Notes under the pieces: model-generated | The model's input: only the letters and a program-made list of their open reading frames with translations | The model's database searches: none | What the model was told of the DNA's origin: nothing | Source of the DNA: Escherichia phage PE37 | Strand: one strand, 5' to 3' | Sequence record: NC_054929.1 | Length of the DNA: 64,000 nt | Made by a program: the position numbers and the translations under genes | Part shown: positions 1 to 64,000 of the stretch, piece after piece | Layout: each line of letters begins with the position of its first letter | Position numbering within the stretch: the stretch's first letter is position 1

Positions 1-100
1 TCTTTGATTAAATCAGTCGTTCTTGCAGCCATGGCTTCAGCAAATAATTTACGAGCGGCTACGAGGTCGTTTGATTTAATAGCTTCAATTAAACCTTCCA

Positions 101-1726
<1,626 letters not shown>

Positions 1727-1758
1727 TTAAGCAGGATGGGGATTTCTCCCCATTCATT

Positions 1759-2250
1759 TTATTCCCAATAATCGAGAGCAAGAGTTACTTCAAATGTTTG
1801 GATTTCATTGTTTGAATCCCAATCTAATTGAAGTTCACCCACGTTAGTAGGCCACAGACCTTTAATTTCAATTTCTTTTGTTACTGTTTTAGCGTCACGA
1901 GCATATTGACGAACGATAGCGCTCTTTTTATACTCTGCAGGTTTTCCACCAGTAATTTCGTTTCCTTGTCCTGCAGCAATGCTTTGCCAATCAACAAACT
2001 TCTGGCGAGCATCATGAGCTTCATCGTTCATTACTGTAACAGTCCAGTCATCGAATGTACGATCACCTGCTACGTTAATTTTACGGTTCATAAATCCGAC
2101 TGGAATTTTTTCTACAATACCAGCTGGTAAAGCAGTGGCTTTACATTGAAACGTAAAATTTTGTCCAAGATAAGAAATTTCTACTTGGAATAAGTTAGGT
2201 CGCGCAAAATCACCAGATTCAAACGCTCGTGTTACATCATCTACAAACAT
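1759..2250 (-). CDS. 19: tail tube protein gp19
   Basis: 163 aa, MFVDDVTRAFESGDF..., T4 gp19 length and sequence from memory; TATAAATA late promoters upstream. Confidence 0.95.
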   Translation of the reverse strand: MFVDDVTRAFESGDFARPNLFQVEISYLGQNFTFQCKATALPAGIVEKIPVGFMNRKINVAGDRTFDDWTVTVMNDEAHDARQKFVDWQSIAAGQGNEITGGKPAEYKKSAIVRQYARDAKTVTKEIEIKGLWPTNVGELQLDWDSNNEIQTFEVTLALDYWE

Positions 2251-2264
2251 ATTAGCCTCTGTAG

Positions 2265-2272
2265 TATTTATA
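2265..2272 (-). promoter_or_regulatory. late promoter (proximal) for gene 19
   Basis: TATAAATA about 15 nt upstream of ATG. Confidence 0.6.
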
Positions 2273-2323
2273 TCCCTATGTTTAACCTAGGGCATATAGA
2301 ATTAAAGAATTAAGGATATAGTG

Positions 2324-2331
2324 TATTTATA
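2324..2331 (-). promoter_or_regulatory. late promoter (distal) for gene 19
   Basis: TATAAATA on minus strand. Confidence 0.55.
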
Positions 2332-2332
2332 T

Positions 2333-2350
2333 GGCCTGCCGAAACAGGCC
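2333..2350 (-). other. stem-loop after gene 18
   Basis: GGCCTG-CCGAAA-CAGGCC. Confidence 0.5.
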
Positions 2351-2366
2351 TTTAGAATGCACCGTA

Positions 2367-4346
2367 TTAACCTGCAAGACCAGTTAACTCATCGAAATCT
2401 GCACCGGTAGCAGTTGCTACGAAGTTTAAGGTAATGTAGTTAATGCTTCTAGCCGGTTGGATGTAGAATGTTGCAACAAACTCATTTCTATCAATTACTG
2501 ACGGAGTGTTATTTGTTGTATCGCAAACTACACGATATTCATAAATTCCACCGAGAGCTTTAATTCCCTGTAAGTACTGGGCAGTTTCTGTGCGGAATGA
2601 TGAACGAGTAAACGCATTGTTTAATTCGAACAAACGATATTTTGAACTACGTCCGATATTCGTTTTCAACATATTAAACAGACGACGAACGTTAATACGA
2701 TCAAACGGAGAAGGAACAGAAGTAGCTGTTTTATCACCATACAATACGTAACCATCACCACCTGTACCAGTTACCGGGTTGATAGCTTCTTGGTATAAAC
2801 GGTCGCGCTGAGCCTGGCGAGTTTCAATAGCAAGTTTAATAACGTTAAGAATCTGGCCACGATTATAACCAGCTGGAGACATCCAAGTCTGAGAAACGTT
2901 ATCGGTTCTCGCGCATAAACCAGCAATATCAGCTGCTAATGGAACCCAACGATTCACATCATTATATTTGTCATACTGATATTTGTAGTTGCCATCGATT
3001 GCTGCATAGGTTGAACTGATATTAAAGTTATTATCAGTGTATGAACCTGCTGCAGTTCTCCAATTGACTAAGTTATCAACAGCACGAGTTACAGGAATTC
3101 CAACTACAGTTTCACGTGGTGGTGAGCACAATACTAAGCAATCTTGACGAGCATCCCCAATTGAAACGACGTGTTTTTGGACAGTAGATGCTGTTTCTAA
3201 AGATTCACCGGCACAAGAACCCGCAATAAACAGTTGAACGTCAACAGATTCGCGGTCAGCAAAGAAGTCCCAAGCTTCCATCAAATCTCCTGCTGTTACT
3301 TCAGCATTTGATGATAATCCACCAGACAGAGTTAAAATTCCAGAGAAGCCTTCTGGCCAGTTTTGTGCAGTTGCAAAAATATATTCTGAACCACCTTTTG
3401 CGAAAAAGTCATCGATATAGATGTTACTATCGTAAATATCTTTTTCACCACGCTTAGTTGAAAGAACAACGCTTTGAACAATAGCATCATTACGACGAAC
3501 TATAATAGCGTACTGTGAATCAGTTTGTGGTCCATATCCAAACACTGCTTTAGCAGTAGATGCACGAGTACCACCACCTGGATAAATTGGGAGTAATGCA
3601 GAAGCTCCTTTTGCATAGTCAGCTTTAGATACGATTTCAATTTCAATTTTATCGCCTAATTCGCCTGGATAAAGAGCTACTACTCCTGGAATTCCGTATT
3701 TTTCGAGATTTGCTTGAAAGTCAACCGCTGTCATAGCAGCTTCAGCATTTTCAATTTCAGCTAATAAAATACCAGAATCAGTAATAATTTTTCCGAGAGT
3801 TATTACTGCAGCTAAACCAGAGGAAGATGAAGAAATTTCCGCAGTCCAGTTAGAACCTAGTGTTGGATATTCACCGACTTCTTTCGCTTTAGCGATAATT
3901 TTTGCAGTAGGAATATTAATTTTCTTGATTTTTCCATCTGCGTCTACTTCAGTAATTTTACCTTCAGTTTCAATATCATCTGAAACATATTTGACCGTGA
4001 TTTTATCTCCAACTGCATAGTTACTACCTGGGGTAGAAATTGTGTATTCAATATTACCAGCAATCGGAGATGAGTTTTTAGCGGTATCTCTATCAACAGC
4101 ACGAACTACTCGTAAGTCATTTCCGTACTGCAAGAAATTCATCGCAGACATAAAATAGTCAGCAGTTTCAGCTGTTGGTTGACCAAAAGTATTAACTAAA
4201 TCTACTTCATTTGTAACCTGTTTAATCTGAAAAGCAGGACCCCACTGGAATTTACCGGCCAAAGCTGCTGTACCAGTAGAGTTATTAACCACGGTGCTTT
4301 GAACCGTAGTTTCTTTGAGCTCAATGCCCGGAGATAATAAAGTCAT
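2367..4346 (-). CDS. 18: contractile tail sheath protein gp18
   Basis: 659 aa; matches T4 gp18 length and N-terminus MTLLSPGIELKETTVQ. Confidence 0.95.
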   Translation of the reverse strand: MTLLSPGIELKETTVQSTVVNNSTGTAALAGKFQWGPAFQIKQVTNEVDLVNTFGQPTAETADYFMSAMNFLQYGNDLRVVRAVDRDTAKNSSPIAGNIEYTISTPGSNYAVGDKITVKYVSDDIETEGKITEVDADGKIKKINIPTAKIIAKAKEVGEYPTLGSNWTAEISSSSSGLAAVITLGKIITDSGILLAEIENAEAAMTAVDFQANLEKYGIPGVVALYPGELGDKIEIEIVSKADYAKGASALLPIYPGGGTRASTAKAVFGYGPQTDSQYAIIVRRNDAIVQSVVLSTKRGEKDIYDSNIYIDDFFAKGGSEYIFATAQNWPEGFSGILTLSGGLSSNAEVTAGDLMEAWDFFADRESVDVQLFIAGSCAGESLETASTVQKHVVSIGDARQDCLVLCSPPRETVVGIPVTRAVDNLVNWRTAAGSYTDNNFNISSTYAAIDGNYKYQYDKYNDVNRWVPLAADIAGLCARTDNVSQTWMSPAGYNRGQILNVIKLAIETRQAQRDRLYQEAINPVTGTGGDGYVLYGDKTATSVPSPFDRINVRRLFNMLKTNIGRSSKYRLFELNNAFTRSSFRTETAQYLQGIKALGGIYEYRVVCDTTNNTPSVIDRNEFVATFYIQPARSINYITLNFVATATGADFDELTGLAG

Positions 4347-4374
4347 TTTTAATCCTCTTTAATATGCTTTAATA

Positions 4375-7515
<3,141 letters not shown>

Positions 7516-7556
7516 GATTTCTCCTAATCTGGGCTTTAATTAGTTTATAATATTTA

Positions 7557-9258
<1,702 letters not shown>

Positions 9259-9272
9259 TTAAAATCCTTTAG

Positions 9273-9288
9273 GGCCTTGCGGCCCCAT
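9273..9288 (-). other. stem-loop between wac and 13
   Basis: GGGCC-TTGC-GGCCC. Confidence 0.45.
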
Positions 9289-9289
9289 G

Positions 9290-10747
9290 TTATGCTGGTG
9301 ATAAAAAGGTAGAAAGCAATACCCATTCGCCGTCTTTACGAACGTAAGCTTGACCATCTTTTGGAGCTTCAGGAATATAACCAGCTTCTTGTAAAGTCTG
9401 GACATCCCTCTGCAATGAGGACACATTACCTTTAATACTACGAATCTCTTGATTAATTGAAGAAATGTTAGTCTCATTAGCTTTTATTGAATTAGTCAAT
9501 CCGCGTTCTTCGACAGTTGAACCATTCGGATTTGTTCCATTTACTAATTTATTTAGTGTTACAACTTGCCCTTTAATTCCGGAATTGTTATTACCAATTT
9601 CAACCTGTAAGTTTTGAACATCATTGTTAAGTCTATTAACAGAGGTTTCAACAGTTGAAACTCTATTTAAAAGAGACCCCGGAGGAGAAGGTTGACCTCC
9701 GTTAGAATCAGTTCCAACTATCTGATTTAGCCATGAAACGTTAGCTCTTAAACCGGACGAGGTGTTTTCACCTACAATTCCATTTAAAGATTCAATAGAA
9801 GTGGTATTATCTTTAATTTGACCTTTAATACTAGAAGGAATATCATCTGAACCAATCGATGTTTCAATGACAGTTAATCGCTGTTTAACGCCGCCACTTT
9901 TATTTAGTTCATCATTTAAAGCTGAAATTTCTTGACTATTGACATTGACATCTGTGATTATTGAAGTATTTCCTGGATATCCAATAGAAGTTTTGATAGA
10001 TTTAATTTCGGAACTAAGATTAATCTGCGATTGATCTAAATTATGCACACGTGAATATATGCTTTCACTAAATGAAGATGGTCTTTGTCCTAATTCCTGT
10101 CTAAGATTTCCTACTTCGATTGTAAGCGAACCTACATCAGATTCAATAAATTTTTCTTCCAAATCACTTAGACGTATTCCTTGGGAAGTTATAGCATCCG
10201 TATTATTAATGATACGATGCTTCATTCCTGTGCTGCTATTTCCTACAACAGGAAGACCATTAATATCTTGTCCAGCATATTGCCCTAATTCTCTTTTAAT
10301 CCATAACAAATCATTTCGAACTGTTCTATAAACTGAATTTGCGTGTTCATTAAATGGTCCTATATCAGAAAGAATGCGGTCAACAGTGGCATTTGTACCA
10401 TTTAATATATCAGTGTGTTCATTCGTAAGCGTCTTTAAATTTGATATGTCATTTTTATTAACGCTAATCTGTGATAGTGCTTCGATATCTCCAGATACAT
10501 CCAAAATGCCTTGAATTGTTTTAATATCTTCCTGTGATGTTTCAACGGCAGTTTTAAGAATTCCTATATTTTCATCAAGAACCTCAACATTTTTAAATAC
10601 GGACACAATTGGTCTATTCATTGATCCATCGTTTCCATACTTAGTACTAGCTCCTAGTATTTCTTCACCATTTTTAATCCATGAAATACGTTCCTGACCT
10701 TCGCCAGGAACGCTATCAACAAAAGGTAAATCTTTTAATTCAATCAT
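9290..10747 (-). CDS. wac: fibritin (whisker) Wac
   Basis: 485 aa; C-terminal foldon [27 protein letters not shown]; T4 wac is 487 aa from memory. Confidence 0.9.
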
Positions 10748-10756
10748 TTGTAATCC

Positions 10757-12307
10757 TTAGTAATGAATTTTAATAATATAGTTTAATGATATATTCCATG
10801 GTCTAGTTTCATAACCAATTAATCCTTCACGATTAAGTGTACCAAGGGCATCTCTCGGTCCACCTAATTCAAATCCATCATTAGTGAAGTATGAAGCATT
10901 ATCCCAGTCGGCATATTTTCTAGTTCCAAGATATCCTTGATAAACGGACGCGCCAAATGGAGCTTCATGTCTTTGGTATTCTCCCCAACCGCCAGCATGT
11001 TTATGGTATGACATCTGTTGTGCTTGAACACCGCCAACATGCATTCCGTCACATCCTACACCAAGTCTATCCTTCCCGTAACCATCTTGCCCTCGTTGAT
11101 TTAAAATATGACCACCAGTACCAGCTCCTCTGACGAAAAGACCTCGCATATCAGGAATGCCAGGATTATTCCAATCGCCACCAAATCTCGTTCCAACTGT
11201 GTTTCTATAATCAGGATATTGATCTCCTGACACAGTTCCACCATGGCACATAATCCAACCAGGAGGAGCTGAATCTCCAGCAAACATCATAATAGTTCCA
11301 ACTGGAACCCTTTCGGACGCATATCTTTCAGTGGCAACAGGTTGATCACCATTTTTCCACATACCGCCGCGCGACCAAATTCCATTTGCTGTAAGATGGT
11401 CTAAATTTAAAGAACCATTAATAGTTTGTCCACCGCGAGTATTAATTACATCTGCGTTCCATGCTAATGCTCCAGAGCTATCACCTTCAGGGGCAATACC
11501 GGCTTGCGTCGTTAATTTTACTACCCCACGCATAGAACCGGTAGCTCCTCGACCATTTAGTGTTTCACCTGTTACAGCAACATCTCCCAAATTACTGTTA
11601 ATTTCCGATTGCGTTCCTAAACGTATAACACCCTTATATTCTTGTGTTGCAACAGAATTCATAAAGGTATACGGGGAAATTGCATATCCTTCGCGAAGAG
11701 TTCCTTGACGAGTTTGAGCGACAGTTGATAACTGAACTACGCCTCTAACAGATTCTGATGCTGTGTCTTCTGAAGGAGCTATTTGCGAAATTAATTTTAT
11801 TGCAAGTTTTTGTGTTTTTAGCGGAGTCATTGCCGTAGTATCATCTACTCCAGCTAAAGCTGCAGGTGTAGATGATATTTTAATAACCCCGTTTGATGAC
11901 TCAGACGAATATCTATTTTGGAACACATCGTCAGTATGGTATTTCAGTTTTTGCGGCGTTATTGATGAATTATTATCTGAGCCTTCTAATGTTTCTTCAT
12001 TTGTTGAATAGCGCGTTAAACCATACTTAGTTTCAGTAGCATTTGGATACAATAATCTTGTTGCTAATGTAGCCGGTGTAACGATTTTAGAATTATTAGT
12101 TCCATCTAAAACCTCTTGCTCTGACGCAATCATTGCTATTCCTTTAACTTCCATAGTTGCATCAGGAATACCATTTACGCCGATATTACTTATTTTTGAT
12201 AATGCAGACTGCACTGTCGTGACAGTGTCAGGAAAATTCGATCCTGCAGGATCGAATTTAACGTATTTTGATTCATTTGATACGTGCTGATATGTATTGT
12301 TACTCAT
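10757..12307 (-). CDS. 12: short tail fiber gp12
   Basis: 516 aa (T4 gp12 527 aa from memory); synteny between wac and 11. Confidence 0.85.
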
Positions 12308-12963
12308 GCTATTCTCTCAAAATAATAAAATACCGTAGGTTGTGTGTGACTATCTAGCGTGACAGTTTGCGCACCTAATAATTGCCAAGTTCCGTATCCA
12401 GGTTTAGAAGGAGAAATTATTTCTTGTTTGAAAGTAATTCCTTTATCAGAGTATTGTTCTAAGATATGTTCTTGGTTATCTAAATACTTAACTTGTATTT
12501 TATTTCCTACGGTAGGATGGTCTTCAAATGAATCAATTGCAATAAATTTTGCAACCATTTCCTGCAGAGCTGTTCTAACGGCACTCGTGAATTCGATTGA
12601 AGTCATTCCGTTAGTAGCTTTAACTGGAATACCAAACATGTTAACAATAACTGGGTCACCTGGTTTGGCTGAAGTATCAGTAACAGTTCCTTCAAATGAC
12701 CAGTAGTCTGTTTGCTGCACGCCAGTAGGAGATACGCCACTTATATTAACTAATACAGCTCCAACCTGTTGCTCTGCCATATTTCTAACATCATTAATAG
12801 CAGATTCTACATTTGGGTCATAAAAACCTTTTGCTATTTGTGAAATTGTTACAGCGCCTACTGGCTGATTATTCATAACCGAAATATCATTTTTCTTAGT
12901 TCTAAAACCAAGAAAATCTGCTAAGCGGGAAATAACTCCCGCTTTATTATTAAGTAAACTCAT
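12304..12963 (-). CDS. 11: baseplate wedge protein gp11
   Basis: Start moved to ATG giving [14 protein letters not shown] (219 aa); TAATG overlap with gp10 stop. Confidence 0.9.
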
Positions 12964-14768
12964 TATGCAATCCTTATCCAACGGTATACAGTAATAGACG
13001 GTTGAATATTACTAATATTAGCAGGAGGAGTATGTGAAGAGTTTGTTGTTGCGTAGTCTTCACGATATTTTGTATATATAGGACCAGTTTCGTCTGGGTC
13101 ATATTGACAACCTCCAATAATAACTGATCCGTTTTCATCTTCAATTAAAACTTTTTCATCAGTTTTAGTCGCAGGAAGATTTGCGTTCTCAAGTGTCACT
13201 GATGTTGTTCCAACTGTTCCACCAGCAGTATGTGAAGGATTTCCGCTAGAATCTAAATCATTGTTGTTTAATGCAAAGTTTGGATCCGTAACATCATCAT
13301 TCCATCCTACTAAAACTTGTCCTTTACCAAATAATTTCCATGAACCAAATCCCATATAAGTTACTGGATTATTTGGGTTTATAGCATTTTCATAAATTGA
13401 ACCAATGGGATAAATGCTATCGAAAATAGATGATATTGAATTATACGTTCTAGTATAAGAATCAACTTTTTCAACATTTGGCCAACCGATTTTATCAAAA
13501 TCAGTTAAGGCTACATCACCAGTAACTTCAGTAGATGATCCTTTGCTAACATAGCGTTCATCAGTTAATTCAATAATGTCATCTTTTTCCAAAAGAGTTC
13601 CTAAATCATTATTGAACCACGTTATAACGATTATATCGCCTGATTCAAATTTTCTATCAAATAAAAGACTGATCGGTTTTCCATCTTCATATTCTATAGA
13701 ATAATCTGTGTTTGATTCTTTCCATTCACCGCCAAGAGATATACATCCTTCTTGCGTATCTGAATTAGCACCTTCACACAAAAACAGAGGATATCCGGCT
13801 GTTCCAGCTTGTTGTTGTAAAATTCCATTAAAACGAACTTCAAGAGAATTAGGATTAATAGGTTCTCCAGGAATTAATCCAAATGCAGAGAATGGAATTG
13901 ATTTCATTGTTGATAAATCAGTAACGTAAATACTTCCTTCTAAAGAAGTTTTTGACGTTAATTTTGAATCTAATACTTTTATTTGGCGTCTTGTATATGA
14001 ACTTCTCCATTGTGATACACCATCCATAAATGTTTCAATTTGAACAGTGTCACCAATATTACAAGGCTGTCTTAACCTAATATTAAATCCATCAAGAGGA
14101 ATCAATTCTCCTTCATTTTCCCCAGGAGAGCCAAAGTCACTGTTTTCACTAAATACATCGCCATAATATAATTCATTACCGCGGTGTTTTACTCGGATGT
14201 TATTAACATTATAGCTAGTTCCACGGAAAACATCTAAAAAGTCTGTTTGTCCTTGAACTTCGACTAAAAATTCTTTACGTGCTACATTACTAATATCTGA
14301 ACTAATAATTTTGTCAATTTGTTTGTTTTTGACATATTCCCAACGTCCTGGAGCACAATAAACTAATTCTAAATCGCTAAATTGAACATTAATTTCAACT
14401 GATGACGATGATCCTTTAATAGTATCACCAGAAGCGGCTACTAGAGTAACTGGATTAACATTCCATGTTGCAAATACATCCCTAGCTCTAATTACTTTAT
14501 TATAATCATTAACAGTTCCTTTAGGAAGTTGCAGTGTTACTCTTCCAGACGAAGTATTAATAGCGTATGATTTTCCCCATTCAGCTTTTAATGTTTGCCC
14601 AGATGAAGCATTATAAGTTTTCCAAGCACCGGCTGAATATGGAACATTACCATCACCAAGTTCATAATAAAGCTCATCAAAGTTTTCATTTATTTTTATA
14701 CCACCTTTACGCAGGTAGTCACCGGTACCATCATCTACAACATTACCGATATTAATATTTTGTTTCAT
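12963..14768 (-). CDS. 10: baseplate wedge protein gp10
   Basis: 601 aa, synteny. Confidence 0.9.
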
Positions 14769-15634
14769 TATTGAGCCACCCCGATTTTCTGCGTAGCGAT
14801 AACTTTAACTGCTGCTCTCATACCGACAGTTGAAGAACTTATAGTCGCCGTTACGTAATTTTCTTTAATACTAAATGCAATATTAGCGATTTCGTCTTCT
14901 TCGGTTTCATTCCCAACTCGCATGACAGCATATTCAGAAGAAATGACCTCTGAATTAACAGTATCCACAAGAATATTTATTTCTGCTGTTTTAATTTTTC
15001 TTCCATCTACTGATTGGCACGTAACTAGCAATTTAGCCATATTGTATTCAGTGCGATGAAATAGTGGAATGTCAACTGATTCAGATGTAGAAATATTCCA
15101 TGTACCTTCAGCTGGTGATTCCTTTTGCCCAAACATACTTTCAATAGAATAATTCCAAACCGACGTAGAATTATCAGATGAAATACAACGTAAAGTAACT
15201 TTACTATATGGACTAGTTACTACTAAATTACCTGAAACGCCTTTAATTGAATCAATAGCTTGAATCGTTAAAGGATTAGTAACTGATATTGATCCATTCG
15301 AGTTAATAAATTCAACACAGTCGCCAAGTTCGCCTCTTTCAATGATAACTTTAACACCTACGGTAGAAGTATCAATATCATGTCTAGTGCCAACTTTTAC
15401 TGGAGTTGCGTACTCCGCGATAGAGTGTTTTTGATAATATCCAGTAGCATGGATAATTTGACCATCAGCTCCAGTGCCATTTGCTACTGCCATTTTACGT
15501 TGATCGCCAAACGCGTTATAAATTGCGTTAAAATCACTATTAATTTTATTACCACCGTCGAATAAGATATCACCAGTAGAAGCGTTACCAATTTCGCCGG
15601 TATCAATCAATTTCTTTGGTTCTTGAATGAACAT
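14768..15634 (-). CDS. 9: baseplate wedge protein gp9 (long tail fiber socket)
   Basis: 288 aa; late promoter 25 nt upstream. Confidence 0.9.
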   Translation of the reverse strand: MFIQEPKKLIDTGEIGNASTGDILFDGGNKINSDFNAIYNAFGDQRKMAVANGTGADGQIIHATGYYQKHSIAEYATPVKVGTRHDIDTSTVGVKVIIERGELGDCVEFINSNGSISVTNPLTIQAIDSIKGVSGNLVVTSPYSKVTLRCISSDNSTSVWNYSIESMFGQKESPAEGTWNISTSESVDIPLFHRTEYNMAKLLVTCQSVDGRKIKTAEINILVDTVNSEVISSEYAVMRVGNETEEDEIANIAFSIKENYVTATISSSTVGMRAAVKVIATQKIGVAQ

Positions 15635-15658
15635 AGCGGTTTCCTTATGAGTTTATAG

Positions 15659-15666
15659 TATTTATA
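15659..15666 (-). promoter_or_regulatory. late promoter for gene 9
   Basis: TATAAATA on minus strand 25 nt upstream of ATG. Confidence 0.65.
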
Positions 15667-15675
15667 AAGAAAAAG

Positions 15676-15693
15676 GGAGCCCATGGGCTCCCT
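15676..15693 (-). terminator. stem-loop/terminator after gene 8
   Basis: GGGAGCCCATGGGCTCCC followed on minus strand by CTTTTTCTTT. Confidence 0.6.
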
Positions 15694-15697
15694 TAAT

Positions 15698-16702
15698 TTA
15701 AAATGTAAACAGAATATTGATTTCTTCTGTCTGATCCATTGCCATAATAATAGGTGGCCTATTTTCCATATAAATCATTTCACCCGAATGCCTCATTAAA
15801 TCTTCAGGATCATAATAATCCTTTTCAGCTTTAACGTTTGGATCATTTGGATGAACTTTAGCTTCAAGAGGATTTGTAATTATCGATATTTGTCTAAATC
15901 CTTTATTTCCCGGCAATGCAGCTTCAGGAAAATAAACTGAATCTAAATATGCTTTAAAACGAATTGTATTAGCTTTAACACGATAAATTAACCCAAAATC
16001 ATCTTGCTGCCAAGTGAGATTATCTTCATACCCCCATCTAGTCGGGTCTTCTTTTAATTCCTCAGGCCAAGGAACTACAATATACTCATTCGTGCATCTA
16101 TTTATAGATACATCAGGCGGAATCTCAAAAAGATATTCCCATACATATCCATCGCCGGGTTCAATTGTTCCTTCAGCATCTCCTCGGCCTTCAGGAGGAG
16201 TCATTGACCTAGCAGAAGGAGTCCATTTTCCACCTAATTTAAGGCATTCATCCTTATCAGTTAAAGATGCTATTGAGCACATTCCAGTATCAGGAACATC
16301 TAAACAGCGATACACTAACCATCCCGCGCCTGATTCAGTAGCGTTGTAAGGAGCTGAGTTGCACACTACAATATCGTTAATTCTAAATGTGTATGGATCT
16401 GGATATCTAGTATCTCCCCAATCTCGACGAGGAATAACTGCATCAAGCATAGATGGAAGAACTTTTACTGTTCCCATCATATGAGTCCACATGTCAGTTA
16501 CACCTAATACAGAATCGGTAGGATAAGGTGGGGCAAAGCCCACCTCATTTTCATTTGATGACCACGGTTCTGATCTTCCAAATGTGATAAAGATAGTGTT
16601 TTTATCCGGACCACTTCCAATTGAATTATAAAAATTCAACATTTTTTCTGTTCTAAATTTTGAAGTAACTATCGCACGATAGATAACACTTGAATCATTC
16701 AT
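15698..16702 (-). CDS. 8: baseplate wedge protein gp8
   Basis: 334 aa, synteny; hairpin plus U-run downstream. Confidence 0.9.
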   Translation of the reverse strand: MNDSSVIYRAIVTSKFRTEKMLNFYNSIGSGPDKNTIFITFGRSEPWSSNENEVGFAPPYPTDSVLGVTDMWTHMMGTVKVLPSMLDAVIPRRDWGDTRYPDPYTFRINDIVVCNSAPYNATESGAGWLVYRCLDVPDTGMCSIASLTDKDECLKLGGKWTPSARSMTPPEGRGDAEGTIEPGDGYVWEYLFEIPPDVSINRCTNEYIVVPWPEELKEDPTRWGYEDNLTWQQDDFGLIYRVKANTIRFKAYLDSVYFPEAALPGNKGFRQISIITNPLEAKVHPNDPNVKAEKDYYDPEDLMRHSGEMIYMENRPPIIMAMDQTEEINILFTF

Positions 16703-19700
16703 CTATTTTAACCTGTGTTGGATTTTCAGGGTCTCTTGGATTTCCTATATTATCTTTTAGACGTTTATTAACTAAATCTCTAAATTGTGCAAATGTTGTT
16801 CCAGATGCATCAAATAAAGGACTCATTAATTTACGTCGTTCAGACGGCAATTGACCTTGAAATATTGAATTGTTATTTTCAGCATTATAGTCATCAGGAA
16901 GAGGATATTCTACACCAGCCATTGGGCCAGGCTCATAAATTGCTTCGCCTGTTACCGAATCATGCTCAATTTCACCAGTTGGAGTCAATTTAGCTACTCT
17001 ATCAGCATATTCAGTAGGCAATCCAGAATCCCATTTATAGTTTTTGTATTTATTAATTATAGTCTCTGTGTGTTTAAGAGTTAAACCAACATTAATAAAC
17101 ATCGTTAAAAGTGTAATTGCTATAAATCCAAATCCTACTGGATGAACAAAACGAATAACGTCAGATTTCCAACGAGAAGAAGGTAAATTGGATTTAATTT
17201 TCATTACATAATATGATCGACTTCTATTAATATAGTCTATATTATTTTGAAGCAAATCCTTTCCTTTAACCCCACGAATAATTTCGCCTTCAAAACCTGG
17301 AAGTCTTTCTGCTTTAACTTCTTGTCCTGCTATTAAACGCCCCAAAAGATTATGTATAGTCACGGTCCATTGCAATTTACCATTAGAATAGCTTCTTTCT
17401 ATATAAGTAACATTACATCTTCCTGTAGCTGTATAAATCGTTTGTCCTACTAAATCTTCTGTAAGAGAATCAGATTGAATGATTACATCATATTCAGTAC
17501 CTGCTCCCGATTCAATTTCAATTTCAACTTCTTCATTATAAAGAACTTTAAAAAGAAATTTATATGATGCTTCAATTCCTTTAGTAGAATAAAAATCATA
17601 GCTACGTGATTCAAAAAATCTTGCAACAGCATCACGTTTGTCAGCATTTAAATAAATGTTTCTTTTATATATTTCTGACCATAAATATTCCCACGCATGC
17701 TCTTCTCGCGGATATTGGTTACGAATTAAATTTCGTAAATTGTTATACTGAGTTCCATATCCGTCAGAAAGATATTGAATATATGCTTCACAAAATGCCT
17801 CAAAATTAGAATCTTGTAACAAATAAGAATCAGGCATCATTGTGCCAATCAATGGTCTTAAATCAGGGTCAGCTAATCCATGTTCTTCTTCTGGTGACCA
17901 AGGAGTTTCGCGCTCTTGGTTTTGTAAAAATGCTTTTAAAAATACTTCAGTTGGCTTCCAAATAATTTCTACTGTATCTCTCACACGATAGTTAAAATCA
18001 TAATAAGAAATTATTTCGCCAGAAGATTTGTAGAAAAGCATCCCAGATGCATATTTTTTAAATCCGGTGAATTTAACATTTGGCATTACTATAGTGCAAT
18101 CGCCATCATCCCAGTATTCATGAACTAATCTATCTGGTGATGTTTCCGGAATATTTTCTATAACTTTAGTGTATTTTAAATCAGCATAAACTACTACAGC
18201 TTTATCAGAGTTGTTTATCCAACAACGAGTGTTAGATTTTTTAGACCAATTAAAGAACGGTTCTGCATAGTATTTCATCGGTTGAGGAGTAAAAGTCTCC
18301 CAATCAGATTTTTCATCCGCTATAAACGCCATCATATGATAATGTTTATCAGCTAACCATTCGCGAGGAAATTCATATTTAACAGCACCGATTAACTGGT
18401 ATTTTACAGCAGTTTTAGGGTCATTAACAACGTTATCACTTAAAAATTTAAAATTACTCGAAGACAGAGAAACTAATTTACCATCAGTTGACATGTTTGC
18501 GTATCCAGGTTGAATACGTCTTCTTTCTTCTTCGGTATTACCGAAAACTCTTTTCCATGTTTTCGTGTCTTGATTTAAAACATATATTCCTTTATCAGCG
18601 GAATCAATTATTTTTGATGTTCTAGGATTAGCATTTAATGTTTCAACTTCACCAATAATAAGAGCAAAAACTTTATCACCGATAGAATCCATTTTATAGC
18701 ATACAGCTTTAGGATTTCCAGTTATAGTCATTGTATCAGGTTCAAAAAGTCTTTCCGAGTATGTTGGTGATAACGGGTCAGAATCTATAGGTGCATTACT
18801 CGTTTTTATATATCTAACTTTATCTCTGGCAACAACATAGATATAATCATCCGTACAAGTAATGGCTTCAGCTATACGATATACATTCGCTGGTAAAGTC
18901 GCATAAGTAGCGAAGATTTCAACATCGAATCCTAAATGAAGTTGGTCTCCTAATTTAGCAAATGTTATATCCTGCGAACTGAATCTGACATCATCTGCTG
19001 ACCATCTAACATCAGTAGATTTGCGACCATAGAAAATCTTGTCGTATCCTAGAACGTATGTTGTGTTTGCAGATTGGTAATATACAGTCTTAGATAAAGG
19101 ATATCCTACACGGTCATTGAAGAGCTTTACAGCTTTCCAAGTTTGTCCTTTATCATTTGATACTTTAACTACGGGTTGATAGCGCTCAAAAAGATATAGA
19201 ATCCCTTCTGATTCCATCAAATAAACTCGGTTAATATCCTTACATACTTGCTGAATAGAACCTTGTATTTCATGATACTCGTTTTCACCAATAATAAAAT
19301 TACTGATTGATGAGACATCAGCATACGATGGGCTGAACTGAAATGATTCATTCATTAACGCAGCCATTATTGTGTCATTATTGAAATTGACATAATTAGA
19401 ATTATTAAGAGTGAACTTTTCCTGAATGAATTTATTAGCTAATTGCATTTCAATCATATTTTGAAATGTGTAAGCATTCGTAGCAAAAGTTTCAAACTCT
19501 TCGGTATAAATCCAATCAGACTGCTCAAAATCTTGCGCAGCCGTAGATACTCTAATAACATATGATGTCAGTGGATCAGCATCATCAAAAAAGAAACTAT
19601 TATTTGCTGTATATCCTAAATTAATCCAACGATATTGATTACTCGGGAGATTTTCCCCCGAGTTTGTTTTTGTCTCAGCGATTTCTACAAAATAGTAGAA

Positions 19701-19793
19701 ATTAGCACCAACGTCATCCCAGCGTACTTGCACCTGATTTGCGGATAACTTGGAAATTCTGAGACTAGTGACTGAAGGTGCTTTTACTGTCAT
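16695..19793 (-). CDS. 7: baseplate wedge protein gp7
   Basis: 1032 aa, T4 gp7 length. Confidence 0.9.
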   Translation of the reverse strand: MTVKAPSVTSLRISKLSANQVQVRWDDVGANFYYFVEIAETKTNSGENLPSNQYRWINLGYTANNSFFFDDADPLTSYVIRVSTAAQDFEQSDWIYTEEFETFATNAYTFQNMIEMQLANKFIQEKFTLNNSNYVNFNNDTIMAALMNESFQFSPSYADVSSISNFIIGENEYHEIQGSIQQVCKDINRVYLMESEGILYLFERYQPVVKVSNDKGQTWKAVKLFNDRVGYPLSKTVYYQSANTTYVLGYDKIFYGRKSTDVRWSADDVRFSSQDITFAKLGDQLHLGFDVEIFATYATLPANVYRIAEAITCTDDYIYVVARDKVRYIKTSNAPIDSDPLSPTYSERLFEPDTMTITGNPKAVCYKMDSIGDKVFALIIGEVETLNANPRTSKIIDSADKGIYVLNQDTKTWKRVFGNTEEERRRIQPGYANMSTDGKLVSLSSSNFKFLSDNVVNDPKTAVKYQLIGAVKYEFPREWLADKHYHMMAFIADEKSDWETFTPQPMKYYAEPFFNWSKKSNTRCWINNSDKAVVVYADLKYTKVIENIPETSPDRLVHEYWDDGDCTIVMPNVKFTGFKKYASGMLFYKSSGEIISYYDFNYRVRDTVEIIWKPTEVFLKAFLQNQERETPWSPEEEHGLADPDLRPLIGTMMPDSYLLQDSNFEAFCEAYIQYLSDGYGTQYNNLRNLIRNQYPREEHAWEYLWSEIYKRNIYLNADKRDAVARFFESRSYDFYSTKGIEASYKFLFKVLYNEEVEIEIESGAGTEYDVIIQSDSLTEDLVGQTIYTATGRCNVTYIERSYSNGKLQWTVTIHNLLGRLIAGQEVKAERLPGFEGEIIRGVKGKDLLQNNIDYINRSRSYYVMKIKSNLPSSRWKSDVIRFVHPVGFGFIAITLLTMFINVGLTLKHTETIINKYKNYKWDSGLPTEYADRVAKLTPTGEIEHDSVTGEAIYEPGPMAGVEYPLPDDYNAENNNSIFQGQLPSERRKLMSPLFDASGTTFAQFRDLVNKRLKDNIGNPRDPENPTQVKIDE

Positions 19794-21772
19794 TGTGATA
19801 TAGGCTCCAAATCGATAGTTAAGTATTGTGGACGTAAGTCATTTTCAAATACAATCAGTGAACCATCGCGAGTAAAGATAACATCATCGGTTGGGTCAGA
19901 ATATAATTCAATAGTCTGAACTTCAAATTTTTCAGATGTTAAATTAATTTTAGCGATATTCCAATAAATCATGTCAGCTGGATAATTTATTTCACCGATA
20001 ACATAGTATTTGTCGCGTCCATCAGAATTTGCTAATTTGTTAAAATCGTTGCCTGTATACGGCTGAATGTTTTCATTTTCTGTAACATCGCCAGAAGCAA
20101 ATGGACCAATAATAACTTTACCAATTCCTTTAGAATCTCGGTCTGTTGATACTATACGAACGTCATATAATACATCTTCTTCTAAACCAGTATCAGGATT
20201 TACAACCTTTCGTCCAGAATTAAATGAAAACGTATTAGATTCCATAGAACGGTCTTTTATTTGATTATTGTATTTAATACCTGCTTCAGGAGTTTTATAG
20301 AAGTTTTGTACTTCACGAACAATTTGAATTGTCGCTGATGAACCAATGATAGAATGATCTGCATCATCTACATATGTCAACATCTTAGACTTGGCAAAAG
20401 ACGAGTTAAAAATTTCTACATCTTCGGTATAATAACGATCAATTTTATCAATTATTTGACCTTCGAGCCACTGTTCGGATTCTTGCAGCTTATTTAAAGC
20501 ATATGTGACTTTTAAATTAGTCTTAATAAAAAGATAATTAGGAGAAATAATTGATGGCGTAATAGGAGCTAAATTATAGTCTTTGAGATAATTTTTAATA
20601 TCTTCACGTTGTACAGTAGTTAAATACAATCCTGATTTAGGTTTAGCAGCAATAAATGCATAACCAGGTTTAGTAGAATCAGTGAAAGTCTGAACGGCTT
20701 GAATAATAGAACCAAATCTTTCTGAGACAAATGTATCATAATCTGTCGCAGTTACACATCGCTGCTGAGTTTCACGCTTAATAGTACCCAATTCACGAAT
20801 ACGTTCAATATCTTCTGGATCACCGCCGCCATCTGCTCCGACAAAATCTGGGTCGTCGTTTGGATTTTCATTAATATTGATGACAGTTATATTTGTTAAT
20901 GTATCTGCATATGAAAATCCGACTGCGCCATTCGCATCTGCACCGTTAGTACTGATGTACTCAATAACAATCGTAGAGTTCTGGGTAGGTTTAAGACCTC
21001 CGATATAATTAGCGGTCAAAGCTCCTTCAGAAGCATTAACAGAAATTTCACCTTCGCCAAAATAAAATTCAGTATTTCCATCAATAGTTTCACGCATGTA
21101 GTAAATTGTTGATGTAGAACCAGCATGAACCATTGACTTTCTTGTCCAGTTAATCCATTCTGCTCCATCAACATACAGCTTAACTTGGTTTCTATCAATA
21201 TTTTTATCATAAATGATAATAGGTGTTAATTTATCATAAATGATTTCAGTTCTTACTATACGTCCCTGGGCCAATTTTAAACGTGGAAAATATTGGTTAT
21301 TTTTATCACGAATAGCAATAACGTCTTCGGTAGAAACGAAGTTATATGGATTAACAGAAGTATCTTTTGCATATGCTAAAAAGCGAGTTCCGCGAGGAAT
21401 AGTAATGTAATTCCTATTCAATGCGTCGGTGCATGTTAACATAATTTCGGTCTGCGCAGCGGATTTTGAAGTAGGTAAATATCCGTTATCTTGTGCAGCT
21501 TGAACAACTGAACTTCGTAAGTTAGCAGTACGCATAAAGCTTTCATACACAGCAGCATTACCAAACTGCTGAATGTACAATGTATTATAAGCCAAAAGGT
21601 CACACAGAACGTTTAATCTTGAGCCTTCAAAATCATAATCCAAAAATTCATTTTGGCCATTAAGCCATTCAATGAGGTTTTGTTTTATTTCAGCAAACGT
21701 ACCCCCGACGAATATCTCGGGAATAGCATTTGCTGTTCTTGTTAATTGATAATTTACAGGGGTATTTGCCAT
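19790..21772 (-). CDS. 6: baseplate wedge protein gp6
   Basis: 660 aa, T4 gp6 length. Confidence 0.9.
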   Translation of the reverse strand: MANTPVNYQLTRTANAIPEIFVGGTFAEIKQNLIEWLNGQNEFLDYDFEGSRLNVLCDLLAYNTLYIQQFGNAAVYESFMRTANLRSSVVQAAQDNGYLPTSKSAAQTEIMLTCTDALNRNYITIPRGTRFLAYAKDTSVNPYNFVSTEDVIAIRDKNNQYFPRLKLAQGRIVRTEIIYDKLTPIIIYDKNIDRNQVKLYVDGAEWINWTRKSMVHAGSTSTIYYMRETIDGNTEFYFGEGEISVNASEGALTANYIGGLKPTQNSTIVIEYISTNGADANGAVGFSYADTLTNITVININENPNDDPDFVGADGGGDPEDIERIRELGTIKRETQQRCVTATDYDTFVSERFGSIIQAVQTFTDSTKPGYAFIAAKPKSGLYLTTVQREDIKNYLKDYNLAPITPSIISPNYLFIKTNLKVTYALNKLQESEQWLEGQIIDKIDRYYTEDVEIFNSSFAKSKMLTYVDDADHSIIGSSATIQIVREVQNFYKTPEAGIKYNNQIKDRSMESNTFSFNSGRKVVNPDTGLEEDVLYDVRIVSTDRDSKGIGKVIIGPFASGDVTENENIQPYTGNDFNKLANSDGRDKYYVIGEINYPADMIYWNIAKINLTSEKFEVQTIELYSDPTDDVIFTRDGSLIVFENDLRPQYLTIDLEPISQ

Positions 21773-21780
21773 TTTAAATC

Positions 21781-22074
21781 CTATTTAATGAATACTTTAG
21801 ATGATGCCTGAGCCACAGTATCACCGCATGATATTGGATCAGCCATTTGAACAGCTTTCTTTCCAGTGACATATACCTTAGAAGTTCTAGGTTGTGTCAC
21901 TCCGCCATGTGTTTCATATGGCTTTTTAATTTCTGTATGTTCTGTAATTGGATCGCCTGCTACTAGAACAGCAATTCCTCCAGTGAATACTTTACTTTGT
22001 GTAGCATTCACAACTGTTGGAGGCCACGCTTCATGGCCAGCAGTAACACACTTATCATAACTTAATCCTGACAT
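21781..22074 (-). CDS. 5.4: gp5.4 PAAR-repeat spike tip protein
   Basis: 97 aa, Gly/His-rich small protein between 5 and 6 as in T4. Confidence 0.8.
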
Positions 22075-22632
22075 TTATGGCCTCTCATACACGTAGCTTC
22101 TCAGTTTATTAGCCCAACGACTCCAATTTCCAACTATAGTTTTAGTATAATTTTTAACGAGAGTTTTTCTTACTGGAGCAGGAGGATCTGTTGGTTCAGT
22201 AGTATCAGAAGATGACCTAGAATTACTGCCAGAACCCCCAGATTCACTTTGTTCTTGGTAGTCATATATTAATGTTACTTCATAAGTGAATGTCTTCTGG
22301 AGATTTTGAGGAGCTTTCCACAAATACAACTGAGTATCAGAATCAGTAGGAAGTTCTTCCCATGAAGCAGCAGTTTTAAATTCATCGCCTAAACGATATT
22401 TCAACGCGTCATTTCCGAAACCAAATACAGATTCATATGTTCCATATAAACGATTTTCTTCTACTAAAACCCCAGGAGTTTCTTCGTAACTAGTTATATT
22501 TATAGATACTAACGTTTCACCCGTTTCTAATTGAGCGGTAAAGGTGACGTCGATAGAAGAACCTTCCATGGATTCTCCTAAATCAGCGCTCATTGGAAGT
22601 ATATTAGCCAATGTCAATCCTCGATCCATCAA
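22075..22632 (-). CDS. 5.1: gp5.1-like hypothetical protein
   Basis: ORF between 5 and 5.4; start uncertain (track start is non-ATG; ATG candidates at 22627-22629 and 22591-22593). Confidence 0.6.
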
Positions 22633-24331
22633 TTGTGTATTGACCAGATGAAATAGAACTCATGGATGCCATTTTTTCTGTCCAATCACCACCGACATCC
22701 CAATCAACTGTCCCGGCAACTTTCCAAGAAAGATTTCCATTTACTGTGTTAGTTTGATTTCCTTCAACTAAAGTGGTAGCATCTCCTTTAACTGTAATGT
22801 CAGCATTGCCTTCAACTACAATAGTAACATTACCTTTGACTAGGATAGTTCCATTACCTTCAACCGTCTTAGTTTCATCGCCACGTACAAATATTGTATT
22901 GCTTCCATCTATTTGGTGAAGACGATTATCCATGTTGTAATAAATTTCTGATCCACCGACGTTAGTCTTTTTATCACCGGCTACCAAAAAATTACCATCA
23001 GCGTTGGTTATATCATACAAATTATCAACAGTTTTTCTTGTTCTTCTCCCTGACGGTGATACTTCTTCATAAGTTCCAGTTGGATGAACTAATCTATATC
23101 GTTCTTGCCCAGGGGTATCATCAAATTCCTGAATATGTCCACTTTCAGTTTCCATTGTATGCACATAAGGATATTCGCCTTTATATGAAGAAACAGGTTC
23201 TTTAAATAAAATTCTTGAATCATTCGGAATAGGAGGGTCAGCAGGGTCAGAAGATTTAGCTACAGTCGCAGCCATTGCCGATAAAGACCTAGCTGGAGTT
23301 TTCACTTCAACACCATATGATTCTAAATTCCCTGTAAGAATAATCATGGTAACACGGGATGCACGACCTTTTGTTTGTTGATACCACAATGAATCACGAC
23401 CGGCTTTATATGCTTTTTCCCAATCTCCTGCTAACATAGCAGTTAACATTGTGTTAAATTTAGCTACACCACCAACACCCATCTGAAATGCCATATTTTC
23501 TAATGCCATTTGACGAGAACGGTTGACAGCTTGCCAGACTGGTCCTACTTTAGAATGTGATTTAATGTCCCGTTGCATATCAGCCAAATCACGCTCAAAT
23601 AAAGTCGTCGCTTCTTCCATTGTAATAGAACCTGGGTTTCCAGTAATTTCACGACCAACTTGTTTTGATAAAACTTTATTAATTTGAGCCATATCACGAA
23701 CTGGCTGCTTCATGATAAGATGACCAATACCAATTGTCGGATATCCTTCGGTATCCCAATAAACTTTTAATCTTAATCCTTCATCACGGCGAAGCATTTC
23801 AGCCATTGACATATTTGGATTATCATCGGTTGGAATCTCTGATAGTGGTCTATCATCGGGATTTATTGCGGTGTCTAAGTTACTATCTTGAATAACGTTG
23901 GAAGAGGAATCATATCCTACTTCTCCACCTTGGTTTAGTACGTTAGTATCATTTCCTAAACGTCTAGGATACTGCCCAGTTGGGTCAGAAAATCCTTCAA
24001 GTCTATTCGGTTTTTCGCGAACTATTCCACCATACGTGCCAAGGACAATTCCGTTAGTTTTCCATTTGTCTAAAAAATGACCATAAACTCTAGTTCCTTC
24101 TACCGGTCCAGTAACAGAACCTCCAATTCCTGACATTGCTGCAGAAGTTATAGGTTGAATAACTGACATCCATGGTAATTTTTCAGTTGGAATACCCATT
24201 ACATCACCTTGTGCTCTTTGCGGTGGATGCAGGCCAACAACACGAACACGAACACGACCTAATTTTAATGGGTCCATTCTATCTTCAACAACACCAACAA
24301 ACCAATTAAGGTTATTACTTATCATTTCCAT
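22604..24331 (-). CDS. 5: baseplate hub + tail lysozyme gp5
   Basis: 575 aa; MEMISNNLNWFVGVVED; lysozyme segment EMLRRDEGLRLKVYWDTEGYPTIGIGHL. Confidence 0.95.
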   Translation of the reverse strand: MEMISNNLNWFVGVVEDRMDPLKLGRVRVRVVGLHPPQRAQGDVMGIPTEKLPWMSVIQPITSAAMSGIGGSVTGPVEGTRVYGHFLDKWKTNGIVLGTYGGIVREKPNRLEGFSDPTGQYPRRLGNDTNVLNQGGEVGYDSSSNVIQDSNLDTAINPDDRPLSEIPTDDNPNMSMAEMLRRDEGLRLKVYWDTEGYPTIGIGHLIMKQPVRDMAQINKVLSKQVGREITGNPGSITMEEATTLFERDLADMQRDIKSHSKVGPVWQAVNRSRQMALENMAFQMGVGGVAKFNTMLTAMLAGDWEKAYKAGRDSLWYQQTKGRASRVTMIILTGNLESYGVEVKTPARSLSAMAATVAKSSDPADPPIPNDSRILFKEPVSSYKGEYPYVHTMETESGHIQEFDDTPGQERYRLVHPTGTYEEVSPSGRRTRKTVDNLYDITNADGNFLVAGDKKTNVGGSEIYYNMDNRLHQIDGSNTIFVRGDETKTVEGNGTILVKGNVTIVVEGNADITVKGDATTLVEGNQTNTVNGNLSWKVAGTVDWDVGGDWTEKMASMSSISSGQYTIDGSRIDIG

Positions 24332-24905
24332 AAGATTTCTCCATTATACGTATAAGGTCGTTCATAAATGAATTGATGTCTGATTTTGCTATTATTTTTA
24401 TTTGACGAAGTTTTTCATTTTCAAGAACAGCAGCTTCATACGTATCGACCGCAGCAAGTGCTCCTTCATATTGAGGATATTTTCTAGCTTTATCGCCTTT
24501 ATCATACCAAACATATGGATTATCATCGTATGATACTAAATTATAAAATTTTTCACCGTTTTCATTCACATGATATACTATTTGGTCTCCACCTACGTTT
24601 TTGTATTTTTGTATAGATGCTTGATAAGCAGCTTCTTGCGAAGTAATCCATCCATAATATGGGTCATAACTATCATTACACATCAATAAAACCCAATACA
24701 ACTGTGGATTTCCATATATAGTATTTGCTAATTCTTCCGGGCGTGGTGAACCTTTAATATAATAAGTACGTAAGCGGTATCCCGCAAGAGCACGTTTGAA
24801 ATAGTCTTTATAGTTTCTAAAAATATCTGTCATAGGAATAGTCGGCGCGTTTTTATTCACCGTTTTGGCCGCATATTCAATCGGATCAAAAAATGTAAAG
24901 AGCAT
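24315..24905 (-). CDS. 53: baseplate wedge protein gp53
   Basis: 196 aa; late promoter upstream. Confidence 0.9.
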   Translation of the reverse strand: MLFTFFDPIEYAAKTVNKNAPTIPMTDIFRNYKDYFKRALAGYRLRTYYIKGSPRPEELANTIYGNPQLYWVLLMCNDSYDPYYGWITSQEAAYQASIQKYKNVGGDQIVYHVNENGEKFYNLVSYDDNPYVWYDKGDKARKYPQYEGALAAVDTYEAAVLENEKLRQIKIIAKSDINSFMNDLIRIMEKSYGNDK

Positions 24906-24918
24906 GGGCCCTCCTGTT

Positions 24919-24926
24919 TATAAATA
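24919..24926 (+). promoter_or_regulatory. late promoter for gene 4
   Basis: TATAAATA 27 nt upstream of ATG. Confidence 0.65.
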
Positions 24927-24933
24927 TATTATC

Positions 24934-24941
24934 TATTTATA
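24934..24941 (-). promoter_or_regulatory. late promoter for gene 53
   Basis: TATAAATA on minus strand about 29 nt upstream of ATG. Confidence 0.65.
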
Positions 24942-24952
24942 AGGAGAATCCA

Positions 24953-25405
24953 ATGGCATATTCTGGAAAATGGGTTCCTAAAAATATATCAAAGTATAGA
25001 GGTGACCCTAAAAAAATTACGTATAGATCAAATTGGGAAAAATTCTTTTTTGAATGGTTAGATAAAAATCCAGAAATTATTGCATGGGGTAGTGAAACAG
25101 CAGTAATTCCTTATTTTTGTAATGCAGAAGGGAAAAAACGTAGATACTTCATGGATATTTGGATGAAAGATTCTTCTGGACAAGAATTTTTTATTGAAAT
25201 AAAACCTAAAAAAGAAACACAACCACCAGTTAAACCAGCACATCTAACAACCGCAGCGAAGAAAAGATTTATGAATGAAATTTATACCTGGTCTGTGAAC
25301 ACTGATAAATGGAAAGCAGCACAATCTTTAGCTGAAAAGCGTGGAATAAAATTTAGAATTCTAACAGAAGATGGATTACGAGCTCTTGGCTTTAAGGGGG
25401 CATAA
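24953..25405 (+). CDS. 4: head completion protein gp4
   Basis: 150 aa; RBS GGAGA; late promoter TATAAATA 27 nt upstream. Confidence 0.9.
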
Positions 25406-26229
25406 TGGCTATTTTTCAAATAATTAATGAAAGCACTCCCCAAGTTCCAAAGGTTAAGCAATCATTAAACGAAAAGAAATGGATTCAAATAGGTCTTGAA
25501 TATAAAAAGGCCAAAGCAAAAGGAATGACAGGAAAGCAATTTGCTGAAGAAAGAGGAATTAAATATTCTACGTTTACTTCGGCAATGTCAAAATATGCTT
25601 CAGGAATTAAAACGGCTGAAAAGATTCAAAAGCTTGAATCAAAACCAATGAATAAACTCAATAAGCAAGAAAGACAACTGCTTATGATAAATTCATTCAG
25701 GCAAACATTGCGTGATAAAATTCGTAATGAAGGTGCAGCAATTAATAATAAAACCAGAAAGTGGTTTGCTGAAACTATTAAGCAGGTAAAAGGACATAAA
25801 GTTGTTCGCCCGCAGCCGGGACGAATATATGCTTTTGCTTACGATGCTAAACACAAGGAAACTCTTCCTTACTGGGATAAATTTCCTTTGATAATTTACC
25901 TTGGTTTAGGTAAGCATAATTTAATGTACGGATTAAACTTGCACTATATTCCACCTAAAGCTCGTCAGCAATTTCTAGAAGAGCTTTTAAAGCAATATGC
26001 AAATACACCTACTATTACTAATAAAACGAAATTAAAAATTGATTGGAGTCAAGTGAAAGGATTTAGGGGTGCAGACCAAATGATTAAGGCATATATACCT
26101 GGTAATATTATGGGTAGCCTTGTTGAAATCGCCCCGAAAGACTGGGCGAACGTTGTGTTAATGCCACTTCAGCAGTTCGTTTCAAAAGGAAAACGTTTCT
26201 CTGCAAACAAAGTCTGGTCAAATATCTAA
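25405..26229 (+). CDS. 2: DNA end protector protein gp2
   Basis: 274 aa, synteny. Confidence 0.9.
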
Positions 26230-26335
26230 TTCTATTATCTTCCATTCTTTTCTATTGTTTGTTCTAATTGGAATTGAATGGAAGGGACTTAGACCCATTA
26301 TACCACCAACATTTATGAAGCATTATGAGGAATAT

Positions 26336-26866
26336 ATGTCGCAAGCACTACAACAAATTTTTAACCAAGCAAATACAACTAACTTTGTAGTATCAATACC
26401 GCATAGTAATACTACATCTGCTTTTACTTTAAATGCTCAGTCAGTTCCTATTCCGGGAATTAGGATACCTGTTACTGATACCGTGACTGGGCCGTTTGGA
26501 CTAGGCCGAGCACAACGTCCAGGTGTTACATTTGAGTATGATCCACTCATTGTGAGATTTATAGTTGATGAAGAACTTAAGTCGTGGATAGGAATGTATG
26601 AATGGATGCTAGGAACTAGCAACTATCTTACAGGTGAAAATACTGCCCAAAAAACAGGTCCTGAGTACATTACGCTTTACATCTTAGATAATAGCAAAAC
26701 TGAAATCGTGATGTCAATAAATTTTTATAAGCCTTGGGTTTCTGACCTATCTGAAGTAGAATTTAGCTATACGGAAGATTCAGACCCGGCTTTAGTATGT
26801 ACTGCAACGATTCCTTACACCTATTTTCAAGTAGAAAAAGATGGAAAAATTATAGCAGAAGTTTAA
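26336..26866 (+). CDS. 3: tail completion / tube terminator gp3
   Basis: Start at internal ATG (MSQALQQIF, 176 aa) with GAGG RBS. Confidence 0.85.
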   Translation: MSQALQQIFNQANTTNFVVSIPHSNTTSAFTLNAQSVPIPGIRIPVTDTVTGPFGLGRAQRPGVTFEYDPLIVRFIVDEELKSWIGMYEWMLGTSNYLTGENTAQKTGPEYITLYILDNSKTEIVMSINFYKPWVSDLSEVEFSYTEDSDPALVCTATIPYTYFQVEKDGKIIAEV

Positions 26867-26890
26867 TGCTTCAGTTTTGTGTGTTATAAT
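26867..26890 (+). promoter_or_regulatory. middle promoter (MotA box + -10) for gene 1
   Basis: aaTGCTTCA, then 11 nt, then TATAAT with upstream TG. Confidence 0.55.
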
Positions 26891-26915
26891 CTTAATTAAA
26901 TTTGAGGAGAAACAC

Positions 26916-27640
26916 ATGAAACTAATCTTTTTAAGCGGTGTAAAGCGTAGTGGAAAAGATACTACTGCTGATTTTATCATGAGCAATTATTCTGCAGTTA
27001 AATACCAACTTGCTGGTCCTATTAAGGATGCATTGGCTTATGCATGGGGAGTATTTGCAGCAAACACTGACTATCCTTGCTTAACTCGTAAAGAGTTTGA
27101 AGGAATTGACTATGATCGTGAGACTAATTTAAATCTGACTAAATTAGAAGTAATCACGATTATGGAACAAGCATTTTGCTATCTTAATGGTAAAAGCCCA
27201 ATTAAGGGTGTGTTTGTTTTTGATGACGAAGGACAAGAATCAGTTAATTCCGTAGCATTTAACAAGATTATTGACGTTATAAATAATATTGAAGATCAAT
27301 GGTCAGTCCGTCGTCTGATGCAAGCCCTAGGTACGGATTTGATTGTTAATAACTTCGACCGCATGTACTGGGTAAAATTATTTGCTTTAGATTATCTTGA
27401 TAAATTTAACTCAGGTTATGATTATTATATCGTTCCTGATACTCGTCAAGATCATGAAATGGATGCGGCTAGGGCGATGGGTGCTACAGTAATTCATGTA
27501 GTTCGTCCTGGTCAAAAATCCAATGATACACATATTACAGAAGCTGGATTGCCAATTCGTGATGGCGATTTAGTAATTACAAACGATGGTTCTCTTGAAG
27601 AACTTTTTTCTAAAATTAAAAATACACTAAAGGTACTATA

Positions 27641-27641
<1 letters not shown>
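26916..27641 (+). CDS. 1: deoxynucleoside monophosphate kinase gp1
   Basis: MKLIFLSGVKRSGKDT P-loop, 241 aa; MotA-box middle promoter upstream. Confidence 0.9.
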
Positions 27642-28338
<697 letters not shown>

Positions 28339-28350
28339 TTTCATAAAGTT

Positions 28351-28381
28351 GTTTACATACTGATGAGGTAGTGATACTATT
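28351..28381 (+). promoter_or_regulatory. early promoter upstream of ipI
   Basis: ttcataaagttGTTTAC ... gtgaTACTAT; 10-bp inverted repeat TGATGAGGTA/TACCTCATCA spans the -10. Confidence 0.6.
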
Positions 28382-28410
28382 ACCTCATCAAAATTAATTA
28401 GGAAAATAAA

Positions 28411-28695
28411 ATGAAAACTTATCAAGAATTCACTTCAACGACTAACGCTTCTACTTTGACTGAAGCGACCCTTACTTCTGAAGTTATTAAAGCAAACAAA
28501 GGACGTGAAGGTAAACCGATGATTAGCCTGGTTGATGGCGAAGAAATCAAAGGTACTGTTTACCTAGGTGATGGGTGGTCTGCTAAAAAGGATGGTGCTA
28601 CAATCGTTATCTCTCCTGCTGAAGAAACTGCTTTGTTTAAAGCCAAGCATATTTCAGTAGCTCAGCTTAAAATTATTGCTAAAAATCTTTTGTAA
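28411..28695 (+). CDS. ipI: internal protein I-like, capsid-targeted
   Basis: N-terminal MKTYQEFTSTT capsid targeting sequence; position after 57B; early promoter upstream. Confidence 0.7.
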   Translation: MKTYQEFTSTTNASTLTEATLTSEVIKANKGREGKPMISLVDGEEIKGTVYLGDGWSAKKDGATIVISPAEETALFKAKHISVAQLKIIAKNLL

Positions 28696-28713
28696 TAAAT
28701 TTTTCACAAAGTT

Positions 28714-28744
28714 GTTTACATAGGGTTTTAGTTGTGATACTATT
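28714..28744 (+). promoter_or_regulatory. early promoter in repeated block
   Basis: tttttcacaaagttGTTTACa ... gtgaTACTATtaccctatcaactactgagg. Confidence 0.6.
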
Positions 28745-28771
28745 ACCCTATCAACTACTGAGGAGAATAAA

Positions 28772-28957
28772 ATGAAACGCTGTGAATTAATTCGAAATGT
28801 TGCTATTGCAATTTCTGCTTCCGCTTTTAGTTTTTCAATGTTTGTTGGATTTATATGCGGATTATTGACTACAGCAGAAAATGTTTTTTCACTTGTAGTA
28901 GCATTTTTAATTAGTTTAATTGCTATCGTTATGGATAAAATTTCTAAAGGTGAATAG
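28772..28957 (+). CDS. small membrane protein (2 TM)
   Basis: 61 aa, hydrophobic; GGAG RBS; early promoter upstream. Confidence 0.5.
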   Translation: MKRCELIRNVAIAISASAFSFSMFVGFICGLLTTAENVFSLVVAFLISLIAIVMDKISKGE

Positions 28958-28958
28958 A

Positions 28959-29339
28959 ATGTATAAAGTGTACGCGGATTATCAGGCTAATCCATCTGAA
29001 AAGCCAGATTGCCAAATTGGATGGGCTCATGATACCCTGCTTGAAGCAGTAGATGCTGCTCAAAAATTAGGATATAAATATGTAGAGATTGTTCAACCGA
29101 CAGGAAAAGTTATTACTCTTGAAGAGTTCAATAATATTAAACCGAACTTTTTACTTTTTGCAGGTGATAATTATTATCCTCGCGGTGGATATGCTGATTT
29201 AATCGCGAAAGCCGCTACCGAAGATGAACTCCGTGACATTATCAAAGAAAATGAGAACAAACCAATGTATGGTTCTAATCGCTTTGATTGGTGGCAAATC
29301 GTAAATGCCCACACTCATACTATTGTTGATGAAGGCTGA
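28959..29339 (+). CDS. hypothetical protein
   Basis: ATG after AGGTGA RBS (MYKVYADYQ...). Confidence 0.55.
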   Translation: MYKVYADYQANPSEKPDCQIGWAHDTLLEAVDAAQKLGYKYVEIVQPTGKVITLEEFNNIKPNFLLFAGDNYYPRGGYADLIAKAATEDELRDIIKENENKPMYGSNRFDWWQIVNAHTHTIVDEG

Positions 29340-29341
29340 TA

Positions 29342-29629
29342 ATGATTCTTTATGCGAAAGTATCGTCCATTGAAAATGGATATAAATATGATCAAGACGC
29401 GGCTAAAGCCTTGATTGATGATTATGGCGTTTTAACATGTTTTGAAGTTGAAAAGGTTTACATTGACCGTTCATCTTCTCAAGTTAAATTAGTAAAGGAA
29501 GACCGTAAATTTAATACAGTAAATTTTGATTTCTTTATTGAAACGGAAAAAGGTCCTCTTGAATATGATATTTTCAAGAATCCTTTGGGTCTTGAATGCA
29601 TCGTAAATATGTATTATCATAAATGGTAA
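29342..29629 (+). CDS. hypothetical protein
   Basis: 95 aa ORF, ATGA overlap with upstream. Confidence 0.55.
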   Translation: MILYAKVSSIENGYKYDQDAAKALIDDYGVLTCFEVEKVYIDRSSSQVKLVKEDRKFNTVNFDFFIETEKGPLEYDIFKNPLGLECIVNMYYHKW

Positions 29630-29726
29630 ATATGCTTTAAGAATTATTTGTTATTATTAACTCATATCGCATTGATTAATACCCTCTATCATCAAGGGTT
29701 CTTTCCTGAGAGCCTTTGTTAATAAT

Positions 29727-29799
29727 TGGGAATTAGCCAAGTTGGTAAGGCACTGGATTTTGATTCCAGGATGCAAAGGTTCGAGTCCTTTATTCCCAG
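29727..29799 (+). tRNA. tRNA-Gln (anticodon UUG)
   Basis: Cloverleaf folded by eye: acceptor TGGGAAT/ATTCCCA, anticodon loop TTTTGAT, T-arm GGTTCGAGTCC; CCA not encoded. Confidence 0.8.
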
Positions 29800-29800
29800 C

Positions 29801-29887
29801 GCGAGAATGGTCAAATTGGTAAAGGCACAGCACTTAAAATGCTGCGGAATGATTTCCTTGTGGGTTCGAGTCCCACTTCTCGCACCA
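29801..29887 (+). tRNA. tRNA-Leu (anticodon UAA), type II
   Basis: Acceptor GCGAGAA/TTCTCGC, loop CTTAAAA, long variable arm, CCA encoded. Confidence 0.85.
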
Positions 29888-29892
29888 AATTT

Positions 29893-29966
<74 letters not shown>

Positions 29967-29976
29967 ATTTAATTTA

Positions 29977-30050
29977 CTCCGTGTAGCTCAGTTTGGTAGA
30001 GCGCCTGATTTGGGATCAGGAGGTCCAAGGTTCAAATCCTTGTATGGAGA
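29977..30050 (+). tRNA. tRNA-Pro (anticodon UGG)
   Basis: Anticodon arm CCTGA-TTTGGGA-TCAGG, T-arm CAAGGTTCAAATCCTTG; acceptor has G-U pairs; CCA not encoded. Confidence 0.8.
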
Positions 30051-30052
30051 CT

Positions 30053-30142
30053 GGAGGCGTGGCAGAGTGGTTTAATGCACCGGTCTTGAAAACCGGCAGT
30101 CGCTCCGGCGACTCATAGGTTCAAATCCTATCGCCTCCGCCA
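30053..30142 (+). tRNA. tRNA-Ser (anticodon UGA), type II
   Basis: Acceptor GGAGGCG/CGCCTCC, loop CTTGAAA, long variable arm, CCA encoded. Confidence 0.85.
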
Positions 30143-30147
30143 GTTTT

Positions 30148-30223
30148 GCTGATTTAGCTCAGTAGGTAGAGCAACTCACTTGTAATGAGAAGGTCGGCGG
30201 TTCGATTCCGTCAATCAGCACCA
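30148..30223 (+). tRNA. tRNA-Thr (anticodon UGU)
   Basis: Acceptor GCTGATT/AATCAGC, loop CTTGTAA, CCA encoded. Confidence 0.85.
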
Positions 30224-30224
30224 A

Positions 30225-30299
30225 GGCCCTGTAGCTGGAAGGTTCAAGCAAGCGACTCATAATCGCCAGATGGTGGTTCAATTCCACCCAGGGCCACCA
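30225..30299 (+). tRNA. tRNA with CAU anticodon (Ile2 lysidine-type, or Met)
   Basis: Acceptor GGCCCTG/CAGGGCC, loop CTCATAA, CCA encoded; T4 tRNA-Ile counterpart by position. Confidence 0.8.
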
Positions 30300-30308
30300 A
30301 ATTAATTT

Positions 30309-30395
30309 GGGGAGTTATCCCGTAGAGGTAGCGGTGTGGACTGTAAATCCATTGTCATTGCGACTCGGGTGGTTCGACTCCATCACTCCCCACCA
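30309..30395 (+). tRNA. tRNA-Tyr-like (anticodon GUA), type II
   Basis: Acceptor GGGGAGT/ACTCCCC, anticodon arm GTGGA-CTGTAAA-TCCAT, variable arm with GTC/GAC stem, T-arm GGTGGTTCGACTCCATC, CCA encoded; D-arm imperfect. Confidence 0.6.
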
Positions 30396-30399
30396 ATTT

Positions 30400-30474
30400 G
30401 GATGTGTAGCTCAATGGCAGAGCGATCGCCTGTTAAGCGATTGGTTATAGGTTCGAATCCTATCACGTCCGCCA
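30400..30474 (+). tRNA. tRNA-Asn (anticodon GUU)
   Basis: Acceptor GGATGTG/CACGTCC, anticodon arm ATCGC-CTGTTAA-GCGAT, T-arm ATAGGTTCGAATCCTAT, CCA encoded. Confidence 0.8.
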
Positions 30475-30478
30475 AATC

Positions 30479-30554
30479 CGAGGCATAGCTCAGAAGGAAG
30501 AGCAAGGACCTTCTAAGTCCTAGGTCGTAGGTTCGATCCCTACTGCCTCGACCA
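30479..30554 (+). tRNA. tRNA-Arg (anticodon UCU)
   Basis: Acceptor CGAGGCA/TGCCTCG, D-stem GCTC/GAGC, anticodon arm AGGAC-CTTCTAA-GTCCT, CCA encoded. Confidence 0.85.
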
Positions 30555-30570
30555 ATTAAGTGAGGAAAAT

Positions 30571-30921
30571 ATGAAAGGTAATGTTTATTTAGTAGTTCAT
30601 GATTTAACATTTTATTTTAATCACAATGACACGGTTATTTCTGAACGTGTAATTAATTTGCTTTATCAACACGCGGATTATGTTTATGTCGAAAACGAAT
30701 ATGGTCATTGGCAATTTCTCAAAAATCGTTCATTTGGCTTAGATGGTTACGAATACTTTGAACGTAAAGACCTTTTAGATAAAATTTCGTTATCTACACA
30801 ATATCAAAATCATAAGTCTTTACATAAATGTCGGCTAATTCGAAATGCTGAATCTGCTTATGAAGCAATTGATTTATGGCGTTTACGCCGTGAACAAATT
30901 GATGCTTTAAAAGAATATTAA
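30571..30921 (+). CDS. hypothetical protein
   Basis: 116 aa ORF starting 17 nt after tRNA-Arg, RBS GAGGA. Confidence 0.55.
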   Translation: MKGNVYLVVHDLTFYFNHNDTVISERVINLLYQHADYVYVENEYGHWQFLKNRSFGLDGYEYFERKDLLDKISLSTQYQNHKSLHKCRLIRNAESAYEAIDLWRLRREQIDALKEY

Positions 30922-31099
30922 GAAACCGGGTCGCTACCGGTAAGTCGTCGGACTGATGTTCCCTGTTTAAGGACTGGCATTAATAAATCTTTATGTTTTG
31001 TTAATGTCCTCTTATATCACAGCAGAAACGGCGCACCGAATTATCGATTCGAGGAAATATCTTTGCCGTAAGCCGAGTAGCGTTTTTGACGGAACGTTC

Positions 31100-31235
31100 G
31101 GATATGGTCGAGATATGGCCTTTTAAAAATATTGAGTAGCGTCAACTGCTTAATAACCGGGTTCGAATCCCGGCGTTTCGTACAAACACTTGCCTTAGCA
31201 GGTGGAACCCCGACAAGGTTGCCGCAAGGCTTAGA
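31100..31235 (+). ncRNA. putative small stable RNA (T4 species 1/2 rnaC/rnaD-like), boundaries approximate
   Basis: 390-nt ORF-free interval after the tRNA cluster with a tRNA-like T-arm (CCGGGTTCGAATCCCGG), repeated GAGTAGCGT, ending at a terminator; T4 has stable RNAs near tRNA-Arg. Confidence 0.3.
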
Positions 31236-31262
31236 CCCGACCGAAAGGTTGGGGCTTTTTGG
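31236..31262 (+). terminator. rho-independent terminator (copy 1)
   Basis: Hairpin CCCGACC-GAAA-GGTTGGG followed by CTTTTT. Confidence 0.7.
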
Positions 31263-31270
31263 TATAAATA
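31263..31270 (+). promoter_or_regulatory. late promoter TATAAATA
   Basis: Exact TATAAATA about 40 nt upstream of the 31311 ATG. Confidence 0.6.
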
Positions 31271-31310
31271 TAGTAGTATATTAAATCCACGAATTAAAAC
31301 AGGAAATAAG

Positions 31311-31784
31311 ATGAAATCATATACTCAATTTTTAAATGAAGCGGTGTTAAATGAAGCATCTAGCACCGAAATTCAAGCTGTCGCAAAAGCAGCCATTGCA
31401 GCGGGTAAATATTCTTACAAAGATGCTTCTGATGAATCGCGATTCCAGTTTGCACGCGACATGAAAGCGGAAGGATTTACGGGAAATGCAGTTAGTATGG
31501 CCTGGAAAAGTTTAGTTGCTACTGGCGCTGCTTTTGCAAAGGCTTCGGGTAAACCTGCTCCTAAAGCAGATCCTAAAGTCGCACAAGAGAAAAATATTGT
31601 TAAAGGAATTATCTCCAAATATGAAGCTATCCTTAAAGAGCTTTTAGTAATCAAAACTGAAGGCCAAAAACTAGCTCGTGCTTATAGTTTCAAAGATAAC
31701 CCACATGCTCACTCTCTTGAGTATGTTGAAGACATCCAAAAAATTATTAAAGACCGCATTTGGTCTGCTAAACAAATCAAATAA
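31311..31784 (+). CDS. capsid-targeted internal-protein candidate
   Basis: 157 aa; N-terminus MKSYTQFLNEA resembles the internal-protein capsid targeting sequence; late promoter upstream. Confidence 0.65.
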   Translation: MKSYTQFLNEAVLNEASSTEIQAVAKAAIAAGKYSYKDASDESRFQFARDMKAEGFTGNAVSMAWKSLVATGAAFAKASGKPAPKADPKVAQEKNIVKGIISKYEAILKELLVIKTEGQKLARAYSFKDNPHAHSLEYVEDIQKIIKDRIWSAKQIK

Positions 31785-31793
31785 CATTCTTAG

Positions 31794-31820
31794 CCCCGAC
31801 CAAAAGGTTGGGGCTTTTTG
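31794..31820 (+). terminator. rho-independent terminator (copy 2)
   Basis: CCCCGACC-AAAA-GGTTGGGG + CTTTTTG, near-identical to copy 1. Confidence 0.7.
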
Positions 31821-31953
31821 GTATCTAGGCCTTTCCAGGCCTCTCTAGACATCATTTAGTTTCTACCCTTTATAATATATTATCCTATCCTTTGATTTCC
31901 CCTCCCTGCCCTAGAATTCCCCAAAACTTTTTAAAAATTTTTTTCACAAAACG

Positions 31954-31984
31954 GTTTACATCCTTGTCCTTCCATGGTACTATA
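31954..31984 (+). promoter_or_regulatory. early promoter (GTTTAC -35, TACTAT -10) in repeated block
   Basis: tttttcacaaaacgGTTTACa...ggTACTATacaactatcaactac upstream of 32027 ATG. Confidence 0.6.
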
Positions 31985-32026
31985 CAACTATCAACTACTG
32001 ATACAGAAAACAACTTGGAGAATGAA

Positions 32027-32290
32027 ATGGATAATTATGGTGAACTGTTCAACTTCTTTATGAAATGTGTTTCCGAAGATTTTGGTCGTACAGTGAATGA
32101 TATTAAAGTTATCGGTCCTGACCATCCGATGTTTGAAACTTACGCAGTAATGGGTAATGAAGATGGTCAGTGGTATACTGTAAAGGTTGTGATTAACATG
32201 TTCACAGCAGAAGGTTATGTTAAACTGTCTTCTAAAGTTTACCATGATAACGACGAAATCGCAGAAGAATATTTCAATAATATGAAATAA
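32027..32290 (+). CDS. hypothetical protein
   Basis: Start moved to ATG after GGAGAATGAA RBS (MDNYGELFNFF); the track extension reads through the promoter. Confidence 0.5.
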   Translation: MDNYGELFNFFMKCVSEDFGRTVNDIKVIGPDHPMFETYAVMGNEDGQWYTVKVVINMFTAEGYVKLSSKVYHDNDEIAEEYFNNMK

Positions 32291-32293
32291 TTG

Positions 32294-32323
32294 TGTACAA
32301 ACACCAAGGATGGTGTTATTATA
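32294..32323 (+). promoter_or_regulatory. early promoter candidate
   Basis: GTGTAC-aaacaccaaggatggtg-TTATTAT, palindrome CACCA/TGGTG in spacer. Confidence 0.4.
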
Positions 32324-32358
32324 GACTTATCAAAACAAATACAGAAACGGAGAAATAA

Positions 32359-32535
32359 ATGACTACTTTAATTATTTGGTTTGACGAAAATGAAGAAACA
32401 TATTGTGTGAACATTGGCGAAAGCCCAATGCCAGAATTTGAATCTTCAGATAAAAACTCGGTTATATCTTGGGCTGAAGGTTATAAAGCAGCAAAAGGCG
32501 ATGTTGAAATAGTTTACAAACTATCCGGAGTATAA
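32359..32535 (+). CDS. hypothetical small protein
   Basis: 58 aa ORF (MTTLIIWFDENEETYCV) with GGAG RBS; below track cutoff. Confidence 0.4.
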   Translation: MTTLIIWFDENEETYCVNIGESPMPEFESSDKNSVISWAEGYKAAKGDVEIVYKLSGV

Positions 32536-32578
32536 TACTCTCATGGATTTTAAATCTTAATTAACCTAAGGAAATACT

Positions 32579-33172
32579 ATGAACACACTGAAGAAAATTG
32601 TTGAGTTTATTCGCACTAAACTTGGTTCTGCTATGGCTAAAAATCTATCTGTTGAAGAGCAGTATACTGCCGCAGCAGCAAAATTGCTTGATAAAATTAA
32701 AGATCTAAAAACTGCTTCTGTTAAATCTATTAATGAAGAAAAGCGTATTCGTGAACTTATTGTCGAAAAGAATAAGCAGGCCGAATCAAAAGAGCGTGAA
32801 ATTCGCAAGCTCCTTTCGGAAGGTCAAGATGTAACAATGCATGCTAAACTTGGTTTACTATATCGTCGAACAGCTGAGCAGTTGACTACTAAAGCTGATG
32901 GTTATGCTGAAATGCGAATTGAAATCGCCAAGAAAGTAGTTGAGTTAGATGATGCTCGCCAAGAACTTGCAGTTAAATTGGAATATATCCGTGAAACTCG
33001 TGCAGCGAATGCCCTTGGAATTAGTACTGCCGATGATGTAGTTGAAATTGCAGCGCTGACTAAGGTTGATATTGAAGATACTCTTGCTCGAGTTGAAACC
33101 TTTAACGGTAATATTTCTGGGGTTGAAACCACCTCTGCCGATGTTCAGGAATATATTAATTCTCTGAAATAA
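32579..33172 (+). CDS. coiled-coil protein, possible PspA/IM30-like
   Basis: 197 aa, predicted almost entirely helical; N-terminus loosely resembles PspA. Confidence 0.6.
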
Positions 33173-33178
33173 TGATAA

Positions 33179-33192
33179 GGGGCTTCGGCCCC
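33179..33192 (+). other. UUCG-tetraloop hairpin
   Basis: GGGGCTTCGGCCCC directly after stop codon, no U-run. Confidence 0.5.
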
Positions 33193-33213
33193 TATTACTT
33201 GGAGTAAGTAGGA

Positions 33214-33822
33214 ATGAAAATGCAAAGTGATTTCAATTCAATGTTTGAAGAGTTCCAAAGACAGGTTGATGTTCCAGACCAATTATTAAATGCTCTTAAA
33301 CGTATGGCAGAAGGACGTAATTATTATTGGGGTTCTTCATATGAAACTGTTGAAAGTCTTTCTGGAAGATTTTCTAGAGGTAAAAAGTCTTTAATACGTC
33401 CTGGAATACTTATTAACAGTATTGAATCAATTCATTTATTAACATGCGATTTTGACGTTGAATTTACTGATTTTGTTTCTCCTGAATGGACGGTCTGTTA
33501 TTTAAACGACGATTATGATTATCTTGGCGTTTATAGTTTAAGTGATGCATGGTTTAAACGTAATTTACAAAAGTCAAATTTATTCTATATTGATACTACT
33601 GTAAAATTTCAGGGCAAGAAATATTTCTTTACTCTTATAGTTGACTCTGAAACAAAATATGAAAATAAACGTATTCTTAGTAAAAAGAATATCTTAACTA
33701 CTGTCGATGATCTTTTTGATAAATTCGTAGAAAATCCCAATTTTGAAAGCGATTTATTATTAGAAAAATTTGTTAAGGAATGTAGAGAATATGTCAAAAC
33801 CATCACTATACCTTCCAAGTAA
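33214..33822 (+). CDS. hypothetical protein
   Basis: 202 aa ORF, RBS GGAGTAAGTAGGA. Confidence 0.6.
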   Translation: MKMQSDFNSMFEEFQRQVDVPDQLLNALKRMAEGRNYYWGSSYETVESLSGRFSRGKKSLIRPGILINSIESIHLLTCDFDVEFTDFVSPEWTVCYLNDDYDYLGVYSLSDAWFKRNLQKSNLFYIDTTVKFQGKKYFFTLIVDSETKYENKRILSKKNILTTVDDLFDKFVENPNFESDLLLEKFVKECREYVKTITIPSK

Positions 33823-34183
33823 ACCGTTGAAGTATGAATTAAAGCGTCAGATAATTTCTACTGATGTGTTAATAGGTCCTGTGGTAGCTGTATCATTTGT
33901 GATTCTGCTGATTGCTGGAATGGTTATAGACGTTATGACTGATATTGGATCTAATACAATATTTGCGTCAACGCTAATTCTTCCATTGGTAGTTCCGCTT
34001 TTATTAGTACCTATAAATTGGATAGGATATTGGTATCAAGGAAGACACTATCGTAAACGTGTACGTGATTGGAAAGCCCAGTGCAAAAAGATTAAAAAAG
34101 AACATCAGCTTAAACTTGCTGCGTATGAATTTGATGAAATTATGAAATTTGTTAAGGAATCACGATGCAAAAGCCAAAACTAA
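33791..34183 (+). CDS. 2-TM membrane protein, paralog 1
   Basis: Start at MSKPSLYLP; two hydrophobic helices; C-terminus FVKESRCK. Confidence 0.55.
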   Translation: MSKPSLYLPSKPLKYELKRQIISTDVLIGPVVAVSFVILLIAGMVIDVMTDIGSNTIFASTLILPLVVPLLLVPINWIGYWYQGRHYRKRVRDWKAQCKKIKKEHQLKLAAYEFDEIMKFVKESRCKSQN

Positions 34184-34527
34184 ATAAAGCCAAATATTCG
34201 TTTCCAGAGGCACTATTAATTCTTGCCGTATCAGCATTTACAGCTCTTGCGGGTAGTCTTATTGGATTATTAATTGACTGTTTTATTTTAAACATCGACG
34301 GCACAGTAATTATAACAGAGGTTTGGAGTGAACTTCGTTATACTATAGCGATTTCATTATTTTCATTCTTTGGTACCATGTTATATTTTCATTATGATAA
34401 TTTTAAAATAAATTGGCAAAGAAAAAAAGATTACAAAATACAATTAAAAGAATATAATAGCTACATGTCTTATATTGAAAAAGAATCAATGGAAGAGTTT
34501 GTGAGTGATTGTAGGAAAATTAAATGA
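34165..34527 (+). CDS. 2-TM membrane protein, paralog 2
   Basis: 120 aa, two TM helices, C-terminus FVSDCRKIK, ATGA overlap with next gene. Confidence 0.55.
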   Translation: MQKPKLNKAKYSFPEALLILAVSAFTALAGSLIGLLIDCFILNIDGTVIITEVWSELRYTIAISLFSFFGTMLYFHYDNFKINWQRKKDYKIQLKEYNSYMSYIEKESMEEFVSDCRKIK

Positions 34528-35012
34528 TTTTAAAAACTCGCTGGTATGATTTAGATGACGGGGATGATGGCATTTCAGTTAATAGAGTTGACTGGAATGG
34601 CTGTTCCGAAGATATGAAAAATTTGCTGATTAGGGAGTTTAGAATGGGATATCAACCAGTTAAGCCATCTACTGCAACAGATGATAAATTCGTGTGTATT
34701 CATAATGGTCGCGCTAAATTAACGAACGCTGATTGGTTCACAGATAAAATTATGATTCTGTGGTATATTATTAGTCTTCCTGTGACATCATTCGTATTTT
34801 ACTTTTTTATAAAAAATCCAATGGACAGAATAGGAGATTGGATTCTTTTAACCATACTTGTTAATATTTTTACTGCAGCAATATTATCTGGGATATGGTA
34901 CACGTTCATTGAAATGCCATGGCGTTTACGCAGACAACAAAAGATTTTTGATGAAAAGAAATATACCCAAAATTTAAATAGCTTTATCACTGAATGCAGG
35001 AAATTAAAATGA
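34524..35012 (+). CDS. 2-TM membrane protein, paralog 3
   Basis: 162 aa, two TM helices, C-terminus FITECRKLK, ATGA overlap with nudE. Confidence 0.55.
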   Translation: MILKTRWYDLDDGDDGISVNRVDWNGCSEDMKNLLIREFRMGYQPVKPSTATDDKFVCIHNGRAKLTNADWFTDKIMILWYIISLPVTSFVFYFFIKNPMDRIGDWILLTILVNIFTAAILSGIWYTFIEMPWRLRRQQKIFDEKKYTQNLNSFITECRKLK

Positions 35013-35449
35013 AAACATTATCAGTTGGTATTATCTTTATGACAGAAGATAAAGATTTATTTATGGGTCGGGTTACTGGTTCTCGTAAGCCTGGAATGAT
35101 GGCACATCGCTGGGATATTCCAAAGGGCCGTGTAGAAAATTCTGATTTAAGCGCATTAGATGCAGCACGAAGAGAATGTTTAGAAGAGACTGGTTTTAGC
35201 AATTATAATCCAGACCTTCTAGAAGACCTAGGTGTATTTAAATATTCTAGTAATAAAGACTTACAGTTATTTTATTATACGATTCCAGTAGAGCATGAGA
35301 TGTTCAGAAATTGCCATTGCGAGTCTTATTTTGAAAATAAAGATGGTGTTATGATTCCAGAGATGGACGCTTTTGCTCTTATTCCTCATACTCAGTGGCA
35401 ATATGTGATGGGTCCTTCACTTTACCGAATAATGAACAACCTCTTTTAA
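35009..35449 (+). CDS. nudE: Nudix hydrolase NudE
   Basis: Nudix box-like PKGRVENSDLSALDAARRECLEETGF; start at ATG after AGGAAA (alternative ATG at 34994). Confidence 0.8.
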   Translation: MKTLSVGIIFMTEDKDLFMGRVTGSRKPGMMAHRWDIPKGRVENSDLSALDAARRECLEETGFSNYNPDLLEDLGVFKYSSNKDLQLFYYTIPVEHEMFRNCHCESYFENKDGVMIPEMDAFALIPHTQWQYVMGPSLYRIMNNLF

Positions 35450-35980
<531 letters not shown>

Positions 35981-35984
35981 AGTT

Positions 35985-36016
35985 GTTTACTTTCTCCTAG
36001 AATTGTGATAGTATAT
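35985..36016 (+). promoter_or_regulatory. early promoter
   Basis: GTTTAC ... TAGTATAT upstream of denV. Confidence 0.55.
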
Positions 36017-36039
36017 TCACAGTTACTTGGAGGGATAAA

Positions 36040-36456
36040 ATGACTCGTATTAATTTGACTTTAGTATCTGAACTTGCTGATCAACATTTAATCGCAGAAT
36101 ACCGTGAATTGCCACGTGTTTTTGGTATAGTTCGTAAACATGTGGCAAATGGTAAACGGGTTAAAGATTTTAAAATATCTTCCGAGTTTATTTTAGGTTC
36201 TGGTCATGTTACGTTCTTTTACGATAAGTTAGAATTTTTGCGAAAGCGTCAATCAGACATTATAACGGAATGCTTAAAACGCGGGTTTAGTATAAAAGAT
36301 ACTGAAGTTCCTGACATCGGCGATATTCCAGCAGAATGGAAAAATGATTATAATCCATGCAAATCAGCTATTAAATTGAGTCAACAACGACTCAATGAAA
36401 AAATTTTAATGAAGCCACACTGGTACAAGTATTACGGCAAAAATATTTACATTTAA
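36040..36456 (+). CDS. denV: endonuclease V (pyrimidine dimer glycosylase) DenV
   Basis: 138 aa, [17 protein letters not shown]..., close to T4 DenV from memory. Confidence 0.95.
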
Positions 36457-36465
36457 AGGAAACAC

Positions 36466-36939
36466 ATGAAAACATATCAAGAATTTATTACTGAAGCAGC
36501 TATTAATTCTCAAATTATTGCTGAATCTTTTACTGATCTTTTGAAATTTAAAAAAGGTCAAAAAATCACTGCTGTATTGGATGATGGTACAGAAGTTGAG
36601 ATGGATGTACAGGGATATAATTATGCAGTAGATGGAAAACTGTATAATAAATCTCATGCTAAATTTGATTCATTTGACGACTTTGTTAATACAGTTGAAG
36701 ATGAAAAAACTCGTCGATCCATTGCAACTGGTGATGCTAAGGTTCTTATGGCACATGGTCATGAACGCATTCGCGCTAAACAGAATAAAATGGGCGAAGA
36801 TAATTTCGCATTAGTTGGTTATCAATCTGGTAAACAAACTTATGGTTATCAGCGTACTGCTACCATGTATAATAAAAATGGTAAAATTGCCTTTGTGAAT
36901 AGTAAGGGTTCTATTCAGTACGTTAAATCGTTCAAATAA
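36466..36939 (+). CDS. internal protein (ipII/ipIII-position), capsid-targeted
   Basis: 157 aa, N-terminal MKTYQEFITEA capsid targeting sequence, basic C-terminal region. Confidence 0.7.
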   Translation: MKTYQEFITEAAINSQIIAESFTDLLKFKKGQKITAVLDDGTEVEMDVQGYNYAVDGKLYNKSHAKFDSFDDFVNTVEDEKTRRSIATGDAKVLMAHGHERIRAKQNKMGEDNFALVGYQSGKQTYGYQRTATMYNKNGKIAFVNSKGSIQYVKSFK

Positions 36940-37073
36940 TATGGGAACAGCCTGGACCTCATTTGAGGTATTCCCGCCAACCTGTAATAAGGTCGAGCCC
37001 AAGCGCGGTAATGGGTAAATACAGAAATGGACAATTCATGCGCCATGGAATGGCCCAAACTTAGAGAGAAGAA

Positions 37074-37613
37074 ATGAGAACATTTTTAACTGGTCCTTAT
37101 CTATCCCTGATGAATGCTTTTACACACCATTCTGATGCTAGAGTAGAAGAAATTTGTAAAAACGAATATATCCCGCCATTTGAAGACTTACTTAAGCAGT
37201 ATTGCACACTTCGTATAGATGGTGGACGTCAATCCGGTAAATCAACTGCTGTGACTAACTTTGCTGCTAATTGGCTGTATGATGGTGGAACAGTTATTGT
37301 TCTTTCTAATACTTCAGCTTACGCTAAAATTTCTGCAAATAACATTAAAAAAGAATTTTCTCGTTATTCTGGCGATGATATTCGATTCCGCTTATTTACC
37401 GATTCTGTCCGTAGTTTTATCGGTAATAAAGGAAGCAAGTTCAGAGGTTTATCGCTTTCACGAATTTTGTATATAATTGATGAGCCTGTTAAAGCTCCTG
37501 ATATGGATAAAATTTACGATATTCATATTGAAACTGTACATTACTGTTGCAATAGTAAATGCTGCATTGGTGGTATTACTCGTCCACAGTTTTTCATAAT
37601 CGGAATGCAATGA
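37074..37613 (+). CDS. small P-loop NTPase
   Basis: Walker A GGRQSGKST, Walker B-like ILYIIDEP, 179 aa. Confidence 0.6.
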   Translation: MRTFLTGPYLSLMNAFTHHSDARVEEICKNEYIPPFEDLLKQYCTLRIDGGRQSGKSTAVTNFAANWLYDGGTVIVLSNTSAYAKISANNIKKEFSRYSGDDIRFRLFTDSVRSFIGNKGSKFRGLSLSRILYIIDEPVKAPDMDKIYDIHIETVHYCCNSKCCIGGITRPQFFIIGMQ

Positions 37614-37939
37614 TGACAGACACACAGCTTTTCGAATATCTTTATTTTTCGCCAAAAACTATTAAAAATAAATTGGTGAATCATTTTGAAATTTTGGCAA
37701 ATAATAACGTCTTGAGCGAATTTTATCCTAAGCAATACAAATTACAAAAAGGCGTATTCAAAGGATGCAGAGTTTTGTGCACTGCTCCTAATGCAAGATT
37801 AATGAATAAAATTCCATATTTTACCATGGAATTTATTGATGGACCTTTTAAAGGACTAATCACCCAAAGTTTAATGGCATATGATTCTGAGCCATTTTTA
37901 ATTAAAGAACAGTCTTGGATAAATTTATTTTCTAATTGA
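37610..37939 (+). CDS. hypothetical protein
   Basis: ATGA overlap with upstream stop; 109 aa. Confidence 0.5.
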   Translation: MMTDTQLFEYLYFSPKTIKNKLVNHFEILANNNVLSEFYPKQYKLQKGVFKGCRVLCTAPNARLMNKIPYFTMEFIDGPFKGLITQSLMAYDSEPFLIKEQSWINLFSN

Positions 37940-37945
37940 GGTTAT

Positions 37946-38308
37946 ATGAAAGCATATCAAATTCTTGAAGGCACACATAAAGGTACTATTTATTTTGAAG
38001 ATGGTATTCAAGCACGAATTATTGTCTCCAAAACCTTTAAAGAGGACTCTTTTGTAGACCCAGAAATTTTCTACGGTTTGCATGCCCGTGAAATTGAAAT
38101 TGAACCACAGCCTACAGTTAAAATTGAAGGTGGTCAACACCTGAACGTTAACGTTCTGCGTCGTGAAACTCTGGAAGATGCAGTTAAGCATCCGGAAAAA
38201 TATCCGCAGCTGACCATCCGTGTATCCGGTTATGCAGTTCGCTTTAACTCTCTGACTCCGGAACAGCAGCGCGACGTTATCGCTCGTACCTTTACTGAGA
38301 GCTTGTAA
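37946..38308 (+). CDS. autonomous glycyl-radical cofactor (GrcA/YfiD-like; T4 Y06I-like)
   Basis: C-terminal 60 aa ([60 protein letters not shown]) matches E. coli GrcA from memory; glycine-radical motif RVSGY. Confidence 0.85.
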
Positions 38309-38529
38309 TGGCAAAGATAATTATTGAAGGTTCTAAAGATGTGTTAAATGCTTTCGCCGAGTGGTTTAGTAATTCAGGCGAACAGCAATTTAATGAAGCG
38401 TGGACCATGGGTGATATTGATGGAATTTATCCTACGACAGAAATTTCTGTTCAAGGATATGGCATTCATGAACCTATTCGTTTAGTTGAATATGATTTAT
38501 GTACTGGTGAGGAAGTCAAATATGATTGA
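38308..38529 (+). CDS. hypothetical protein
   Basis: 73 aa ORF, ATGA overlap. Confidence 0.5.
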   Translation: MAKIIIEGSKDVLNAFAEWFSNSGEQQFNEAWTMGDIDGIYPTTEISVQGYGIHEPIRLVEYDLCTGEEVKYD

Positions 38530-38788
38530 AGACATTAAGGGTTATAAGCCACATACTGAAGAGAAAATCGGTAAAGTGAATGCTATCAAAGATGCTGAAG
38601 TTCGTTTAGGACTTATCTTTGACGCTTTATATGATGAATTCTGGGAAGCACTAGATAATTGTGAAGACTGTGAATTCGCGAAGAATTATGCTGAAAGTCT
38701 CGATCAGTTAACTATTGCTAAAACGAAACTCAAAGAAGCCAGTATGTGGGCTTGTCGTGCTGTGTTCCAACCAGAGGAAAAATATTAA
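38522..38788 (+). CDS. hypothetical protein
   Basis: Start at MIEDIKGYK; 88 aa. Confidence 0.5.
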
Positions 38789-39066
38789 TGGCTCAATTAA
38801 GCGCAGGGTTTGGTTATGAGTATTATACTGCCCCTCGTCGTGCATCTGTTGCTCCTAAGAAAATTCAAAGTCTTGATGACTTCCAAGAAGTAGTCCGTAA
38901 AGCTTTTCAGGACTATGCACGTTATCTTAAAGAAGATTCACAGGACTGTCTCGAAGAAGATGAAATTGCTTACTATACGCAGCGTCTTGAACAGCTCAAA
39001 AATCTACATGAGGTTCGTGCAGAAGTTTCAAAGTCTATGAATAAATTGATTAGATTTAAAGAATAA
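38788..39066 (+). CDS. hypothetical protein
   Basis: Start at [10 protein letters not shown] (TAATG overlap); 92 aa. Confidence 0.5.
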
Positions 39067-39068
39067 CT

Positions 39069-39098
39069 GTTTACTTTTCCTCTTGACTGTGGTATAAT
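39069..39098 (+). promoter_or_regulatory. early promoter upstream of regB
   Basis: GTTTAC-18-TATAAT. Confidence 0.6.
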
Positions 39099-39125
39099 TT
39101 TTCTATCAGTTAAGAGGAGAATAAC

Positions 39126-39587
39126 ATGACTATCAATACAGAAGTTTTTATCCGTCGAAATAAGCTTCGTCGTCACTTTGAGTCGGAGTTTCGTCAAATT
39201 AACAATGAGATTCGTGAGGCATCAAAAGCAGCAGGGGTCTCATCGTTTCATCTAAAATATTCTCAGCATCTTCTTGATCGTGCAATTCAACGGGAGATTG
39301 ATGAGACATATGTTTTTGAATTATTCCACAAAATAAAAGACCATGTTTTAGAAGTTAATGAATTCCTGAGTATGCCTCCGCGTCCTGACATTGACGAGGA
39401 TTTTATTGATGGGGTTGAATATCGTCCTGGGCGTTTGGAAATTACAGATGGAAATCTTTGGCTTGGATTTACAGTTTGTAAGCCTAATGAGAAGTTCAAA
39501 AACCCGTCACTTCAATGCAGGATGGCAATTATCAACAGTCGTCGTTTACCAGGAAAGGCTTCTAAAGCAGTAATTAAAACTCAATGA
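39126..39587 (+). CDS. regB: RegB site-specific endoribonuclease
   Basis: 153 aa, MTINTEVFIRRNKLRRHFESEFRQ, matches T4 RegB from memory. Confidence 0.9.
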   Translation: MTINTEVFIRRNKLRRHFESEFRQINNEIREASKAAGVSSFHLKYSQHLLDRAIQREIDETYVFELFHKIKDHVLEVNEFLSMPPRPDIDEDFIDGVEYRPGRLEITDGNLWLGFTVCKPNEKFKNPSLQCRMAIINSRRLPGKASKAVIKTQ

Positions 39588-39594
39588 GGTAAGC

Positions 39595-40140
39595 ATGAGA
39601 AAAGCACTACTCGCTGGTCTATTGGCCATTTCAATGATGGCACATAGCTCCGAGCATACTTTCAGTAATGTCCAACTCGATAACATGCGTTACGCGTATC
39701 AATTCGGGGAACAATTTTCTAAGGATGGAAAATATAAAACACACAAAAATATCCACAAGAGCGGATTAGGTCATATAATGGCTGCTATTTTATGGCAAGA
39801 AAGCTCTGGCGGAGTTAATTTAAAATCTAAACCAAAGCATCACGCCTACGGAATGTTCCAAAATTATTTGCCTACTATGCGAGCAAGAGTTAAGGAACTT
39901 GGTTATAATATGACCGATGCTGAAATAAAAAGAATGTTGAATAAACGGTCCAATTCAGCTTCCTGGGCGTACATTGAACTTTCTTATTGGTTAAATATAC
40001 ATAAGGGCGATATAAGAAAAGCAATATCCTCTTATAATTCGGGATGGAATGTTAAAGCAGGTTCTAAATATGCTTCTGAAGTCCTAGAAAAGGCTAATTA
40101 CCTTAAAAATAATAAACTTTTGGAAATAGTAAATGACTAA
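39595..40140 (+). CDS. secreted lytic transglycosylase-like protein
   Basis: Signal peptide MRKALLAGLLAISMMAHS; SLT-like motifs LWQESSGG ... AYGMFQ. Confidence 0.65.
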   Translation: MRKALLAGLLAISMMAHSSEHTFSNVQLDNMRYAYQFGEQFSKDGKYKTHKNIHKSGLGHIMAAILWQESSGGVNLKSKPKHHAYGMFQNYLPTMRARVKELGYNMTDAEIKRMLNKRSNSASWAYIELSYWLNIHKGDIRKAISSYNSGWNVKAGSKYASEVLEKANYLKNNKLLEIVND

Positions 40141-40474
40141 AATTTTGGTTTTATGTATAGGATTAATTTCATTTTCTGCGTTAGCAAATACATCATATAC
40201 TGAAATTAGAGAGTATGTAAACCGTACTGCCGCGGATTATTGCGGGAAAAATAAAGCATGCCAAGCTGAATTTGCGCAGAAATTAATATATGCATATAAA
40301 GACGGAGAAAGAGATAAATCAAGCAGATACAAAAATGATACATTGTTAAAACGATATGCTAAAAAGTGGAATACCTTAGAATGTTCAGTTGCGGAGGAGA
40401 AAGATAAAGCCGCTTGTCATTCAATGGTTGACCGTTTAGTAGATTCTTATAATCGAGGATTGAGTACTAGATGA
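40133..40474 (+). CDS. secreted small protein
   Basis: Signal peptide MTKILVLCIGLISFSALA, 4 Cys. Confidence 0.5.
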   Translation: MTKILVLCIGLISFSALANTSYTEIREYVNRTAADYCGKNKACQAEFAQKLIYAYKDGERDKSSRYKNDTLLKRYAKKWNTLECSVAEEKDKAACHSMVDRLVDSYNRGLSTR

Positions 40475-40950
40475 TTGTAAAATATATCAAGGGCGATATT
40501 GTCGCCCTATTTCTTCAAGGTAATATTATTGCGCACGGGTGCAATTGTTTTCATACTATGGGTTCAGGTGTAGCGGGTCAATTAGCAAGAGCCTATCCTA
40601 AAATTTTAGAAATAGATAAAACCACTACTGAGTACGGTTCTCGTGATAAATTAGGCGATATGTCTATTGTTTTTAAACATAATCCTACGGGATTTGGTAT
40701 ATGCTATAACCTGTATACGCAATACGAACCGGGTCCTAATCTTGATTATGGTGCTTTAGTAAACTGCATGATAGAATTAAATCTACAGGCAGAAACCCTT
40801 TTGTTTAAACCAGTAATTTACATTCCACGCATAGGTTGTGGTATTGCTGGCGGTGATTGGGATAAGGTTTCTAAATTAATCGACATGTTTACTCCTGATA
40901 TTGATTTAATAGTGGTGGATTATGAAAGTACATTACCCGCATCCGTTTGA
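40471..40950 (+). CDS. macro-domain protein (TARG1/OARD1-like)
   Basis: Motif HGCNCFHTMGSGVAGQ typical of terminal ADP-ribose glycohydrolase macro domains; 159 aa. Confidence 0.7.
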   Translation: MIVKYIKGDIVALFLQGNIIAHGCNCFHTMGSGVAGQLARAYPKILEIDKTTTEYGSRDKLGDMSIVFKHNPTGFGICYNLYTQYEPGPNLDYGALVNCMIELNLQAETLLFKPVIYIPRIGCGIAGGDWDKVSKLIDMFTPDIDLIVVDYESTLPASV

Positions 40951-41134
40951 TCCTAAAAACAAAGTGGAAATTATTCGTCAATGGGAACGCATTTGCCGTA
41001 CTAAATGCCCAATTAATAGTCCACATGATGTAGATAAAGACTATATTGGAACATTCGTTGAATATACCTTTATTGATAGGAAAGGTCGTAAACAACATGT
41101 AGAAGAATATTGCTTAAAGGTTACATGGTTATGA
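40922..41134 (+). CDS. hypothetical protein
   Basis: 70 aa ORF. Confidence 0.4.
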   Translation: MKVHYPHPFDPKNKVEIIRQWERICRTKCPINSPHDVDKDYIGTFVEYTFIDRKGRKQHVEEYCLKVTWL

Positions 41135-41337
41135 GCCAAACTAGTATTCTTAAAAATGCTCATTGTGAAAAGTGTGAATGGCCAGTTGTTTTTGCTTTAT
41201 GTAATGATGAAATGGCTTGTGATTTCGATTATTGGTGCTATTGTTCCAATAAAGGATGCATCAATCATAAAGGTGAAGGATTTTATTCAGGATTTTATCC
41301 TTATCCTGATTTCGTTAAAGAAGGTAAACCGAAATGA
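41125..41337 (+). CDS. Cys-rich small protein (putative zinc-binding)
   Basis: CEKCEW...CNDEMACDFDYWCYCSNKGC. Confidence 0.45.
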   Translation: MVMSQTSILKNAHCEKCEWPVVFALCNDEMACDFDYWCYCSNKGCINHKGEGFYSGFYPYPDFVKEGKPK

Positions 41338-41503
41338 ATAGTTTTGAGTTACAATATGAAGTGTTACGTGAGCTTGATAATTTAATTGAACTCGCTGCTA
41401 ATAAAGGTTTTGCCATTGGAATCGGTCAAAAAGATACTGACCATTTAACTACGGAAATATTTAAGCAAAAGCGAATTATTTTAAAACTCCTGGAAATTAA
41501 TAT

Positions 41504-41689
41504 ATGAGTCTGAGTAAAGAACAAAAAGATAAATTGTTTGAGCTTATCCATGAACTTCTAGATGAGCATGCAGAAGCAAACACCTTTTATGATGAATACG
41601 GCCCGCTATCTCCCGAACAACAAGAAGAATTTGCTGACCGGTTTGATAAGAAAGAAAACGAATTAATAGCTTATGTGAATACGCTTTAA
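41504..41689 (+). CDS. hypothetical small helical protein
   Basis: 61 aa, MSLSKEQKDKLFELIHEL. Confidence 0.45.
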   Translation: MSLSKEQKDKLFELIHELLDEHAEANTFYDEYGPLSPEQQEEFADRFDKKENELIAYVNTL

Positions 41690-41698
41690 GAAGGTGAT

Positions 41699-42280
41699 AT
41701 GGCGAGTTTAATTTTTACTTATGCAGCAATGAATGCTGGAAAATCTGCTTCTCTTTTGACTGCTGCACATAATTATAAAGAACGTGGAATGAGTGTATTA
41801 GTTCTTAAGCCTGCTATTGATACTCGCGATTCTGTCTGTGAAGTTGTTTCTCGCATTGGAATTAAACAGGAAGCGAATATTATTACAGATGATATGGATA
41901 TTTTCGAGTTCTATAAATGGGCTGAAGCACAAAAAGATATTCATTGTGTATTTGTAGATGAAGCTCAGTTTTTAAAAACTGAACAAGTGCATCAATTGAG
42001 CCGAATTGTTGATACATATAATGTTCCTGTTATGGCTTATGGATTAAGGACTGATTTCGCTGGAAAATTGTTTGAAGGTTCTAAAGAACTTTTAGCGATT
42101 GCAGATAAACTTATTGAACTAAAGGCAGTTTGTCATTGCGGCAAAAAAGCGATTATGACAGCTCGATTAATGGAAGATGGAACACCAGTTAAAGAAGGTA
42201 ATCAAATCTGTATTGGTGATGAAATTTATGTTTCTTTGTGCAGAAAACATTGGAATGAATTAACTAAAAAGCTCGGTTAG
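41699..42280 (+). CDS. tk: thymidine kinase
   Basis: 193 aa, P-loop NAGKSASLL, zinc ribbon CHCGKKA...C. Confidence 0.95.
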   Translation: MASLIFTYAAMNAGKSASLLTAAHNYKERGMSVLVLKPAIDTRDSVCEVVSRIGIKQEANIITDDMDIFEFYKWAEAQKDIHCVFVDEAQFLKTEQVHQLSRIVDTYNVPVMAYGLRTDFAGKLFEGSKELLAIADKLIELKAVCHCGKKAIMTARLMEDGTPVKEGNQICIGDEIYVSLCRKHWNELTKKLG

Positions 42281-42322
42281 TGCAAAAGTTATAAATAGGT
42301 TTATCTAACTAAAGGGGTATAT

Positions 42323-42535
42323 ATGCTACAATTAACTGAAAAGCAACTTCGCAATCTTACTGTTCTTCAATTAGATGAAATTCGTAGGGAAGTTGGAAAT
42401 ATCATTTCAGCTTTGCGTCGAGAAGTATCACTCAACCAATCTCCGGCAGACTATACTAGATTGCGAAATTTTGAAAAATACCTTGATAAAGTTAAGGCCG
42501 TGCATCGGCATAAAGTAAATACAGGACAAAAATGA
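42323..42535 (+). CDS. hypothetical protein
   Basis: 70 aa ORF, RBS AAAGGGG. Confidence 0.45.
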
Positions 42536-42547
42536 TAGGAGGCCTTT

Positions 42548-42841
42548 ATGGCCTTAAAAGCAACGGCACTATTTGCCATGCTAGGATTAGCGTTTGCTTT
42601 ATCTCCACCGATTGAAGCGAATGTCGATCCTCATTTTGATAAATTTATGGAATCTGGCATTAGACATGTTTATATGCTTTTTGAAAATAAAAGCGTAGAA
42701 TCATCTGAACAGTTCTATAGTTTTATGCGAACGACCTATAAAAATGACCCGTGCTCTTCCGATTTTGAATGTATAGAGCGAGGCGCGGAGATGGCACAAT
42801 CATACGCTAGAATTATGAACATTAAATTGGAGACTGAATGA
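42548..42841 (+). CDS. rI: lysis inhibition regulator RI (antiholin)
   Basis: 97 aa, MALKATALFAMLGLAFALSPPIEA signal-anchor; matches T4 RI from memory. Confidence 0.9.
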   Translation: MALKATALFAMLGLAFALSPPIEANVDPHFDKFMESGIRHVYMLFENKSVESSEQFYSFMRTTYKNDPCSSDFECIERGAEMAQSYARIMNIKLETE

Positions 42842-43224
42842 AATTCAGCGACTTTTCACAAAGTGGAAAACCTTCAAAGGCAGATGAATACTTAGGTTTA
42901 TTAATGGCTGCACAAGCTTATTTTCATTCTGCACATTTTGAAACTAAAAGTTATGCTAGACACAAAGCATACGATTTTATTTTCTCCGAGTTGCCAGATT
43001 TGATTGATAAATTTGGTGAGCAATATTTGGGGTATTCTGGTAGAAAATACACACCTTCAATTCCAGATGCCAGTAAACTTCCTACCGACACAATTAAAAT
43101 GATTGATCGCATACTAGACCAATCTAACAGCATTTATAAAGAAATGCCTCCAGCCATCCAAAGCACGATAGATGATATTACTGGAATGTTTTACCAGAGT
43201 AAATATCTTCTTTCCCTCGAATAA
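42838..43224 (+). CDS. hypothetical protein (rI-adjacent)
   Basis: 128 aa, ATGA overlap with rI. Confidence 0.55.
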
Positions 43225-43228
43225 CATT

Positions 43229-43251
43229 AGTCTCCTTCGGGAGACTTTTTT
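43229..43251 (+). terminator. rho-independent terminator (UUCG hairpin)
   Basis: GTCTCCTTCGGGAGAC + TTTTTTC. Confidence 0.7.
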
Positions 43252-43261
43252 CATTTTACCG

Positions 43262-43292
43262 GTTTACTTTCCATTTGAGCTGTGATACTATA
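43262..43292 (+). promoter_or_regulatory. early promoter in repeated block
   Basis: GTTTAC ... gtgaTACTATacaactatc. Confidence 0.55.
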
Positions 43293-43319
43293 CAACTATC
43301 GGATAAAGAGGAGAACATC

Positions 43320-43508
43320 ATGAAAATTGAAGCACTTAATCAAGAAGGAAATATCTACGTCATTATTAATGGTGATTTTTTCGTCGACATGGATGAAGTT
43401 ACTAGTGAAGAACTTGTAGAACTTCTTAAGAAACGTTATAATATGTGTGATGAAGTTGCAACTCACATGGCGTGTGCAATATTCTCTCTTTCATATGTGG
43501 TGGAATAA
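43320..43508 (+). CDS. hypothetical small protein
   Basis: Start at [10 protein letters not shown] after GAGGAGAA RBS. Confidence 0.45.
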
Positions 43509-43711
43509 TGATTAGTATTGAACAAGCAGATAAAATTAAGGAATTAGTGGCTTCAATTCGTAAAGCAGATGAAGAGCTGATTGACTTTGATTGGTATTCA
43601 TCGGGTATTTCTAATAAAGGCATTAAAGACTTTGAAACTAAAGTGGATAATGCTATAGAAGCGTTAGATATGTTTCTTGATGAAATTATCGATCATAATA
43701 CAAGAGTGTAA
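43508..43711 (+). CDS. hypothetical small helical protein
   Basis: [17 protein letters not shown]..., ATGA overlap. Confidence 0.45.
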   Translation: MISIEQADKIKELVASIRKADEELIDFDWYSSGISNKGIKDFETKVDNAIEALDMFLDEIIDHNTRV

Positions 43712-43713
43712 GT

Positions 43714-43908
43714 ATGCTAACACGCGAACAGTTTGAAAAAATCATTAAATTAGCACGTGATATTGAAATAGATTCATATCAATTAGCAGTTGAGCATTGT
43801 GAAGGATATTCATACGACGGTATAGAAGCAGCTAAAAAGGATTTGGATAAATCTAAAGCTAAGCTAGTTCAATATCTTGAAATGATTAGGTGGAATAATG
43901 AAAACTGA
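43714..43908 (+). CDS. hypothetical small helical protein
   Basis: MLTREQFEKIIKLARDI..., 64 aa. Confidence 0.45.
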   Translation: MLTREQFEKIIKLARDIEIDSYQLAVEHCEGYSYDGIEAAKKDLDKSKAKLVQYLEMIRWNNEN

Positions 43909-44071
43909 AAAGCAGATGTTTTTAATGAAACTAATTGAAGAATATGCTAATGCAGTTTCTGACTATGAATGTTCTTCTCGGGAAAGAGGTACAGCTTTCG
44001 CCAAAGAAGAAATGAAAATCATGGTTGATGCTCACACAAAGCTTCAGAATTTTATTGAAAACGTCATTTAA
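43898..44071 (+). CDS. hypothetical small helical protein
   Basis: MKTEKQMFLMKLIEEYAN..., 57 aa, below track cutoff. Confidence 0.4.
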   Translation: MKTEKQMFLMKLIEEYANAVSDYECSSRERGTAFAKEEMKIMVDAHTKLQNFIENVI

Positions 44072-44073
44072 TG

Positions 44074-44106
44074 GTTTACAAGTTGGCAAGGTTATGGTAT
44101 AGTAAT
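44074..44106 (+). promoter_or_regulatory. early promoter
   Basis: GTTTAC ... ggTATAGTAAT. Confidence 0.5.
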
Positions 44107-44235
44107 CTTGTCAACTGCCAAGGAGAAGAGAATGAAAGTTTTGTTTGTTATATATGTGATGATTCAATATAATTACCCAATGTTTACTTATAATTTGGTG
44201 AATAACATTATTGATATTATTCAAAGGAGTATGTA

Positions 44236-44421
44236 ATGACAAGTGAGCAGGCTTTTAAATTAAGAGAATTAATTGAGACGTATAGTAGAGCTGTTCATAC
44301 ATCAACAATTATTGATGAATCAGCTTTCTCCGGACATGCTAACAAGATTAAATACAAAACTCTTATGGAAGAAGCTAAAGTAAATCTTGATTGTTATATT
44401 GAAACTTTAATTGGTAAATAA
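44236..44421 (+). CDS. hypothetical small helical protein
   Basis: MTSEQAFKLRELIETYS..., 61 aa. Confidence 0.45.
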   Translation: MTSEQAFKLRELIETYSRAVHTSTIIDESAFSGHANKIKYKTLMEEAKVNLDCYIETLIGK

Positions 44422-44422
44422 T

Positions 44423-44965
44423 ATGAAAGCTGTAATTGAAACAACTGATTTGTTCGGTAATCTAGTTATCGAAAAACGCGGTAATGTATATGTTCTGACG
44501 CAGGAAGACGATAGTATTATTATTCTTCCTATGGAACTGGCTGCGATTTTATCTTATGCTCCCTCAAGAGTTACCGGTGTAACTAATATTACAGACGACC
44601 TCCAAGTTCGTTTTTATCGTGGCCTTTACGGCGGTAATATTGAAACTGAATTTATGTGTCTTTCTATCAACAATTGGGCAACATTCGTTGCCAAGGTGAA
44701 AGAATTCTTGGAATCTGAAACAGTCGAAACACCCGAAAAGGCTAAACTTCAATGGGCTAAAGATCGCGGTGCTAGCATTATTAATCCAGTAGCTGCAAAT
44801 TATACTACGACTTTGGATGTCAAGACTTCTTATGAAGATGGCGATGTCGTACTTGTTCGCCAAATTGATGATTCTCGAGCACATATTGTCACATTTACCA
44901 AAGATGAAGCTATTGCACTAAAGACTTATCTTGATTCTGTCATTCCAACTATGATTTCAAAGTGA
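44423..44965 (+). CDS. hypothetical protein (paralog pair member 1)
   Basis: Start at MKAVIETTDL; C-terminus EAIALKTYLDSVIPTMISK. Confidence 0.55.
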   Translation: MKAVIETTDLFGNLVIEKRGNVYVLTQEDDSIIILPMELAAILSYAPSRVTGVTNITDDLQVRFYRGLYGGNIETEFMCLSINNWATFVAKVKEFLESETVETPEKAKLQWAKDRGASIINPVAANYTTTLDVKTSYEDGDVVLVRQIDDSRAHIVTFTKDEAIALKTYLDSVIPTMISK

Positions 44966-44971
44966 GGAAAT

Positions 44972-45493
44972 ATGTTTATTTCAAGTGGAAGTGGTTTAAT
45001 TCGTGTTGAATTTAAAAATGACATCTTTCTTATTCAAGGAGATGATATTATTAAAATGAGTTATGACGAAATCAAGAAAATTTGTCATGCTCTTGAAAGT
45101 CATGGAAAAGTGAACGCTGTTATTGATATTGGCGATTTATGGGTGACACTTTATGAAGTATCCGAAGGATTTAACATTGAAGATGAAAATAACATTTTAG
45201 CTATTGATAAAAGAACTGATTTGTTTGATGTATTAAAAGTTTATGAACAGTCAAATGGCGGAAGAAAAGCTGTATTGATTTATCAAAAACCGCATTCATG
45301 TGGAACTGCTTCAATCATTTCAAATATTGAAGGCGAAGTTGATACTTATATGTGTGTTTTAAAAGCTGGTGGTGACCGTCATCCGGATTTTATTTCTATT
45401 CGTCAAAACAATGGAGAAATTTCATTGTCAAAATCAGAAGCTGAAGCTATGATTAAGTATTTAACAACCGTTACGCCTTCAATGAAAGGATAG
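44972..45493 (+). CDS. hypothetical protein (paralog pair member 2)
   Basis: 173 aa; C-terminus EAEAMIKYLTTVTPSMKG resembles upstream neighbour. Confidence 0.55.
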   Translation: MFISSGSGLIRVEFKNDIFLIQGDDIIKMSYDEIKKICHALESHGKVNAVIDIGDLWVTLYEVSEGFNIEDENNILAIDKRTDLFDVLKVYEQSNGGRKAVLIYQKPHSCGTASIISNIEGEVDTYMCVLKAGGDRHPDFISIRQNNGEISLSKSEAEAMIKYLTTVTPSMKG

Positions 45494-45495
45494 TT

Positions 45496-45957
45496 ATGAT
45501 TATTAATGAAAACTCTTGGCACTATAAATTATTCAAATTGTTTAACGATGAATGGCAACGACCTAAGACACTATGTGCATACTTTTGGTCTATTGTTATC
45601 CCTACATTTTTCGTTTCTTTTTTCGGATGCACTATACTCGCAGGTCTAACTATCATCTGTGCAGAAATCATACAGAAATGGCTTATTTTTGGTAGTTTAT
45701 GGACTCTTATTCCATCAGCATTTATACTTGCTATTTTGCTTGTTTTACTTATTATCGGTTCATTTGTTATTCCTGTACATTTGCATGAAAAATATAAAGA
45801 TTATAAATGGAAAAAGGATTATGCTTTACACGTAGAAAATATTGATAGAGCGTATAAAGGTTTACCTCCTATTCAACCCAAGAAATCTATTATCGTCGAA
45901 TTTTTAAAAGCGCGTAAAGCTAAAGTATGTCCTGTTATTGAATATAAGGCTGAATGA
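45496..45957 (+). CDS. membrane protein
   Basis: 153 aa, 2-3 hydrophobic helices. Confidence 0.55.
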   Translation: MIINENSWHYKLFKLFNDEWQRPKTLCAYFWSIVIPTFFVSFFGCTILAGLTIICAEIIQKWLIFGSLWTLIPSAFILAILLVLLIIGSFVIPVHLHEKYKDYKWKKDYALHVENIDRAYKGLPPIQPKKSIIVEFLKARKAKVCPVIEYKAE

Positions 45958-46967
45958 TGAAAACAGTAATGAAAAGTTATTTTGGTAGTCATCTTTATGG
46001 AACTTCTACCCCAGAATCTGATGTAGATTTTAAAGAAATCTTTGTTCCTCCTGCTCGCGATATTCTTATTGGAAATGTCAAAGAGCATATGAGTAAAAAC
46101 ACTAACAACACATCATCTAAAAACACTAAAGATGATATTGACCATGAACTATACAGTCTTAAGTATTTCTTTAAATTAGCAGCAGATGGTGAAACTGTAG
46201 CGTTAGATATGCTTCACACTCCGCCTGAACTAGTGGTTAAATCTGATTTGCCTGATGTATGGAAGTTTATTCAAGACAATCGTTCTCGTTTTTATACGAC
46301 TAACATGAAATCCTACTTAGGATATGTTCGCAAGCAAGCTTCTAAATACGGTGTTAAGGGTTCTCGTTTGGCTGCATTACGTGATGTATTGAAAGTAGTT
46401 AATCAAATCCCCGATCAGTGGGTTGATTACCGAGAAGATGGAACACAAGGACAACGTCGCACTAAAGTTGAAGATATTAAGCATCGTCTTCCAGAAAACG
46501 AATTCTGTGAATGGGTGTTCCATAATCATGAGAAAACAGGTCCACAAACGTTCTACACTGTATTGGGTCGTAAATATCAGACAACGCTTTCTCTTATTGA
46601 GCTTAAGCAGTCTTTGAATAAACTTGATGCTGAATATGGTGAACGCGCTCGTAAGGCTGAAGCCAATGAAGGTATTGACTGGAAAGCTCTGAGCCATGCT
46701 TGTCGTGGTGGACTCCAACTATTGGAAATTTACAAAACTGGCGACTTAGTTTATCCACTCCAAGATGCTCCATTTATTCTCGACGTGAAGCTGGGTAAAC
46801 ATCCATTTAAAACTGTTCAAGAGTTTTTGGAAGATGTGGTCGATCAAGTAGAAGCAGCATCTACTGAAGCTTCTAAGAATGGTATGCCTAAAACAGTAGA
46901 TATGAGCTTTTGGAATAATTTCCTCGAACAGGTTTATCTTGAAAACCACCGAAGTTATTATAAATGA
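45954..46967 (+). CDS. Pol-beta-type nucleotidyltransferase-like protein
   Basis: N-terminal motif FGSHLYGTSTPESDVDF fits the GS-x(9-13)-DxD NTase signature; 337 aa. Confidence 0.6.
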   Translation: MMKTVMKSYFGSHLYGTSTPESDVDFKEIFVPPARDILIGNVKEHMSKNTNNTSSKNTKDDIDHELYSLKYFFKLAADGETVALDMLHTPPELVVKSDLPDVWKFIQDNRSRFYTTNMKSYLGYVRKQASKYGVKGSRLAALRDVLKVVNQIPDQWVDYREDGTQGQRRTKVEDIKHRLPENEFCEWVFHNHEKTGPQTFYTVLGRKYQTTLSLIELKQSLNKLDAEYGERARKAEANEGIDWKALSHACRGGLQLLEIYKTGDLVYPLQDAPFILDVKLGKHPFKTVQEFLEDVVDQVEAASTEASKNGMPKTVDMSFWNNFLEQVYLENHRSYYK

Positions 46968-46969
46968 TA

Positions 46970-46993
46970 GGGAGCCTTCGGGCTCCCTTTTTA
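46970..46993 (+). terminator. rho-independent terminator (UUCG hairpin)
   Basis: GGGAGCCTTCGGGCTCCC + TTTTTAT. Confidence 0.75.
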
Positions 46994-47016
46994 TTTCAAA
47001 AATTTTTCACAAAGTT

Positions 47017-47046
47017 GTTTACAAGCATAAAGCTTTATGGTACTAT
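47017..47046 (+). promoter_or_regulatory. early promoter in repeated block
   Basis: tttttcacaaagttGTTTACa-...-ggTACTATacaactatcaact; palindrome CATAAAG/CTTTATG in spacer. Confidence 0.6.
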
Positions 47047-47080
47047 ACAACTATCAACTGATACGGATTTGGAGAATAAA

Positions 47081-48049
47081 ATGAAAACTGTAACTATCAA
47101 TAAGGGTATCTACTTCGGTAAAGAAATCTCTGGAACTTTTGAGCTCTTAGGCGAATGGTTCCCAGATAATGCTCCGGTAGATGCACAAGGAGATGGTAAA
47201 GTTTTTGTTGAAATTGACGGTAAGCGTCGCGGTGTTTGGGTTTACAAATCAGACATTTCATATGATGGTGTAAAAGTTGAAGAAGTTAAAGAATCGTATG
47301 AAGATATGAAAACCCGCATTAATAAAAGATTTAATGTTATGGGAATGATGACGAATGGTATTATTAATGGAAATATTCGTTCATTAATTATCTCTGGCGC
47401 AGCAGGTATTGGTAAAACGTATTCTTTAGATAAAGCTTTAAATAAAGCAAATGATATTGGATACATTGAATATAAAAGCATTAATGGTAAAATCTCTGGT
47501 ATTGGTCTTTATGAGCAGCTTTGGAATAATCGTGAAGAGAATTCTGTCCTTTTGATTGATGATGTGGATGTTTTCTCTGATATGGACATTCTTAATCTTC
47601 TGAAAGCTGCTCTGGACACTGGAGAGACCCGTAAAGTCTGCTGGAGCACCGCATCTTCTTACTTAGAAGAAAAAGGCATTGAGCGTGAGTTTGAATTTAA
47701 AGGAACGATTGTTTTTATCACAAACGTTGACATTGACCGCGAATTAGACCGTGGTACTAAACTTGCTCCACATTTACAAGCATTAGTGTCCCGCTCAGTT
47801 TATTTGGATTTGGGTGTTCACACTAATGAAGAAATTATGGTCAGGGTTGAAGATGTTATTCTTTCAACTGACATGATGCAAAAGCGCGGTCTTTCTGATG
47901 AAGAAACTTATAAAGCATTATCATGGATGAAAGTCAATGTTAATCGTTTACGCAATGTTTCACTGCGTACTGCTCTTTATCTTGCTGACTTTATTATGAC
48001 CGACAAAAACGGTTGGGAAGAAATTGCTACGGTTACTCTTCTGAAATAA
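47081..48049 (+). CDS. AAA+ ATPase
   Basis: Walker A GAAGIGKT, Walker B VLLIDDVD; start at MKTVTINKG after GGAGAATAAA RBS. Confidence 0.7.
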   Translation: MKTVTINKGIYFGKEISGTFELLGEWFPDNAPVDAQGDGKVFVEIDGKRRGVWVYKSDISYDGVKVEEVKESYEDMKTRINKRFNVMGMMTNGIINGNIRSLIISGAAGIGKTYSLDKALNKANDIGYIEYKSINGKISGIGLYEQLWNNREENSVLLIDDVDVFSDMDILNLLKAALDTGETRKVCWSTASSYLEEKGIEREFEFKGTIVFITNVDIDRELDRGTKLAPHLQALVSRSVYLDLGVHTNEEIMVRVEDVILSTDMMQKRGLSDEETYKALSWMKVNVNRLRNVSLRTALYLADFIMTDKNGWEEIATVTLLK

Positions 48050-48151
48050 ATTCATAAGAGGACTTCTAAGACAAAAAGGCAGTTCAGAAATAGATTATAT
48101 GGACTGCCATCAAAAAGATGACTAGAATTAAACTGGTAAATGGAGGTAAAG

Positions 48152-48454
48152 ATGTTATACTCAAAAGCTCGTGAAATTTATGAAACTAAAATTAAAGACG
48201 CGGTTCATCAGTTCGCAACGACAATGCGTTGGACAAATGACTGGGAATACTCCAAGAATCATAAGAAGCCCTTGGTGACAAGAAAGGCTCATATGTTAGT
48301 GTTAATAGACCGTGAGCAGATTAAAGCCCGAGAAGCCCTCCAGAATCATAAAAAGGCTGCCTTTGAATGGTTTATGGATAACACTGCTCCTGAGACTAAG
48401 AAAGCAGTGAGCGCTTGGTTCAGTGGAAAAAATTGTGAAAGAAGTTTCTTTTAG
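48152..48454 (+). CDS. hypothetical protein
   Basis: Start at ATG after GGAGGT RBS; 100 aa. Confidence 0.5.
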   Translation: MLYSKAREIYETKIKDAVHQFATTMRWTNDWEYSKNHKKPLVTRKAHMLVLIDREQIKAREALQNHKKAAFEWFMDNTAPETKKAVSAWFSGKNCERSFF

Positions 48455-48456
48455 TT

Positions 48457-48486
48457 GTTTACAAGACTGTTCCTCTGTGGTACTAT
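48457..48486 (+). promoter_or_regulatory. early promoter in repeated block
   Basis: GTTTAC ... ggTACTATacaactatcaactac. Confidence 0.6.
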
Positions 48487-48514
48487 ACAACTATCAACTA
48501 CGGAGGAACAGAAA

Positions 48515-49042
48515 ATGAACGCTAAAGATATTTTCAACTTGGTAAACTACAATGATGGTAAATTTAAATCTGAAGCACAAAGTAAGTTCTTTAATGACAT
48601 CTCAATCGGAGGTGAAATCACTGTTGATGGAGGACAAATTTACAAATCCCGTTGGAATTGGATCGTTATTATTGATGAGATTGGTATTGTAGAAATTTAC
48701 AAAAATACGAATAAAAATCGTACATTACACTGGTCTCGTGATACTAACGAACAGTACAAAAAGGATAAAGCATCTAAGTTATCTCGTGTAACTCAAGAAG
48801 ATATTGAGTTCATCAAGAAAGATATTTTGATGTATGATAACTTAATTGCTGAAGAGCAAGCTGTTATTGATAAATTTGATGAGATTAAAGCTTCTCATAA
48901 AATTCCTGATTTTATGAAAGAATCAGTAAATGAACGATACACTCTCATTTCAGAGCGTATTGAAACTTACAAAAAGCAAAGAGCTGAACGCCAGAATACT
49001 CTTCGGAAGTTTGAAGAACGGTTAAAGACGGTACTTGCATAA
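48515..49042 (+). CDS. hypothetical protein
   Basis: Start at MNAKDIF after GGAGGAACAGAAA RBS; 175 aa. Confidence 0.55.
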   Translation: MNAKDIFNLVNYNDGKFKSEAQSKFFNDISIGGEITVDGGQIYKSRWNWIVIIDEIGIVEIYKNTNKNRTLHWSRDTNEQYKKDKASKLSRVTQEDIEFIKKDILMYDNLIAEEQAVIDKFDEIKASHKIPDFMKESVNERYTLISERIETYKKQRAERQNTLRKFEERLKTVLA

Positions 49043-49043
49043 C

Positions 49044-49068
49044 CGCTTTATACCAAGGATGGTATAAT
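49044..49068 (+). promoter_or_regulatory. middle (MotA-box-like) or early promoter candidate
   Basis: cGCTTTA-12 nt-TATAAT. Confidence 0.4.
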
Positions 49069-49097
49069 GGTTCTAAGCCCTTTTAATTGAGATTATT

Positions 49098-49505
49098 ATG
49101 AAACAGCTGATAATTAAAAGATTGAATTTATTGATATGTTGTTTATGTATAGTAATTGCATATGGTTATTACGCAATTAATGATTATATGCATTATAAAG
49201 ATTATGATGTTACTGTAGTTAATACCCTTACAGGAACTCAAGGAAAGGGGTCTAGTTTATCGTTTATTGCCGTATATGAACTCAAAGACGGTTATAGATT
49301 TAGCGAATATATTTCCCCAGAGATGTATTCATCAATAGAAAAAGGCGATAATATTACTGTAAGTTTACGTCCTTTCGACGTAAAACAGACATTGTTTGAT
49401 AATATTGTTTGGTTCTTTGGAATGGTATTAGTTCAATCTGTATGCGGTGCTTATATAGTCTTTTCCATCATATTCTGCGTATTTAGTAAAATTGAAATTG
49501 AGTGA
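49098..49505 (+). CDS. membrane protein (2 TM)
   Basis: 135 aa, N- and C-terminal hydrophobic helices. Confidence 0.55.
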   Translation: MKQLIIKRLNLLICCLCIVIAYGYYAINDYMHYKDYDVTVVNTLTGTQGKGSSLSFIAVYELKDGYRFSEYISPEMYSSIEKGDNITVSLRPFDVKQTLFDNIVWFFGMVLVQSVCGAYIVFSIIFCVFSKIEIE

Positions 49506-49512
49506 GGAAAAT

Positions 49513-50400
49513 ATGTCAGTAGTAATTAATAATGTCAATGCAGTAATTAAATCTTTAGTTAATAAAAAATTGAATGAATGGACTGTACTTCGTCGTGGAG
49601 AGCCAGATAAATTTTTTCATAGATTTAACCCAACTTTGGATTTGAATGTTATTGACAGAGATGTTCATGCAGAAATTTTAGATAAGTTTAAAGTTGATAT
49701 TGGATTTGGATTAGAAAAACATTTACAGCGAACAAACGGGTCTGGAATGGGTTTATCTAATCGCATCATGAAAGCCCTTAATAAAATTGGAGCATTGTCT
49801 CGTATTAACGCGAGTGAAATCCTTCGTAATTATAATAAAGGATATGACCTTTATGGCCGACTAATGCCGAAATTGTCATTCGATCAAATGATTGCGGATT
49901 TGTGGGAAAATCAACGACGATTATTAGCATTAGGCGCTAGATTAGCTAAAGGTCTAGATAAACAAATGATTTTTAAAACTAATAATACAGAAGACCTTAA
50001 ATGCTTTAAATTTAGTACTCGTGGAGATGACTATTACATCAGAGCTCACTCTACAGATTATGTCAATATGGGGCATCATCTCTGTTTAGCTTTTGAAGTT
50101 TTAAAAGAAGCCGGAACATTAGAATATTCATCTGGGGCAAAATGCCCGATTGGTTCAAATTGTATTTTAATTTATCGCCCGAATGAATCCAGTTCAACTA
50201 AATTGCCTACAAAACCTGTACCAGTTCGTAATAATGAAAAACATTCTGAGCAAATTGATTATTTTAATAAGCAAATTGAAGAGCTGAATATTTCTATTCA
50301 ACAATATGATGATGAAATTTTCAGACTATCTGGACTGAGTAGTAAAGCTAAATCTGAGCGTGAAAAGTTAATTAAAATTGTTGATTTACTTAAATCTTAA
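49513..50400 (+). CDS. coiled-coil-tailed protein, array member A
   Basis: Start at MSVVINNVN after GAGGAAAA RBS; about 250-aa N-domain + C-terminal heptad-repeat helix. Confidence 0.6.
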   Translation: MSVVINNVNAVIKSLVNKKLNEWTVLRRGEPDKFFHRFNPTLDLNVIDRDVHAEILDKFKVDIGFGLEKHLQRTNGSGMGLSNRIMKALNKIGALSRINASEILRNYNKGYDLYGRLMPKLSFDQMIADLWENQRRLLALGARLAKGLDKQMIFKTNNTEDLKCFKFSTRGDDYYIRAHSTDYVNMGHHLCLAFEVLKEAGTLEYSSGAKCPIGSNCILIYRPNESSSTKLPTKPVPVRNNEKHSEQIDYFNKQIEELNISIQQYDDEIFRLSGLSSKAKSEREKLIKIVDLLKS

Positions 50401-50408
50401 GGAACACC

Positions 50409-51428
50409 ATGAAAACTCGTTCTCAAATTGAAGATATGGTTCGTAATGCCAGCTATACTCGTGATGTTATGACATTTTTGTGCCAAAATAATTTAGACCC
50501 TGATAAAGTTAATCGTGATATTCACTTTAAATATATGAATAGCAGTGAATGGTTACGTCATTTTAGTAAAGCGGGATATATTACACAAATGACTGCTCGT
50601 GAGCAGCTCACCGATTTCTGTAAAACTATTGATTATAAAAATCCTCTATTTGTTCAAGGCGTTGGTCAAAGTAAGGTCGATTTATCATCTGGATTTTTCA
50701 ATCCAAATCATTATCGTATTGAATGGAGATTTATTGCTCTGTTCCGTAGACAATTAAAGCAAATTTTGTCTACTGCTAGTCGATTAAAAGGCTCTGATAT
50801 TAACTTAAAGAATCTGAAATTTGATGGTTATACTCTTCAGATGGAAGTAAGACCGTTAAAAGAAAATAATAGAACTGCACGAATTAGCTTTAAACCTAAT
50901 ACAAAAAATTCTCTTTCAATTTGTGAATGCCTTAAATCACAGTTGACAGAAGCATTTAAGTATATGGATGTTGTTGCTGCTGTTCAATCTAAGATTTTAC
51001 CTCGTTTTGAACGATTTAAGTTAGATACAACATCATATGAACTTGATATGATCGTTTCATTTAAATACGATTTTTTGAGAAAGGACGAAGTCCCGCAAGA
51101 GAAAAAGCAAGAAGTGCAAGATAACTTAAATTTATCTAATTACTCATCAAACGATCCTAAATTTTGGATGTATAGTTCAGGCAATAAAGATGCATGGAAA
51201 TTCAATAAAGTGAATTTTCTTCCTATTGAAAATCCGAGTCTTAAACCTGTTGAAAAATGGCACGCGGATGCGATTGGGAAGTCTATCAAGGCAGTAGATG
51301 ATGAACTCGTTAAAGCAACTAATGAAGTGTTAGAAGCTGAAAAGATGCTAGAAAAAGCTCAAGAAAAAGTCAAAAATCTCACGAAGCAACGTTCTAAACT
51401 GAACAATGCACTAAATGCACTGAACTAG
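50409..51428 (+). CDS. coiled-coil-tailed protein, array member B
   Basis: 339 aa, MKTRSQIEDMV..., C-terminal coiled coil. Confidence 0.6.
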   Translation: MKTRSQIEDMVRNASYTRDVMTFLCQNNLDPDKVNRDIHFKYMNSSEWLRHFSKAGYITQMTAREQLTDFCKTIDYKNPLFVQGVGQSKVDLSSGFFNPNHYRIEWRFIALFRRQLKQILSTASRLKGSDINLKNLKFDGYTLQMEVRPLKENNRTARISFKPNTKNSLSICECLKSQLTEAFKYMDVVAAVQSKILPRFERFKLDTTSYELDMIVSFKYDFLRKDEVPQEKKQEVQDNLNLSNYSSNDPKFWMYSSGNKDAWKFNKVNFLPIENPSLKPVEKWHADAIGKSIKAVDDELVKATNEVLEAEKMLEKAQEKVKNLTKQRSKLNNALNALN

Positions 51429-51457
51429 TTTACTTTGCCACAAGGATGTGGTATAAT
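51428..51457 (+). promoter_or_regulatory. early promoter
   Basis: GTTTAC-18-TATAAT, palindrome CACA/TGTG in spacer. Confidence 0.55.
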
Positions 51458-51485
51458 GTTCTTACTTTCTACTGAGGAGATTAAT

Positions 51486-52487
51486 ATGACTCGTAACGAA
51501 TATATCAAATCATTCAATAGCGTTATTGATGATAAAGCTATACCGATGTTTGGCCAAAATAGCGTTCTTTCTATTATCAATCAATGGCTCAATAGTGTTG
51601 ATGCAGGTATTGTTTCTTCTGCTAAATTTATTCATGAAATTCGTAAAATTTCTAGCCGTGTAGATAAAGATAATATCAAGAAAACCTTTAAAGAGTCTCG
51701 TCTTCTTTCATATTTGGTTAATCGGGATATTCTTGGTAATTTTGGGAAAGAAATTAAACGAACCAAAGATGTAGTAGGATATAATTGGTTCGGTGATGTT
51801 AATTCTTATCATCTTAATAATAAAGAAGACCCTGAGAATATTTTTACTCGTCGTTGGATTAGTAATTTCAGACTTTTTAAAGGACAAATTCTAAAATCAG
51901 CTTCTAAATTATGTTATGGCGATTATCGTCAAATTCATCCTTTGGCTTCTGATATGATTATCGTAAAAGAATATGAGCTTGATGAAAATAAAGTAGCTAT
52001 TTTTGTGAATTATGGATTTTTTACACCAAACGCTAATCAAAAGAATATTAATAAATTTTTCTCAATTGCTAGTGATATAACTCGACAATTAGAGACTGCA
52101 CTACTTTGTATGGAAACAGTAGAAAATATTCATACATATCCTTTTAAGAATATATGCGGATGGGAAGGATATAAAATTGTAATTAGTCTTCGTGAAGTGA
52201 AATGTGCTTATTCACCTACTGATAAAGAAATTTACCAACAAAAATGTGATGAAATTGTGAATACTCCTAAAGAAGAAACTACCCTTGAGGAACTAATGGA
52301 TAATCTTGATGATTCACCTGAACCGGTAGAAATTCGTCCAGAAGTTATTGCATTAGAAAAAGCTTATAAAGAAGTTCTAGAAATTTCTAATAAAGCGCAG
52401 AAAGAATATGAGCAGGCTAAAAAGATTTGGGAAGAATCCGTTAATCGTCTTGATCGTCTTGAACAAGCTTTAAAGTTAATTAAGTAA
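51486..52487 (+). CDS. coiled-coil-tailed protein, array member C
   Basis: Start at MTRNEYIKSF after GAGGAGATTAAT RBS; C-terminal coiled coil. Confidence 0.6.
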   Translation: MTRNEYIKSFNSVIDDKAIPMFGQNSVLSIINQWLNSVDAGIVSSAKFIHEIRKISSRVDKDNIKKTFKESRLLSYLVNRDILGNFGKEIKRTKDVVGYNWFGDVNSYHLNNKEDPENIFTRRWISNFRLFKGQILKSASKLCYGDYRQIHPLASDMIIVKEYELDENKVAIFVNYGFFTPNANQKNINKFFSIASDITRQLETALLCMETVENIHTYPFKNICGWEGYKIVISLREVKCAYSPTDKEIYQQKCDEIVNTPKEETTLEELMDNLDDSPEPVEIRPEVIALEKAYKEVLEISNKAQKEYEQAKKIWEESVNRLDRLEQALKLIK

Positions 52488-52539
52488 TTTAAAGCCAAGG
52501 ATGGCTCGGAGTATAAATCATTAACCAAGTGAGAAGAAC

Positions 52540-53466
52540 ATGAAAACTCGTAAACATTATATTGATTATTTTGACAGTCTTATTACTAAACACCGTAATT
52601 ATCAAATCGGACACAGAGCAGTAATCAATAATATTCTTCGTGATTTTTTAGACTATATTGGTTGGGAAAACCATATTTGTAAAGATACACAAAATGCGTA
52701 TTCACATTCTCTTGGTTCTTTGCTCGAGTGGTTCAAGCGTTCCCGATTACTATCTTCTGTGATAGCTGTTAATAATGTTAAAAAATTTATGTATCCAATC
52801 TACATTAAGACTAATGTATCAAATGCTAGTGTTGTTACATTTAATATTATTAACGACGTGAAAAGAACTTATTTAGAAGAATGGTTTTCTAAAGATAGTA
52901 AAGAAAAATTTGCTAGTGAATTTTCACACGAATTCAATAATAACGTAAATATGCTTTTTAAGCATTCTCGTAGACTGTTTTGTCATGGTGATAACCGTAC
53001 TATTAATGTGAATGTAAAAGACTGGGTTACGGCTAAATTTATTCCATCGTCCCAGAATGGACAATTTGAATTGTCAATTATCGTTTGCGCTCCGCATGAG
53101 ATATATAAAAATCTTCCGTATATGAAACCACGCGAAGCTAATAAACACAATGAAACTATTAGTTCTTTGGCTTATAATTTGCGCGTGTTATTATCTGATA
53201 TGGATGTAGTCAAATCCTTTGATGATAATACGAATTATGGTCTTTCACTGTTTGAAACTAAATTTGTTATTAAATTAAAGGACCCTAGTGAATTTAAACC
53301 TATACCAAAATCCAATCATGGAAATGATACTATGAAAGAAGAACGTGAATATCTCAATGTCCGTTTGACTGAAGTTGAAAAACAAATTGAAGAGCATACT
53401 AAAGTTCTTAAGGCTTTAACCGCCAAAGCAAATGGTTTACGTAATGCTATTGAGGTATTGAAATGA
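52540..53466 (+). CDS. coiled-coil-tailed protein, array member D
   Basis: 308 aa, MKTRKHYIDYF..., C-terminal coiled coil. Confidence 0.6.
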   Translation: MKTRKHYIDYFDSLITKHRNYQIGHRAVINNILRDFLDYIGWENHICKDTQNAYSHSLGSLLEWFKRSRLLSSVIAVNNVKKFMYPIYIKTNVSNASVVTFNIINDVKRTYLEEWFSKDSKEKFASEFSHEFNNNVNMLFKHSRRLFCHGDNRTINVNVKDWVTAKFIPSSQNGQFELSIIVCAPHEIYKNLPYMKPREANKHNETISSLAYNLRVLLSDMDVVKSFDDNTNYGLSLFETKFVIKLKDPSEFKPIPKSNHGNDTMKEEREYLNVRLTEVEKQIEEHTKVLKALTAKANGLRNAIEVLK

Positions 53467-53852
53467 AAAAGCGTTTATTAGAAGACATTGCAGCTTCAAG
53501 TAATTCCAGTTTAATTAAAATTATTATGGCTGGTGAGGAAGATGATATGGAAATGCGTGGAAAGATTCACGGCTGCGACGATTTAGATTTTAAACCTCCA
53601 GCATGGGATGCTATTATGGCTATGGTTGAACGACGTGAAAGAGCTTCTAAAAACGTTCCTAATTGCCCTGAATGCGATACTGAACAAGTTCAATTGATTA
53701 ACTGGCGTAAACCAGAGCTTGAATATAAATGCCGTCAATGTAAACATAAATTCAGTAAGCATGCTCCGGAAATGGTTAAATTGCCTGACTCTACTGAGTT
53801 CTTTAAAGAACTTGTGAGTGTTCAACCAATGCCTAATAATATTTTGGATTAA
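53463..53852 (+). CDS. zinc-ribbon protein
   Basis: CPEC-x18-CRQC, 129 aa. Confidence 0.5.
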
Positions 53853-53854
53853 AA

Positions 53855-54097
53855 ATGACCAAGCGTAAAGAATATATGGAGGCTGCTGAAAAGGCAGTCC
53901 GTGAATTAGCAATAGCTTATTATAATGAACATGGTAAATTTCCTGATAGATACAGCGTGCTTAAATCTGCTTTAACTCGTTCATATAAAAATATGCTATC
54001 AGAAGTAAGTGATATTATATACAAACATAAAGAACAAACGGGCCAAAGTCTTGATTACGACGAGACTTTTAAACAAGTACTAGGAATTAAGGAATAA
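53855..54097 (+). CDS. hypothetical protein
   Basis: 80 aa ORF. Confidence 0.5.
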
Positions 54098-54098
54098 T

Positions 54099-54362
54099 AT
54101 GTTTAAAGTATATGGTTATGATAGCAACATTCACAAATGTGTGTATTGCGATAATGCAAAACGTCTTTTGACCGTGAAGAAACAGCCGTTTGAATTTATC
54201 AACATTATGCCGGAAAAAGGTGTTTTTGATGATGAGAAAATCGCTGAGCTTCTGACTAAACTAGGTCGTGATACTCAAATCGGCTTGACAATGCCCCAGG
54301 TATTTGCTCCTGATGGAAGTCATATTGGTGGATTTGACCAACTGCGAGAATATTTTAAATGA
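54099..54362 (+). CDS. nrdC: glutaredoxin/thioredoxin NrdC
   Basis: 87 aa, CVYC active site, MFKVYGYDSNIHKCVYCDNAKRLL matches T4 from memory. Confidence 0.95.
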   Translation: MFKVYGYDSNIHKCVYCDNAKRLLTVKKQPFEFINIMPEKGVFDDEKIAELLTKLGRDTQIGLTMPQVFAPDGSHIGGFDQLREYFK

Positions 54363-54574
54363 TGCTCGAAGGAACTGACTATATTCACGATTACCGCGGA
54401 AGCGCGGTATATGTAGGTGATGAAGTTGCAGTTTATTATGGGTATGGAACTTTGATGACAGCAAAGGTTATTCAAATTAAAAATAATCGTGCTAAACTCG
54501 AAGTTTATTATTCTAATGATGAAAAGTCTATTTCTAAGTGGAAATACGGCGATTGTATGGTTAAATTGGGGTAA
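54359..54574 (+). CDS. hypothetical protein
   Basis: 71 aa ORF, ATGA overlap with nrdC. Confidence 0.45.
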   Translation: MMLEGTDYIHDYRGSAVYVGDEVAVYYGYGTLMTAKVIQIKNNRAKLEVYYSNDEKSISKWKYGDCMVKLG

Positions 54575-54757
54575 ATATGATTTACGATATTAATGTATCA
54601 CGAGCTCCGTCAATGGTTACTATTCCAGCCGAAGAACTAGAACGTCTTCAGAAAATTGAAGAACTTCTTTGGGAAATTGAATGTGCCCTGCCATCAGGAC
54701 TAGAATCCTGGATTGATGATGAAGAACTTAATAAATTGCGAAATTAATTGGTGAAAA

Positions 54758-55078
54758 ATGACTATTGAAAATAAATTAGATGTTGATGCAGTTCTGAGCG
54801 AAATCATTGAAGACCATGATGCATTTTCGGAAAACTATGATTTCGATTTTTCCGATTATCTTAAACCTGTCGAAATAGAAGACTGGGTGCAAGATGGTAA
54901 ATGTCAATATCGTCAGTGTGTTTACTTTAGTCCAAAACATAATGTACATGTGGCTGTAAATGAATCTCGGTTAGGTTCTTATCATTCTGACTGGTATTAT
55001 GCAGTTCCGACTGTTGAACTAGTCGAGCCCCATGAACGTGTAGTAACTCAGACAATACGAGAATGGATTACGCTATAA
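54758..55078 (+). CDS. hypothetical protein
   Basis: 106 aa ORF. Confidence 0.5.
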   Translation: MTIENKLDVDAVLSEIIEDHDAFSENYDFDFSDYLKPVEIEDWVQDGKCQYRQCVYFSPKHNVHVAVNESRLGSYHSDWYYAVPTVELVEPHERVVTQTIREWITL

Positions 55079-55201
55079 AACCTTGGTGGGCGGCTAGATG
55101 GGAAACTGTAGAGCCAGAGCCGGAAGAACCGGTTTACACTGATGAAGAAACAATATATAATGAACCAACGATAAATGACTTAATTGATATGGAGATGGGA
55201 C

Positions 55202-55687
55202 ATGATTACAGTAGATAAGTGGTTTAGAATTAATCGTGCTGATACAGGGCTGTGTAATTACTGGCCGGAACTTAGTGCAGGTACTGTCTTTAAAGTTCGT
55301 GAACTTGCAAAAGAATGTGAAGATGATATAGAGCCTGATACTGGAATTATTGAAATTGAACTTTCTGATGGAAAGATTATTAACATCTACGATAAGCCAA
55401 TTACGTATTGGTGCTTGTGGAATACTGAATCAGTAGAAAATGGCGAAATTGAAGAAGTTGTAGAGAGAACTAATCAAGTTGTTCAGAAGCCTAAAGCTGA
55501 TTTTCAAGGTGAACGTATTTCATACGCATTAGCTAAATTAGCTGCACAAGAAAATAACGATGGCTATGAAGGAAATTTGATGCAAGCTGCGGCAGAATAT
55601 ATTGAATGGCTTGAAACCCAAATTTCTTTTTCTGACCAAAAGATTCGGCAATATAAGCGATTGAATCAAATGTTTTACAATACTTGA
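55202..55687 (+). CDS. pin: Pin (Lon protease inhibitor)-like protein
   Basis: ATG start with GGAG RBS gives 161 aa (track start is TTG); position next to gene 49 as in T4. Confidence 0.6.
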   Translation: MITVDKWFRINRADTGLCNYWPELSAGTVFKVRELAKECEDDIEPDTGIIEIELSDGKIINIYDKPITYWCLWNTESVENGEIEEVVERTNQVVQKPKADFQGERISYALAKLAAQENNDGYEGNLMQAAAEYIEWLETQISFSDQKIRQYKRLNQMFYNT

Positions 55688-55728
55688 AAATAATAAATAC
55701 CCTTATCTATTTAAGGTAAGGGTTTATT

Positions 55729-56202
55729 ATGTTATTGACTGGCAAATTATATAAAGAAGAAAAACAGAAATTTTATGATGCACAAAATGGTAAATGTTTA
55801 ATTTGCCAACGAGAACTAAATCCTGACGTTCAAGCTAATCATCTTGATCATGACCATGAATTAAATGGACCAAAAGCAGGAAAAGTACGTGGATTGCTCT
55901 GTAATCTCTGCAATGCCGCGGAAGGTCAAATGAAGCATAAATTTAATCGTTCTGGCTTAAAGGGACAAGGCGTTGATTATCTTGAATGGTTAGAAAATTT
56001 ACTTACTTATTTAAAATCCGATTACACCCAAAATAATATTCATCCTAACTTTGTTGGAGATAAATCAAAGGAATTTTCTCGTTTAGGAAAAGAGGAAATG
56101 ATGGCTGAGATGCTTCAAAGAGGATTTGAATATAATGAATCTGACACTAAAACACAATTAATAGCTTCATTTAAGAAGCAGCTTAGAAAGAGTTTAAAAT
56201 GA
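55729..56202 (+). CDS. 49: endonuclease VII (Holliday junction resolvase) gp49
   Basis: 157 aa, zinc motif CLICQ...CNLCN, matches T4 gp49 from memory. Confidence 0.95.
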   Translation: MLLTGKLYKEEKQKFYDAQNGKCLICQRELNPDVQANHLDHDHELNGPKAGKVRGLLCNLCNAAEGQMKHKFNRSGLKGQGVDYLEWLENLLTYLKSDYTQNNIHPNFVGDKSKEFSRLGKEEMMAEMLQRGFEYNESDTKTQLIASFKKQLRKSLK

Positions 56203-58016
56203 CAATTGAAAAAGAAATTGAAGGATTGATTCATAAAACTAATAAAGACCTTTTAAACGAGAATGCTAATAAAGATTCTCGTGTTTTTCCAACTCAACGG
56301 GACCTTATGGCTGGTATTGTGTCTAAACACATTGCCAAAAATATGGTCCCGTCTTTTATTATGAAAGCGCATGAAAGCGGAATTATTCATTTCCATGATA
56401 TTGATTATTCCCCTGCTCTTCCATTTACTAATTGCTGTTTAGTAGATTTAAAAGGAATGCTTGAGAACGGATTTAAGCTTGGTAATGCACAGATTGAAAC
56501 TCCTAAATCAATTGGTGTTGCTACTGCAATTATGGCACAAATTACTGCACAGGTTGCTTCCCATCAATACGGCGGAACGACTTTTGCTAATGTAGATAAA
56601 GTACTTTCTCCTTATGTTAAACGCACCTATGCAAAACATATTGAGGATGCAGAAAAATGGCAAATCGCTGATGCGTTGAATTATGCTCAATCTAAAACAG
56701 AAAAAGATGTATACGATGCATTCCAAGCTTATGAATATGAAGTAAATACTCTCTTTAGTTCAAACGGACAAACGCCTTTTGTAACAATTACATTTGGTAC
56801 GGGAACTGACTGGACTGAACGAATGATTCAGAAAGCAATTCTGAAAAATCGTATTAAAGGTCTCGGTCGTGATGGGATAACTCCTATTTTTCCTAAGCTT
56901 GTTATGTTCGTCGAAGAAGGCGTTAATCTTTACAAAGACGATCCGAATTACGACATTAAGCAACTTGCTCTAGAGTGCGCAAGCAAAAGGATGTATCCTG
57001 ATATTATTTCAGCTAAGAACAATAAAGCTATCACCGGCTCATCTATTCCTGTTTCTCCAATGGGTTGCCGCAGTTTCTTGAGTGTGTGGAAAGATTCAAC
57101 CGGTAATGAAATTCTTGATGGACGTAATAATCTCGGTGTTGTAACGCTGAATCTTCCTCGTATCGCATTAGATTCTTATATTGGAACACAGTTCAATGAA
57201 CAGAAATTTATCGAATTGTTCAATGAACGAATGGATTTATGTTTTGAAGCTTTGATGTGCAGAATTAGTTCCTTAAAAGGAGTTAAAGCGACTGTTGCTC
57301 CTATTCTTTACCAAGAAGGTGCATTCGGGGTTCGTCTTAAACCTGATGACGATATAATTGAGTTATTTAAAAACGGCAGAAGTTCAGTGTCTCTAGGATA
57401 CATTGGTATTCACGAATTGAATATTCTTGTCGGTCGTGATATTGGACGAGAAATTTTAACTAAAATGAATGCTCATCTTAAACAGTGGACTGAAAGAACC
57501 GGTTTTGCTTTTAGTTTGTATTCTACACCTGCTGAAAACCTGTGCTATCGCTTCTGTAAACTTGATACTGAAAAATATGGAAGTGTAAAGGATGTTACTG
57601 ATAAAGGCTGGTACACTAACAGTTTCCACGTTTCAGTAGAAGAAAATATCACTCCGTTTGAAAAGATTTCTCGCGAAGCACCATATCATTTCATTGCGAC
57701 AGGTGGCCACATTTCTTATGTTGAACTTCCTGATATGAAAAATAACTTAAAAGGTCTTGAGGCTGTATGGGATTATGCCGCACAACATTTAGATTATTTT
57801 GGTGTTAATATGCCGGTAGATAAATGTTTTACATGCGGAAGTACCCATGAAATGACTCCTACTGAAAACGGATTTGTTTGTTCTATTTGTGGAGAAACTG
57901 ATCCTAAAAAGATGAACACAATAAGAAGAACATGTGGTTATTTGGGAAATCCGAACGAACGCGGATTTAATCTCGGTAAAAATAAAGAAATCATGCATAG
58001 GGTTAAACACCAATGA
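56199..58016 (+). CDS. nrdD: anaerobic ribonucleotide reductase NrdD (uninterrupted)
   Basis: 605 aa continuous ORF; C-terminal glycyl radical motif RRTCGYLG and Zn-ribbon cysteines. Confidence 0.95.
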   Translation: MTIEKEIEGLIHKTNKDLLNENANKDSRVFPTQRDLMAGIVSKHIAKNMVPSFIMKAHESGIIHFHDIDYSPALPFTNCCLVDLKGMLENGFKLGNAQIETPKSIGVATAIMAQITAQVASHQYGGTTFANVDKVLSPYVKRTYAKHIEDAEKWQIADALNYAQSKTEKDVYDAFQAYEYEVNTLFSSNGQTPFVTITFGTGTDWTERMIQKAILKNRIKGLGRDGITPIFPKLVMFVEEGVNLYKDDPNYDIKQLALECASKRMYPDIISAKNNKAITGSSIPVSPMGCRSFLSVWKDSTGNEILDGRNNLGVVTLNLPRIALDSYIGTQFNEQKFIELFNERMDLCFEALMCRISSLKGVKATVAPILYQEGAFGVRLKPDDDIIELFKNGRSSVSLGYIGIHELNILVGRDIGREILTKMNAHLKQWTERTGFAFSLYSTPAENLCYRFCKLDTEKYGSVKDVTDKGWYTNSFHVSVEENITPFEKISREAPYHFIATGGHISYVELPDMKNNLKGLEAVWDYAAQHLDYFGVNMPVDKCFTCGSTHEMTPTENGFVCSICGETDPKKMNTIRRTCGYLGNPNERGFNLGKNKEIMHRVKHQ

Positions 58017-58483
58017 ATTATGATAGATTTTATCCTTGCGATTTTGTGAATGGTCCTGGATGCAGGACTGTTCTTTTCGTTACAGGTTGTTTGCATAAAT
58101 GTGAAGGGTGTTATAATAAATCAACATGGAATGCTAGAAATGGTATTCCATTCACTGGTGAAACACTAGAGCAATTAATTGAATGTTTGAATAATGATTA
58201 TATAGAAGGATTGACTATAACTGGAGGTGACCCTCTCTATCCTGATAATCGAGATGTTATTCATTGCATTGTTCAAACAGTAAAAAATCTTTATCCTAAT
58301 AAAAGCATTTGGTTGTGGACAGGATATAAGTTTGAAGATATTAAACAACTAGAAATGCTTAAATATGTTGATGTTATTATTGATGGGAAGTATGAGAAAA
58401 ATCTTCCGACCAAAAAGCTGTGGCGAGGTTCAGATAATCAGCGACTTTGGTCAAATACCGATGGGGTGTGGAAACATGATTAA
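58013..58483 (+). CDS. nrdG: anaerobic RNR activating enzyme NrdG (radical SAM)
   Basis: 156 aa, CxxxCxxC (CLHKCEGC). Confidence 0.95.
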   Translation: MNYDRFYPCDFVNGPGCRTVLFVTGCLHKCEGCYNKSTWNARNGIPFTGETLEQLIECLNNDYIEGLTITGGDPLYPDNRDVIHCIVQTVKNLYPNKSIWLWTGYKFEDIKQLEMLKYVDVIIDGKYEKNLPTKKLWRGSDNQRLWSNTDGVWKHD

Positions 58484-58597
58484 ATTGAATTACATTATGG
58501 ATACTATAAATGATATGATTTTTCATTTTGGTCCAGAATTTTATTCGCAATATAGTTTAGTGCTTATCAATGCTTGGTTAATCAATTAAGGGTAAAT

Positions 58598-58813
58598 ATG
58601 TATAAATTTCGTAAAGGTTTAGCTGATTTTCTTACAACTGTAACATTCTTTCTGTTTATGGCAGTTGGAGCTATTTTCCTTATTCCTTTTATTGCTATAT
58701 TTTTCGTGATTAGTTTGATTTCTCCAGAAAAAGGCTTATCTTCTAGTGAGTTCAATAAGCGTCTGGATAAAATTACTAACAAGCTGAATGCTGTTCTTGA
58801 TAAAAAGGCTTAA
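58598..58813 (+). CDS. small membrane protein
   Basis: Start at MYKFRKGL, one long hydrophobic segment. Confidence 0.5.
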   Translation: MYKFRKGLADFLTTVTFFLFMAVGAIFLIPFIAIFFVISLISPEKGLSSSEFNKRLDKITNKLNAVLDKKA

Positions 58814-58815
58814 TT

Positions 58816-59127
58816 ATGATTAGTTTTGAGCGGTATGTAGTAGAGAGTTGGAATGGTTTTGATATGTTCGGTAATGACTATTATTTCTATGAATGTAGTC
58901 TGAACCCAAGCTTCTGGGCTGGACGTGAACAAGACCTCGAAGAAATCAACGCTCGTGCCGATTTGTTAGGTGAACTGCCTACTACTTATTTCACCTTTGA
59001 TGAATCCGGCTTCGTTATCCAGGTTTATTTTCCTGAAGAAAACTCTGGTGAGGATTCTGTTAATCCTCCTTATTGGGCTTATCAAGGAATTATTTCTCGT
59101 GGAACAAAACTCGAACTTAAAGAATAA
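58816..59127 (+). CDS. hypothetical protein
   Basis: 103 aa ORF. Confidence 0.5.
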   Translation: MISFERYVVESWNGFDMFGNDYYFYECSLNPSFWAGREQDLEEINARADLLGELPTTYFTFDESGFVIQVYFPEENSGEDSVNPPYWAYQGIISRGTKLELKE

Positions 59128-59422
59128 GATTGAAGTCTATGGAATTCCAGATGAAGTAGGTCGTTGTCCTGGATGTCAATCAGTTACAAAACTTCTAAAG
59201 GAGCTCAATGCTCCTTTTACTTTCTATAAAGTTCTTACAAATAACGGTAAGATTGAGTATGATCGTCCGCTGATTGTATCTCTTGCTAAACGCGCTGGAT
59301 TCACATCTCTTAACATTCGTTATCCGGTCATTTTCATTAATGATTCTAGACAAAAGAACATTAAACACTTCAAAGAAACTCTCATTTCACTTGGATATGA
59401 TAGAGATATCATAGAAGATTAA
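59099..59422 (+). CDS. nrdH: glutaredoxin-like protein (NrdH-like)
   Basis: CPGC active site; no in-frame ATG in the non-overlapping part; GTG at 59099 preceded by AAGGAA is the likely start. Confidence 0.6.
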   Translation: MEQNSNLKNKIEVYGIPDEVGRCPGCQSVTKLLKELNAPFTFYKVLTNNGKIEYDRPLIVSLAKRAGFTSLNIRYPVIFINDSRQKNIKHFKETLISLGYDRDIIED

Positions 59423-59424
59423 GA

Positions 59425-59448
59425 CGGGCCCTCTGGGCCTTTCTTTCT
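59425..59448 (+). terminator. rho-independent terminator
   Basis: GGCCC-TCT-GGGCC followed by TTTCTTTCT. Confidence 0.5.
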
Positions 59449-59520
59449 CGCATTCTGTATATTACCATTCTAAGCTATCGTTCCTTTCTTATCATTCCCT
59501 AAAATATTTTTCACAAAGTT

Positions 59521-59550
59521 GTTTACAACGAGCTCAAACTGTGGTATTAT
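59521..59550 (+). promoter_or_regulatory. early promoter in repeated block
   Basis: tttttcacaaagttGTTTACa-18-TATTAT. Confidence 0.55.
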
Positions 59551-59580
59551 TAACACATGAATTGCCTTTGAGGAATTGAT

Positions 59581-59763
59581 ATGGTTATGATTGATAAAGA
59601 AATTAAAAAGGGACAGTATTATCTCATTAATGGTAATGCTGTTCGTGTTACTCATGTAAATAGTTTTGAAGTTTGCTATATTATACTCAAGTTACATAAA
59701 CGCATGATTTGTGATCGTGCTGCATTTAGTTCAGTTGCTAAGGAAATTAAACTCCATGGGTAA
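59581..59763 (+). CDS. hypothetical protein
   Basis: 60 aa ORF. Confidence 0.4.
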   Translation: MVMIDKEIKKGQYYLINGNAVRVTHVNSFEVCYIILKLHKRMICDRAAFSSVAKEIKLHG

Positions 59764-60049
59764 AACGTATCGTCGTAAAGACTTGAAAGTTCGTGATTAT
59801 GACTATTTCGGAAAGCGTAAAGCTCCTGATGGGGTAAGTCATAAAGATATGGTTGAAAACATTTTTCGCTCAGATAAATGGCGTAGAATGAAAGGCATTG
59901 ATTCAGAAGTTAAAGATGAGCTAAATCGCCAATTACGTGGTGAAGTAAGAAAGTTGAAAAAATCAGTTTACATTGACGATGATTTTGATTATAATACTTC
60001 TCAACGAGTTGCTAAGCGCAAATCAAACGAGTGTTATCGTTACAGCTGA
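59756..60049 (+). CDS. hypothetical basic protein
   Basis: Start at MGKTYRRKDL; Lys/Arg-rich. Confidence 0.5.
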   Translation: MGKTYRRKDLKVRDYDYFGKRKAPDGVSHKDMVENIFRSDKWRRMKGIDSEVKDELNRQLRGEVRKLKKSVYIDDDFDYNTSQRVAKRKSNECYRYS

Positions 60050-60188
60050 GGAAAATATGAATATTAAACGAATGCTTTTTAAGCAAGGGCTATATACTTT
60101 AAATGTTACTCCAAAAGGCGATACAACTAAGTGGTCAGTAAATGACTGGATTAAATTTATTGATGAAAACGGTAACTGGAAAATTTAA

Positions 60189-60389
60189 ATGAATCCTGAA
60201 TCTAAATTATCGCAACGAATTGCCGAAGCTCGTCGTCAGTTCTTTGAAAATATGATAGCCCAAGGTATTGATGACGAAGTTTTTCTGAACTGGTTTTGGA
60301 ATCACAAATACTCAAAATGCGCAGGAGCAATATTAATATCAGCTGCAATGATGTACGAAGGCTGGAAGGGTGCCAAACAGTTTAGCTAA
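60189..60389 (+). CDS. hypothetical protein
   Basis: 66 aa ORF followed by terminator. Confidence 0.45.
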   Translation: MNPESKLSQRIAEARRQFFENMIAQGIDDEVFLNWFWNHKYSKCAGAILISAAMMYEGWKGAKQFS

Positions 60390-60408
60390 GGGCTTCGGCC
60401 CTTTTTGG
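60390..60408 (+). terminator. rho-independent terminator (UUCG hairpin)
   Basis: GGGCTTCGGCCC + TTTTTGG. Confidence 0.7.
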
Positions 60409-60441
60409 ATAATAAAATTTTAATGTAATTGAGGATAATGT

Positions 60442-60768
60442 ATGACTATTCAAATTAAAAACGCCATCAATTCTTACGCATATGATAAAGTAGTTTCTTT
60501 GCTAGAAAAAGGCGATATTGTAACTCCTCAAATTTTGGATAAATGGGAAAAAGAGCTTCATCAGACGATGAAACAGAATGATCAGAAAATTGGACGCAAT
60601 ACTGTCCGTGAATTGTTGGTTCAATATATCTTGTCAGAATTTGATGTTAAAGCTTTTGGTGTAGAATCTAAAGCTTATCAGAAGCATGAAATTTCTGATA
60701 AAACTATTCGTCGTATGAAAAATCAACGCAAGAAAAAATTTGCTGACCTGAAAATTACTAAGGCATAA
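60442..60768 (+). CDS. hypothetical protein
   Basis: 108 aa ORF. Confidence 0.5.
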   Translation: MTIQIKNAINSYAYDKVVSLLEKGDIVTPQILDKWEKELHQTMKQNDQKIGRNTVRELLVQYILSEFDVKAFGVESKAYQKHEISDKTIRRMKNQRKKKFADLKITKA

Positions 60769-60770
60769 TT

Positions 60771-60986
60771 ATGAATGAAGCTCTTATTAACGATTTGCGT
60801 CTTGCCGGATATGAAGTAAATACAAACGGCATTGGTTTAACTCAAATTGAAGGAAATGGATTCATCCTTGAGTATGAATTTAGCCAATGGTGGTTATACG
60901 CTAATTACGGCGAATTGATTGAATATGTTGACCAATTTGATTCACTAGATGCAGCTCTTGAAGCGGCTAAGTTGATGAATGTATGA
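60771..60986 (+). CDS. hypothetical protein
   Basis: 71 aa ORF. Confidence 0.45.
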   Translation: MNEALINDLRLAGYEVNTNGIGLTQIEGNGFILEYEFSQWWLYANYGELIEYVDQFDSLDAALEAAKLMNV

Positions 60987-61252
60987 AATTTATTAATATT
61001 TCTATTACTATTGAAAATTATGGCATTTTCTATGTTGACCAATACATGAAAATTTCATTTTTCCCAAATAAGACTGGTGTTGGATATTGGGAAAGTCATG
61101 TTTCTGAATTAAATGAAAGTGAATATGTTAGCACACATGAAAAGTTTTTAGACTTTTTATATCATGCTGATTTAACTAGTCATTACATAGATATTCATGA
61201 ATTTAAAAAGATGATGGAGAAAGTGTTCCAAGCATACTGCTTACTTAGATAA
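60983..61252 (+). CDS. hypothetical protein
   Basis: 89 aa ORF, ATGA overlap. Confidence 0.45.
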   Translation: MKFINISITIENYGIFYVDQYMKISFFPNKTGVGYWESHVSELNESEYVSTHEKFLDFLYHADLTSHYIDIHEFKKMMEKVFQAYCLLR

Positions 61253-61330
61253 CTGATATCCTCTATGCTTTAAGATAGATCTTCAAATATTATGATATAA
61301 TAGATCTATGAATTGAGCTAAGAGGTGAAA

Positions 61331-61888
61331 ATGTCAGAAACTAAGCCTAAATATAATTACGTAAACAATAAAGAGCTTTTACAAGCTATTATTGATTGGA
61401 AAACAGAATTAGCAAATAATAAAGACCCAAATAAAGTAGTTCGTCAGAATGATACTATCGGATTAGCCATTATGCTTATTGCAGAAGGCTTATCTAAACG
61501 TTTCAACTTTTCAGGATACACCCAGTCTTGGAAACAAGAAATGATTGCAGATGGTATAGAAGCTTCTATTAAGGGGCTTCATAATTTTGATGAAACGAAA
61601 TATAAAAACCCACATGCATATATAACTCAAGCTTGTTTTAATGCATTCGTCCAACGTATTAAAAAAGAACGTAAGGAAGTTGCAAAGAAATATAGTTACT
61701 TCGTTCACAATGTCTATGACAGCCGTGACGACGATATGGTTGCGTTAGTAGATGAAACTTTTATTCAAGACATCTATGATAAAATGACGCATTACGAAGA
61801 ATCAACCTATAGAACACCGGGGGCTGAAAAGAAAAGTGTTGTAGACGATTCTCCTAGTTTGGATTTTTTATATGAGGCTAACGATTAA
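61331..61888 (+). CDS. 55: late-transcription sigma factor gp55
   Basis: Start at [24 protein letters not shown] (185 aa), T4 gp55 from memory. Confidence 0.9.
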
Positions 61889-62090
61889 CCTCTCCGGATT
61901 CTTGGAAGAAATACCTGAAGTTGAAGCTATTCCCTATTTACTTAAAATGTATCTCAGGGAAGTTTTAGCTCTTGACATTGATATTGATCCAGAAAATCCG
62001 TATGATACCGCTTTTAAATCTAATGGTGTAGAATTAAACTATCGGTATCATTTAACAGATGATGATTTTTATTTTATATTAGAGAAATAA
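61872..62090 (+). CDS. hypothetical protein
   Basis: 72 aa ORF overlapping end of 55. Confidence 0.45.
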
Positions 62091-62091
62091 T

Positions 62092-62409
62092 ATGACTGAT
62101 AAACCCGAAATTAATGATGAAGTGGAAAAGCTTATTTCTTCTATTGAAGAAAAGAACCGTCTTGAAGCAGAAAGAAAAGCAAATAAGTTATTGTCTAAAA
62201 ACAAACGCGAACTGAATCGTCTTTATAAGCACGCTCAGATTGCAGCTGAAAATAATAATTTTGCTCAATACGAATATGCTATCAAGAAAAGTCGGGATAT
62301 TCTAAAACAGCCATATAACGATGAACTCATCAGTATTCTTTGGAAGACTACTAGATCGCAGATTGAGGATATGATTGATGCTTACACACGTAAAATTCAA
62401 GCGTCTTAA
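62092..62409 (+). CDS. hypothetical protein
   Basis: 105 aa ORF. Confidence 0.5.
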   Translation: MTDKPEINDEVEKLISSIEEKNRLEAERKANKLLSKNKRELNRLYKHAQIAAENNNFAQYEYAIKKSRDILKQPYNDELISILWKTTRSQIEDMIDAYTRKIQAS

Positions 62410-62581
62410 AATTAATGCAGGATTTACTGAATCTTTGAATGGTCATCTTTGTGTGAAAATTTCTGAAAAAGAATACCATGATAGTTCAATTAAAGAAGTT
62501 AATCCTCCTATTGTAAGAGCAGACCCTAATATGAAAGTGTGGGTTGATTCTTATCAAGTCAAAAAATGGTGGCAGTTATGA
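62375..62581 (+). CDS. hypothetical protein
   Basis: 68 aa ORF. Confidence 0.4.
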   Translation: MMLTHVKFKRLKINAGFTESLNGHLCVKISEKEYHDSSIKEVNPPIVRADPNMKVWVDSYQVKKWWQL

Positions 62582-62754
62582 AAGATGAACACCCAGACTT
62601 CTGAAATAGATTATAATAAAGTTCGTTCCTTTAAAGAGGAAATGATGAGACTCTTTAAAGAGTCTCATGATAAAGCTAAAGCAGAAGGAACTATAACATA
62701 TAAGCGCATAAAATTTAAAAGTTCTAACGAGCCTCTGTATGGCGTATTATGTGG

Positions 62755-62774
62755 ATAGGAGCTTCGGCTCCTAT
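62755..62774 (+). other. UUCG-tetraloop hairpin
   Basis: ATAGGAGCTTCGGCTCCTAT. Confidence 0.5.
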
Positions 62775-62824
62775 ATTGCTTTATAAATTTTTGGTAAAAT
62801 AAACCAAAACAAAGAGGATATTAA

Positions 62825-64000
62825 ATGAAAGTATGTATTTTTATGGCTCGAGGTCTTGAAGGTTGTGGTGTAACAAAATTCTCACTCGAGCAACGTGATT
62901 GGTTTATTAAAAATGGTCATGAAGTGACTTTGGTTTATGCTAAAGATAAATCATTTACTCGTAACTGTGCACATGATTATAAATCATTTTCAATTCCGGT
63001 TTTATTGGCAAAAGAATACGATAAAACACTTAAGCTGGTAAATGATTGTGATATTCTAATTATCAATTCAGTTCCTGCTACTTCAGTTGAAGAAGACACT
63101 ATTAATAACTATAAAAAAATTATTGATAACATTAAACCTTCTGTTCGTGTTGTAGTTTATCAACATGACCATTCTTCTCTTTCTTTGCGCCGAAATTTGG
63201 GATTAGAAGAAACTATTCGTCGAGCTGATGTTATTTTTAGCCATTCTGATAATGGTGATTTTAATAAAGTTCTGATGAAAGAGTGGTATCCAGAAACTGT
63301 TTCTCTGTTTGATGATATTGAAGAAGCACCGACCGTATATAACTTTCAGCCTCCTATGGATATTGCGAAGGTTCGGTCAACTTACTGGAAAGATGTTTCT
63401 GAAATTAACATGAATATCAACCGTTGGATTGGTCGTACGACTACATGGAAAGGTTTTTATCAGATGTTTGATTTTCATGAAAAACATCTTAAACCTGCAG
63501 GACTAAGTACTGTTATGGAAGGTCTGGAACGTTCTCCAGCGTTCATTCCTATTAAAGAAAAAGGAATTCCATACGAGTATTATCGTCTTCATCAAGTAGA
63601 CCAAATTAAAATTGCTCCTAATTTGCCAACGCAAATTCTTGACCGTTATGTAAATAGCGAAATGCTTGAACGCATGAGTAAATCCGGATTTGGTTATCAA
63701 TTGAGTAAGTTGGATAAAAAATATCTACAACGTTCTTTAGAATATACTCATCTCGAGCTTGGTGCATGTGGAACAATTCCGGTATTTTGGAAATCTACTG
63801 GCGAAAATTTAAAATTCCGTGTTGATAATACTCCTTTGACCTCGCATGATAGCGGTATCATTTGGTTTGATGAAAATGACATGGAATCAACATTTGAACG
63901 TATTAAAGAACTGTCATCTGACCGAGCTCTTTATGACCGTGAGCGAGAAAAAGCATATGAATTTTTGTATCAGCATCAAGATTCAAGCTTCTGCTTTAAA
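62825..64000 (+). CDS. agt: DNA alpha-glucosyltransferase (5' part; runs off window)
   Basis: MKVCIFMARGLEGCGVTKFSLEQRDWFIKNGHEV..., matches T4 AGT from memory; no stop before window end. Confidence 0.85.
   Translation, partial: MKVCIFMARGLEGCGVTKFSLEQRDWFIKNGHEVTLVYAKDKSFTRNCAHDYKSFSIPVLLAKEYDKTLKLVNDCDILIINSVPATSVEEDTINNYKKIIDNIKPSVRVVVYQHDHSSLSLRRNLGLEETIRRADVIFSHSDNGDFNKVLMKEWYPETVSLFDDIEEAPTVYNFQPPMDIAKVRSTYWKDVSEINMNINRWIGRTTTWKGFYQMFDFHEKHLKPAGLSTVMEGLERSPAFIPIKEKGIPYEYYRLHQVDQIKIAPNLPTQILDRYVNSEMLERMSKSGFGYQLSKLDKKYLQRSLEYTHLELGACGTIPVFWKSTGENLKFRVDNTPLTSHDSGIIWFDENDMESTFERIKELSSDRALYDREREKAYEFLYQHQDSSFCFK

Follow-up and report, generated by a model that had tools for sequence, protein, structure and literature searches.

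A conserved C-terminal box on four consecutive small proteins encoded between e.6 and nudE in a T4-like phage

The closest described counterparts of the genes analysed here are e.5, e.4, e.3 and e.2 of phage T4 (older names msp4, msp5, msp6 and msp7; GenBank L13089), orthologues with identical order, overlaps and neighbours, which are annotated as 'conserved hypothetical, predicted membrane protein'. T4 Imm and other membrane proteins of the hyperplastic region are likewise small, early, non-essential, located in the inner membrane and variable between relatives, but Imm shows no sequence relation to e.4, e.3 and e.2 and carries no box in its tail. PspB and PspC of Escherichia coli and LiaI of Bacillus subtilis are small membrane anchors of PspA-family proteins. 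The phage proteins resemble them as small inner-membrane proteins with cytoplasmic segments, encoded beside a long helical-hairpin protein (here the candidate e.6), and differ in that the phage set includes a soluble protein, e.5, bearing the same box; Pfam and NCBIfam searches with the membrane proteins yielded nothing resembling PspB, PspC or LiaI. The capsid targeting sequence of the T4 internal proteins (N-terminal MKTYQEFIxE) can serve as an analogy for a portable address tag, being a short terminal peptide carried by unrelated, fast-evolving neighbours in a plastic region. It differs in being N-terminal, cut off by the prohead protease and present on late virion proteins, while the box is C-terminal; nothing points to capsid entry of the e.5–e.2 proteins, and we treat the four-residue FIxE resemblance as chance. 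Two ORFs with a capsid targeting sequence, at 31311 and 36466, occur in the 64,000-nucleotide stretch of Escherichia phage PE37 DNA analysed here (NC_054929.1; hereafter the window). Literature searches on the gene names, the msp names, the Pfam numbers and PspA in T4-like phages returned no relevant paper, and no description of the shared C-terminal box was found in searchable papers.

An earlier note on this DNA had reported three tandem ORFs downstream of a 202-aa ORF, and all four were recovered at their positions. Judged by sequence and gene order, the three ORFs are orthologues of T4 e.4, e.3 and e.2, and the window belongs to Tequatrovirus: its DNA is 96–98% identical to Tequatrovirus genomes, and the order e.6-e.5-e.4-e.3-e.2-nudE-e matches that of RB51, F2 and T4. 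With gene names taken from RB51 and T4, the locus comprises:

32579..33172, plus strand: e.6, 197 aa, all-helical, the most conserved gene of the cluster, with a candidate PspA/Vipp1-like fold
33178..33193, plus strand: GC-rich UUCG hairpin in the e.6/e.5 gap, placed on the minus strand by a terminator scan
33214..33822, plus strand: e.5, soluble, 202 aa, no hydrophobic segment, box near the C-terminus (phrog_2607)
33791..34183, plus strand: e.4, 130 aa, 32-nt overlap with e.5, predicted N-in/C-in hairpin with a +9 tail
34165..34527, plus strand: e.3, 120 aa, 19-nt overlap with e.4 (phrog_2330)
34524..35012, plus strand: e.2, 162 aa, a 73-aa N-terminal domain followed by predicted hairpin and tail (phrog_2203)
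35009..35449, plus strand: nudE, Nudix hydrolase (Pfam NUDIX, E 3.7e-14)
35486-35980: e (lysozyme), downstream of nudE

L13089 lists the T4 counterpart of the e.6/e.5 hairpin as a putative stem_loop. An alternative annotated nudE start, 34994, falls within the e.2 box codons; RB51 and L13089 use the short form, T4 RefSeq and F2 the long one. Comparison with the T4 e-region ORFs, as the earlier note had proposed, thus yielded direct orthologues, with protein identities to T4 of 86% (e.4), 82% (e.3), 93% (e.5) and 85% over 97 aligned residues (e.2). The T4 e.2 reference carries a –1 and then a +1 frameshift and is annotated with 102 aa, whereas e.2 of the window is an intact 162-aa protein. PHROGs matched e.4 (phrog_2604, E 5.9e-70), e.3 (E 6.2e-58) and e.2 (E 1.4e-79) over the whole protein, and e.5 with E 1.4e-108. 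Homologues of e.2 formed 96 clusters; those of e.3 formed 44, and these e.3 clusters were all at least 76% identical. Precomputed database annotation places Pfam PF26873 on e.4 homologues and PF26896 on e.2 homologues; our searches of Pfam and NCBIfam gave no meaningful family for e.5, e.4, e.3 or e.2, and the GenBank labels 'sulfurtransferase', 'DNA primase' and 'host specificity protein' attached to these genes were backed by no profile. PADLOC models produced zero matches for e.6, e.5, e.4, e.3 and e.2, PDB sequence searches (e.6, e.5, e.2 and an e.6 profile) found nothing, and a Foldseek comparison of the e.2 model with viral structures recovered its own family alone. When 1.84 billion representative proteins were searched exhaustively with a profile, eight matched, all of them T4-like e.4, e.3 or e.2, and no distant or cellular relatives emerged; the best 120 matches listed for the mixed-alignment A1 profile search were filled by close e.4 and e.3 clusters.

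The feature common to these proteins is a short C-terminal box, F-[VI]-x-[ED]-[CS]-R, or in fuller form approximately [LIM]-x-x-F-[IV]-x-[ED]-C-R-x-h. The related tail endings previously noticed on e.4, e.3 and e.2 were found as described, and the motif is also present on the upstream e.5. A six-frame translation of the whole 64 kb contains six instances of F[VIL]x[ED][CSI]R, compared with about 1.0 in shuffles. Four of the six are found at most 11 residues from a stop, in four genes that follow one another:

33769..33786, plus strand: box FVKECR of e.5, its codons AAG GAA being the likely Shine-Dalgarno for e.4
34148..34165, plus strand: box FVKESR of e.4, AAG GAA being the Shine-Dalgarno 5 nt before the e.3 ATG
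34498..34515, plus strand: box FVSDCR of e.3, the R-K codons AGG AAA being the e.2 Shine-Dalgarno, with an ATGA stop/start overlap
34983..35000, plus strand: box FITECR of e.2, AGG AAA being the Shine-Dalgarno for the nudE start at 35009

The box residues are among the invariant columns in each family's alignment. F..[CS]R is retained by 214 of 228 cluster representatives, the remaining 14 being truncated or frameshifted. The tail end forms an amphipathic helical box: in four of the five tails examined it is the most amphipathic 11-mer, the exception being e.4, in which a basic membrane-proximal segment scores higher. The Cys is not universal, since its position in e.4 is occupied by S, I or V and in some distant members by M, V or L. 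The internal e.4 sequence DWKAQCKKIK, to which MAFFT once aligned the e.3/e.2 tails, was considered as a second box and not counted; its W94 and C98 never vary among the aligned e.4 sequences, but the more distant e.4-like proteins of PEi20 and VAC36 retain the W alone.

The box is retained in orthologues from Mosigvirus, Dhakavirus, Kanagawavirus and Klebsiella phage VAC36, and in the e.5-position genes of six other lineages. Aeromonas phage avDM5 carries a C-terminal variant on its e.5-position gene, followed by a 67-nt gap before the next gene, and in RB43 a box-like variant lies some 30 residues ahead of the C-terminus. Across all these phages the rest of each protein is only 24–52% identical. 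Further small proteins of the same cluster in other genera bear the box near the C-terminus as well, among them the soluble PEi20 ORF137 and a soluble 94-aa ORF of VAC36, and e.2 of VR5 and dhaeg keeps it despite a different downstream gene.

As the earlier note had claimed, the ribosome-binding site of each following, overlapping gene is embedded in the codons of the motif. The Shine-Dalgarno makes use of the free x-[ED] codons (AAG GAA, GAG GAA, AAG GAG, AAA GGA) or of R-K (AGG AAA), the next ATG follows 5–10 nt downstream, and the genes overlap by 4–32 nt; the e.3 ATG sits within the e.4 R-C codons CGA TGC. The repeated element might act chiefly at the nucleic-acid level (as a conserved site for ribosome binding or translational coupling, or for a regulator on the mRNA), with the amino-acid motif as a by-product. 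In favour of this, all enterobacterial examples have the ATG at this distance from AAGGAA, GAGGAA, AAGGAG or AGGAAA in box codons, and two junction pairs are more similar than 99.4% of control pairs. We nevertheless regard it as improbable: F, C and R stay constant while their codons change (Arg AGA/AGG/CGA/CGT, Cys TGT/TGC, Phe TTT/TTC), the Shine-Dalgarno shifts between two places in the box, Rfam gave no match, and the box persists with the gap of avDM5, about 30 residues before the stop in RB43, and with exchanged downstream genes in VR5 and dhaeg. The variation in Arg and Cys codons and the lack of an overlapping downstream start in Aeromonas indicate selection at the protein level. The box is thus real and selected as protein, and the start overlap reflects the tight gene packing of T4 with no special junction element. 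As the next gene overlaps them, dual coding could account for part of the conservation of the e.5 and e.4 tails. The E-C codons (GAA TGY) were also considered as an out-of-frame source of ATG and rejected, being usable by the disputed long nudE start alone; the same out-of-frame reading at the e.5 and e.3 boxes gives ATG-TAG and TTG-TAG.

At the DNA level, a conserved junction sequence had been proposed for the whole series. Measured against 4278 control junction pairs, this applied to two of the six pairs (e.5>e.4 with e.4>e.3, and e.3>e.2 with e.2>nudE), which ranked in the top 0.5–0.6%, but the other four were ordinary. The similarity is not confined to the Shine-Dalgarno bases. The single notable exact repeat is the 16-nt AAATTTGTTAAGGAAT:

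33766..33781, plus strand: exact repeat, copy 1, at the e.5 end
34145..34160, plus strand: exact repeat, copy 2, at the e.4 end

Upstream of their boxes, e.4, e.3 and e.2 are each predicted to form a small N-in/C-in hairpin of two helices with a cytoplasmic tail. They share a common plan of basic N-terminus, first membrane helix, short acidic loop, second membrane helix and a tail ending in the box, to which e.2 adds its 73-aa N-terminal domain, and K+R counts are consistent with this topology. The following segments were assigned, mostly by Kyte-Doolittle hydropathy:

33854..33928, plus strand: e.4 membrane helix 1, residues 22-46, mean 2.37
33959..34033, plus strand: e.4 membrane helix 2, residues 57-81, mean 1.79, best 19-residue window 2.48
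34207..34287, plus strand: e.3 membrane helix 1, residues 15-41, mean 2.07
34339..34395, plus strand: e.3 putative membrane helix 2, residues 59-77, marginal, mean 1.11
34743..34811, plus strand: e.2 membrane helix 1, residues 74-96, AlphaFold2 helix 74-95, mean 2.10 (76-96)
34833..34910, plus strand: e.2 membrane helix 2, residues 104-129, AlphaFold2 helix 103-160, mean 1.90 (106-129)

Hydropathy therefore does find membrane helices in these proteins. The claim of two hydrophobic helices in each holds clearly for e.4 and e.2, while e.3 has one strong and one marginal segment; the latter (59-77) is aromatic, contains no charged residue and reaches a 19-residue mean of about 1.3. Similarly, a basic tail is present in e.4 (net +9) and e.2 (net +5) but hardly in e.3 (net +2 only). 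The AlphaFold2 helices of e.2 (74-95 and 103-160) suggest that the second membrane helix continues unbroken into the tail up to residue 160, in a model with a pLDDT of 70.9 that drops to about 50 across the final 20 residues. Within Tequatrovirus, the membrane helices and the periplasmic loop vary and the cytoplasmic tail is the least variable region.

The three proteins had been taken for paralogs that arose by serial duplication. For the tails, profile comparison bears this out: hhalign aligned e.4 with e.3 (E 2.3e-5, 24 tail columns) and e.3 with e.2 (E 2.8e-5, 16 tail columns), whereas e.4 against e.2 was not significant (E 0.038, probability 1.4%), and Smith-Waterman z values were 3.8, 4.1 and 1.1, respectively. 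The membrane parts share the same architecture but do not align between families, and the proteins, e.5 included, fall into four separate PHROGs, so that the comparison speaks for homology of the tails alone and whole-gene paralogy is at most putative. The common N-terminus M-x-K-P-x-L of e.4 and e.3 together with the z value of 3.8 makes a tandem duplication of these two plausible. On such sequence comparisons serial duplication of the series is likewise plausible; alternatively, the tails could have spread through partial duplication of the e.5 3' end.

A further explanation sees a recombination hotspot in the box-coding junction, where phages would exchange gene cassettes and so shuffle the hyperplastic region in modules. 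The 16-nt exact repeat at two successive junctions would fit, as would the blocks of about 2.5–4.5 kb of extra ORFs in Mosigvirus, Dhakavirus, Kanagawavirus and VAC36, which start exactly at the stop of a box gene (e.3 in Mosigvirus and Dhakavirus, an e.4-like gene in Kanagawavirus and VAC36) and one of whose genes, RB69ORF133c-like, has a box itself. Yet in other genera the inserted blocks between e.3 and e.2 show a box at the left border only, the right border being a gene that ends in ...EFPMEGW and lacks it. Moreover, the sole event that can be reconstructed directly, the e.4::e.2 hybrid of UFV10, is a 901-bp deletion at a 7-nt microhomology (TCCTGTG) within the first membrane helices and not at the junction, four of the six junction pairs resemble each other no more than random T4 junctions do, and 16 nt is short for homologous recombination. 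Cassette exchange at the junction, as suggested by the earlier note, is thus not borne out, and we consider the hotspot distinctly unlikely.

Values of dN/dS between 0.12 and 0.46 indicate real genes under relaxed constraint, e.4 and e.3 (0.32–0.46) contrasting with e.6 and e (0–0.06). Natural truncated and hybrid alleles of these genes exist. CRISPRi-ART knock-downs in T4 gave scores from –0.95 to +0.32, all 'Not Fit' (PMC11879866, supplementary file 15). The lysozyme gene e was likewise 'Not Fit' in that screen (PMC11879866), and such negatives are consequently weak evidence. One way to read this pattern, with a minor though appreciable chance of being right, is that each of the three works on an envelope target of its own, for instance in counter-defence or superinfection exclusion on the model of T4 Imm. 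Function would then reside in the variable helices and loop, while the tail would stabilise the protein near the membrane in a generic way and bind no common partner, a corollary to which we give the same small weight. The concentration of variability in the membrane helices and periplasmic loop, the elevated dN/dS of e.4 and e.3, the frequent natural truncation, loss and fusion, the restriction of the family to T4-like phages and the knock-downs without laboratory fitness effect are all compatible with it. It leaves unexplained, however, why the same box is found on the soluble e.5, PEi20 ORF137 and VAC36 94-aa ORF and why the box outlasts the rest of e.5 as far as the Aeromonas phages; PADLOC, Pfam and NCBIfam offered no match in its support.

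The location of these genes, which encode small membrane proteins and precede the lysozyme gene by two genes, had also raised the idea that their products serve lysis; these would act as holin, antiholin or spanin-like proteins together with endolysin e. Late-promoter motifs were located only before e:

35452..35472, plus strand: two T4 late-promoter motifs TATAAATA, starting at 35452 and 35465, between nudE and e

Scanning detected neither late-promoter nor MotA-box motifs within the e.5–nudE run, and no late-promoter motif upstream of e.5–e.2; a sigma-70 promoter scan of the region gave matches no commoner than in shuffled sequence. In the T4 record L13089, the annotated sigma-70-type promoters are confined to sites upstream of e.8, e.7 and e.6. 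Pfam and PHROGs yielded no holin, antiholin or spanin match, and e.4 and e.3 are separated from e by 3–5 kb in both Mosigvirus and Dhakavirus. In T4, holin t, antiholin rI and the spanins pseT.3/pseT.2 map elsewhere, and e is translated from late transcripts only. We thus do not favour a lysis role and rate it highly improbable.

On balance, we are inclined to regard e.4, e.3 and e.2 as accessory genes, non-essential in the laboratory, in a packed run, and the box as a putative shared cytoplasmic docking helix. Together, e.6, the hairpin, e.5, e.4, e.3, e.2 and nudE constitute one tightly packed run, in which no internal promoter motif was detected. The overlapping stop/start packing places the initiation region of the next cistron inside or directly after the box, and translation of e.5, e.4, e.3, e.2 and nudE should be coupled. 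The box would serve as a docking or assembly helix through which the hairpins and e.5 bind one common partner, or each other. An old tandem duplication of a box-to-box unit may have given rise to e.4, e.3 and at least the tail of e.2.

As partner, e.6 would be a speculative candidate. Foldseek of the e.6 model returned Vipp1 for all best matches, and hhalign was negative for e.6 against a single E. coli PspA sequence and weakly positive against three PspA-family sequences. In an extended form, T4-like phages might encode a phage-shock-like module for membrane maintenance, with e.6 as a PspA/Vipp1-type scaffold (ESCRT-III superfamily) that is recruited or regulated by the box; we rate this as unlikely. 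The F-[IV]-x-x-C-R helix of e.5 and of a changeable set of two-helix anchors (e.4, e.3, e.2, RB69ORF133c-like and others) would contact e.6 at the inner membrane. The pair e.6/e.5 would represent an ancient core, kept as far as the Aeromonas phages, and the anchors lineage-specific additions that might have arisen by duplication of the box-bearing gene end.

The genes themselves were already known; what is added here is a short cytoplasmic box that at least five or six small proteins, otherwise unrelated, have in common, their genes invariably following closely downstream of the strongly conserved e.6. Should the box prove to be a docking peptide, a block of orphan genes would be tied to one function, and if e.6 is a PspA/Vipp1 relative, the phages would encode a membrane-stress system of their own. 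If neither holds, the locus would represent ordinary T4 gene packing. The case shows a protein motif and a downstream Shine-Dalgarno on the same codons, both of them kept. More than 100 T4 genes, e.2–e.6 included, have no known function, and for this group the box provides a testable handle.

The three ORFs that the earlier note had described as tandem two-helix membrane paralogs (33791–35012) are, going by the RB51 and T4 annotations from which gene names were assigned, T4 e.4, e.3 and e.2. They are already known T4 ORFs, carried in annotations for decades as conserved hypothetical proteins with a predicted membrane location, and formerly named msp5–msp7 in L13089 (T4). The region 33100–35500 matches 510 phage records at 90–98% identity, nearly all from Tequatrovirus, and the following genes were assigned:

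32579–33172, plus strand, e.6
33214–33822, plus strand, e.5
33791–34183, plus strand, e.4
34165–34527, plus strand, e.3
34524–35012, plus strand, e.2
35009 (or 34994)–35449, plus strand, nudE
35486–35980, plus strand, e (lysozyme)
36040–36456, plus strand, denV

Only short ORFs (≤71 aa) were present on the minus strand, and an Rfam search of the region gave no match. GenBank commonly labels e.3/e.4 homologues 'sulfurtransferase' (once 'DNA primase') and e.6 'host specificity protein', labels backed by no profile; one record names an e.6 homologue 'shock protein A'. Nearby ORFs at 31311–31784 and 36466–36939 (Ip4 by RB51 annotation) begin with MKSYTQFLNEA and MKTYQEFITEA, which we take to be starts of the capsid targeting sequence type, as on T4 internal proteins. 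In T4, ipII and ipIII lie between e and denV, whereas neither is found there in the window.

The shared C-terminal motif, roughly F-[VI]-x-[ED]-[CS]-R and here termed the box, proved to be real and is carried by four consecutive genes. A six-frame translation of the whole window contained six instances of the pattern F[VIL]x[ED][CSI]R compared with about one in shuffles, an enrichment far beyond chance, and four of the six instances were the C-termini of e.5, e.4, e.3 and e.2. Boxes were also retained in orthologous loci from six further lineages.

Boxes in orthologous loci of six further lineages
Mosigvirus (Shf125875): e.5 FIMECREY..., e.4 FVKEIRCKSLNS, e.3 FIKECRK, e.2 FITECRNLR; an extra two-helix protein (RB69ORF133c-like) ends FIKECRGK
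Dhakavirus (dhaeg, VR5): FIAECREY..., FIKEVRNGTA, FIKECKS, FIEECRK
Kanagawavirus (PEi20): FVEQCR, FIRNVRRK, FIQMCRR (on a soluble 96-aa protein), FIKGCR
Klebsiella phage VAC36: FIKHCRE, FLKEMRK, FIKYCRG
Aeromonas phage avDM5: ...LFVDYCRRTASKK at the C-terminus of the protein following e.6; a 67-nt gap precedes the next gene
RB43: LEKFIHSCKKNV, about 30 residues before the C-terminus

Outside the box, these proteins were only 24–52% identical or unalignable across lineages. The box codons vary (Arg AGA/AGG/CGA/CGT; Cys TGT/TGC; Phe TTT/TTC), and F..[CS]R was retained in 214 of 228 cluster representatives, the other 14 being truncated or frameshifted. Retention of the box across lineages with varied codons indicates that selection acts on the peptide.

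The motif does coincide with the downstream start, as had been claimed. Successive genes from e.5 to nudE overlap by 32, 19, 4 and 4 nt, and the downstream Shine–Dalgarno sequence lies in box codons, either at the free third and fourth positions (K-E as AAG GAA or AAG GAG, E-E as GAG GAA, K-G as AAA GGA) or, where these encode T-E or S-D, at the R-K codons (AGG AAA), with the next ATG 5–10 nt further on. The Cys two residues past the box Arg of e.4 is dictated by the e.3 start, because CGA TGC contains its ATG. Compared as DNA, no more than two junction pairs were unusually alike (top 0.5–0.6% of 4278 control pairs); the box codons account for this likeness, and one exact repeat of 16 nt is part of it. 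Such a coincidence is expected for a C-terminal peptide motif in a genome with overlapping cistrons, and probably also provides translational coupling. Annotations of the nudE start are inconsistent: T4 RefSeq and F2 place it at 34994, an ATG that lies within the box codons of e.2 (GA ATG C) and has no Shine–Dalgarno sequence, RB51 and L13089 at 35009, an ATG preceded by AGGAAA.

Hydropathy analysis supported the membrane helices, with two clear ones each in e.4 and e.2, and one clear helix plus a marginal uncharged segment in e.3. With 30 homologues as input, AlphaFold2 modelled e.2 (pLDDT 70.9) with helices at residues 74–95 and 103–160, the latter suggesting that the second membrane helix runs unbroken into the tail. 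Lys and Arg are concentrated in the N- and C-terminal segments of all three proteins while the loops are acidic or neutral, which points to an N-in/C-in topology. Variation within Tequatrovirus is greatest in the membrane helices and loop and least in the tails. The box was the most amphipathic part in four of five tails examined (hydrophobic face at positions –3, 0, +1, +4 and +7, counted from its F), the exception being e.4, where a membrane-proximal basic segment was more so. In the e.4 alignment of Tequatrovirus, Mosigvirus and Dhakavirus, W94 and C98 (within residues 91–102) are invariant; their segment, DWKAQCKKIK, was once MAFFT-aligned to the e.3/e.2 boxes, and of this region only K-E-W remains in the more distant e.4-like proteins from PEi20 and VAC36.

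Serial duplication, the origin first suggested, could plausibly account for the tails and for the e.4/e.3 pair. Significant profile–profile similarity was limited to the tails (e.4 versus e.3, 24 columns, E 2.3e-5; e.3 versus e.2, 16 columns, E 2.8e-5), e.4 versus e.2 gave none, and PHROGs places these genes in separate families. As e.4 and e.3 share an M-x-K-P-x-L N-terminus, whose codons lie where each gene overlaps the preceding tail, and give a Smith–Waterman z of 3.8, tandem duplication of a box-to-box unit would fit this pair; for e.2, these comparisons would allow homology to be claimed for the tail alone. It is on e.5 that the box has its greatest age and widest distribution, so the 3′ end of that gene may be the source of the tails.

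Cassette exchange at the junction, also proposed, was not supported. Extra gene blocks in other genera do begin exactly at the stop of the upstream box-bearing gene, but end with a gene lacking the box. Moreover, the only reconstructable rearrangement, a 901-bp deletion in UFV10/UFV05, had its ends in the first membrane helices, at a 7-nt microhomology (TCCTGTG), and created a 106-aa hybrid, e.4(1–31)::e.2(87–162) (UFV10 locus L003, 3001–3321; the same protein is P0127 from UFV05). This in-frame natural hybrid stands in for e.4–e.3–e.2 in UFV10; it has kept the box and a hairpin of two helices, and it still overlaps nudE.

Shortened alleles are frequent: e.2 occurs at 102 or 122 aa, the T4 reference being among these, and e.3 at 97 aa. 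Compared with window 34524–35012, T4 e.2 (locus L008, 2992–3461, minus strand) is annotated as 102 aa owing to two frame changes, –1 in an A-run and, 74 nt further on, +1; the distal part, with the box, thereby regains the original frame, yet behind a stop codon. Further phages carry the 102-aa allele and 122-aa forms (proteins P0219, P0222, P0213–P0218). Homologues of e.3 with 76–97 aa (P0037–P0039, P0042, P0043) reflect a recurrent frameshift in the A-rich run encoding RKKDYK, with loss of tail and box. A second terminal-motif family, absent from the window, comprises three to five mostly tandem ORFs of 65–106 aa ending in W-[VFYIQA]-x-S-S-x-x-C or W-x-P-S-S-C directly before the stop. In Mosigvirus, Dhakavirus, Kanagawavirus and Klebsiella phage VAC36, it is inserted downstream of e.3 or an e.4-like gene; where an e.2 was observed, the insertion lies between that gene and e.2.

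Second terminal-motif family in related phage loci
L004, 4231–5025
L005, 124–786
L007, 1352–2597
L009, 1822–2896 and 3236–3436
L011, 6067–7118 and 7442–7639

Database searches returned no family match (Pfam, NCBIfam) or defence model match (PADLOC) for e.5–e.2, and PDB sequence searches with e.6, e.5 and e.2 no solved structure; Foldseek of the e.2 model against viral structures found its own family only. When 1.84 billion representative proteins were searched exhaustively with a profile, every hit was one of the T4-like proteins themselves. dN/dS was 0.32–0.46 for e.4 and e.3, 0.12–0.29 for e.2 and 0–0.06 for e.6 and e. In a T4 CRISPRi knock-down screen, e.2–e.6 were scored 'Not Fit', as was e (PMC11879866, supplementary file 15). 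The suggested lysis role found no support: late promoter motifs were confined to the nudE–e interval and the sigma-70-type promoters annotated in L13089 lie upstream of e.8, e.7 and e.6, so that an early accessory role fits e.4/e.3/e.2 better. L13089 also annotates a hairpin after e.6; in the window, the e.6–e.5 intergenic region (33178–33213) holds the UUCG-loop hairpin GGGGCTTCGGCCCC. Past it, upstream of the e.5 start, lies GGAG (33201), the tetranucleotide cleaved by T4 RegB in early mRNAs.

The most conserved gene of the region is e.6, found in 1105 records of Escherichia, Klebsiella, Enterobacter and Aeromonas phages, and a box-bearing e.5-type gene follows it directly in every lineage examined, RB43 being the exception, with a 65-aa ORF in between. 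The single-sequence AlphaFold2 model of e.6 (pLDDT 74.5, ~90 in the core) shows a third helix besides a long helical hairpin. Vipp1 took all ten top places among the Foldseek matches in the PDB (best E 3e-4), CdvB, CHMP1B and PspA ranking lower, and hhalign against approximate PspA/Vipp1/LiaH sequences aligned residues 1–63 to 1–63 (E 0.002, probability just 14%). We regard kinship to PspA/Vipp1, as the model suggests it, as a lead, not a result. This resemblance motivates the reading, which we consider unlikely, of a phage Psp-like module in which membrane anchors and an accessory protein would dock via the box. The searchable literature appears to contain no description of the box itself, of how widely it is spread across lineages or of its constant association with e.6, and our best inference is that the box represents a shared cytoplasmic docking or assembly helix.

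Follow-up and report, generated by a model that had tools for sequence, protein, structure and literature searches.

The open-reading frame that follows denV in Escherichia phage PE37 is ip4, a T-even internal-protein gene that has already been described and named. From T4 head biology and by analogy with the characterized internal proteins, we consider it probable that ip4 is one of a set of interchangeable genes of this kind and that its product is packaged, processed, injected, and able to block a host enzyme that attacks DNA. The gene was studied within the 64,000-nucleotide stretch of PE37 DNA (NC_054929.1), which we call the window and whose positions are used throughout.

Identity and distribution of Ip4

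The ip4 coding sequence lies on the plus strand at 36466..36939, where the ORF list gives an ATG start and 157 codons plus TAA, and its product begins with MKTYQEFITEAAINS. A reading made from the sequence alone had called this a 157-aa ORF with the start MKTYQEFITEA and a basic C-terminal part, and both descriptions are exact, with 11 K/R against 2 D/E in residues 101-157 and a pI of 8.9 for the full-length protein. Direct reading of the sequence places a Shine-Dalgarno-like AAGGAA at 36456-36461 (plus strand), its first base being the final one of the denV stop, and ip4 is translationally close-coupled to denV, with 9 nt between the denV stop and the ip4 ATG.

Residues 1-157 match positions 1-158 of the Pfam profile DUF7412 (PF24183; E 5.7e-96, 319.4 bits against a cut-off of 27), and a PHROG comparison assigns the protein to family 3155, 'internal virion protein' (E 6e-102). 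It is 100% identical in amino acid sequence to the proteins of phages T2 and RB33 and 99% identical to UniProt Q38388, "Ip4 [Enterobacteria phage K3]", which is also the sole significant structural neighbor of the Ip4 model among predicted viral proteins (TM 0.96). Records annotated as Ip4 or ipIV (ime09, Kha5h, and GiZh) are 98.7-100% identical, and a note in the GiZh record mentions "T2 RB70 Ip4". Because the K3, ime09, Kha5h, and GiZh matches carry this name and the T2 protein is identical, the window gene is the ip4 of the T-even polymorphism literature, and the Ip4 of T2, K3, and RB70 shares its length, its N-terminal capsid targeting sequence (CTS), and its DUF7412 and PHROG 3155 membership, with no difference at the protein level. 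The gene is therefore already known: it is named, present in Pfam and PHROGs, and carried by T2 itself. The name has reportedly been in use since the T-even polymorphism work of Repoila et al. 1994 (EMBO J 13:4181). Both PMC12373910 and PMC3012670 cite that study.

Comparison of ip4 with the GiZh copy showed 0 non-synonymous and 4 synonymous differences, and comparison with the T2 copy showed 0 and 7, while the flanking genes differ by 4-6% of nucleotides in the same comparison. Purifying selection acts on ip4. The full-length DUF7412 match, together with the lack of non-synonymous changes against two relatives, indicates that ip4 is a real gene and not a chance ORF.

A tblastn search of 50,697 phage records found Ip4 in 469 of them, with at least 99% amino acid identity in 289, compared to 198 records for IPII and 261 for IPIII in the same collection. 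A second group, at 60-80% identity, is found in T4-like phages of Klebsiella, Salmonella, and Serratia. The DUF7412 family is small: searches of 5.8 billion and 1.84 billion proteins yielded 14-16 clusters and 7 representatives, respectively. Its members are limited to T4-like contigs, including a metagenomic one on which a remote member (34% identity) has gene 1/Acb1 on one side and vs/rI on the other.

Predicted processing and fold of Ip4

Residues 1-10 of Ip4, MKTYQEFITE (36466..36495, plus strand), form the CTS, which is identical at 9 of 10 residues to the MKTYQEFIAE of T4 IPII and IPIII and ends at a predicted protease site, I-T-E|A. In the T4 record X04567, a removed signal is marked at residues -10 to -1. 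A linker of residues 11-20 (36496..36525, plus strand) follows and ends at a second predicted protease site, I-A-E|S, at which cleavage would leave a mature protein, Ip4*, of residues 21-157 (36526..36936, plus strand; 137 aa, with a computed mass of 15.5 kDa and pI of 9.3). The pattern (I/L)-x-E is recognized by the T4 gp21 prohead protease, and I8-T9-E10 and I18-A19-E20 are the sole [LIV]xE motifs in Ip4. Both glutamates, E10 and E20, are invariant among 13 close relatives and at least 90% conserved in all 15 family members, and the residue at -2 of E20 is always I, M, L, or V in the 13-sequence alignment. Three remote members (34-36% identity) start with the CTS-like sequences MNFEQFLNES or MNFKDFLNES. 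From these motifs, Ip4 is predicted to be cleaved after E10 and probably again after E20, giving a basic 137-residue mature protein.

Removal of about 18-20 N-terminal residues has a precedent in the window itself, since its IPI matches the profile of mature IPI* only from residue 19. This ipI homologue (28411..28695, plus strand; 94 aa; PHROG 4363) matches Pfam IPI_T4 (PF11634) with an E of 5.2e-52, its residues 19-94 corresponding to profile positions 1-76. Its targeting sequence, MKTYQEFTSTTNASTLTE|A, is without the usual I-A-E site at residues 8-10, and its first (L/I)xE motif is L16-T17-E18, a cleavage motif that agrees with the Pfam match beginning at residue 19.

An AF2 model of Ip4 built with the 13 close homologues was unusable (pLDDT 50.7). 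Addition of the three remote members, which came from the profile search of 1.84 billion proteins, gave a model with a pLDDT of 83.8 and a pTM of 0.78, in which the blocks 31-120 and 131-157 reach 85-95. Residues 1-20 are disordered and of low confidence in both models, and the remainder forms a confident alpha/beta body. Structure comparison of the model returned no solved structural relative. A sequence search of the PDB gave a designed propeller as its sole match (E 6e-4), which we regard as spurious.

Proposed function of Ip4

If Ip4 follows T4 head biology, its precursor would enter the scaffold core of the prohead via the CTS, the gp21 prohead protease would cut behind E10 and, probably, behind E20 as well, and the basic Ip4* of about 15.5 kDa would stay with the packaged DNA and then be injected along with the genome. 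The underlying T4 biology of core incorporation, gp21 processing, residence with DNA, and injection is described in PMC3012670. By analogy, the injected Ip4* may then bind and block a host enzyme that attacks the glucosyl-hmC DNA of the phage, and the same analogy makes a type IV restriction nuclease, of a subtype beyond those already tried, its most likely target. To our knowledge, every CTS protein of known function is an inhibitor of type IV restriction. IPI, Ip2, and Ip3 each inhibit one distinct GmrSD enzyme without cross-protection (PMC12373910; also PMC3012670), with IPII and IPIII inhibiting GmrSD-ECOR21 and GmrSD-ECOR17, respectively (PMC12373910).

The likely functional analogue of Ip4 is T4 IPI*. 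Both proteins bear a CTS, are small and basic when mature, and are encoded at a hyperplastic locus, and IPI* undergoes N-terminal processing of about 19 residues and is the product of a non-essential gene. The two differ in length, 76 aa for IPI* compared to 137 aa for the predicted Ip4*, and share no sequence similarity beyond the CTS. A second comparison is offered by Bas37_0260, a CTS-bearing protein at the ipI locus that blocks McrBC (bioRxiv 10.1101/2025.11.20.689424), which indicates that the reach of ip cassettes extends to type IV systems beyond GmrSD. Like Ip4, Bas37_0260 is a non-T4 internal protein tied to IPI-III solely by its N-terminal signal, although it is encoded at the ipI locus and Ip4 at the e-vs.8 locus.

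When ip4-10 were tried against a limited set of GmrSD variants active on T-even phages, no reproducible interaction was seen (PMC12373910, Supplementary Fig. 9), and our literature search found no paper on the function, virion presence, or injection of Ip4. The target of Ip4 may belong to a different type IV family, or it may be a non-restriction system able to sense DNA as it enters. Proteins engaged in an arms race are rarely as near to invariant as Ip4 (at least 99% identity in 289 records), and this conservation counts against an anti-defense role.

That same conservation would suit a constant partner such as DNA, and Ip4 may instead be a generic DNA-associated head protein that neutralizes DNA charge and helps in packaging or ejection without acting on any particular host target. 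The basic character of the protein, with its mature pI of 9.3 and the excess of K/R over D/E in its C-terminal third, fits such a role, as do the fold matches, which are small SH3/Sm/L19-like barrels that often bind nucleic acids, and the failure to find a GmrSD target for Ip4 (PMC12373910). In T4, internal-protein lysines touch DNA phosphates and about 1000 internal-protein molecules lie within the packaged DNA (PMC3012670). However, IPI*, Ip2, and Ip3 are also basic and abundant, yet each is specific for its target; ip genes are non-essential and freely swapped among phages; and a polycation would not need at least 60 invariant residues across a globular fold. We consider such a generic DNA-associated role unlikely, while still giving it appreciable weight as the main rival interpretation.

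Expression of ip4

Two exact matches to the T4-type late promoter motif, TATAAATA, lie upstream of e at 35452-35459 and 35465-35472 (plus strand) and are the nearest late promoter motifs to ip4, about 1 kb away. No exact or one-mismatch match to the motif was found within denV, the nearest one-mismatch site being at 35966. There is, then, no late promoter directly upstream of ip4, which counts against a packaged protein. However, no terminator-like site was found on the plus strand between 35300 and 37700, so read-through transcription starting at the e promoters could plausibly provide late expression of ip4. The e-denV spacer also contains an early-promoter-like cassette, GTTTAC...TAGTATATT (35985..36016, plus strand), which, judged by its sequence, is a candidate early or middle transcription start for denV and ip4.

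The missing late promoter and the close coupling of ip4 to an early/middle gene, denV, would also fit a protein that is expressed but not packaged and acts inside the infected cell, its CTS-like N-terminus being a relic. We regard this as very improbable, since the CTS and both protease-site glutamates are kept at 34-36% identity, which is unexpected for a relic, and since the path from the e late promoters to ip4 is free of plus-strand terminators. An injected internal protein remains our preferred interpretation of Ip4.

The promoter-like cassette of the e-denV spacer, GTTTACTTTCTCCTAGAATTGTGATAGTATATT, has a near-identical copy in Klebsiella phage K65 (L004:2447-2480), where it lies after ipII and before an RNA-like element, and a related cassette precedes T4 denV (L001:5357-5416, minus strand). 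The presence of near-identical cassettes in the window and K65, and of a related one in T4, fits shuffling of genes through shared regulatory sequences.

Relationship to IPII and IPIII and organization of the e-vs.8 region

The sequence-only reading had held that the protein after denV is neither IPII nor IPIII, with T4 lengths given as about 100 and 194 aa, and NC_000866 gives 303 bp (100 aa) for ipII and 582 bp (193 aa) for ipIII. The BLASTP comparison with T-even internal proteins that it had proposed gave no full-length high identity to either one. The alignment with T4 IPIII covers residues 1-13 alone, and that with T4 IPII reaches 27.6% identity over 98 aa (E 8e-6). Once Ip4 is trimmed of its first 11 residues, the E values become 0.22 for IPII and 9 for IPIII, indicating that the weak IPII score derives from the shared CTS. 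IPI, IPII, IPIII, and Ip4 fall into four PHROG families (4363, 7857, 5341, and 3155, respectively); the Ip4 of the window has no match in PHROG 7857 or PHROG 5341, while T4 IPII and a 100-aa protein of K65 match PHROG 7857 at about 1e-54. Likewise, Ip4 gave no match to Pfam IPI_T4 (PF11634) at E <= 0.1, and tblastn of T4 IPII and IPIII across the 64-kb window detected no further copy. The distinction from IPII and IPIII was therefore correct. What T4 IPII and IPIII share with Ip4 is the CTS, the e-vs.8 neighborhood, and a presumed route into the host, whereas they are unlike Ip4 beyond the CTS, differ from it in length, and lie upstream of denV in T4.

Gene order across the region differs among related phages. 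In T4 the order is nudE-e-ipIII-ipII-denV-vs.8-vs.7-vs.6, and in the window and GiZh it is nudE-e-denV-ip4-vs.8-vs.7-vs.6. The order in T2 (PV648364.1; L136, 1219-2405) is e-ip4-vs.8 with no denV, and since T2 ip4 directly follows e, the window represents a third arrangement, unlike that of T2 or T4. The T2 vs.8 region downstream of ip4 is broken into small ORFs. Among Klebsiella phages, K65 has the order e-ip4-ipII-vs.8 and FRZ284 has e-ip4-ipIII-ip(101 aa)-vs.8, and SP18 has denV-ip10-...-vs.8. The tandem arrangement of Ip4 with IPII in K65 and with IPIII in FRZ284 demonstrates that these proteins are not alleles of one gene. The suggestion that ip4 is a diverged ipII orthologue, or a fusion or remnant of ipII and ipIII, which could draw on the IPII BLASTP match and on a tblastn hit of IPII to the ip4 ORF (E 1.7e-4), has next to no credibility given the loss of that score without the CTS, the separate PHROG families, and the occurrence of Ip4 next to a true IPII or a true IPIII; orthology to T4 IPII is rejected at the sequence level.

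With ip genes at homologous positions in T4, T2, GiZh, K65, FRZ284, SP18, and CIP9, the e-vs.8 region is a shuffled cassette region, or hyperplastic ip locus, in agreement with the polymorphism that had been expected of internal-protein loci. It had also been proposed that PE37 carries one internal-protein gene after denV in place of the two in T4. A single gene is indeed present, but the comparison of slots does not hold, because T4 ipII and ipIII lie between e and denV, upstream of the latter, and the window thus has a different cassette arrangement rather than one gene in the slot of two. In the window, denV, encoding endonuclease V, is at 36040..36456 (plus strand), with 76.6% amino acid identity to T4 DenV, and is annotated as denV in GiZh. 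Only one CTS-bearing ORF separates it from what had been described as an unrelated P-loop NTPase ORF, as stated in that description, and the latter ORF is a vs.8 homologue (37074..37613, plus strand; 179 aa; PHROG 1488) with 95% identity to residues 41-219 of T4 Vs.8 and weak AAA and terminase-N Pfam matches. A six-frame scan of the 64-kb window for the CTS motif returned two ORFs, ip4 and the 94-aa ORF at 28411..28695, so that the internal-protein set of the window consists of IPI and Ip4, without IPII or IPIII.

A GC-rich structured-RNA-like element downstream of ip4

The 134 nt between ip4 and vs.8 have a G+C content of 49%, compared to 35% for the window, and hold a GC-rich structured-RNA-like element of about 115 nt (36943..37056, plus strand) with a three-way-junction core at 36973-37020. 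By blastn, the element is found in 1076 phage records, T4-like genera among them, and a 45-nt core is found at 91-93% identity in rV5-like Vequintavirus genomes. Pattern scans of IMG/VR added the N4-like Klebsiella phage Pylas (L046) and an unclassified 96-kb phage, while the core 19-mer had no match in 185,579 representative genomes of bacteria and archaea. Further copies lie in T4 (NC_000866, about 64,794-64,939, minus strand) and at L003:2501-2548, L004:2017-2064, and L004:2539-2586. A covariance model detected a single copy in the window (67.8 bits) and, at ten related loci, further copies that immediately follow an ip gene or denV. In K65, ip4 and ipII are each followed by a copy, two in all.

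At 8 of 9 non-T4-like loci examined, the core lies about 0.2-0.8 kb from tRNA genes on the same strand. The window has its own tRNA cluster at 29727-30554 (plus strand), an uninterrupted run of 10 genes (Gln, Leu, Gly, Pro, Ser, Thr, Met(CAU), Tyr, Asn, and Arg). The corresponding T4 cluster consists of 8 tRNA genes that segB splits, with the stable RNAs rnaC and rnaD coming next. Neither rnaC nor rnaD resembles the element by eye, and they were rejected as its identity.

The 48-nt core (36973-37020) fits a three-way junction, with 79.5% of cells pairing across 28 distinct sequences, in alignments that were chosen in part by the conserved core pattern. The closing helix P2 shows CG/GC/UA/GU exchanges, with pair 5:43 being CG in 22 sequences and GC in 5, and pair 6:42 being CG in 21, UA in 3, GC in 2, and GU in 1. 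Its covariation is 0.167, compared to 0.068±0.014 in shuffled alignments, none of which reached the observed value (0/500), and it falls to 0.067 or less with the partners slid. In the upstream hairpin P1b, pair 10:57 is GC in 9, CG in 4, and AU in 1, with a covariation of 0.114 compared to 0.027 (0/500 shuffles). A Karamvirus-like contig from IMG/VR carries the element twice in tandem (L081, about 560-730, reverse strand), the copies having diverged, and in the second, P3 changes from ACCU/AGGU to GCCU/AGGC and P4 is different (GUC/GAC). These compensatory changes support the P3 and P4 helices.

Other searches for structure or precedent were negative. The single-sequence fold is not exceptionally stable (MFE z-score 0.15), RNAalifold applied to the T4-like copies alone found no compensatory pairs and resolved no structure in the 3′ half of the T4-type element, no Rfam family matches the element at E <= 10, and literature searches on it returned nothing informative. 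Of 52 distinct copies, 33 have a short ORF of 21-54 codons spanning the core and 19 lack one, making a purely coding explanation unlikely, although the core may, on this sequence pattern, encode a micropeptide. The element is probably an undescribed structured RNA that marks the downstream edge of the ip cassette.

This element also bears on the annotation of T4. There, the homologous sequence directly follows the denV stop, and the annotation counts it as the opening 40 codons of vs.8. The equivalent frame of the window (36963-37064; 33 codons) opens with TTG and runs into an in-frame TAG at 37062-37064. A frameshift interrupts it in GiZh, the T2 record lists it as a separate 34-aa ORF, and only 2 of 52 distinct copies, that of T4 and one more, have it fused to vs.8. 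Conservation of the Vs.8 body begins with the ATG at 37074, and the T4 vs.8 annotation (219 aa; L001:4254-4913, minus strand) is probably over-extended at its N-terminus by 40 codons into the RNA-like element.

Implications for T-even phages

These results show that phage PE37 carries an internal-protein set of the T2 type (IPI and Ip4) rather than the T4 type. Having IPI and Ip4 without IPII or IPIII, the phage is predicted to be sensitive to the GmrSD variants that are blocked by Ip2 and Ip3. As the commonest internal protein at the e-vs.8 locus among the phage records searched, 469 of which carry it, Ip4 is a sensible next candidate for anti-defense screens, and the predicted cleavage at E20|S21 together with the confident model provides concrete constructs for such work. 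A more specific proposal, which we put forward tentatively and hold with less than even confidence, is that Ip4 is an injected inhibitor of a host defense other than the GmrSD variants already tried, with a fold that has no solved relative and a cassette bounded by an undescribed structured RNA that accompanies ip genes across T4-like phages. The RNA-like element may in the end matter more than ip4; in the phage genome that has been studied most, a CDS annotation that is probably wrong covers it.

Follow-up and report, generated by a model that had tools for sequence, protein, structure and literature searches.

Probable gene conversion of the glycyl-radical segment of a T4-type phage vs.6 gene by Escherichia coli grcA

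The window considered here, i.e., the whole analysed stretch of 64,000 nucleotides of Escherichia phage PE37 (sequence record NC_054929.1), contains a small open reading frame (ORF 37946-38308) in a row of genes read in one direction: denV (36040-36456), an ORF of an internal virion protein, vs.8, vs.7, ORF 37946-38308, vs.5, vs.4 and regB. The same gene order is given in the annotation of phage T4 around vs.6, and the strand and the length of the gene are also the same. The sequence GAGG is situated 4–5 nt 5' of the start codon, and the overlap of the Shine-Dalgarno-like TGAGG with the stop codon of vs.7 indicates translational coupling in the co-directional vs.8-vs.7-vs.6-vs.5 cluster. At the other end, the TAA of the ORF overlaps the ATG of vs.5. 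Around the ORF, scans for promoters and terminators gave sites no more common than in shuffled sequence. An antisense ORF of 129 aa (37925-38314) is without supporting evidence and was taken as a by-product. The positions of the features are collected in Table 1.

Table 1. Features of the vs.6 locus and of the glycyl-radical genes mentioned for context (positions are those of the window)
Feature	Position	Strand	Remarks
Shine-Dalgarno-like TGAGG	37937..37941	+	Overlaps TGA stop of vs.7; read from sequence
vs.6/Y06I ortholog, GrcA-type autonomous glycyl radical cofactor	37946..38308, stop included	+	120-aa ATG ORF
Phage-native 5' part, codons 1-59 and first nt of codon 60	37946..38123	+	AT-rich; diverged GrcA N-domain
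Probable host-derived conversion tract, residues 61-117, glycyl radical domain	38124..38298	+	175 nt identical to E. coli grcA
GGT codon, Gly95 in RVSGY, predicted glycyl radical site	38228..38230	+	From sequence and alignment to GrcA and PflB
Phage-native 3' tail ..G AGC TTG TAA	38299..38308	+	2 synonymous differences from E. coli
nrdD (context only)	56199-58016	+	Uninterrupted, 605 aa; Pfam NRDD 2.2e-171 over full length, Gly_radical 1.2e-25
nrdG activase (context only)	58013-58483	+	Fer4_12 and Radical_SAM matches

Judging by its sequence, the ORF is the ortholog of T4 vs.6 (protein Y06I), a stand-alone glycyl radical protein. Both genes encode 120 aa, and they share 97.8% of DNA positions and 119 of 120 residues. 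An earlier reading made from the letters alone (hereafter, the sequence-only reading) had mentioned Y06I as a T4 homolog described as a spare part for oxygen-damaged pyruvate formate-lyase (PFL); this link was right, and synteny together with the 119 common residues indicates that the gene is the vs.6/Y06I ortholog itself. The gene vs.6 was kept in all six of the six T4-like genomes compared by Nolan et al. 2006 (PMC1524935), and the label of an autonomous glycyl radical cofactor is already attached to it in GenBank records.

Membership in the GrcA family was considered in terms of TIGR04365 / IPR011140, where a small (~14 kDa) stand-alone protein ending in a PF01228 domain is expected, and a protein of exactly this kind was found. 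The Pfam domain Gly_radical PF01228 covers residues 61-101 (E 2.8e-18; 66.8 bits, the cutoff being 22.2), the NCBIfam model TIGR04365 GrcA matches residues 20-120 (E 3.7e-45, 153.3 bits), the phrog_1209 match extends over the full length, and the best structure match is PDB 6OWR (E. coli GrcA) with residues 22-120 aligned. The TIGR04365 score does not reach the equivalog cutoff of 170 bits because the N-terminal domain has diverged; this argues against a strict sequence equivalog, not against a GrcA-like mode of working. The motif R92-V-S-G95-Y96 is followed by a PFL-type C-terminal helix. The counterparts of Gly95 are Gly102 in GrcA and Gly734 in PflB, the equivalence to Gly734 being taken from PMC8683613.

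Residues 61-120 coincide with residues 68-127 of E. coli GrcA without a single mismatch, RVSGY included, just as the sequence-only reading had stated (60/60). At the DNA level, this likeness is sharply limited. Identity to E. coli grcA amounts to 175/175 at 38124-38298, 82/178 (46%) in the aligned 5' part and 8/10 in the last 10 nt (Fisher p 6e-37). Beyond the stop codon, the phage and E. coli loci are 36% identical, and homology ends at the stop. The GAG at codon 118 is common to nearly all phage homologs. Over the 57 codons of the tract, not one of ~43 synonymous sites differs from E. coli grcA (dS 0), while the pS of E. coli grcA against Klebsiella or Salmonella is 0.41-0.58. The recent capture of host sequence proposed earlier is therefore borne out, as the synonymous divergence usual for phage genes is not seen in the alignment.

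The tract was matched in 5426 of 5426 complete E. coli genomes, with 5156 records at 99% identity or more, and was 100% identical in the first five genomes of an evenly spaced E. coli sample. For the 171-nt core (38126-38296), the identity of the window to bacterial genes decreases from E. coli (100%) to Escherichia sp. (98.8%), Citrobacter amalonaticus (92.4%), K. pneumoniae (87.7%) and Salmonella enterica (83.0%). Given the lack of synonymous differences from E. coli grcA, the donor of the tract lies within the present diversity of E. coli. The genes pflB and tdcE, tried as donors, were rejected with only ~76-80% DNA identity to the tract. When the complete 64 kb were compared with E. coli genomes by megablast, no other chromosomal match was obtained.

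The composition of the tract differs from that of its surroundings as well. Its GC content is 0.49-0.50 against a window mean of 0.354, so that among 175-nt windows it ranks in the highest 0.8%; windows with higher GC are situated only between ~29.98 and 31.26 kb, with a peak at 31088-31262, and those up to ~30.5 kb overlap the tRNA cluster. The GC content of the 5' part is 0.35. The GC3 value is 0.42 in the tract, equal to that of E. coli grcA, against 0.22 in the 5' half and 0.22-0.29 in neighbouring phage genes. Codons within the tract are also E. coli-like (all Leu are CTG, Pro CCG and Arg CGT or CGC), and the Leu codon at the end of the gene, beyond the tract, returns to TTG. By the GC3 comparison, the donor-like composition and codon use are limited to the block of the tract.

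The N-terminal half had been described as 60 residues unrelated to GrcA, and the whole protein as a phage-specific N-terminus fused to a host half. Neither statement holds. In BLASTP with the N-terminal parts alone, 13/40 residues (33%) were identical to GrcA with E 2e-5; a profile of 12 phage N-termini, compared by hhalign with one of 18 bacterial N-termini, gave a probability of 91.9% and E 6.9e-7, and the alignment of this half comprises 46 collinear columns, the last of which stands exactly at the junction. Together with the TIGR04365 and 6OWR matches, these data show the N-half to be a diverged GrcA N-domain; the first ~13-20 residues of the phage protein are not alignable to GrcA.

Syntenic orthologs of 120 aa were found in Mosigvirus, Jiaodavirus, Slopekvirus and Pseudotevenvirus. 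In Slopekvirus, Pseudotevenvirus and other 120-aa orthologs, the core has only 77-86% DNA identity to any sampled bacterial grcA, with the protein identical or nearly identical. GrcA-like genes also occur in T5-like phages (genomes of ~110-120 kb), jumbo phages and T4-like phages of Aeromonas, Vibrio and Pasteurellaceae, and their cores reach only 65-86% DNA identity to any grcA gene of the bacterial sample. The bacterial sample comprised 81 grcA genes (82-85 once K. pneumoniae and three more alleles of E. coli were added); the K. oxytoca grcA, a possible donor for phage PKO111, was absent from it. In many of these relatives, T5-like and jumbo phages included, the radical-domain peptide is the same or nearly so and the DNA is shifted towards AT. 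Such AT-rich diverged cores represent the unconverted state, which was also found in E. coli phages of putative RB43/RB16 type. Since the N-half is homologous to GrcA and unconverted relatives have the same architecture and synteny, the chimera most probably arose by gene conversion within an old phage homolog of grcA and not by fusion.

The chimera is common to hundreds of phage genomes and is not special to the window: 641 phage records matched the E. coli tract at 95% identity or more, and 290 at 99% or more. One record of 116 kb (EC.W14-2), considered as a T5-like phage with an E. coli-identical tract, turned out to be an incomplete Tequatrovirus record and adds no second phage family. A Salmonella-type tract was not found in phages, the best match being 87.6%.

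Comparison of Tequatrovirus with Mosigvirus gives an indication of the age of the tract. The two genera are separated by 18-21 substitutions over the 177 nt of the 5' part, with 11.5-12.5 synonymous differences (dS 0.40-0.45), whereas at gene positions 179-353 there is no fixed difference, and pairwise dS is 0-0.10. Genus-specific differences reach position 170 and start again at 354-360. Had there been one conversion only, before the genera separated, ~9-13 synonymous differences would be expected between their tracts. These alignments accordingly require a later renewal of the tract, either by separate conversion of each genus from the host or by movement of this exact piece between phages. 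Both genera include alleles 100% identical to extant E. coli alleles. The E. coli SNPs 192G, 219C and 282A recur singly in individual phage alleles; the combination 192G+219C of phage L090 was found in no E. coli genome, so the shared SNPs are possibly homoplasies.

Exchange does not seem to follow the isolation host quickly. Tequatroviruses isolated on Yersinia or Citrobacter retain an E. coli-type tract, and many phage alleles are 1-6 nt away from the E. coli tract (private substitutions range from 0 to 6 nt). Together with the lack of a Salmonella-type tract among the phages, this suggests episodic conversion and not rapid tracking of the host of isolation.

A second donor is indicated by Klebsiella Jiaodaviruses. 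In phage Kp17-11, the stretch from position 181 to 338 agrees with K. pneumoniae grcA at 96.8% of its nucleotides and codes for the Leu77 and Glu81 of that species, with GC3 of 0.61 in the tract against 0.25 in the 5' half. This tract ends earlier, at ~338, and phage-type bases begin from 339. Altogether, 106 phage records match the K. pneumoniae tract at 95-99% identity, the best at 98.2%, one K. pneumoniae allele being compared. In two Jiaodaviruses isolated on K. pneumoniae and K. oxytoca, dS of the core (0.46) exceeds that of the 5' part (0.21), the reverse of the usual pattern, which suggests different donors. Conversion occurred at least twice with different donors, one of E. coli type and one of K. 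pneumoniae type. Within the E. coli phages it was probably repeated, so that the tract has not left the range of alleles now seen in E. coli.

Several other explanations of the mosaic were considered. The version of the sequence-only reading, i.e., illegitimate capture in which the 3' half of host grcA was newly fused to an unrelated phage ORF, could account for the sharp junction at 38123/38124, where GC and identity jump, and for the N-terminal 60 residues giving no Pfam match on their own. It is nevertheless very improbable: the N-half is collinear with the GrcA N-domain, distant T4-like genera hold the 120-aa gene at the same place with old, AT-shifted cores, and the last 10 nt are phage-native, so that the host DNA forms a patch inside the gene, as homologous replacement predicts. 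Still less can be said for a reading without recent transfer, in which the identity results from extreme purifying selection on the radical domain or from convergence; its probability is negligible. The domain peptide is, in fact, nearly invariant in bacteria and phages, but selection on the protein leaves synonymous sites unfixed, and their complete agreement here rules it out as the source of identity; moreover, phages and bacteria with an identical peptide differ at 15-20% of nucleotides, and codon choice turns E. coli-style at the junction. Reverse transfer, with the 3' half of E. coli grcA taken from a T4-like phage, has nothing specific in its favour beyond the fact that identity alone is silent on direction, and we consider it extremely unlikely. 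The tract is bacterial and not phage-like in composition and occurs in every E. coli genome searched, unconverted phage cores are AT-shifted, and the 5' and 3' halves of E. coli grcA diverge from Citrobacter, Salmonella and Klebsiella roughly in parallel. This parallel divergence and the bacterial composition of the tract indicate that the direction was from host to phage.

A more serious alternative is that host DNA entered the phage gene only once and then spread between Tequatrovirus and Mosigvirus by phage-phage recombination in co-infection, the Klebsiella type being one further event. T4-type phages recombine readily, the tract has common boundaries in the two genera, its private substitutions show that it changes within phages too, and the SNP combination of L090 is unmatched by any E. 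coli allele. On the other hand, crossovers between phages would have to hit the 9 nt of positions 171-179 at the 5' border and a stretch of ~1-4 nt at the 3' border, sparing the genus-specific flanks, whereas separate conversions from the host need no coincidence because the ends of the patch are set by the limits of homology between the phage and host genes. Perfect matches to living E. coli alleles in both genera also speak against such spread, which we regard as doubtful.

In our opinion, the data are best explained if the ORF is a vs.6 ortholog with the function of a PFL spare part, in which the radical segment of an old gene was overwritten by the host allele more than once; the probability of this reading may be estimated at about 85%. 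According to it, vs.6 is an old, vertically inherited grcA homolog of the T4 family with a fast-evolving N-domain of its own, and in Tequatrovirus and Mosigvirus the gene positions 179-353 have been overwritten by the E. coli allele. The most likely route, as far as may be deduced from the tract and its borders, is homologous recombination with fragments of host DNA. Fragments of degraded host DNA spanning grcA could pair with the phage gene where nucleotide similarity survives, namely in the conserved domain, and the phage recombination machinery would swap the paired segment for the host version. The ends of the tract lie at the limits of phage-host nucleotide similarity, namely at the start of the conserved domain and at the stop codon. 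Once the tract had become identical to that of the host, further exchange would be easy and would erase new phage mutations. In our estimate, it is about as likely as not that the radical segment evolves in concert with host grcA, being repeatedly repaired from the host chromosome during infection with patches from the phage's own host genus (E. coli for Tequatrovirus and Mosigvirus, K. pneumoniae for Jiaodavirus), so that it would follow the living alleles of the host species while the remainder of the gene drifts apart.

Besides YfiD of E. coli, Y06I of T4 is the only PFL spare part to have been validated (Andorfer et al. 2021, PMC8683613). According to Wagner et al. 2001, as cited in PMC8683613, T4 Y06I was activated in vitro by the PFL activase and restored cleaved PFL. 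We infer the same PFL-rescue function, with Gly95 as the radical site, for the protein of the window because it shares 119/120 residues with Y06I and its radical domain is identical to that of the host. The host activase PflA would place the radical on Gly95, and the activated phage protein would dock on PFL cleaved by oxygen at Gly734 and restore its activity. It is plausible that the phage supplies the spare part since, after T4-type shut-off of host transcription, host grcA would not be inducible. The phage copy could then keep up the fermentative supply of acetyl-CoA and ATP during micro-oxic infection.

The phage's other glycyl-radical system, nrdD and nrdG, lies in the same window, with nrdD as one unbroken 605-aa ORF, in agreement with the sequence-only reading. 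An equally plausible hypothesis is that the spare part and NrdD/NrdG together represent an adaptation to infection in gut-like low-oxygen surroundings. That the protein serves as a spare part for phage NrdD or in nucleotide metabolism, instead of for host PFL, is a highly unlikely alternative, in spite of the presence of nrdD and nrdG and of the role in nucleotide metabolism suggested from the Pfam match by Nolan et al. 2006 (PMC1524935). Its radical domain is identical to that of the PFL-specific host GrcA and most similar to the C-terminus of PflB (94 bits with PflB chains; TIGR01255), and in the in vitro experiments of Wagner 2001, cited in PMC8683613, T4 Y06I restored cleaved PFL after being activated by the PFL activase.

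The gene and its biochemical role are already known from T4 vs.6/Y06I, and the annotation is ordinary. The evolutionary behaviour of the tract is apparently under-described: in the full-text literature, no description of nucleotide-level host identity or of host-matched tracts of vs.6 was found, an earlier mention being possible. With 175 bases that cannot be told apart from alleles of living E. coli, a strictly lytic phage that destroys host DNA offers a clean natural example of homologous exchange from a host to a virulent phage, and in sister genera and Klebsiella phages the patch has been renewed or exchanged for that of their own host. Direct measurement of the exchange is feasible with silent markers in host grcA. 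If the segment does evolve in concert with host grcA, it would be a natural and measurable case in which a lytic phage that degrades host DNA recombines homologously with the chromosome of its host. The tract would also be a built-in record of the recent natural host of a phage lineage and may serve as a marker. The patch is possibly maintained by the need of the spare part to fit host PflB and PflA exactly.

The closest known system is T4 vs.6, which has the same neighbours (denV, vs.8, vs.7 on one side and vs.5, vs.4, regB on the other) and the same mosaic with E. coli grcA. In T4, residue 73 is His (218G>A), whereas the window allele and E. coli have Arg, and T4 has the E. coli base at position 354 (GAA), which shifts the 3' junction 3-4 nt further on; no functional difference between the two alleles is to be expected. 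E. coli GrcA (YfiD; 6OWR, TIGR04365) is likewise a small stand-alone protein with RVSGY, a homologous N-domain and the same C-terminal 60 residues. The phage protein differs from it in an N-domain only ~33% identical over 40 aa and in being 7 aa shorter, and its gene belongs to an AT-rich cluster of early genes of a lytic phage. The C-terminal domain of PflB/TdcE is the same domain with the same motif and is the very part of PFL that the spare part replaces, but PflB is an enzyme of 760 aa, and the 3' end of its gene is only ~80% identical in DNA to the tract, so PflB is not the donor.

The small GrcA-type architecture is widespread in other phages as well, with 1513 matching phage records; the GrcA-like genes of T5-like, jumbo and Aeromonas, Vibrio and Pasteurellaceae T4-like phages differ in having cores with phage-specific amino-acid changes. 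Mosaics of the photosynthesis genes psbA and psbD in cyanophages arose by intragenic recombination between host and phage, as reportedly described by Zeidner et al. 2005 and Sullivan et al. 2006. In both systems, a metabolic gene of a phage exchanges segments with the host copy and acquires patchy host-like tracts. In vs.6, however, only the 3' patch coding for the domain is host-like, and it is identical to living host alleles; the carrier is an enterobacterial virus of T4 type that degrades host DNA, and different phage genera match different host genera.

The radical-domain core of vs.6, the gene for the GrcA-type glycyl radical cofactor, was compared at gene positions 181-351 in two Klebsiella Jiaodaviruses, Kp17-11 (L004), whose isolate host is K. 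pneumoniae, and PKO111 (L005) of K. oxytoca. The synonymous divergence of the core (dS 0.46) exceeded that of the phage-native 5' half (dS 0.21), which suggests that the two cores arose by separate conversions, with grcA DNA coming from different Klebsiella donors. In Slopekvirus-type Klebsiella phages (L006, L007, L106 and L107), the core retains the Klebsiella-type residues Leu77 and Glu81, and its DNA shows about 81-83% identity to K. pneumoniae grcA, with differences mostly in the GC-to-AT direction. This core could be an old tract of Klebsiella origin that has drifted since its acquisition, or it could reflect selection at the protein level for a match to the host.

Two T4-like contigs of about 163-165 kb (L119 and L121) contain a core peptide closer to the C-terminus of PflB than to GrcA, for example, MNREMLLEAMEDPTKY...LTKEQQ, and this hints that pflB instead of grcA may be the source or the exchange partner in these lineages. 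In L115, a Klebsiella phage of 167,034 bp as it stands in IMG/VR, the vs.6 frame with the radical motif comprises only 80 codons, and the tblastn match covers 359 nt, not 360; therefore, a 1-nt indel is suggested, either as a sequencing error or as the mark of a pseudogene. The reference T4 allele (NC_000866, L003) carries a non-synonymous G>A change at gene position 218, leading to Arg73His within the otherwise invariant radical domain. This change was absent from the 25 other T4-family phage alleles and 85 bacterial genes examined, and it could have appeared in the laboratory lineage of T4.

Several short IMG/VR contigs classified as viral (L158-L168 and L118) contain PflB-type or bacterial-type sequences, in which the GC content is about 0.5 both before and after the motif. 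Their ORFs, of at least 155-202 aa, extend past the end of the locus. These are probably bacterial pflB or grcA genes in misclassified or prophage-flanking contigs rather than GrcA genes of phages.

Features of the PE37 window in the denV-vs.8, tRNA and nrdD/nrdG regions
Feature	Position	Strand	Details
tRNA cluster	29727-30554	+	10 tightly clustered genes: Gln, Leu, Gly, Pro, Ser, Thr, Met(CAT), Tyr, Asn, Arg
tRNA-Tyr region	30306-30398		90.5% match to an E. coli plasmid record
157-aa ORF between denV and vs.8	36466-36939		PHROG 3155 'internal virion protein', full-length match, E 6e-102
Endonuclease VII (gp49), then nrdD, then nrdG	55729-58483

Several regions of the window (see the table) can be set against those of T4. 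At the denV-vs.8 site, where the window has an ORF, T4 is without a gene, and in other relatives the interval holds zero to three different small ORFs. This junction appears to be a site where insertions vary. The nrdD gene was claimed to be intronless in the sequence-only reading, and it is indeed a single uninterrupted ORF of 605 aa; since the T4 reference gene is interrupted by a group I intron, the window carries an intron-less allele. Relative to the T4 set of eight tRNA genes, which includes Ile, the window cluster would add Tyr and Asn, with Met(CAT) replacing Ile.

What the first reader, a model, noticed from the sequence alone, without database searches (positions are those of the whole stretch)
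40471..40950. TARG1/OARD1-type macro domain protein in the early region
The motif HGCNCFHTMGSGVAGQ matches the catalytic-loop pattern of terminal ADP-ribose glycohydrolase macro domains. A macro domain could reverse ADP-ribosylation made by host defence toxins (for example DarT-type DNA ADP-ribosylation), or tune the phage's own ADP-ribosyltransferases.
Basis: partly seen in the sequence, partly recalled or inferred. Interest (0 to 1): 0.5.

Follow-up and report, generated by a model that had tools for sequence, protein, structure and literature searches.

The report
Phage macrodomain that counters DarT defence
This is the T4-like phage gene tk.4, a small ADP-ribose-removing (macrodomain) enzyme whose phage T4 counterpart was recently shown to protect the phage from the bacterial DarTG2 defence, so the finding is real but already explained.

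Summary
The ORF at 40471-40950 (+, 159 aa) is real and is a macrodomain (Pfam PF01661 above its cut-off; AlphaFold model with pLDDT 91). The window is a T4-like phage. The gene lies between vs and tk.3, which makes it the positional orthologue of T4 tk.4. A 2025 preprint showed that T4 tk.4 is the one T4 gene needed to resist DarTG2 and named it AdfM.

The closest solved structures are BT1257, DarG, Poa1p and TARG1, clearly ahead of MacroD-type and viral macrodomains. The TARG1 catalytic pair is absent, however: Lys84 is replaced by Gln84 and Asp125 by Ala126. Gln84 is present in 121 of 121 family members. This is the arrangement of Streptomyces SCO6735, a lysine-less enzyme that still removes DarT-made ADP-ribose from thymidine in DNA and is killed by mutating that Gln.

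The most likely function is therefore early-expressed removal of thymidine-linked ADP-ribose from phage DNA.

The protein is only 58% identical to T4 Tk.4, although the flanking genes are 97-100% identical. It is a swapped allele in a mosaic hot spot.

Verdict: already known, low to moderate interest.

The parts
40471..40950 (+). tk.4 / adfM-type gene: a 159-aa stand-alone macrodomain protein (coordinates include the stop codon)
   Evidence: ORF. Pfam Macro, 33.1 bits against a cut-off of 22. PHROG 335, E 1.6e-71. 58% identity over the full length to T4 Tk.4, E 1e-70. AlphaFold2 model with pLDDT 91.3.
40534..40581 (+). Loop 1 (residues 22-37, HGCNCFHTMGSGVAGQ), the ADP-ribose-binding and catalytic loop. 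His22, Gly23, Asn25 and Cys26 are in every family member that has a residue at those positions.
   Evidence: H22, G23, N25 and C26 occur in 119 of 119 ungapped sequences, and G33 and A35 in 121 of 121. H22 and N25 align with SCO6735 His24 and Asn27. The N27S mutant almost abolishes SCO6735 activity (PMC9411070).
40708..40722 (+). The N-L-Y-T-Q motif (residues 80-84). Gln84 occupies the position of the catalytic Lys of TARG1 (K84) and DarG (K80), and of SCO6735 Gln85.
   Evidence: MAFFT alignment with sequences taken from PDB chains. N80, Y82 and Q84 are present in 121 of 121 family members. SCO6735 Q85A and Q85E are inactive.
40825..40860 (+). Loop 2 (residues 119-130, PRIGCGIAGGDW), the diphosphate-binding loop. 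Ala126 stands where TARG1 has Asp125.
   Evidence: Alignments to TARG1 (PRIGCGLDRLQW) and SCO6735 (PRIGCGLAGGTW). G122 and G124 align with SCO6735 G126 and G128.
40471..40474 (+). ATGA overlap of the vs stop codon and the tk.4 start codon, suggesting translational coupling within the operon
   Evidence: Read directly from the sequence. The junction is identical in T4.
39070..39098 (+). Sigma-70-like early-promoter match upstream of regB; the likely source of transcripts that read through vs.1, vs and tk.4
   Evidence: TTTACT-17-TATAAT with TG, 10 of 12 positions. All genes from regB to tk are co-oriented with short or overlapping junctions. Function as a promoter is inferred; the number of promoter-like matches in the region is not above the shuffled expectation.
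40580..41690 (+). Mosaic segment (about 40,580-40,930 plus 41,137-41,690, interrupted by conserved tk.3): the 3' two-thirds of tk.4 and the tk.2/tk.1 region differ from T4 inside otherwise near-identical DNA
   Evidence: Nucleotide identity to T4 is about 100% up to 40490, 37-68% across 40600-40930, and 93-98% in tk.3. It drops to 27-40% from about 41137 to the end of the aligned stretch (41232), and blastn finds no match to T4 across 41136-41502. Neighbouring proteins are 97-100% identical to T4, against 58% for Tk.4.

Best explanation
The gene is the tk.4/adfM locus of a T4-like phage: a stand-alone macrodomain ADP-ribosyl-glycohydrolase of the TARG1/ALC1-like class, made early in infection. 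When the host's DarTG2 system releases DarT2, that toxin attaches ADP-ribose to thymidines in single-stranded phage DNA and blocks replication. This protein most likely binds the ADP-ribose in the cleft formed by loop 1 (HGCNC...MGSG) and loop 2 (PRIGCGIAGG) and hydrolyses the thymidine-ribose bond, restoring the DNA. Catalysis is probably of the SCO6735 type. Gln84, held in place by Asn25, orients the distal ribose, and a water molecule does the chemistry. This differs from the Lys (or Lys/Asp) chemistry of DarG and TARG1.

Shown here: the fold, the class, the active-site residues, the synteny and the orthology.
Shown in the literature for relatives: the T4 tk.4 knockout is sensitised to DarTG2; SCO6735 (Gln-type) and PhiKZ AdfM (Lys-type) remove DarT-made ADP-ribose from DNA in vitro.
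Inferred: that this 58%-identical allele does the same, and that it acts enzymatically.
For: - Macrodomain: Pfam hit above its cut-off and a confident model.
- Best models in two HMM libraries: the DarG model is the best NCBIfam hit and the only PADLOC hit (E 1.4e-6 and 4.5e-7).
- Orthology: same position as T4 tk.4, between vs and tk.3, with 58% identity over the full length.
- Genetics in T4: tk.4 was the sole hit needed against DarTG2, and the knockout was sensitised.
- Active site: H22, N25, Q84, G122 and G124 align with SCO6735 H24, N27, Q85, G126 and G128, and these are in every family member that has a residue there. SCO6735 cleaves thymidine-ADPr DNA, and its Q85A/E, N27S and G128E mutants lose activity.
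- Class-wide activity: thymidine-ADPr reversal is described as a unifying activity of this macrodomain class. A phage macrodomain, PhiKZ gp104, removes DarT2-made ADPr from DNA in vitro.
Against: - No experiment exists on this allele, which differs from T4 Tk.4 at 42% of positions.
- The T4 evidence is genetic only. The preprint itself says enzymatic removal 'seems likely'.
- The catalytic Lys of DarG and TARG1 is missing.
- The DNA-contacting Lys34 and Lys89 and the long 'mobile loop' that SCO6735 uses for DNA are also missing (S32; no insertion). DNA handling must therefore differ from the only characterised Gln-type enzyme.
- Public annotation calls the family a 'phosphatase' on the basis of Poa1p/A1pp similarity.
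- Macrodomains are promiscuous, so other substrates are not excluded.
Confidence: 0.75

Rival explanations
1. It is mainly a small-molecule ADP-ribose-derivative enzyme, as the database label 'phosphatase' implies: an ADP-ribose-1''-phosphate phosphatase or O-acetyl-ADP-ribose deacetylase like yeast Poa1p. It would clear toxic or signalling ADPr metabolites rather than repair DNA.
Against: The only phenotype found for the T4 orthologue is specific to DarTG2, a DNA ADP-ribosylating system. Poa1p has Ser where the family's invariant Gln84 stands, and Phe152 where this protein has Ala126. The 'phosphatase' label is an annotation transferred by motif, not a test.
Confidence: 0.1
2. It neutralises DarT2 chiefly by binding and inhibiting the toxin (an antitoxin-like sponge), not by hydrolysis.
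For: Catalytically dead SCO6735 Q85A, DarG K80A and TARG1 K84A all inhibit DarT in vitro, and SCO6735 does so most strongly. The T4 data do not separate binding from catalysis.
Against: The protein lacks the C-terminal DarT-binding domain of DarG: it is 159 aa and matches only positions 2-142 of the 338-position DarG profile. The strictly invariant residues are active-site residues, as expected for an enzyme, while the surface is free to vary (58% identity between alleles).
Confidence: 0.07
3. It erases or tunes ADP-ribosylation written by the phage's own transferases (Alt, ModA, ModB).
For: T4-like phages carry three ADP-ribosyltransferases (established knowledge), and a writer-eraser pair would be a tidy arrangement.
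Against: Alt and Mod enzymes modify arginine (established knowledge). The activities reported for this class in the papers read here are on acidic-residue and nucleic-acid-base linkages. None of the three transferase genes is in or near this operon, by the T4 map (for the local genes). In T4, tk.4 showed reduced read counts only in the presence of DarTG2.
Confidence: 0.03
4. Its main substrate is ADP-ribosylated RNA (uracil-linked) or the product of another, still unidentified host ADP-ribosylating toxin. DarT2 reversal would then be a side activity.
For: TARG1, DarG and SCO6735 also reverse uracil-ADPr on single-stranded RNA, and SCO6735 and TARG1 do so more efficiently than DarG (PMC13036486). 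Allele replacement at this locus could reflect shifting targets.
Against: No bacterial uracil-ADP-ribosylating defence is described in the papers read. The T4 screen gave a clean DarTG2-specific phenotype.
Confidence: 0.05

Closest known systems
Phage T4 Tk.4 = AdfM (anti-DarT factor Macrodomain; bioRxiv 10.1101/2025.11.20.689424)
   Same: Same locus between vs and tk.3, the same start context (ATGA overlap with vs), the same length class (155 against 159 aa), and the same invariant residues (H22, N25, NLYTQ, PRIG.G...W). It aligns end to end at E 1e-70.
   Different: Only 58% identical, although the neighbouring proteins are 97-100% identical. The divergence is concentrated after residue ~45. 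The protein has 4 extra C-terminal residues and overlaps tk.3 by 29 nt instead of 4. Protection against DarTG2 has been shown only for the T4 allele.
Streptomyces coelicolor SCO6735 (PDB 5E3B) and Bacteroides BT1257 (2AFC/2FG1)
   Different: About 25-28% identity. The phage protein lacks the 6-residue 'mobile loop' insertion after the Gln and the DNA-contacting Lys34 and Lys89. SCO6735 is a cellular, DNA-damage-induced gene rather than a phage counter-defence gene.
DarG antitoxin macrodomain (T. aquaticus 5M31/5M3E, M. tuberculosis 5M3I; NCBIfam NF048014)
   Different: 27.8 bits against a cut-off of 250. Gln84 replaces the catalytic Lys80. There is no C-terminal DarT-binding domain and no adjacent darT gene. 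A genuine DarT-DarG operon used as a positive control scores 415.7 bits.
Human TARG1/OARD1 (PDB 4J5R/4J5S)
   Same: Top Foldseek hit (E 1.2e-9, TM 0.82). The loop patterns are shared: AHC...MGAGIA and PRIGCG...W. TARG1 also reverses thymidine-ADPr.
   Different: About 20% identity and phmmer E 0.01. The defining Lys84/Asp125 dyad is replaced by Gln84/Ala126.
PhiKZ gp104, also named AdfM (Cell Rep 2026, PMC13309987)
   Same: A phage-encoded stand-alone macrodomain that counters DarTG2. Removal of DarT2-made ADPr from DNA was shown in vitro.
   Different: It belongs to a different lineage. It is DarG-like, with the catalytic Lys (MFPTKDNW) and a VNVVGVMGAG loop 1. BLASTP to the window protein gives only fragmentary matches (E 0.013). 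It is imported into the phage nucleus.
Yeast Poa1p (PDB 6LFQ), ADP-ribose-1''-phosphate phosphatase
   Different: Ser at the Gln84 position, Phe152 at the Ala126 position, and a large insertion before loop 2. It acts on metabolites, not DNA.

Membership tests
Macro domain superfamily (Pfam PF01661) | Profile score above the curated gathering threshold | tested here: met
   33.1 bits against a cut-off of 22, E 5.8e-8, covering profile positions 2-117 of 118.
Macro domain superfamily (Pfam PF01661) | Three-layer alpha/beta/alpha macro fold | tested here: met
ALC1/TARG1-like macrodomain class (TARG1, DarG, SCO6735, BT1257) | Class members are the nearest structural neighbours, clearly ahead of MacroD-type, viral, PARG and macroH2A macrodomains | tested here: met
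TARG1/OARD1 proper | Catalytic Lys84 | tested here: not met
   Gln84 stands in that alignment column. Gln is present in 121 of 121 family members. The TARG1 sequence used was checked against PDB 2LGR.
TARG1/OARD1 proper | Asp125, the partner of Lys84 in the catalytic dyad | tested here: not met
   Ala126 (PRIGCGIAGGDW against PRIGCGLDRLQW).
DarG antitoxin (NCBIfam NF048014 equivalog) | Score above the curated cut-off (250 bits) | tested here: not met
   27.8 bits. A genuine DarG from a DarT-DarG operon scores 415.7 bits.
DarG antitoxin (NCBIfam NF048014 equivalog) | Catalytic Lys80 | tested here: not met
   Gln84 aligns with Lys80 of T. aquaticus and M. tuberculosis DarG.
DarG antitoxin (NCBIfam NF048014 equivalog) | C-terminal DarT-binding domain and an adjacent darT (DUF4433) gene | tested here: not met
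   The protein is 159 aa and matches only profile positions 2-142 of 338. Its neighbours are vs and tk.3.
SCO6735/BT1257 subclass (Gln-type ALC1-like hydrolases) | Gln at the catalytic position, supported by the loop-1 Asn, the His, and the G-x-G of loop 2 | tested here: met
   Q84, N25, H22, G122 and G124 align with Q85, N27, H24, G126 and G128. The roles of these residues are described in PMC9411070.
SCO6735/BT1257 subclass (Gln-type ALC1-like hydrolases) | Extended 'mobile loop' after the Gln, and the DNA-contacting Lys34 and Lys89 | tested here: not met
   SCO6735 and BT1257 carry a 6-residue insertion that is absent here. Ser32 stands at the Lys34 position (feature described).
T4 Tk.4 / AdfM (T-even anti-DarT2 macrodomain) | Positional orthology (between vs and tk.3) and full-length sequence similarity | tested here: met
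   Synteny. 58% identity over 155 aa, E 1e-70.
T4 Tk.4 / AdfM (T-even anti-DarT2 macrodomain) | Protects the phage from DarTG2 | not testable with these tools
   Shown only for the T4 allele. It needs a plaque assay with this allele.
Poa1p-type ADP-ribose-1''-phosphate phosphatase | Sequence and structure similarity, and Appr-1''-p phosphatase activity | tested here: inconclusive
MacroD/YmdB-type O-acetyl-ADP-ribose deacetylase | NCBIfam equivalog score above the cut-off | tested here: not met

The most novel reading that the evidence does not exclude
The T-even AdfM family is not a captured DarG antitoxin. It would be a separate, lysine-less (Gln-type) branch of TARG1-like macrodomains, derived from stand-alone cellular genes like SCO6735/BT1257, and it works without either the catalytic Lys or the SCO6735 DNA clamp. 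On this reading, the sharp allele replacement at tk.4 (58% identity inside 97-100% identical flanks) reflects an arms race, in which different alleles are matched to different DarT2 variants or to additional substrates such as uracil-ADPr RNA.
Probability: 0.3. Interest if true: 0.45.

Novelty: already known. Interest (0 to 1): 0.22.

Why it matters
The result confirms that a raw-sequence reader can pick out a genuine counter-defence gene. It adds three modest points to what is published.

1. T-even AdfM carries Gln, not Lys, at the catalytic position. Mechanistically it belongs with SCO6735 rather than with DarG, the comparator used in the T4 preprint.
2. The name AdfM now covers two unrelated macrodomain lineages: the Gln-type T4 Tk.4 and the Lys-type PhiKZ gp104.
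3. T4-like phages carry at least two strongly diverged tk.4 alleles exchanged by recombination. This is a natural allele-swap experiment for testing DarT2 specificity.

None of this changes the overall picture. The gene's kind and role are already described.

Tried and rejected
- Pairwise HMMER alignment to BT1257 placed Gln84 opposite a Lys in the BT1257 loop. The multiple alignment with SCO6735, DarG, TARG1 and ALC1 shows this was a gap-placement artefact: NLYTQ aligns with NMIGQ.
- A truncated query meant to bring SCO6735 and DarG alignments into view in the PDB search recovered only loop 2. The full SCO6735 sequence came from querying with BT1257. The DarG sequences came from querying with a plasmid DarG found by tblastn.
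- The CmdTAC paper was checked for any link between T4 macrodomains and RNA ADP-ribosylation. It has none.
- The NAD/ADPr virus survey (PMC9503650): in the 12 of 54 passages shown by a term search, T4 Tk.4 is not mentioned.
- One bacterial homologue (Pelagimonas, P0096) was checked for a neighbouring DarT-like toxin. There is none. This is a single locus and so only weak evidence about origin.
- MacroD/YmdB-type and DarG equivalog membership were considered and rejected on scores.
- The intragenic terminator-like hairpin at 40490-40508 was considered as a possible regulatory element. It was not pursued because it lies in a segment that is simply identical to T4.

Full report
**1. The observation**

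The + strand carries an ORF from ATG 40471 to a stop codon ending at 40950, encoding 159 aa. The quoted motif HGCNCFHTMGSGVAGQ is residues 22-37.

The ORF is not a chance reading frame:
- It passes Pfam's Macro model: PF01661, 33.1 bits against a gathering score of 22, E 5.8e-8, covering almost the whole profile.
- It matches PHROG 335 at E 1.6e-71.
- tblastn finds relatives in 2776 phage records.
- 795 proteins match at E<=1e-3 in the large protein collection.
- An AlphaFold2 model built on 34 homologues is confident (pLDDT 91.3, pTM 0.87) and has the alternating strand/helix layout of a macrodomain.

**2. Where the gene sits**

The window is a Tequatrovirus. Bases 39000-42500 are 98.9% identical to Escherichia phage EO1 and similar to hundreds of T4-like genomes.

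The local gene order is regB (39126-39587), vs.1 (39595-40140), vs (40133-40474), this gene, tk.3 (40922-41134), three small ORFs, and tk (41699-42280). It matches the annotated order in T4 and its relatives. The gene is therefore the positional orthologue of T4 tk.4, which the T4 record annotates as 'phosphatase; contains A1pp phosphatase motif'.

All genes in the block are co-oriented. The tk.4 ATG overlaps the vs stop codon (ATGA). The best sigma-70-like match in the region (TTTACT-17-TATAAT with TG) lies just upstream of regB at 39070-39098. Early, operon-style expression is thus a reasonable inference. It is not shown here, and the number of promoter-like matches in the region is not above the shuffled expectation.

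**3. What kind of macrodomain it is**

Sequence search against solved structures:

| Structure | E-value |
|---|---|
| Bacteroides BT1257 | 1.6e-10 |
| Yeast Poa1p | 1.5e-9 |
| Streptomyces SCO6735 | 8.5e-8 |
| M. tuberculosis DarG macrodomain | 4.8e-5 |
| Human TARG1 | 0.01 |

The DarG model is the best NCBIfam hit and the only PADLOC hit, but far below membership level: 27.8 bits against a cut-off of 250. A real DarG from a DarT-DarG operon on a Haliscomenobacter plasmid scores 415.7 bits.

This is a TARG1/ALC1-like macrodomain, not a MacroD-type one.

**4. The catalytic residues**

I assembled reference sequences from PDB chains as printed by the search tool:
- BT1257
- SCO6735 and ALC1
- T. 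aquaticus and M. tuberculosis DarG
- PhiKZ gp104, translated from the construct printed in PMC13309987

In the MAFFT alignments one column holds TARG1 Lys84, DarG Lys80, PhiKZ gp104 Lys, SCO6735 Gln85, BT1257 Gln, ALC1 Gln, and Gln84 of both the window protein and T4 Tk.4. TARG1 Asp125 aligns with Ala126 here (Gly in T4 and DarG, Ala in SCO6735 and BT1257).

Gln84 lies in an N-L-Y-T-Q motif. Asn80, Tyr82 and Gln84 are present in 121 of 121 family members. His22, Gly23, Asn25 and Cys26 are in every member that has a residue there (119 of 119), and Gly122 and Gly124 in 120 of 120.

The test is too strict, however. SCO6735 has neither Lys84/Lys80 nor Asp125, yet it removes DarT-made ADP-ribose from thymidine in DNA faster than DarG or TARG1. 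It is inactivated by Q85A/E, nearly so by N27S, and weakened by G128E. A water-mediated mechanism in which Gln85 positions the distal ribose has been proposed (PMC9411070). The window protein has the counterparts of all these residues: H22, N25, Q84, G122 and G124.

It lacks two other SCO6735 features: the 6-residue 'mobile loop' insertion after the Gln, and the DNA-contacting Lys34 and Lys89 (Ser32; loop absent). In that respect it resembles DarG and TARG1. It is best described as a distinct Gln-type branch of the class.

**5. What it does**

The decisive evidence is in the literature.
- A transposon screen of phage T4 (HIDEN-SEQ, bioRxiv 10.1101/2025.11.20.689424) found tk.4 as the single gene depleted on a DarTG2-expressing host.
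- A clean tk.4 deletion sensitised T4 to DarTG2.
- The authors named the gene adfM (anti-DarT factor Macrodomain). They inferred, without assaying it, that the protein removes ADP-ribose from DNA.
- Independently, a DarG-like macrodomain of the jumbo phage PhiKZ (gp104, also named AdfM) was shown to remove DarT2-made ADP-ribose from an oligonucleotide and to rescue cells from DarT2 (PMC13309987).
- Thymidine-ADPr reversal is described as the unifying activity of this macrodomain class.
- TARG1, DarG and SCO6735 also reverse uracil-ADPr on RNA (PMC13036486).

Taken together, the most likely mechanism for the window protein is this. It is made early. It binds ADP-ribose attached by DarT2 to thymidines of single-stranded phage DNA. 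It then hydrolyses the base-ribose bond with SCO6735-type Gln/Asn/water chemistry, which lifts the replication block. I put this at about 0.75. The missing quarter reflects three gaps: no experiment exists on this allele, the T4 evidence is genetic only, and the DNA-binding elements of the one characterised Gln-type enzyme are absent.

**6. Rivals**

- *Metabolite enzyme (Appr-1''-p phosphatase or OAADPr deacetylase), about 0.1.* It rests on transferred annotation and on real but not privileged similarity to Poa1p, which has Ser and Phe at the two key positions. It does not explain the DarTG2-specific phenotype.
- *Toxin-binding mechanism, about 0.07.* It is conceivable because dead SCO6735, DarG and TARG1 all inhibit DarT in vitro. 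But the protein lacks DarG's DarT-binding domain, and what is conserved is the active site.
- *Erasing the phage's own Alt/ModA/ModB marks, about 0.03.* This is unlikely. Those enzymes modify arginine (established knowledge), and the activities reported for this class in the papers read here are on acidic-residue and nucleic-acid-base linkages. In T4, tk.4 showed reduced read counts only in the presence of DarTG2.
- *A primary RNA (uracil-ADPr) or unknown-toxin substrate, about 0.05.* This remains possible.

**7. Comparison with T4 and the mosaic**

The window protein is only 58% identical to T4 Tk.4, whereas RegB, Vs.1, Vs, Tk, RI.1 and RI.-1 are 98-100% identical and RI 97%.

Nucleotide identity to T4 along the region:

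| Window coordinates | Identity to T4 |
|---|---|
| up to 40490 | about 100% |
| 40490 to about 40600 (catalytic loop 1) | 82-92% |
| 40600-40930 | 37-68% |
| 40990-41136 (tk.3) | 92-98% |
| 41137-41232 (end of the aligned stretch) | 27-40% |

In the last segment T4's tk.2/tk.1 are replaced by other small ORFs of unknown function (PHROGs 2306 and 3452); blastn finds no match to T4 between 41136 and 41502. These sharp boundaries indicate recombinational allele replacement rather than gradual drift.

The window-type allele is common. About 270 phage records carry a copy at >=95% identity, and the closest cluster in the large protein collection (97% identical) stands for 304 sequences. T2 and many others carry the T4-type allele, 58% identical to the window protein. 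Whether the alleles differ in specificity is unknown.

**8. Origin**

The preprint compares Tk.4 with DarG. My alignments place it no closer to DarG than to BT1257, SCO6735, TARG1 or Poa1p. A family HMM scores them at 71 bits (BT1257), 40-65 (the three DarG sequences), 63 (TARG1), 60 (SCO6735) and 49 (Poa1p).

The protein has the Gln of the stand-alone cellular enzymes rather than the Lys of every DarG examined. The one bacterial chromosomal homologue whose neighbourhood I inspected (Pelagimonas) stands alone among housekeeping genes, with no DUF4433 toxin nearby. This hints that T-even AdfM was not captured from a DarTG operon, unlike the DarG-like PhiKZ gp104. One locus is weak evidence, and a proper phylogeny is needed.

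**9. Verdict**

It is wrong on the TARG1 catalytic subtype and unsupported on the own-transferase idea.
- The gene and its role are already described for the T4 orthologue, so novelty is low ('already known').
- The residual interest lies in the Gln-type chemistry, the two-lineage use of the name AdfM, and the allele mosaic.
- Interest: 0.22.

Noticed in passing
window 40580-41690: A recombination mosaic relative to T4. The 3' two-thirds of tk.4 (37-68% nt identity) and the tk.2/tk.1 region differ (27-40% nt identity in the aligned part, no blastn match to T4 across 41136-41502). There, ORFs 41110-41337 and 41334-41507 belong to PHROGs 2306 and 3452 of unknown function, and ORF 41504-41689 is 54% identical to Tk.2. 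tk.3 and all outer neighbours are 91-100% identical to T4.
   Followed up: partly
window 40922-40950: tk.4 and tk.3 overlap by 29 nt here, because this Tk.4 has four extra C-terminal residues (PASV). In T4 the two genes overlap by only 4 nt.
   Followed up: no
window 40490-40508: A perfect 7-bp GC-rich hairpin (AGGGCGA-TATTG-TCGCCCT) followed by a T-rich stretch, inside tk.4 codons 7-13. The scan lists it as terminator-like on both strands. It is identical in T4. It may be only a by-product of the conserved KGDIVAL coding sequence.
   Followed up: partly
literature (PMC13309987 against bioRxiv 10.1101/2025.11.20.689424): Two groups gave the name AdfM to non-orthologous phage macrodomains. PhiKZ gp104 is DarG-like with the catalytic Lys (MFPTKDNW). 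T4 Tk.4 and this protein are Gln-type (NLYTQ). BLASTP between the two gives only fragmentary matches.
   Followed up: yes
hits H74-H81, H88, H91 (Bacillus plasmids); H46 (Vibrio phage VPG01); H47 (Streptomyces phage Moab): Distant family members occur in other contexts. On Bacillus plasmids they lie under genes annotated 'SLOG family protein'. In a Vibrio phage one lies next to a ribose-phosphate pyrophosphokinase. Streptomyces phage Moab also has a homologue, and a published survey describes Moab as pairing a sirtuin gene with a Macro-domain gene. This suggests that other branches of the family handle other ADPr chemistry.
   Followed up: no
L004 6001-6459 (Pelagimonas phthalicica chromosome): A 40%-identical bacterial homologue is a stand-alone chromosomal gene with no DarT/DUF4433 neighbour. 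Its neighbours include a peptidase M23, a tryptophan halogenase-like gene and a peptidase U32.
   Followed up: partly
window 39595-40140 (vs.1): Vs.1 is 100% identical to T4 Vs.1. It begins with a hydrophobic, signal-peptide-like N-terminus (not tested with a predictor) and weakly matches endolysin and lytic-tail-protein PHROGs (E 1e-5 to 5e-4), hinting at a secreted transglycosylase-like protein of unknown role.
   Followed up: no
hit H56, E. coli plasmid CP057073.1 19856-20308: A 137.6-kb E. coli 'plasmid' record encodes a 43%-identical homologue annotated as a hypothetical protein. It may be a phage-plasmid or a misassigned phage genome.
   Followed up: no

Follow-up and report, generated by a model that had tools for sequence, protein, structure and literature searches.

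The window, a 64,000-nucleotide stretch of Escherichia phage PE37 (NC_054929.1), belongs to a Tequatrovirus (T4-like) genome, to which Escherichia phage EO1 is 99% identical, and its gene order is syntenic with T4 from tk.4 to nrdC.11. The run of small ORFs at positions 43320–44421 corresponds to the mobD.5–mobD.2 accessory region of T4. A family-HMM scan of all window ORFs detects exactly five members of the DUF7438 family (PF24219), arranged in two accessory blocks of early transcription: one copy before tk and an array of four. Synteny at the tk and mobD loci is observed with T4, KMB40, NBEco003, TH54 and QL01.

The isolated copy (41504..41689, + strand; 61 aa, net charge −10) matches DUF7438 with 69.5 bits (Pfam, E = 3.2e-19) and is the orthologue of Tk.2, in agreement with the earlier suggestion that this ORF is related to those of the run. 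An assignment to Tk.1 was ruled out, as the translated T4 genes show Tk.2 orthology. The protein is 77% identical to a Gaprivervirus copy versus 54% to T4 Tk.2. The thymidine kinase gene (41699–42280) lies directly downstream, and the Tk.2 gene directly precedes tk in all four genomes compared at this point (the window, T4, TH54 and QL01).

Upstream of the array, an intrinsic-terminator-like hairpin (43229..43246, + strand; AGTCTCC-TTCG-GGAGACT followed by a T-run), also kept in T4 and in Gaprivervirus TH54, closes the rI/rI.-1 unit. Next to it lies a putative early-type promoter (43263..43291, + strand; TTTACT, a 17-nt spacer and TACTAT, with TG before the latter), which would drive the mobD.5–mobD.2a unit. 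This element is near-identical in T4 and conserved in TH54; it is not listed by the consensus promoter scan because only 8 of 12 positions match. The mobD.5 promoter of T4 was mapped by primer extension (PMC1702504), and the window element, whose hexamer assignment is an inference, corresponds to it. The Shine-Dalgarno sequence upstream of mobD.5 is conserved, as are the terminator and the early promoter. RegB control, guessed from a GGAG in the Shine-Dalgarno sequences of ORFs 43320 and 44236, was dropped because the mobD.5 transcript of T4 is reported to be insensitive to RegB (PMC1702504).

The first ORF of the run (43320..43508, + strand; 62 aa) encodes the MobD.5 orthologue (phrog_3024 at 2e-44). 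It has no DUF7438 match in the Pfam scan (nor have ORFs 41334 and 42323), is recovered by neither of the two family-HMM scans over the window, and shows no detectable similarity to the other proteins of the run. Its stop codon is overlapped by the ATG of the MobD.4 orthologue in a TAATG junction (43508..43711, + strand; 67 aa, net charge −8; Pfam 5.8e-15, 55.8 bits), which is 82% identical to T4 MobD.4, the loop of the T4 protein being 7 residues shorter. The MobD.3 orthologue follows (43714..43908, + strand; 64 aa; Pfam 1.5e-17, 64.1 bits), with further orthologues in T4, TH54 and QL01, and its end is overlapped by 11 nt by the start of a full-length, 57-aa MobD.2a (43898..44071, + strand; Pfam 3.7e-15, 56.5 bits; phrog_2758). 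A gap (44072–44235) then carries a second early-type promoter-like site (44075..44103, + strand; TTTACA, 17 nt, TG-n-TATAGT), kept in T4 save for two spacer substitutions, and the MobD.2 orthologue (44132..44236, + strand), a 34-aa hydrophobic peptide recognized by alignment with T4 mobD.2 and with no match in the Pfam scan. The MobD.2 stop codon overlaps the ATG of the last array gene, again as TAATG. This gene (44236..44421, + strand) encodes a near-neutral protein of 61 aa (net charge −1; Pfam 1.7e-14, 54.3 bits; phrog_4859) and is cleanly missing from T4 in the alignment. Downstream of the array lie MobD.1 and its paralogue, with the Pfam domains T4_y05I_N and T4_y05I_C. The original prediction had described five consecutive, similar ORFs. 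Their coordinates are as given there and four of them (43508, 43714, 43898 and 44236) are members; ORF 43320 is not, and the run is not strictly consecutive, as the promoter-bearing gap with the MobD.2 ORF parts 43898 from 44236.

The five DUF7438 proteins match the Pfam model over its full length with 54–70 bits (the gathering cut-off is 25 bits), evidence that is partly circular because the model probably includes these subfamilies. Identity between the paralogues is 13–32%. In raw Smith-Waterman comparisons, scored against 500 shuffles, the strongest pairwise matches belong to the 44236 protein (z = 7.4 with MobD.4, 5.7 with MobD.2a and 4.6 with Tk.2); of the other pairs among the ten, three reach z 2.6–3.1 and four are not significant. 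The control pairs with neighbouring small ORFs (n = 35) give a mean z of 0.06 and a maximum of 3.4. All-against-all BLASTP with composition correction yields weak E-values, the best being 5.7e-4. Judged by the shuffles and by the profile tests below, the similarity is greater than expected by chance.

An HMM built from Tk.2 orthologues only recovers none of the paralogues among all window ORFs (best E = 0.7). Single-subfamily HMMs are too narrow, and therefore profile-profile and leave-one-out tests were used. Orthologue-only profiles compared with hhalign connect all five proteins (P between 3e-5 and 3e-3), whereas the best of 20 reversed-sequence controls reaches P = 0.045. HMMs built with one subfamily left out recover the omitted member in all five cases among the 912 window ORFs (E = 5.1e-5, 6.1e-10, 2.4e-10, 5.7e-3 and 2.5e-6; the second and third values are those of MobD.4 and MobD.3). 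Each member outranks all 907 other ORFs, including 41334 and rI.1, neighbouring small ORFs that had been taken as helical, and the best non-family E-values are 0.15–0.87. Sequences bridging the subfamilies share 30–36% identity, with E-values as low as 8e-9. What Pfam and our own profiles unite is divided among three PHROGs (653, 2758 and 4859).

Could the M-x-T/S-x-E-Q ... L pattern have arisen without common ancestry, through convergence from the helical and compositional bias of short AT-rich phage ORFs, as the original prediction allowed? The low identity between paralogues, the four non-significant pairs and the narrow reach of the Tk.2 HMM are what such convergence would leave. Against it stand the leave-one-out profiles, which place the members far above the 907 other ORFs, the flat reversed-profile controls, the shuffles, the Pfam scores, the intermediate sequences, the end-to-end alignment at the same length with the same predicted hairpin, and the syntenic gene positions in several genera. 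This explanation is effectively refuted, and we give it hardly any weight. That the five proteins are diverged paralogues of one gene family with a common fold is, taken jointly, held with great confidence. The proposed family of small paralogues thus stands on DUF7438, hhalign, the shuffled pairs and the leave-one-out HMMs, less the one ORF that is no member.

AlphaFold2 models, calculated for two members, show a plain α-hairpin in both: Tk.2 is built of helices H5-32 and H37-60 (pLDDT 90.6), and the 44236 protein of H3-28 and H34-60 (pLDDT 85.4). Each of the five proteins, 57–67 residues long and in most cases acidic, is predicted to fold as one α-helical hairpin. The four N-terminal motifs quoted originally are those of 43508, 43714, 43898 and 44236, and their similarity holds, but the pattern is not confined to the N-terminus. 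The paralogues align end to end at equal length, and conservation extends from the N-terminal S/T-x-E-Q, which we read as a helix cap, through the invariant Leu14 and Leu54 to an aromatic residue near the C-terminus. A hydrophobic stripe is conserved on each helix, whereas the surface residues and the loop differ among paralogues. The loop of MobD.3 retains a CEGYSY core in different genera (the four aligned orthologues read E(H/L)CEGYSY), MobD.4 has a conserved C-terminal tail, and in Tk.2 and MobD.4 the loops vary between conserved helices. Such subfamily-specific conservation is consistent with distinct binding surfaces. The net charge of the members spans −10 to −1, which leaves no common electrostatic mode of action, DNA mimicry for instance. 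In a profile search, no PDB sequence scored better than E = 0.047, the top matches being chance helix similarity, and fold searches returned generic, uninformative matches. PADLOC (whose models cover defence proteins only) and NCBIfam gave no meaningful match for the members.

The family itself is already catalogued, as Pfam DUF7438 (T4 Tk.1, Tk.2, MobD.2a, MobD.3 and MobD.4) and as PHROGs 653, 2758 and 4859, and is nothing new in kind. The window proteins share their length, genomic positions and phage group with the T4 set; unlike it, the window includes an intact MobD.2a and a gene of the 44236 type, and lacks Tk.1. Among 1.84 billion representatives, 19 family matches are found at E ≤ 1e-3, and those with a named source all come from T-even-type phages or from contigs of phage size (~165–173 kb). 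One 786-residue match of the exhaustive search, P0120, was discarded as a false positive, being a coiled-coil repeat protein. In the four genome types scanned for copy number, the window has five copies, T4 five (a different set), Gaprivervirus TH54 four (in a different order) and Dhakavirus QL01 two. Phage records with the 44236 type number 191, and those with the Tk.2 type 740; in database entries the copies are often lost, frameshifted or fused. A DNA-level repeat search between the paralogues left nothing except a 13-nt translation-initiation junction. The family originated in a tandem duplication, judged old because no DNA-level similarity between paralogues remains, followed by copy gain and loss between phages.

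Orthologues have dN/dS values of 0.11–0.43 at synonymous distances of 0.5 to >2 (0.19–0.43 for Tk.2, from codon alignments with the T4, TH54 and QL01 orthologues), which indicates that the DUF7438 genes are under purifying selection; their translation-initiation regions are conserved as well. In T4, MobD.3 and MobD.4 appear early both as RNA and as protein, whereas for Tk.1 and Tk.2 the RNA is early and the protein middle, and several members were detected by mass spectrometry (PMC9697503, supplement). All T4 members are non-essential in transposon sequencing (bioRxiv 10.1101/2025.11.20.689424, supplement), and every one of them scores 'Not Fit' in CRISPRi-ART knock-down (PMC11879866, supplement). 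Both screens used E. coli K-12 as the host; the redundancy of copies may account for the lack of effects in single-gene screens. Circumstantially, early expression in T4, dispensability in K-12, purifying selection, variable gene content and the known anti-defence genes of the same early block are in accord with the original suggestion that such proteins may bind and inhibit host factors.

Even in T4, the most thoroughly studied of the large lytic phages, about half of the genes lack a known function; these are mostly small and early, like the present ones, several of whose neighbours recently proved to be anti-defence proteins. AsiA, Dmd, Arn, Acb2/Vs.4 and NrdC.1 are characterised small early accessory proteins of T4, with components of the host or of defence systems, or the signals of these, as binding targets. 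The likeness of the DUF7438 proteins to these lies in small size, location in the same variable blocks and dispensability on laboratory hosts that lack the corresponding host system; they have no common sequence or fold, and the analogy is functional only. The same T4 early block contains acb2 (vs.4), a proven anti-defence gene (PMC12657218), and nrdC.1, an anti-Septu gene (HIDEN-SEQ). The main text of HIDEN-SEQ, a T4 transposon screen, names no DUF7438 member among the anti-defence hits for the systems tested there. In the AV110 Mosigvirus toxicity screen, 6 of 45 proteins were inhibitory, the 45 being a set that may or may not include DUF7438 members. A literature search on DUF7438/PF24219, its PHROGs, mobD.2-5, tk.1 and tk.2 found no functional study, and neither a binding partner nor a phenotype came to light for the family.

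The explanation that best fits the whole, to which we give an even chance, is that the five paralogous hairpins serve early in infection as accessory proteins that bind proteins of the host or of its defences. The binding mechanism itself, including protein binding, the host targets and the oligomeric state, is put forward more tentatively and at somewhat less than that. The array would be transcribed from the mobD.5 early promoter and the second promoter-like site, and its products would act as early, stoichiometric protein-binding modules with paralogue-specific surfaces on a common scaffold. Each paralogue would bind and modulate a host protein of its own, which could be part of a defence system or a physiological target, and the proteins would be conditionally useful rather than essential. 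Five copies, early expression, purifying selection and gain or loss between close relatives together make the family a reasonable candidate for a part in host range or counter-defence.

The alternative that survives best, though we think it improbable, is that the targets lie in the phage rather than in the host, the proteins being small regulators, chaperones or adaptors for nearby products (MobD.1-type y05I paralogues, Tk or NrdC). The array lies directly upstream of MobD.1 and its paralogue, which are of the 'putative transcription factor' type, adjacent array genes have overlapping stop and start codons, which suggests co-translation, and the position of Tk.2 before tk is the same in all four genomes compared. 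However, the knock-outs and knock-downs in T4 have no effect on growth in K-12, which is unexpected if core enzymes need these proteins, the copies vary from two to five though tk and the y05I genes are constant, and co-variation with any phage gene is not in evidence.

Slightly less probable still is a modular adaptor or inhibitor, in which the invariant 'base' of the hairpin would dock onto a common host machine while the loop and surface capture different targets. The base would be the S/T-x-E-Q cap packed against a conserved C-terminal L-x-x-Y/F-hydrophobic segment. If so, each T-even phage would carry two to five cassettes as a small set with rapid turnover, every one of which neutralises a separate host defence or pathway, and the discrete loop alleles of Tk.2 and MobD.4, together with the cross-genus allele exchange suggested by the Tk.2 identities (77% vs 54%), would record an arms race.

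It is very unlikely that the proteins pair as homodimers into Rop-like four-helix bundles and, by binding RNA or DNA, regulate early transcripts. Rop, SSV1 D-63 and cce_0567/DUF683 are likewise α-hairpins of ~60 residues, but no sequence relationship to them is found (7–19% identity, no Pfam match); Rop binds RNA, whereas the window proteins are acidic, with neither a match to the Rop model nor the basic RNA-binding face that define that family. Functionless filler, meaning duplicates in decay or passengers of a region prone to recombination, would explain the laboratory dispensability and the lost, frameshifted or fused copies, but is scarcely credible given the dN/dS values over such synonymous distances, orthologues kept across at least three genera, T4 proteins seen by mass spectrometry and conserved translation-initiation regions.

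The closest structural neighbours are the top BFVD fold matches, small uncharacterised hairpins from phages of other T4-like genera, namely Escherichia phage LAMP, Enterobacter phage CIP9, Citrobacter phage Merlin and Klebsiella phage KLPPOU148, two of these phages giving two matches each. They have 53–60 aa, TM-scores of 0.7–0.8 and 20–28% identity. Kinship is graded only as possible because the Foldseek E-values are weak (0.04–0.3) and HMMER does not reach these proteins.

Two database labels do not fit the proteins that carry them, and these wrong annotations are spreading through RefSeq. Orthologues of the 44236 protein are labelled as gp59-type helicase loaders (RefSeq, phrog_4859). T4 gp59 has ~217 residues and gene 59 of T4 is a separate gene; the window protein has 61 residues, and its Pfam scan at E ≤ 1 gives DUF7438 and one weak unrelated match, with no gp59 domain. 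We regard the label as an annotation error. MobD.4 orthologues carry the RefSeq label 'molybdopterin-guanine dinucleotide biosynthesis protein MobD', yet no domain of molybdopterin-guanine dinucleotide synthesis is found in MobD.4 by Pfam or NCBIfam, and the label seems to rest on a mix-up between the bacterial gene name and that of the T4 locus, mobD.4 ('mobile endonuclease D'). The mobD.2a of the T4 reference, where a 1-bp deletion leaves 38 aa, is a truncated form of the intact 57-residue gene.

Gene order in this part of the window is that of T4: tk.4 (Macro domain, 40471), tk.3, tk.2, tk (41699), rI.1, rI and rI.-1, followed by mobD.5, mobD.4, mobD.3, mobD.2a, mobD.2, mobD.1 and nrdC.11 (45954-46967, RlaP-type nucleotidyltransferase domain, Pfam 3e-11). 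The interval 43320-44421 is therefore the T4 mobD.5-mobD.2 accessory region, and ORF 41504 lies directly upstream of the thymidine kinase gene. Escherichia phage EO1 is 99.2% identical to bases 41300-45000, which ~480 other Tequatrovirus records match at 95-99% identity.

The Pfam scan places five proteins in a single family, DUF7438 (PF24219): Tk.2 (41504-41689), MobD.4 (43508-43711), MobD.3 (43714-43908), MobD.2a (43898-44071) and the product of 44236-44421. All five matches are full-length and score 54-70 bits (cut-off 25 bits), and every feature of membership examined is present. Scanning the 64 kb window with a richer HMM of the family brings up five members and no more. The ORFs are present where the original prediction had located them, and its proposal of related small paralogues, including 41504, is borne out. 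Its run of five similar ORFs is reduced to four, since the first (43320-43508) is MobD.5 (phrog_3024), for which the scan gave no DUF7438 match, and the run is interrupted. The same scan gave no DUF7438 match for the neighboring small ORFs 41334 and 42323. The five members fall into phrog_653, phrog_2758 and phrog_4859, with weak cross-hits among these.

The DUF7438 model probably includes the very subfamilies under study, and homology was therefore checked independently in four ways. Raw pairwise identity between the paralogues is weak (13-32%). In comparisons with 500 shuffles, z scores for the 44236 protein are 7.4 with MobD.4, 5.7 with MobD.2a and 4.6 with Tk.2, while three of the remaining pairs reach 2.6-3.1 and four are not significant (control pairs with neighboring small ORFs, n = 35: mean 0.06, maximum 3.4). 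Profiles built from orthologues only (119 proteins, gathered by two database searches) link 43508 with 43714 (P 2.9e-5), 41504 with 43508 (6.3e-5), 44236 with 43898 (6.5e-5), 41504 with 43714 (2.5e-4) and 44236 with 43508 (3e-3), whereas none of 20 reversed-sequence controls does better than 0.045. Leave-one-subfamily-out HMMs, run against the complete set of 912 ORFs of 30 aa or more in the window, retrieve the five members at E values of 5e-5, 6e-10, 2e-10, 6e-3 and 3e-6; each left-out member ranks just after the other four and before all other ORFs (best E 0.15-0.87). Finally, intermediate sequences at 30-36% identity (E as low as 8e-9) bridge the subfamilies. The convergence from helical bias that had been raised beforehand is thus rejected, and resemblance arising without common ancestry is hardly credible. 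Already on record are DUF7438 itself, the T4 proteins in it and their unassigned function, so the finding is real but known. The additions made here are a non-circular demonstration that the three PHROGs belong to a single family, the differences in copy number from genus to genus, and three changes to the flagged run (removal of MobD.5, the interruption, and a pattern extending over the full length).

The five members have 57-67 residues, pI values of 4.3-6.1 and net charges of -10, -8, -3, -2 and -1. The N-terminal likeness noticed originally corresponds to a conserved S/T-x-E-Q motif, probably a helix N-cap, whose Glu is invariant or nearly so, but conservation covers the whole length: one Leu in helix 1 and one in helix 2 are invariant, an aromatic residue is conserved three positions after the latter, and the hydrophobic positions show a/d-type spacing. 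AlphaFold2, run with family alignments for two members, predicts that both the Tk.2 orthologue (H5-32 and H37-60, pLDDT 90.6) and the 44236 protein (H3-28 and H34-60, pLDDT 85.4) fold as a plain hairpin of two helices. The helices of the Tk.2 and MobD.4 groups are nearly invariant and the loop is variable, with insertions and deletions; MobD.3 differs in that its CEGYSY loop core is conserved across genera. No sequence relative was found in the PDB and no hit in PADLOC or NCBIfam; the best Foldseek E-value against the PDB is 0.26. Matches of model me39d2a34f6cf in BFVD are mainly uncharacterised proteins of 53-60 residues from other T4-like genera (phages LAMP, CIP9 and Merlin with two hits each for the latter two, and KLPPOU148; E 0.04-0.3), the best at 20-28% identity and TM-scores of about 0.7-0.8. 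These model-based matches hint that the hairpin family may belong to a wider superfamily reaching beyond HMMER detection.

When 1.84 billion cluster representatives were searched exhaustively with HMMER, only 19 proteins reached E<=1e-3, including a coiled-coil false positive. All named sources are T-even-type phages or phage-sized contigs (165-173 kb) under bacterial names. When the proteins are clustered at 45% identity, about eight of the groups are real subfamilies, and a ninth contains only a frameshifted MobD.3 fusion. The window, KMB40 and NBEco003 share Tk.2, MobD.4, MobD.3, MobD.2a and the 44236 type; T4 has Tk.2, Tk.1, MobD.4, MobD.3 and a frameshifted MobD.2a, Gaprivervirus TH54 has Tk.2 and a reordered array (44236 type, MobD.4, MobD.3), and Dhakavirus QL01 only Tk.2 and MobD.3. 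The segment 44236-44421 is a presence/absence polymorphism, cleanly missing from T4, where mobD.2 runs into mobD.1; its homologue is first in the TH54 array and last in that of the window, and its type occurs in 191 phage records versus 740 for Tk.2. The window Tk.2 is 77% identical to the TH54 copy and only 54% to that of T4, a phage of the same genus as the present one, which suggests allele exchange across genera; the variation lies mostly in the loop segment, flanked by nearly invariant helices. The mobD.2a gene at 43898-44071 is intact (57 aa), whereas that of the T4 reference (NC_000866, 7997-8178) is frameshifted by a 1-bp deletion and encodes 38 aa. In the T4 stock of the HIDEN-SEQ transposon screen it is listed at the full-length 174 bp, so the shortened reference copy is either peculiar to its strain or a sequencing error.

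At the DNA level the paralogues retain no similarity beyond the 13 nt of a translation-initiation junction, GGTGGAATAATGA, which combines a Shine-Dalgarno-like GGTGGA with the ATG; the duplications are therefore old. The junction is found twice, 5' of MobD.4 (43499-43511) and of MobD.2a (43889-43901), in different reading frames of the two upstream genes, and in TH54 the GGAATAATG form is found 5' of three of the four members as well. The stretch between rI.-1 and mobD.5 holds a terminator-like hairpin (43229-43246), a T4 early-type promoter (43263-43291) and, for mobD.5, a GAGGAG Shine-Dalgarno sequence. T4 and a Gaprivervirus have kept all three, and a mobD.5 promoter has been mapped in T4 (PMC1702504). 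MobD.5/MobD.4 and MobD.2/44236 are joined through a TAATG overlap, and MobD.3 and MobD.2a share 11 nt. The gap 3' of MobD.2a contains another early-type promoter-like site (44075-44103). Between this site and 44236 lies MobD.2 (44132-44236), a strongly hydrophobic 34-aa peptide (MKVLFVIYVMIQYNYPMFTYNLV...) conserved with T4, which may be a small membrane peptide.

No functional study of these genes was found in the literature searched. In T4, MobD.3 and MobD.4 give early RNA and early protein, Tk.1 and Tk.2 early RNA and middle protein, and MobD.2a early RNA with protein not detected (PMC9697503, supplementary table). All T4 orthologues are 'Non-essential' by transposon sequencing on K-12 (bioRxiv 10.1101/2025.11.20.689424, supplementary table) and 'Not Fit' in dCas13d knock-down (PMC11879866, supplementary table). 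They are located in an early block with many host-directed genes, among them acb2 (vs.4; PMC12657218) and the anti-Septu gene nrdC.1. The proteins have a minimal stable scaffold whose core residues are conserved and whose surfaces are specific to each subfamily; their genes are expressed early, dispensable in the laboratory, under purifying selection, and gained or lost among closely related phages. The best-supported reading, still tentative, is that the proteins are made early and would work as a panel of stoichiometric binding modules for host or defence proteins, each paralogue with its own target. Action on phage proteins, for example the adjacent y05I/MobD.1 pair, is unlikely. Also of low probability is a panel of modular adaptors or inhibitors, in which variable target-capturing tips would sit on a common docking base. 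Rop-like nucleic-acid binding is disfavoured by the negative charge of the proteins and quite improbable. That the ORFs are functionless filler can scarcely be entertained; the dN/dS of orthologue pairs is 0.11-0.43, so the members code for proteins and are subject to purifying selection.

The RefSeq labels 'helicase loader' for the 61-aa 44236 type (also the phrog_4859 label) and 'molybdopterin-guanine dinucleotide biosynthesis protein MobD' for MobD.4 orthologues appear to be annotation errors, the defining features of both being absent; they are spreading through RefSeq (NC_000866, NC_055831, NC_054909 and others). There, too, rI.-1 is labelled 'starvation-inducible transcriptional regulator', although its Pfam match is DUF5856. 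The Tk.4 orthologue (40471-40950), a neighbor of vs within the same early block, has a Pfam Macro domain (5.8e-8), a domain type that binds or hydrolyses ADP-ribose. Tk.1, a sixth family subtype, located in T4 between tk.2 and tk, is missing from this genome, and the tk.3/tk.2 interval (41131-41507) holds two unrelated small ORFs, one Cys-rich (68 aa, Pfam Phage_zn_bind 3e-29) and one encoding a 57-aa protein (phrog_3452). Directly 3' of the array stands a second tandem set of paralogues, the pair MobD.1 (44423-44965) and a 173-aa protein (44972-45493), with 28% identity (E 5e-7) and both T4_y05I_N and T4_y05I_C (Pfam, 'putative transcription factor') in each. The MobD HNH homing endonuclease, in T4 between mobD.1 and nrdC.11, is missing; the y05I paralogue stands in its place together with an ORF of 153 aa (45496-45957) that looks like a membrane protein and whose QL01 orthologue is annotated as 'membrane protein'.
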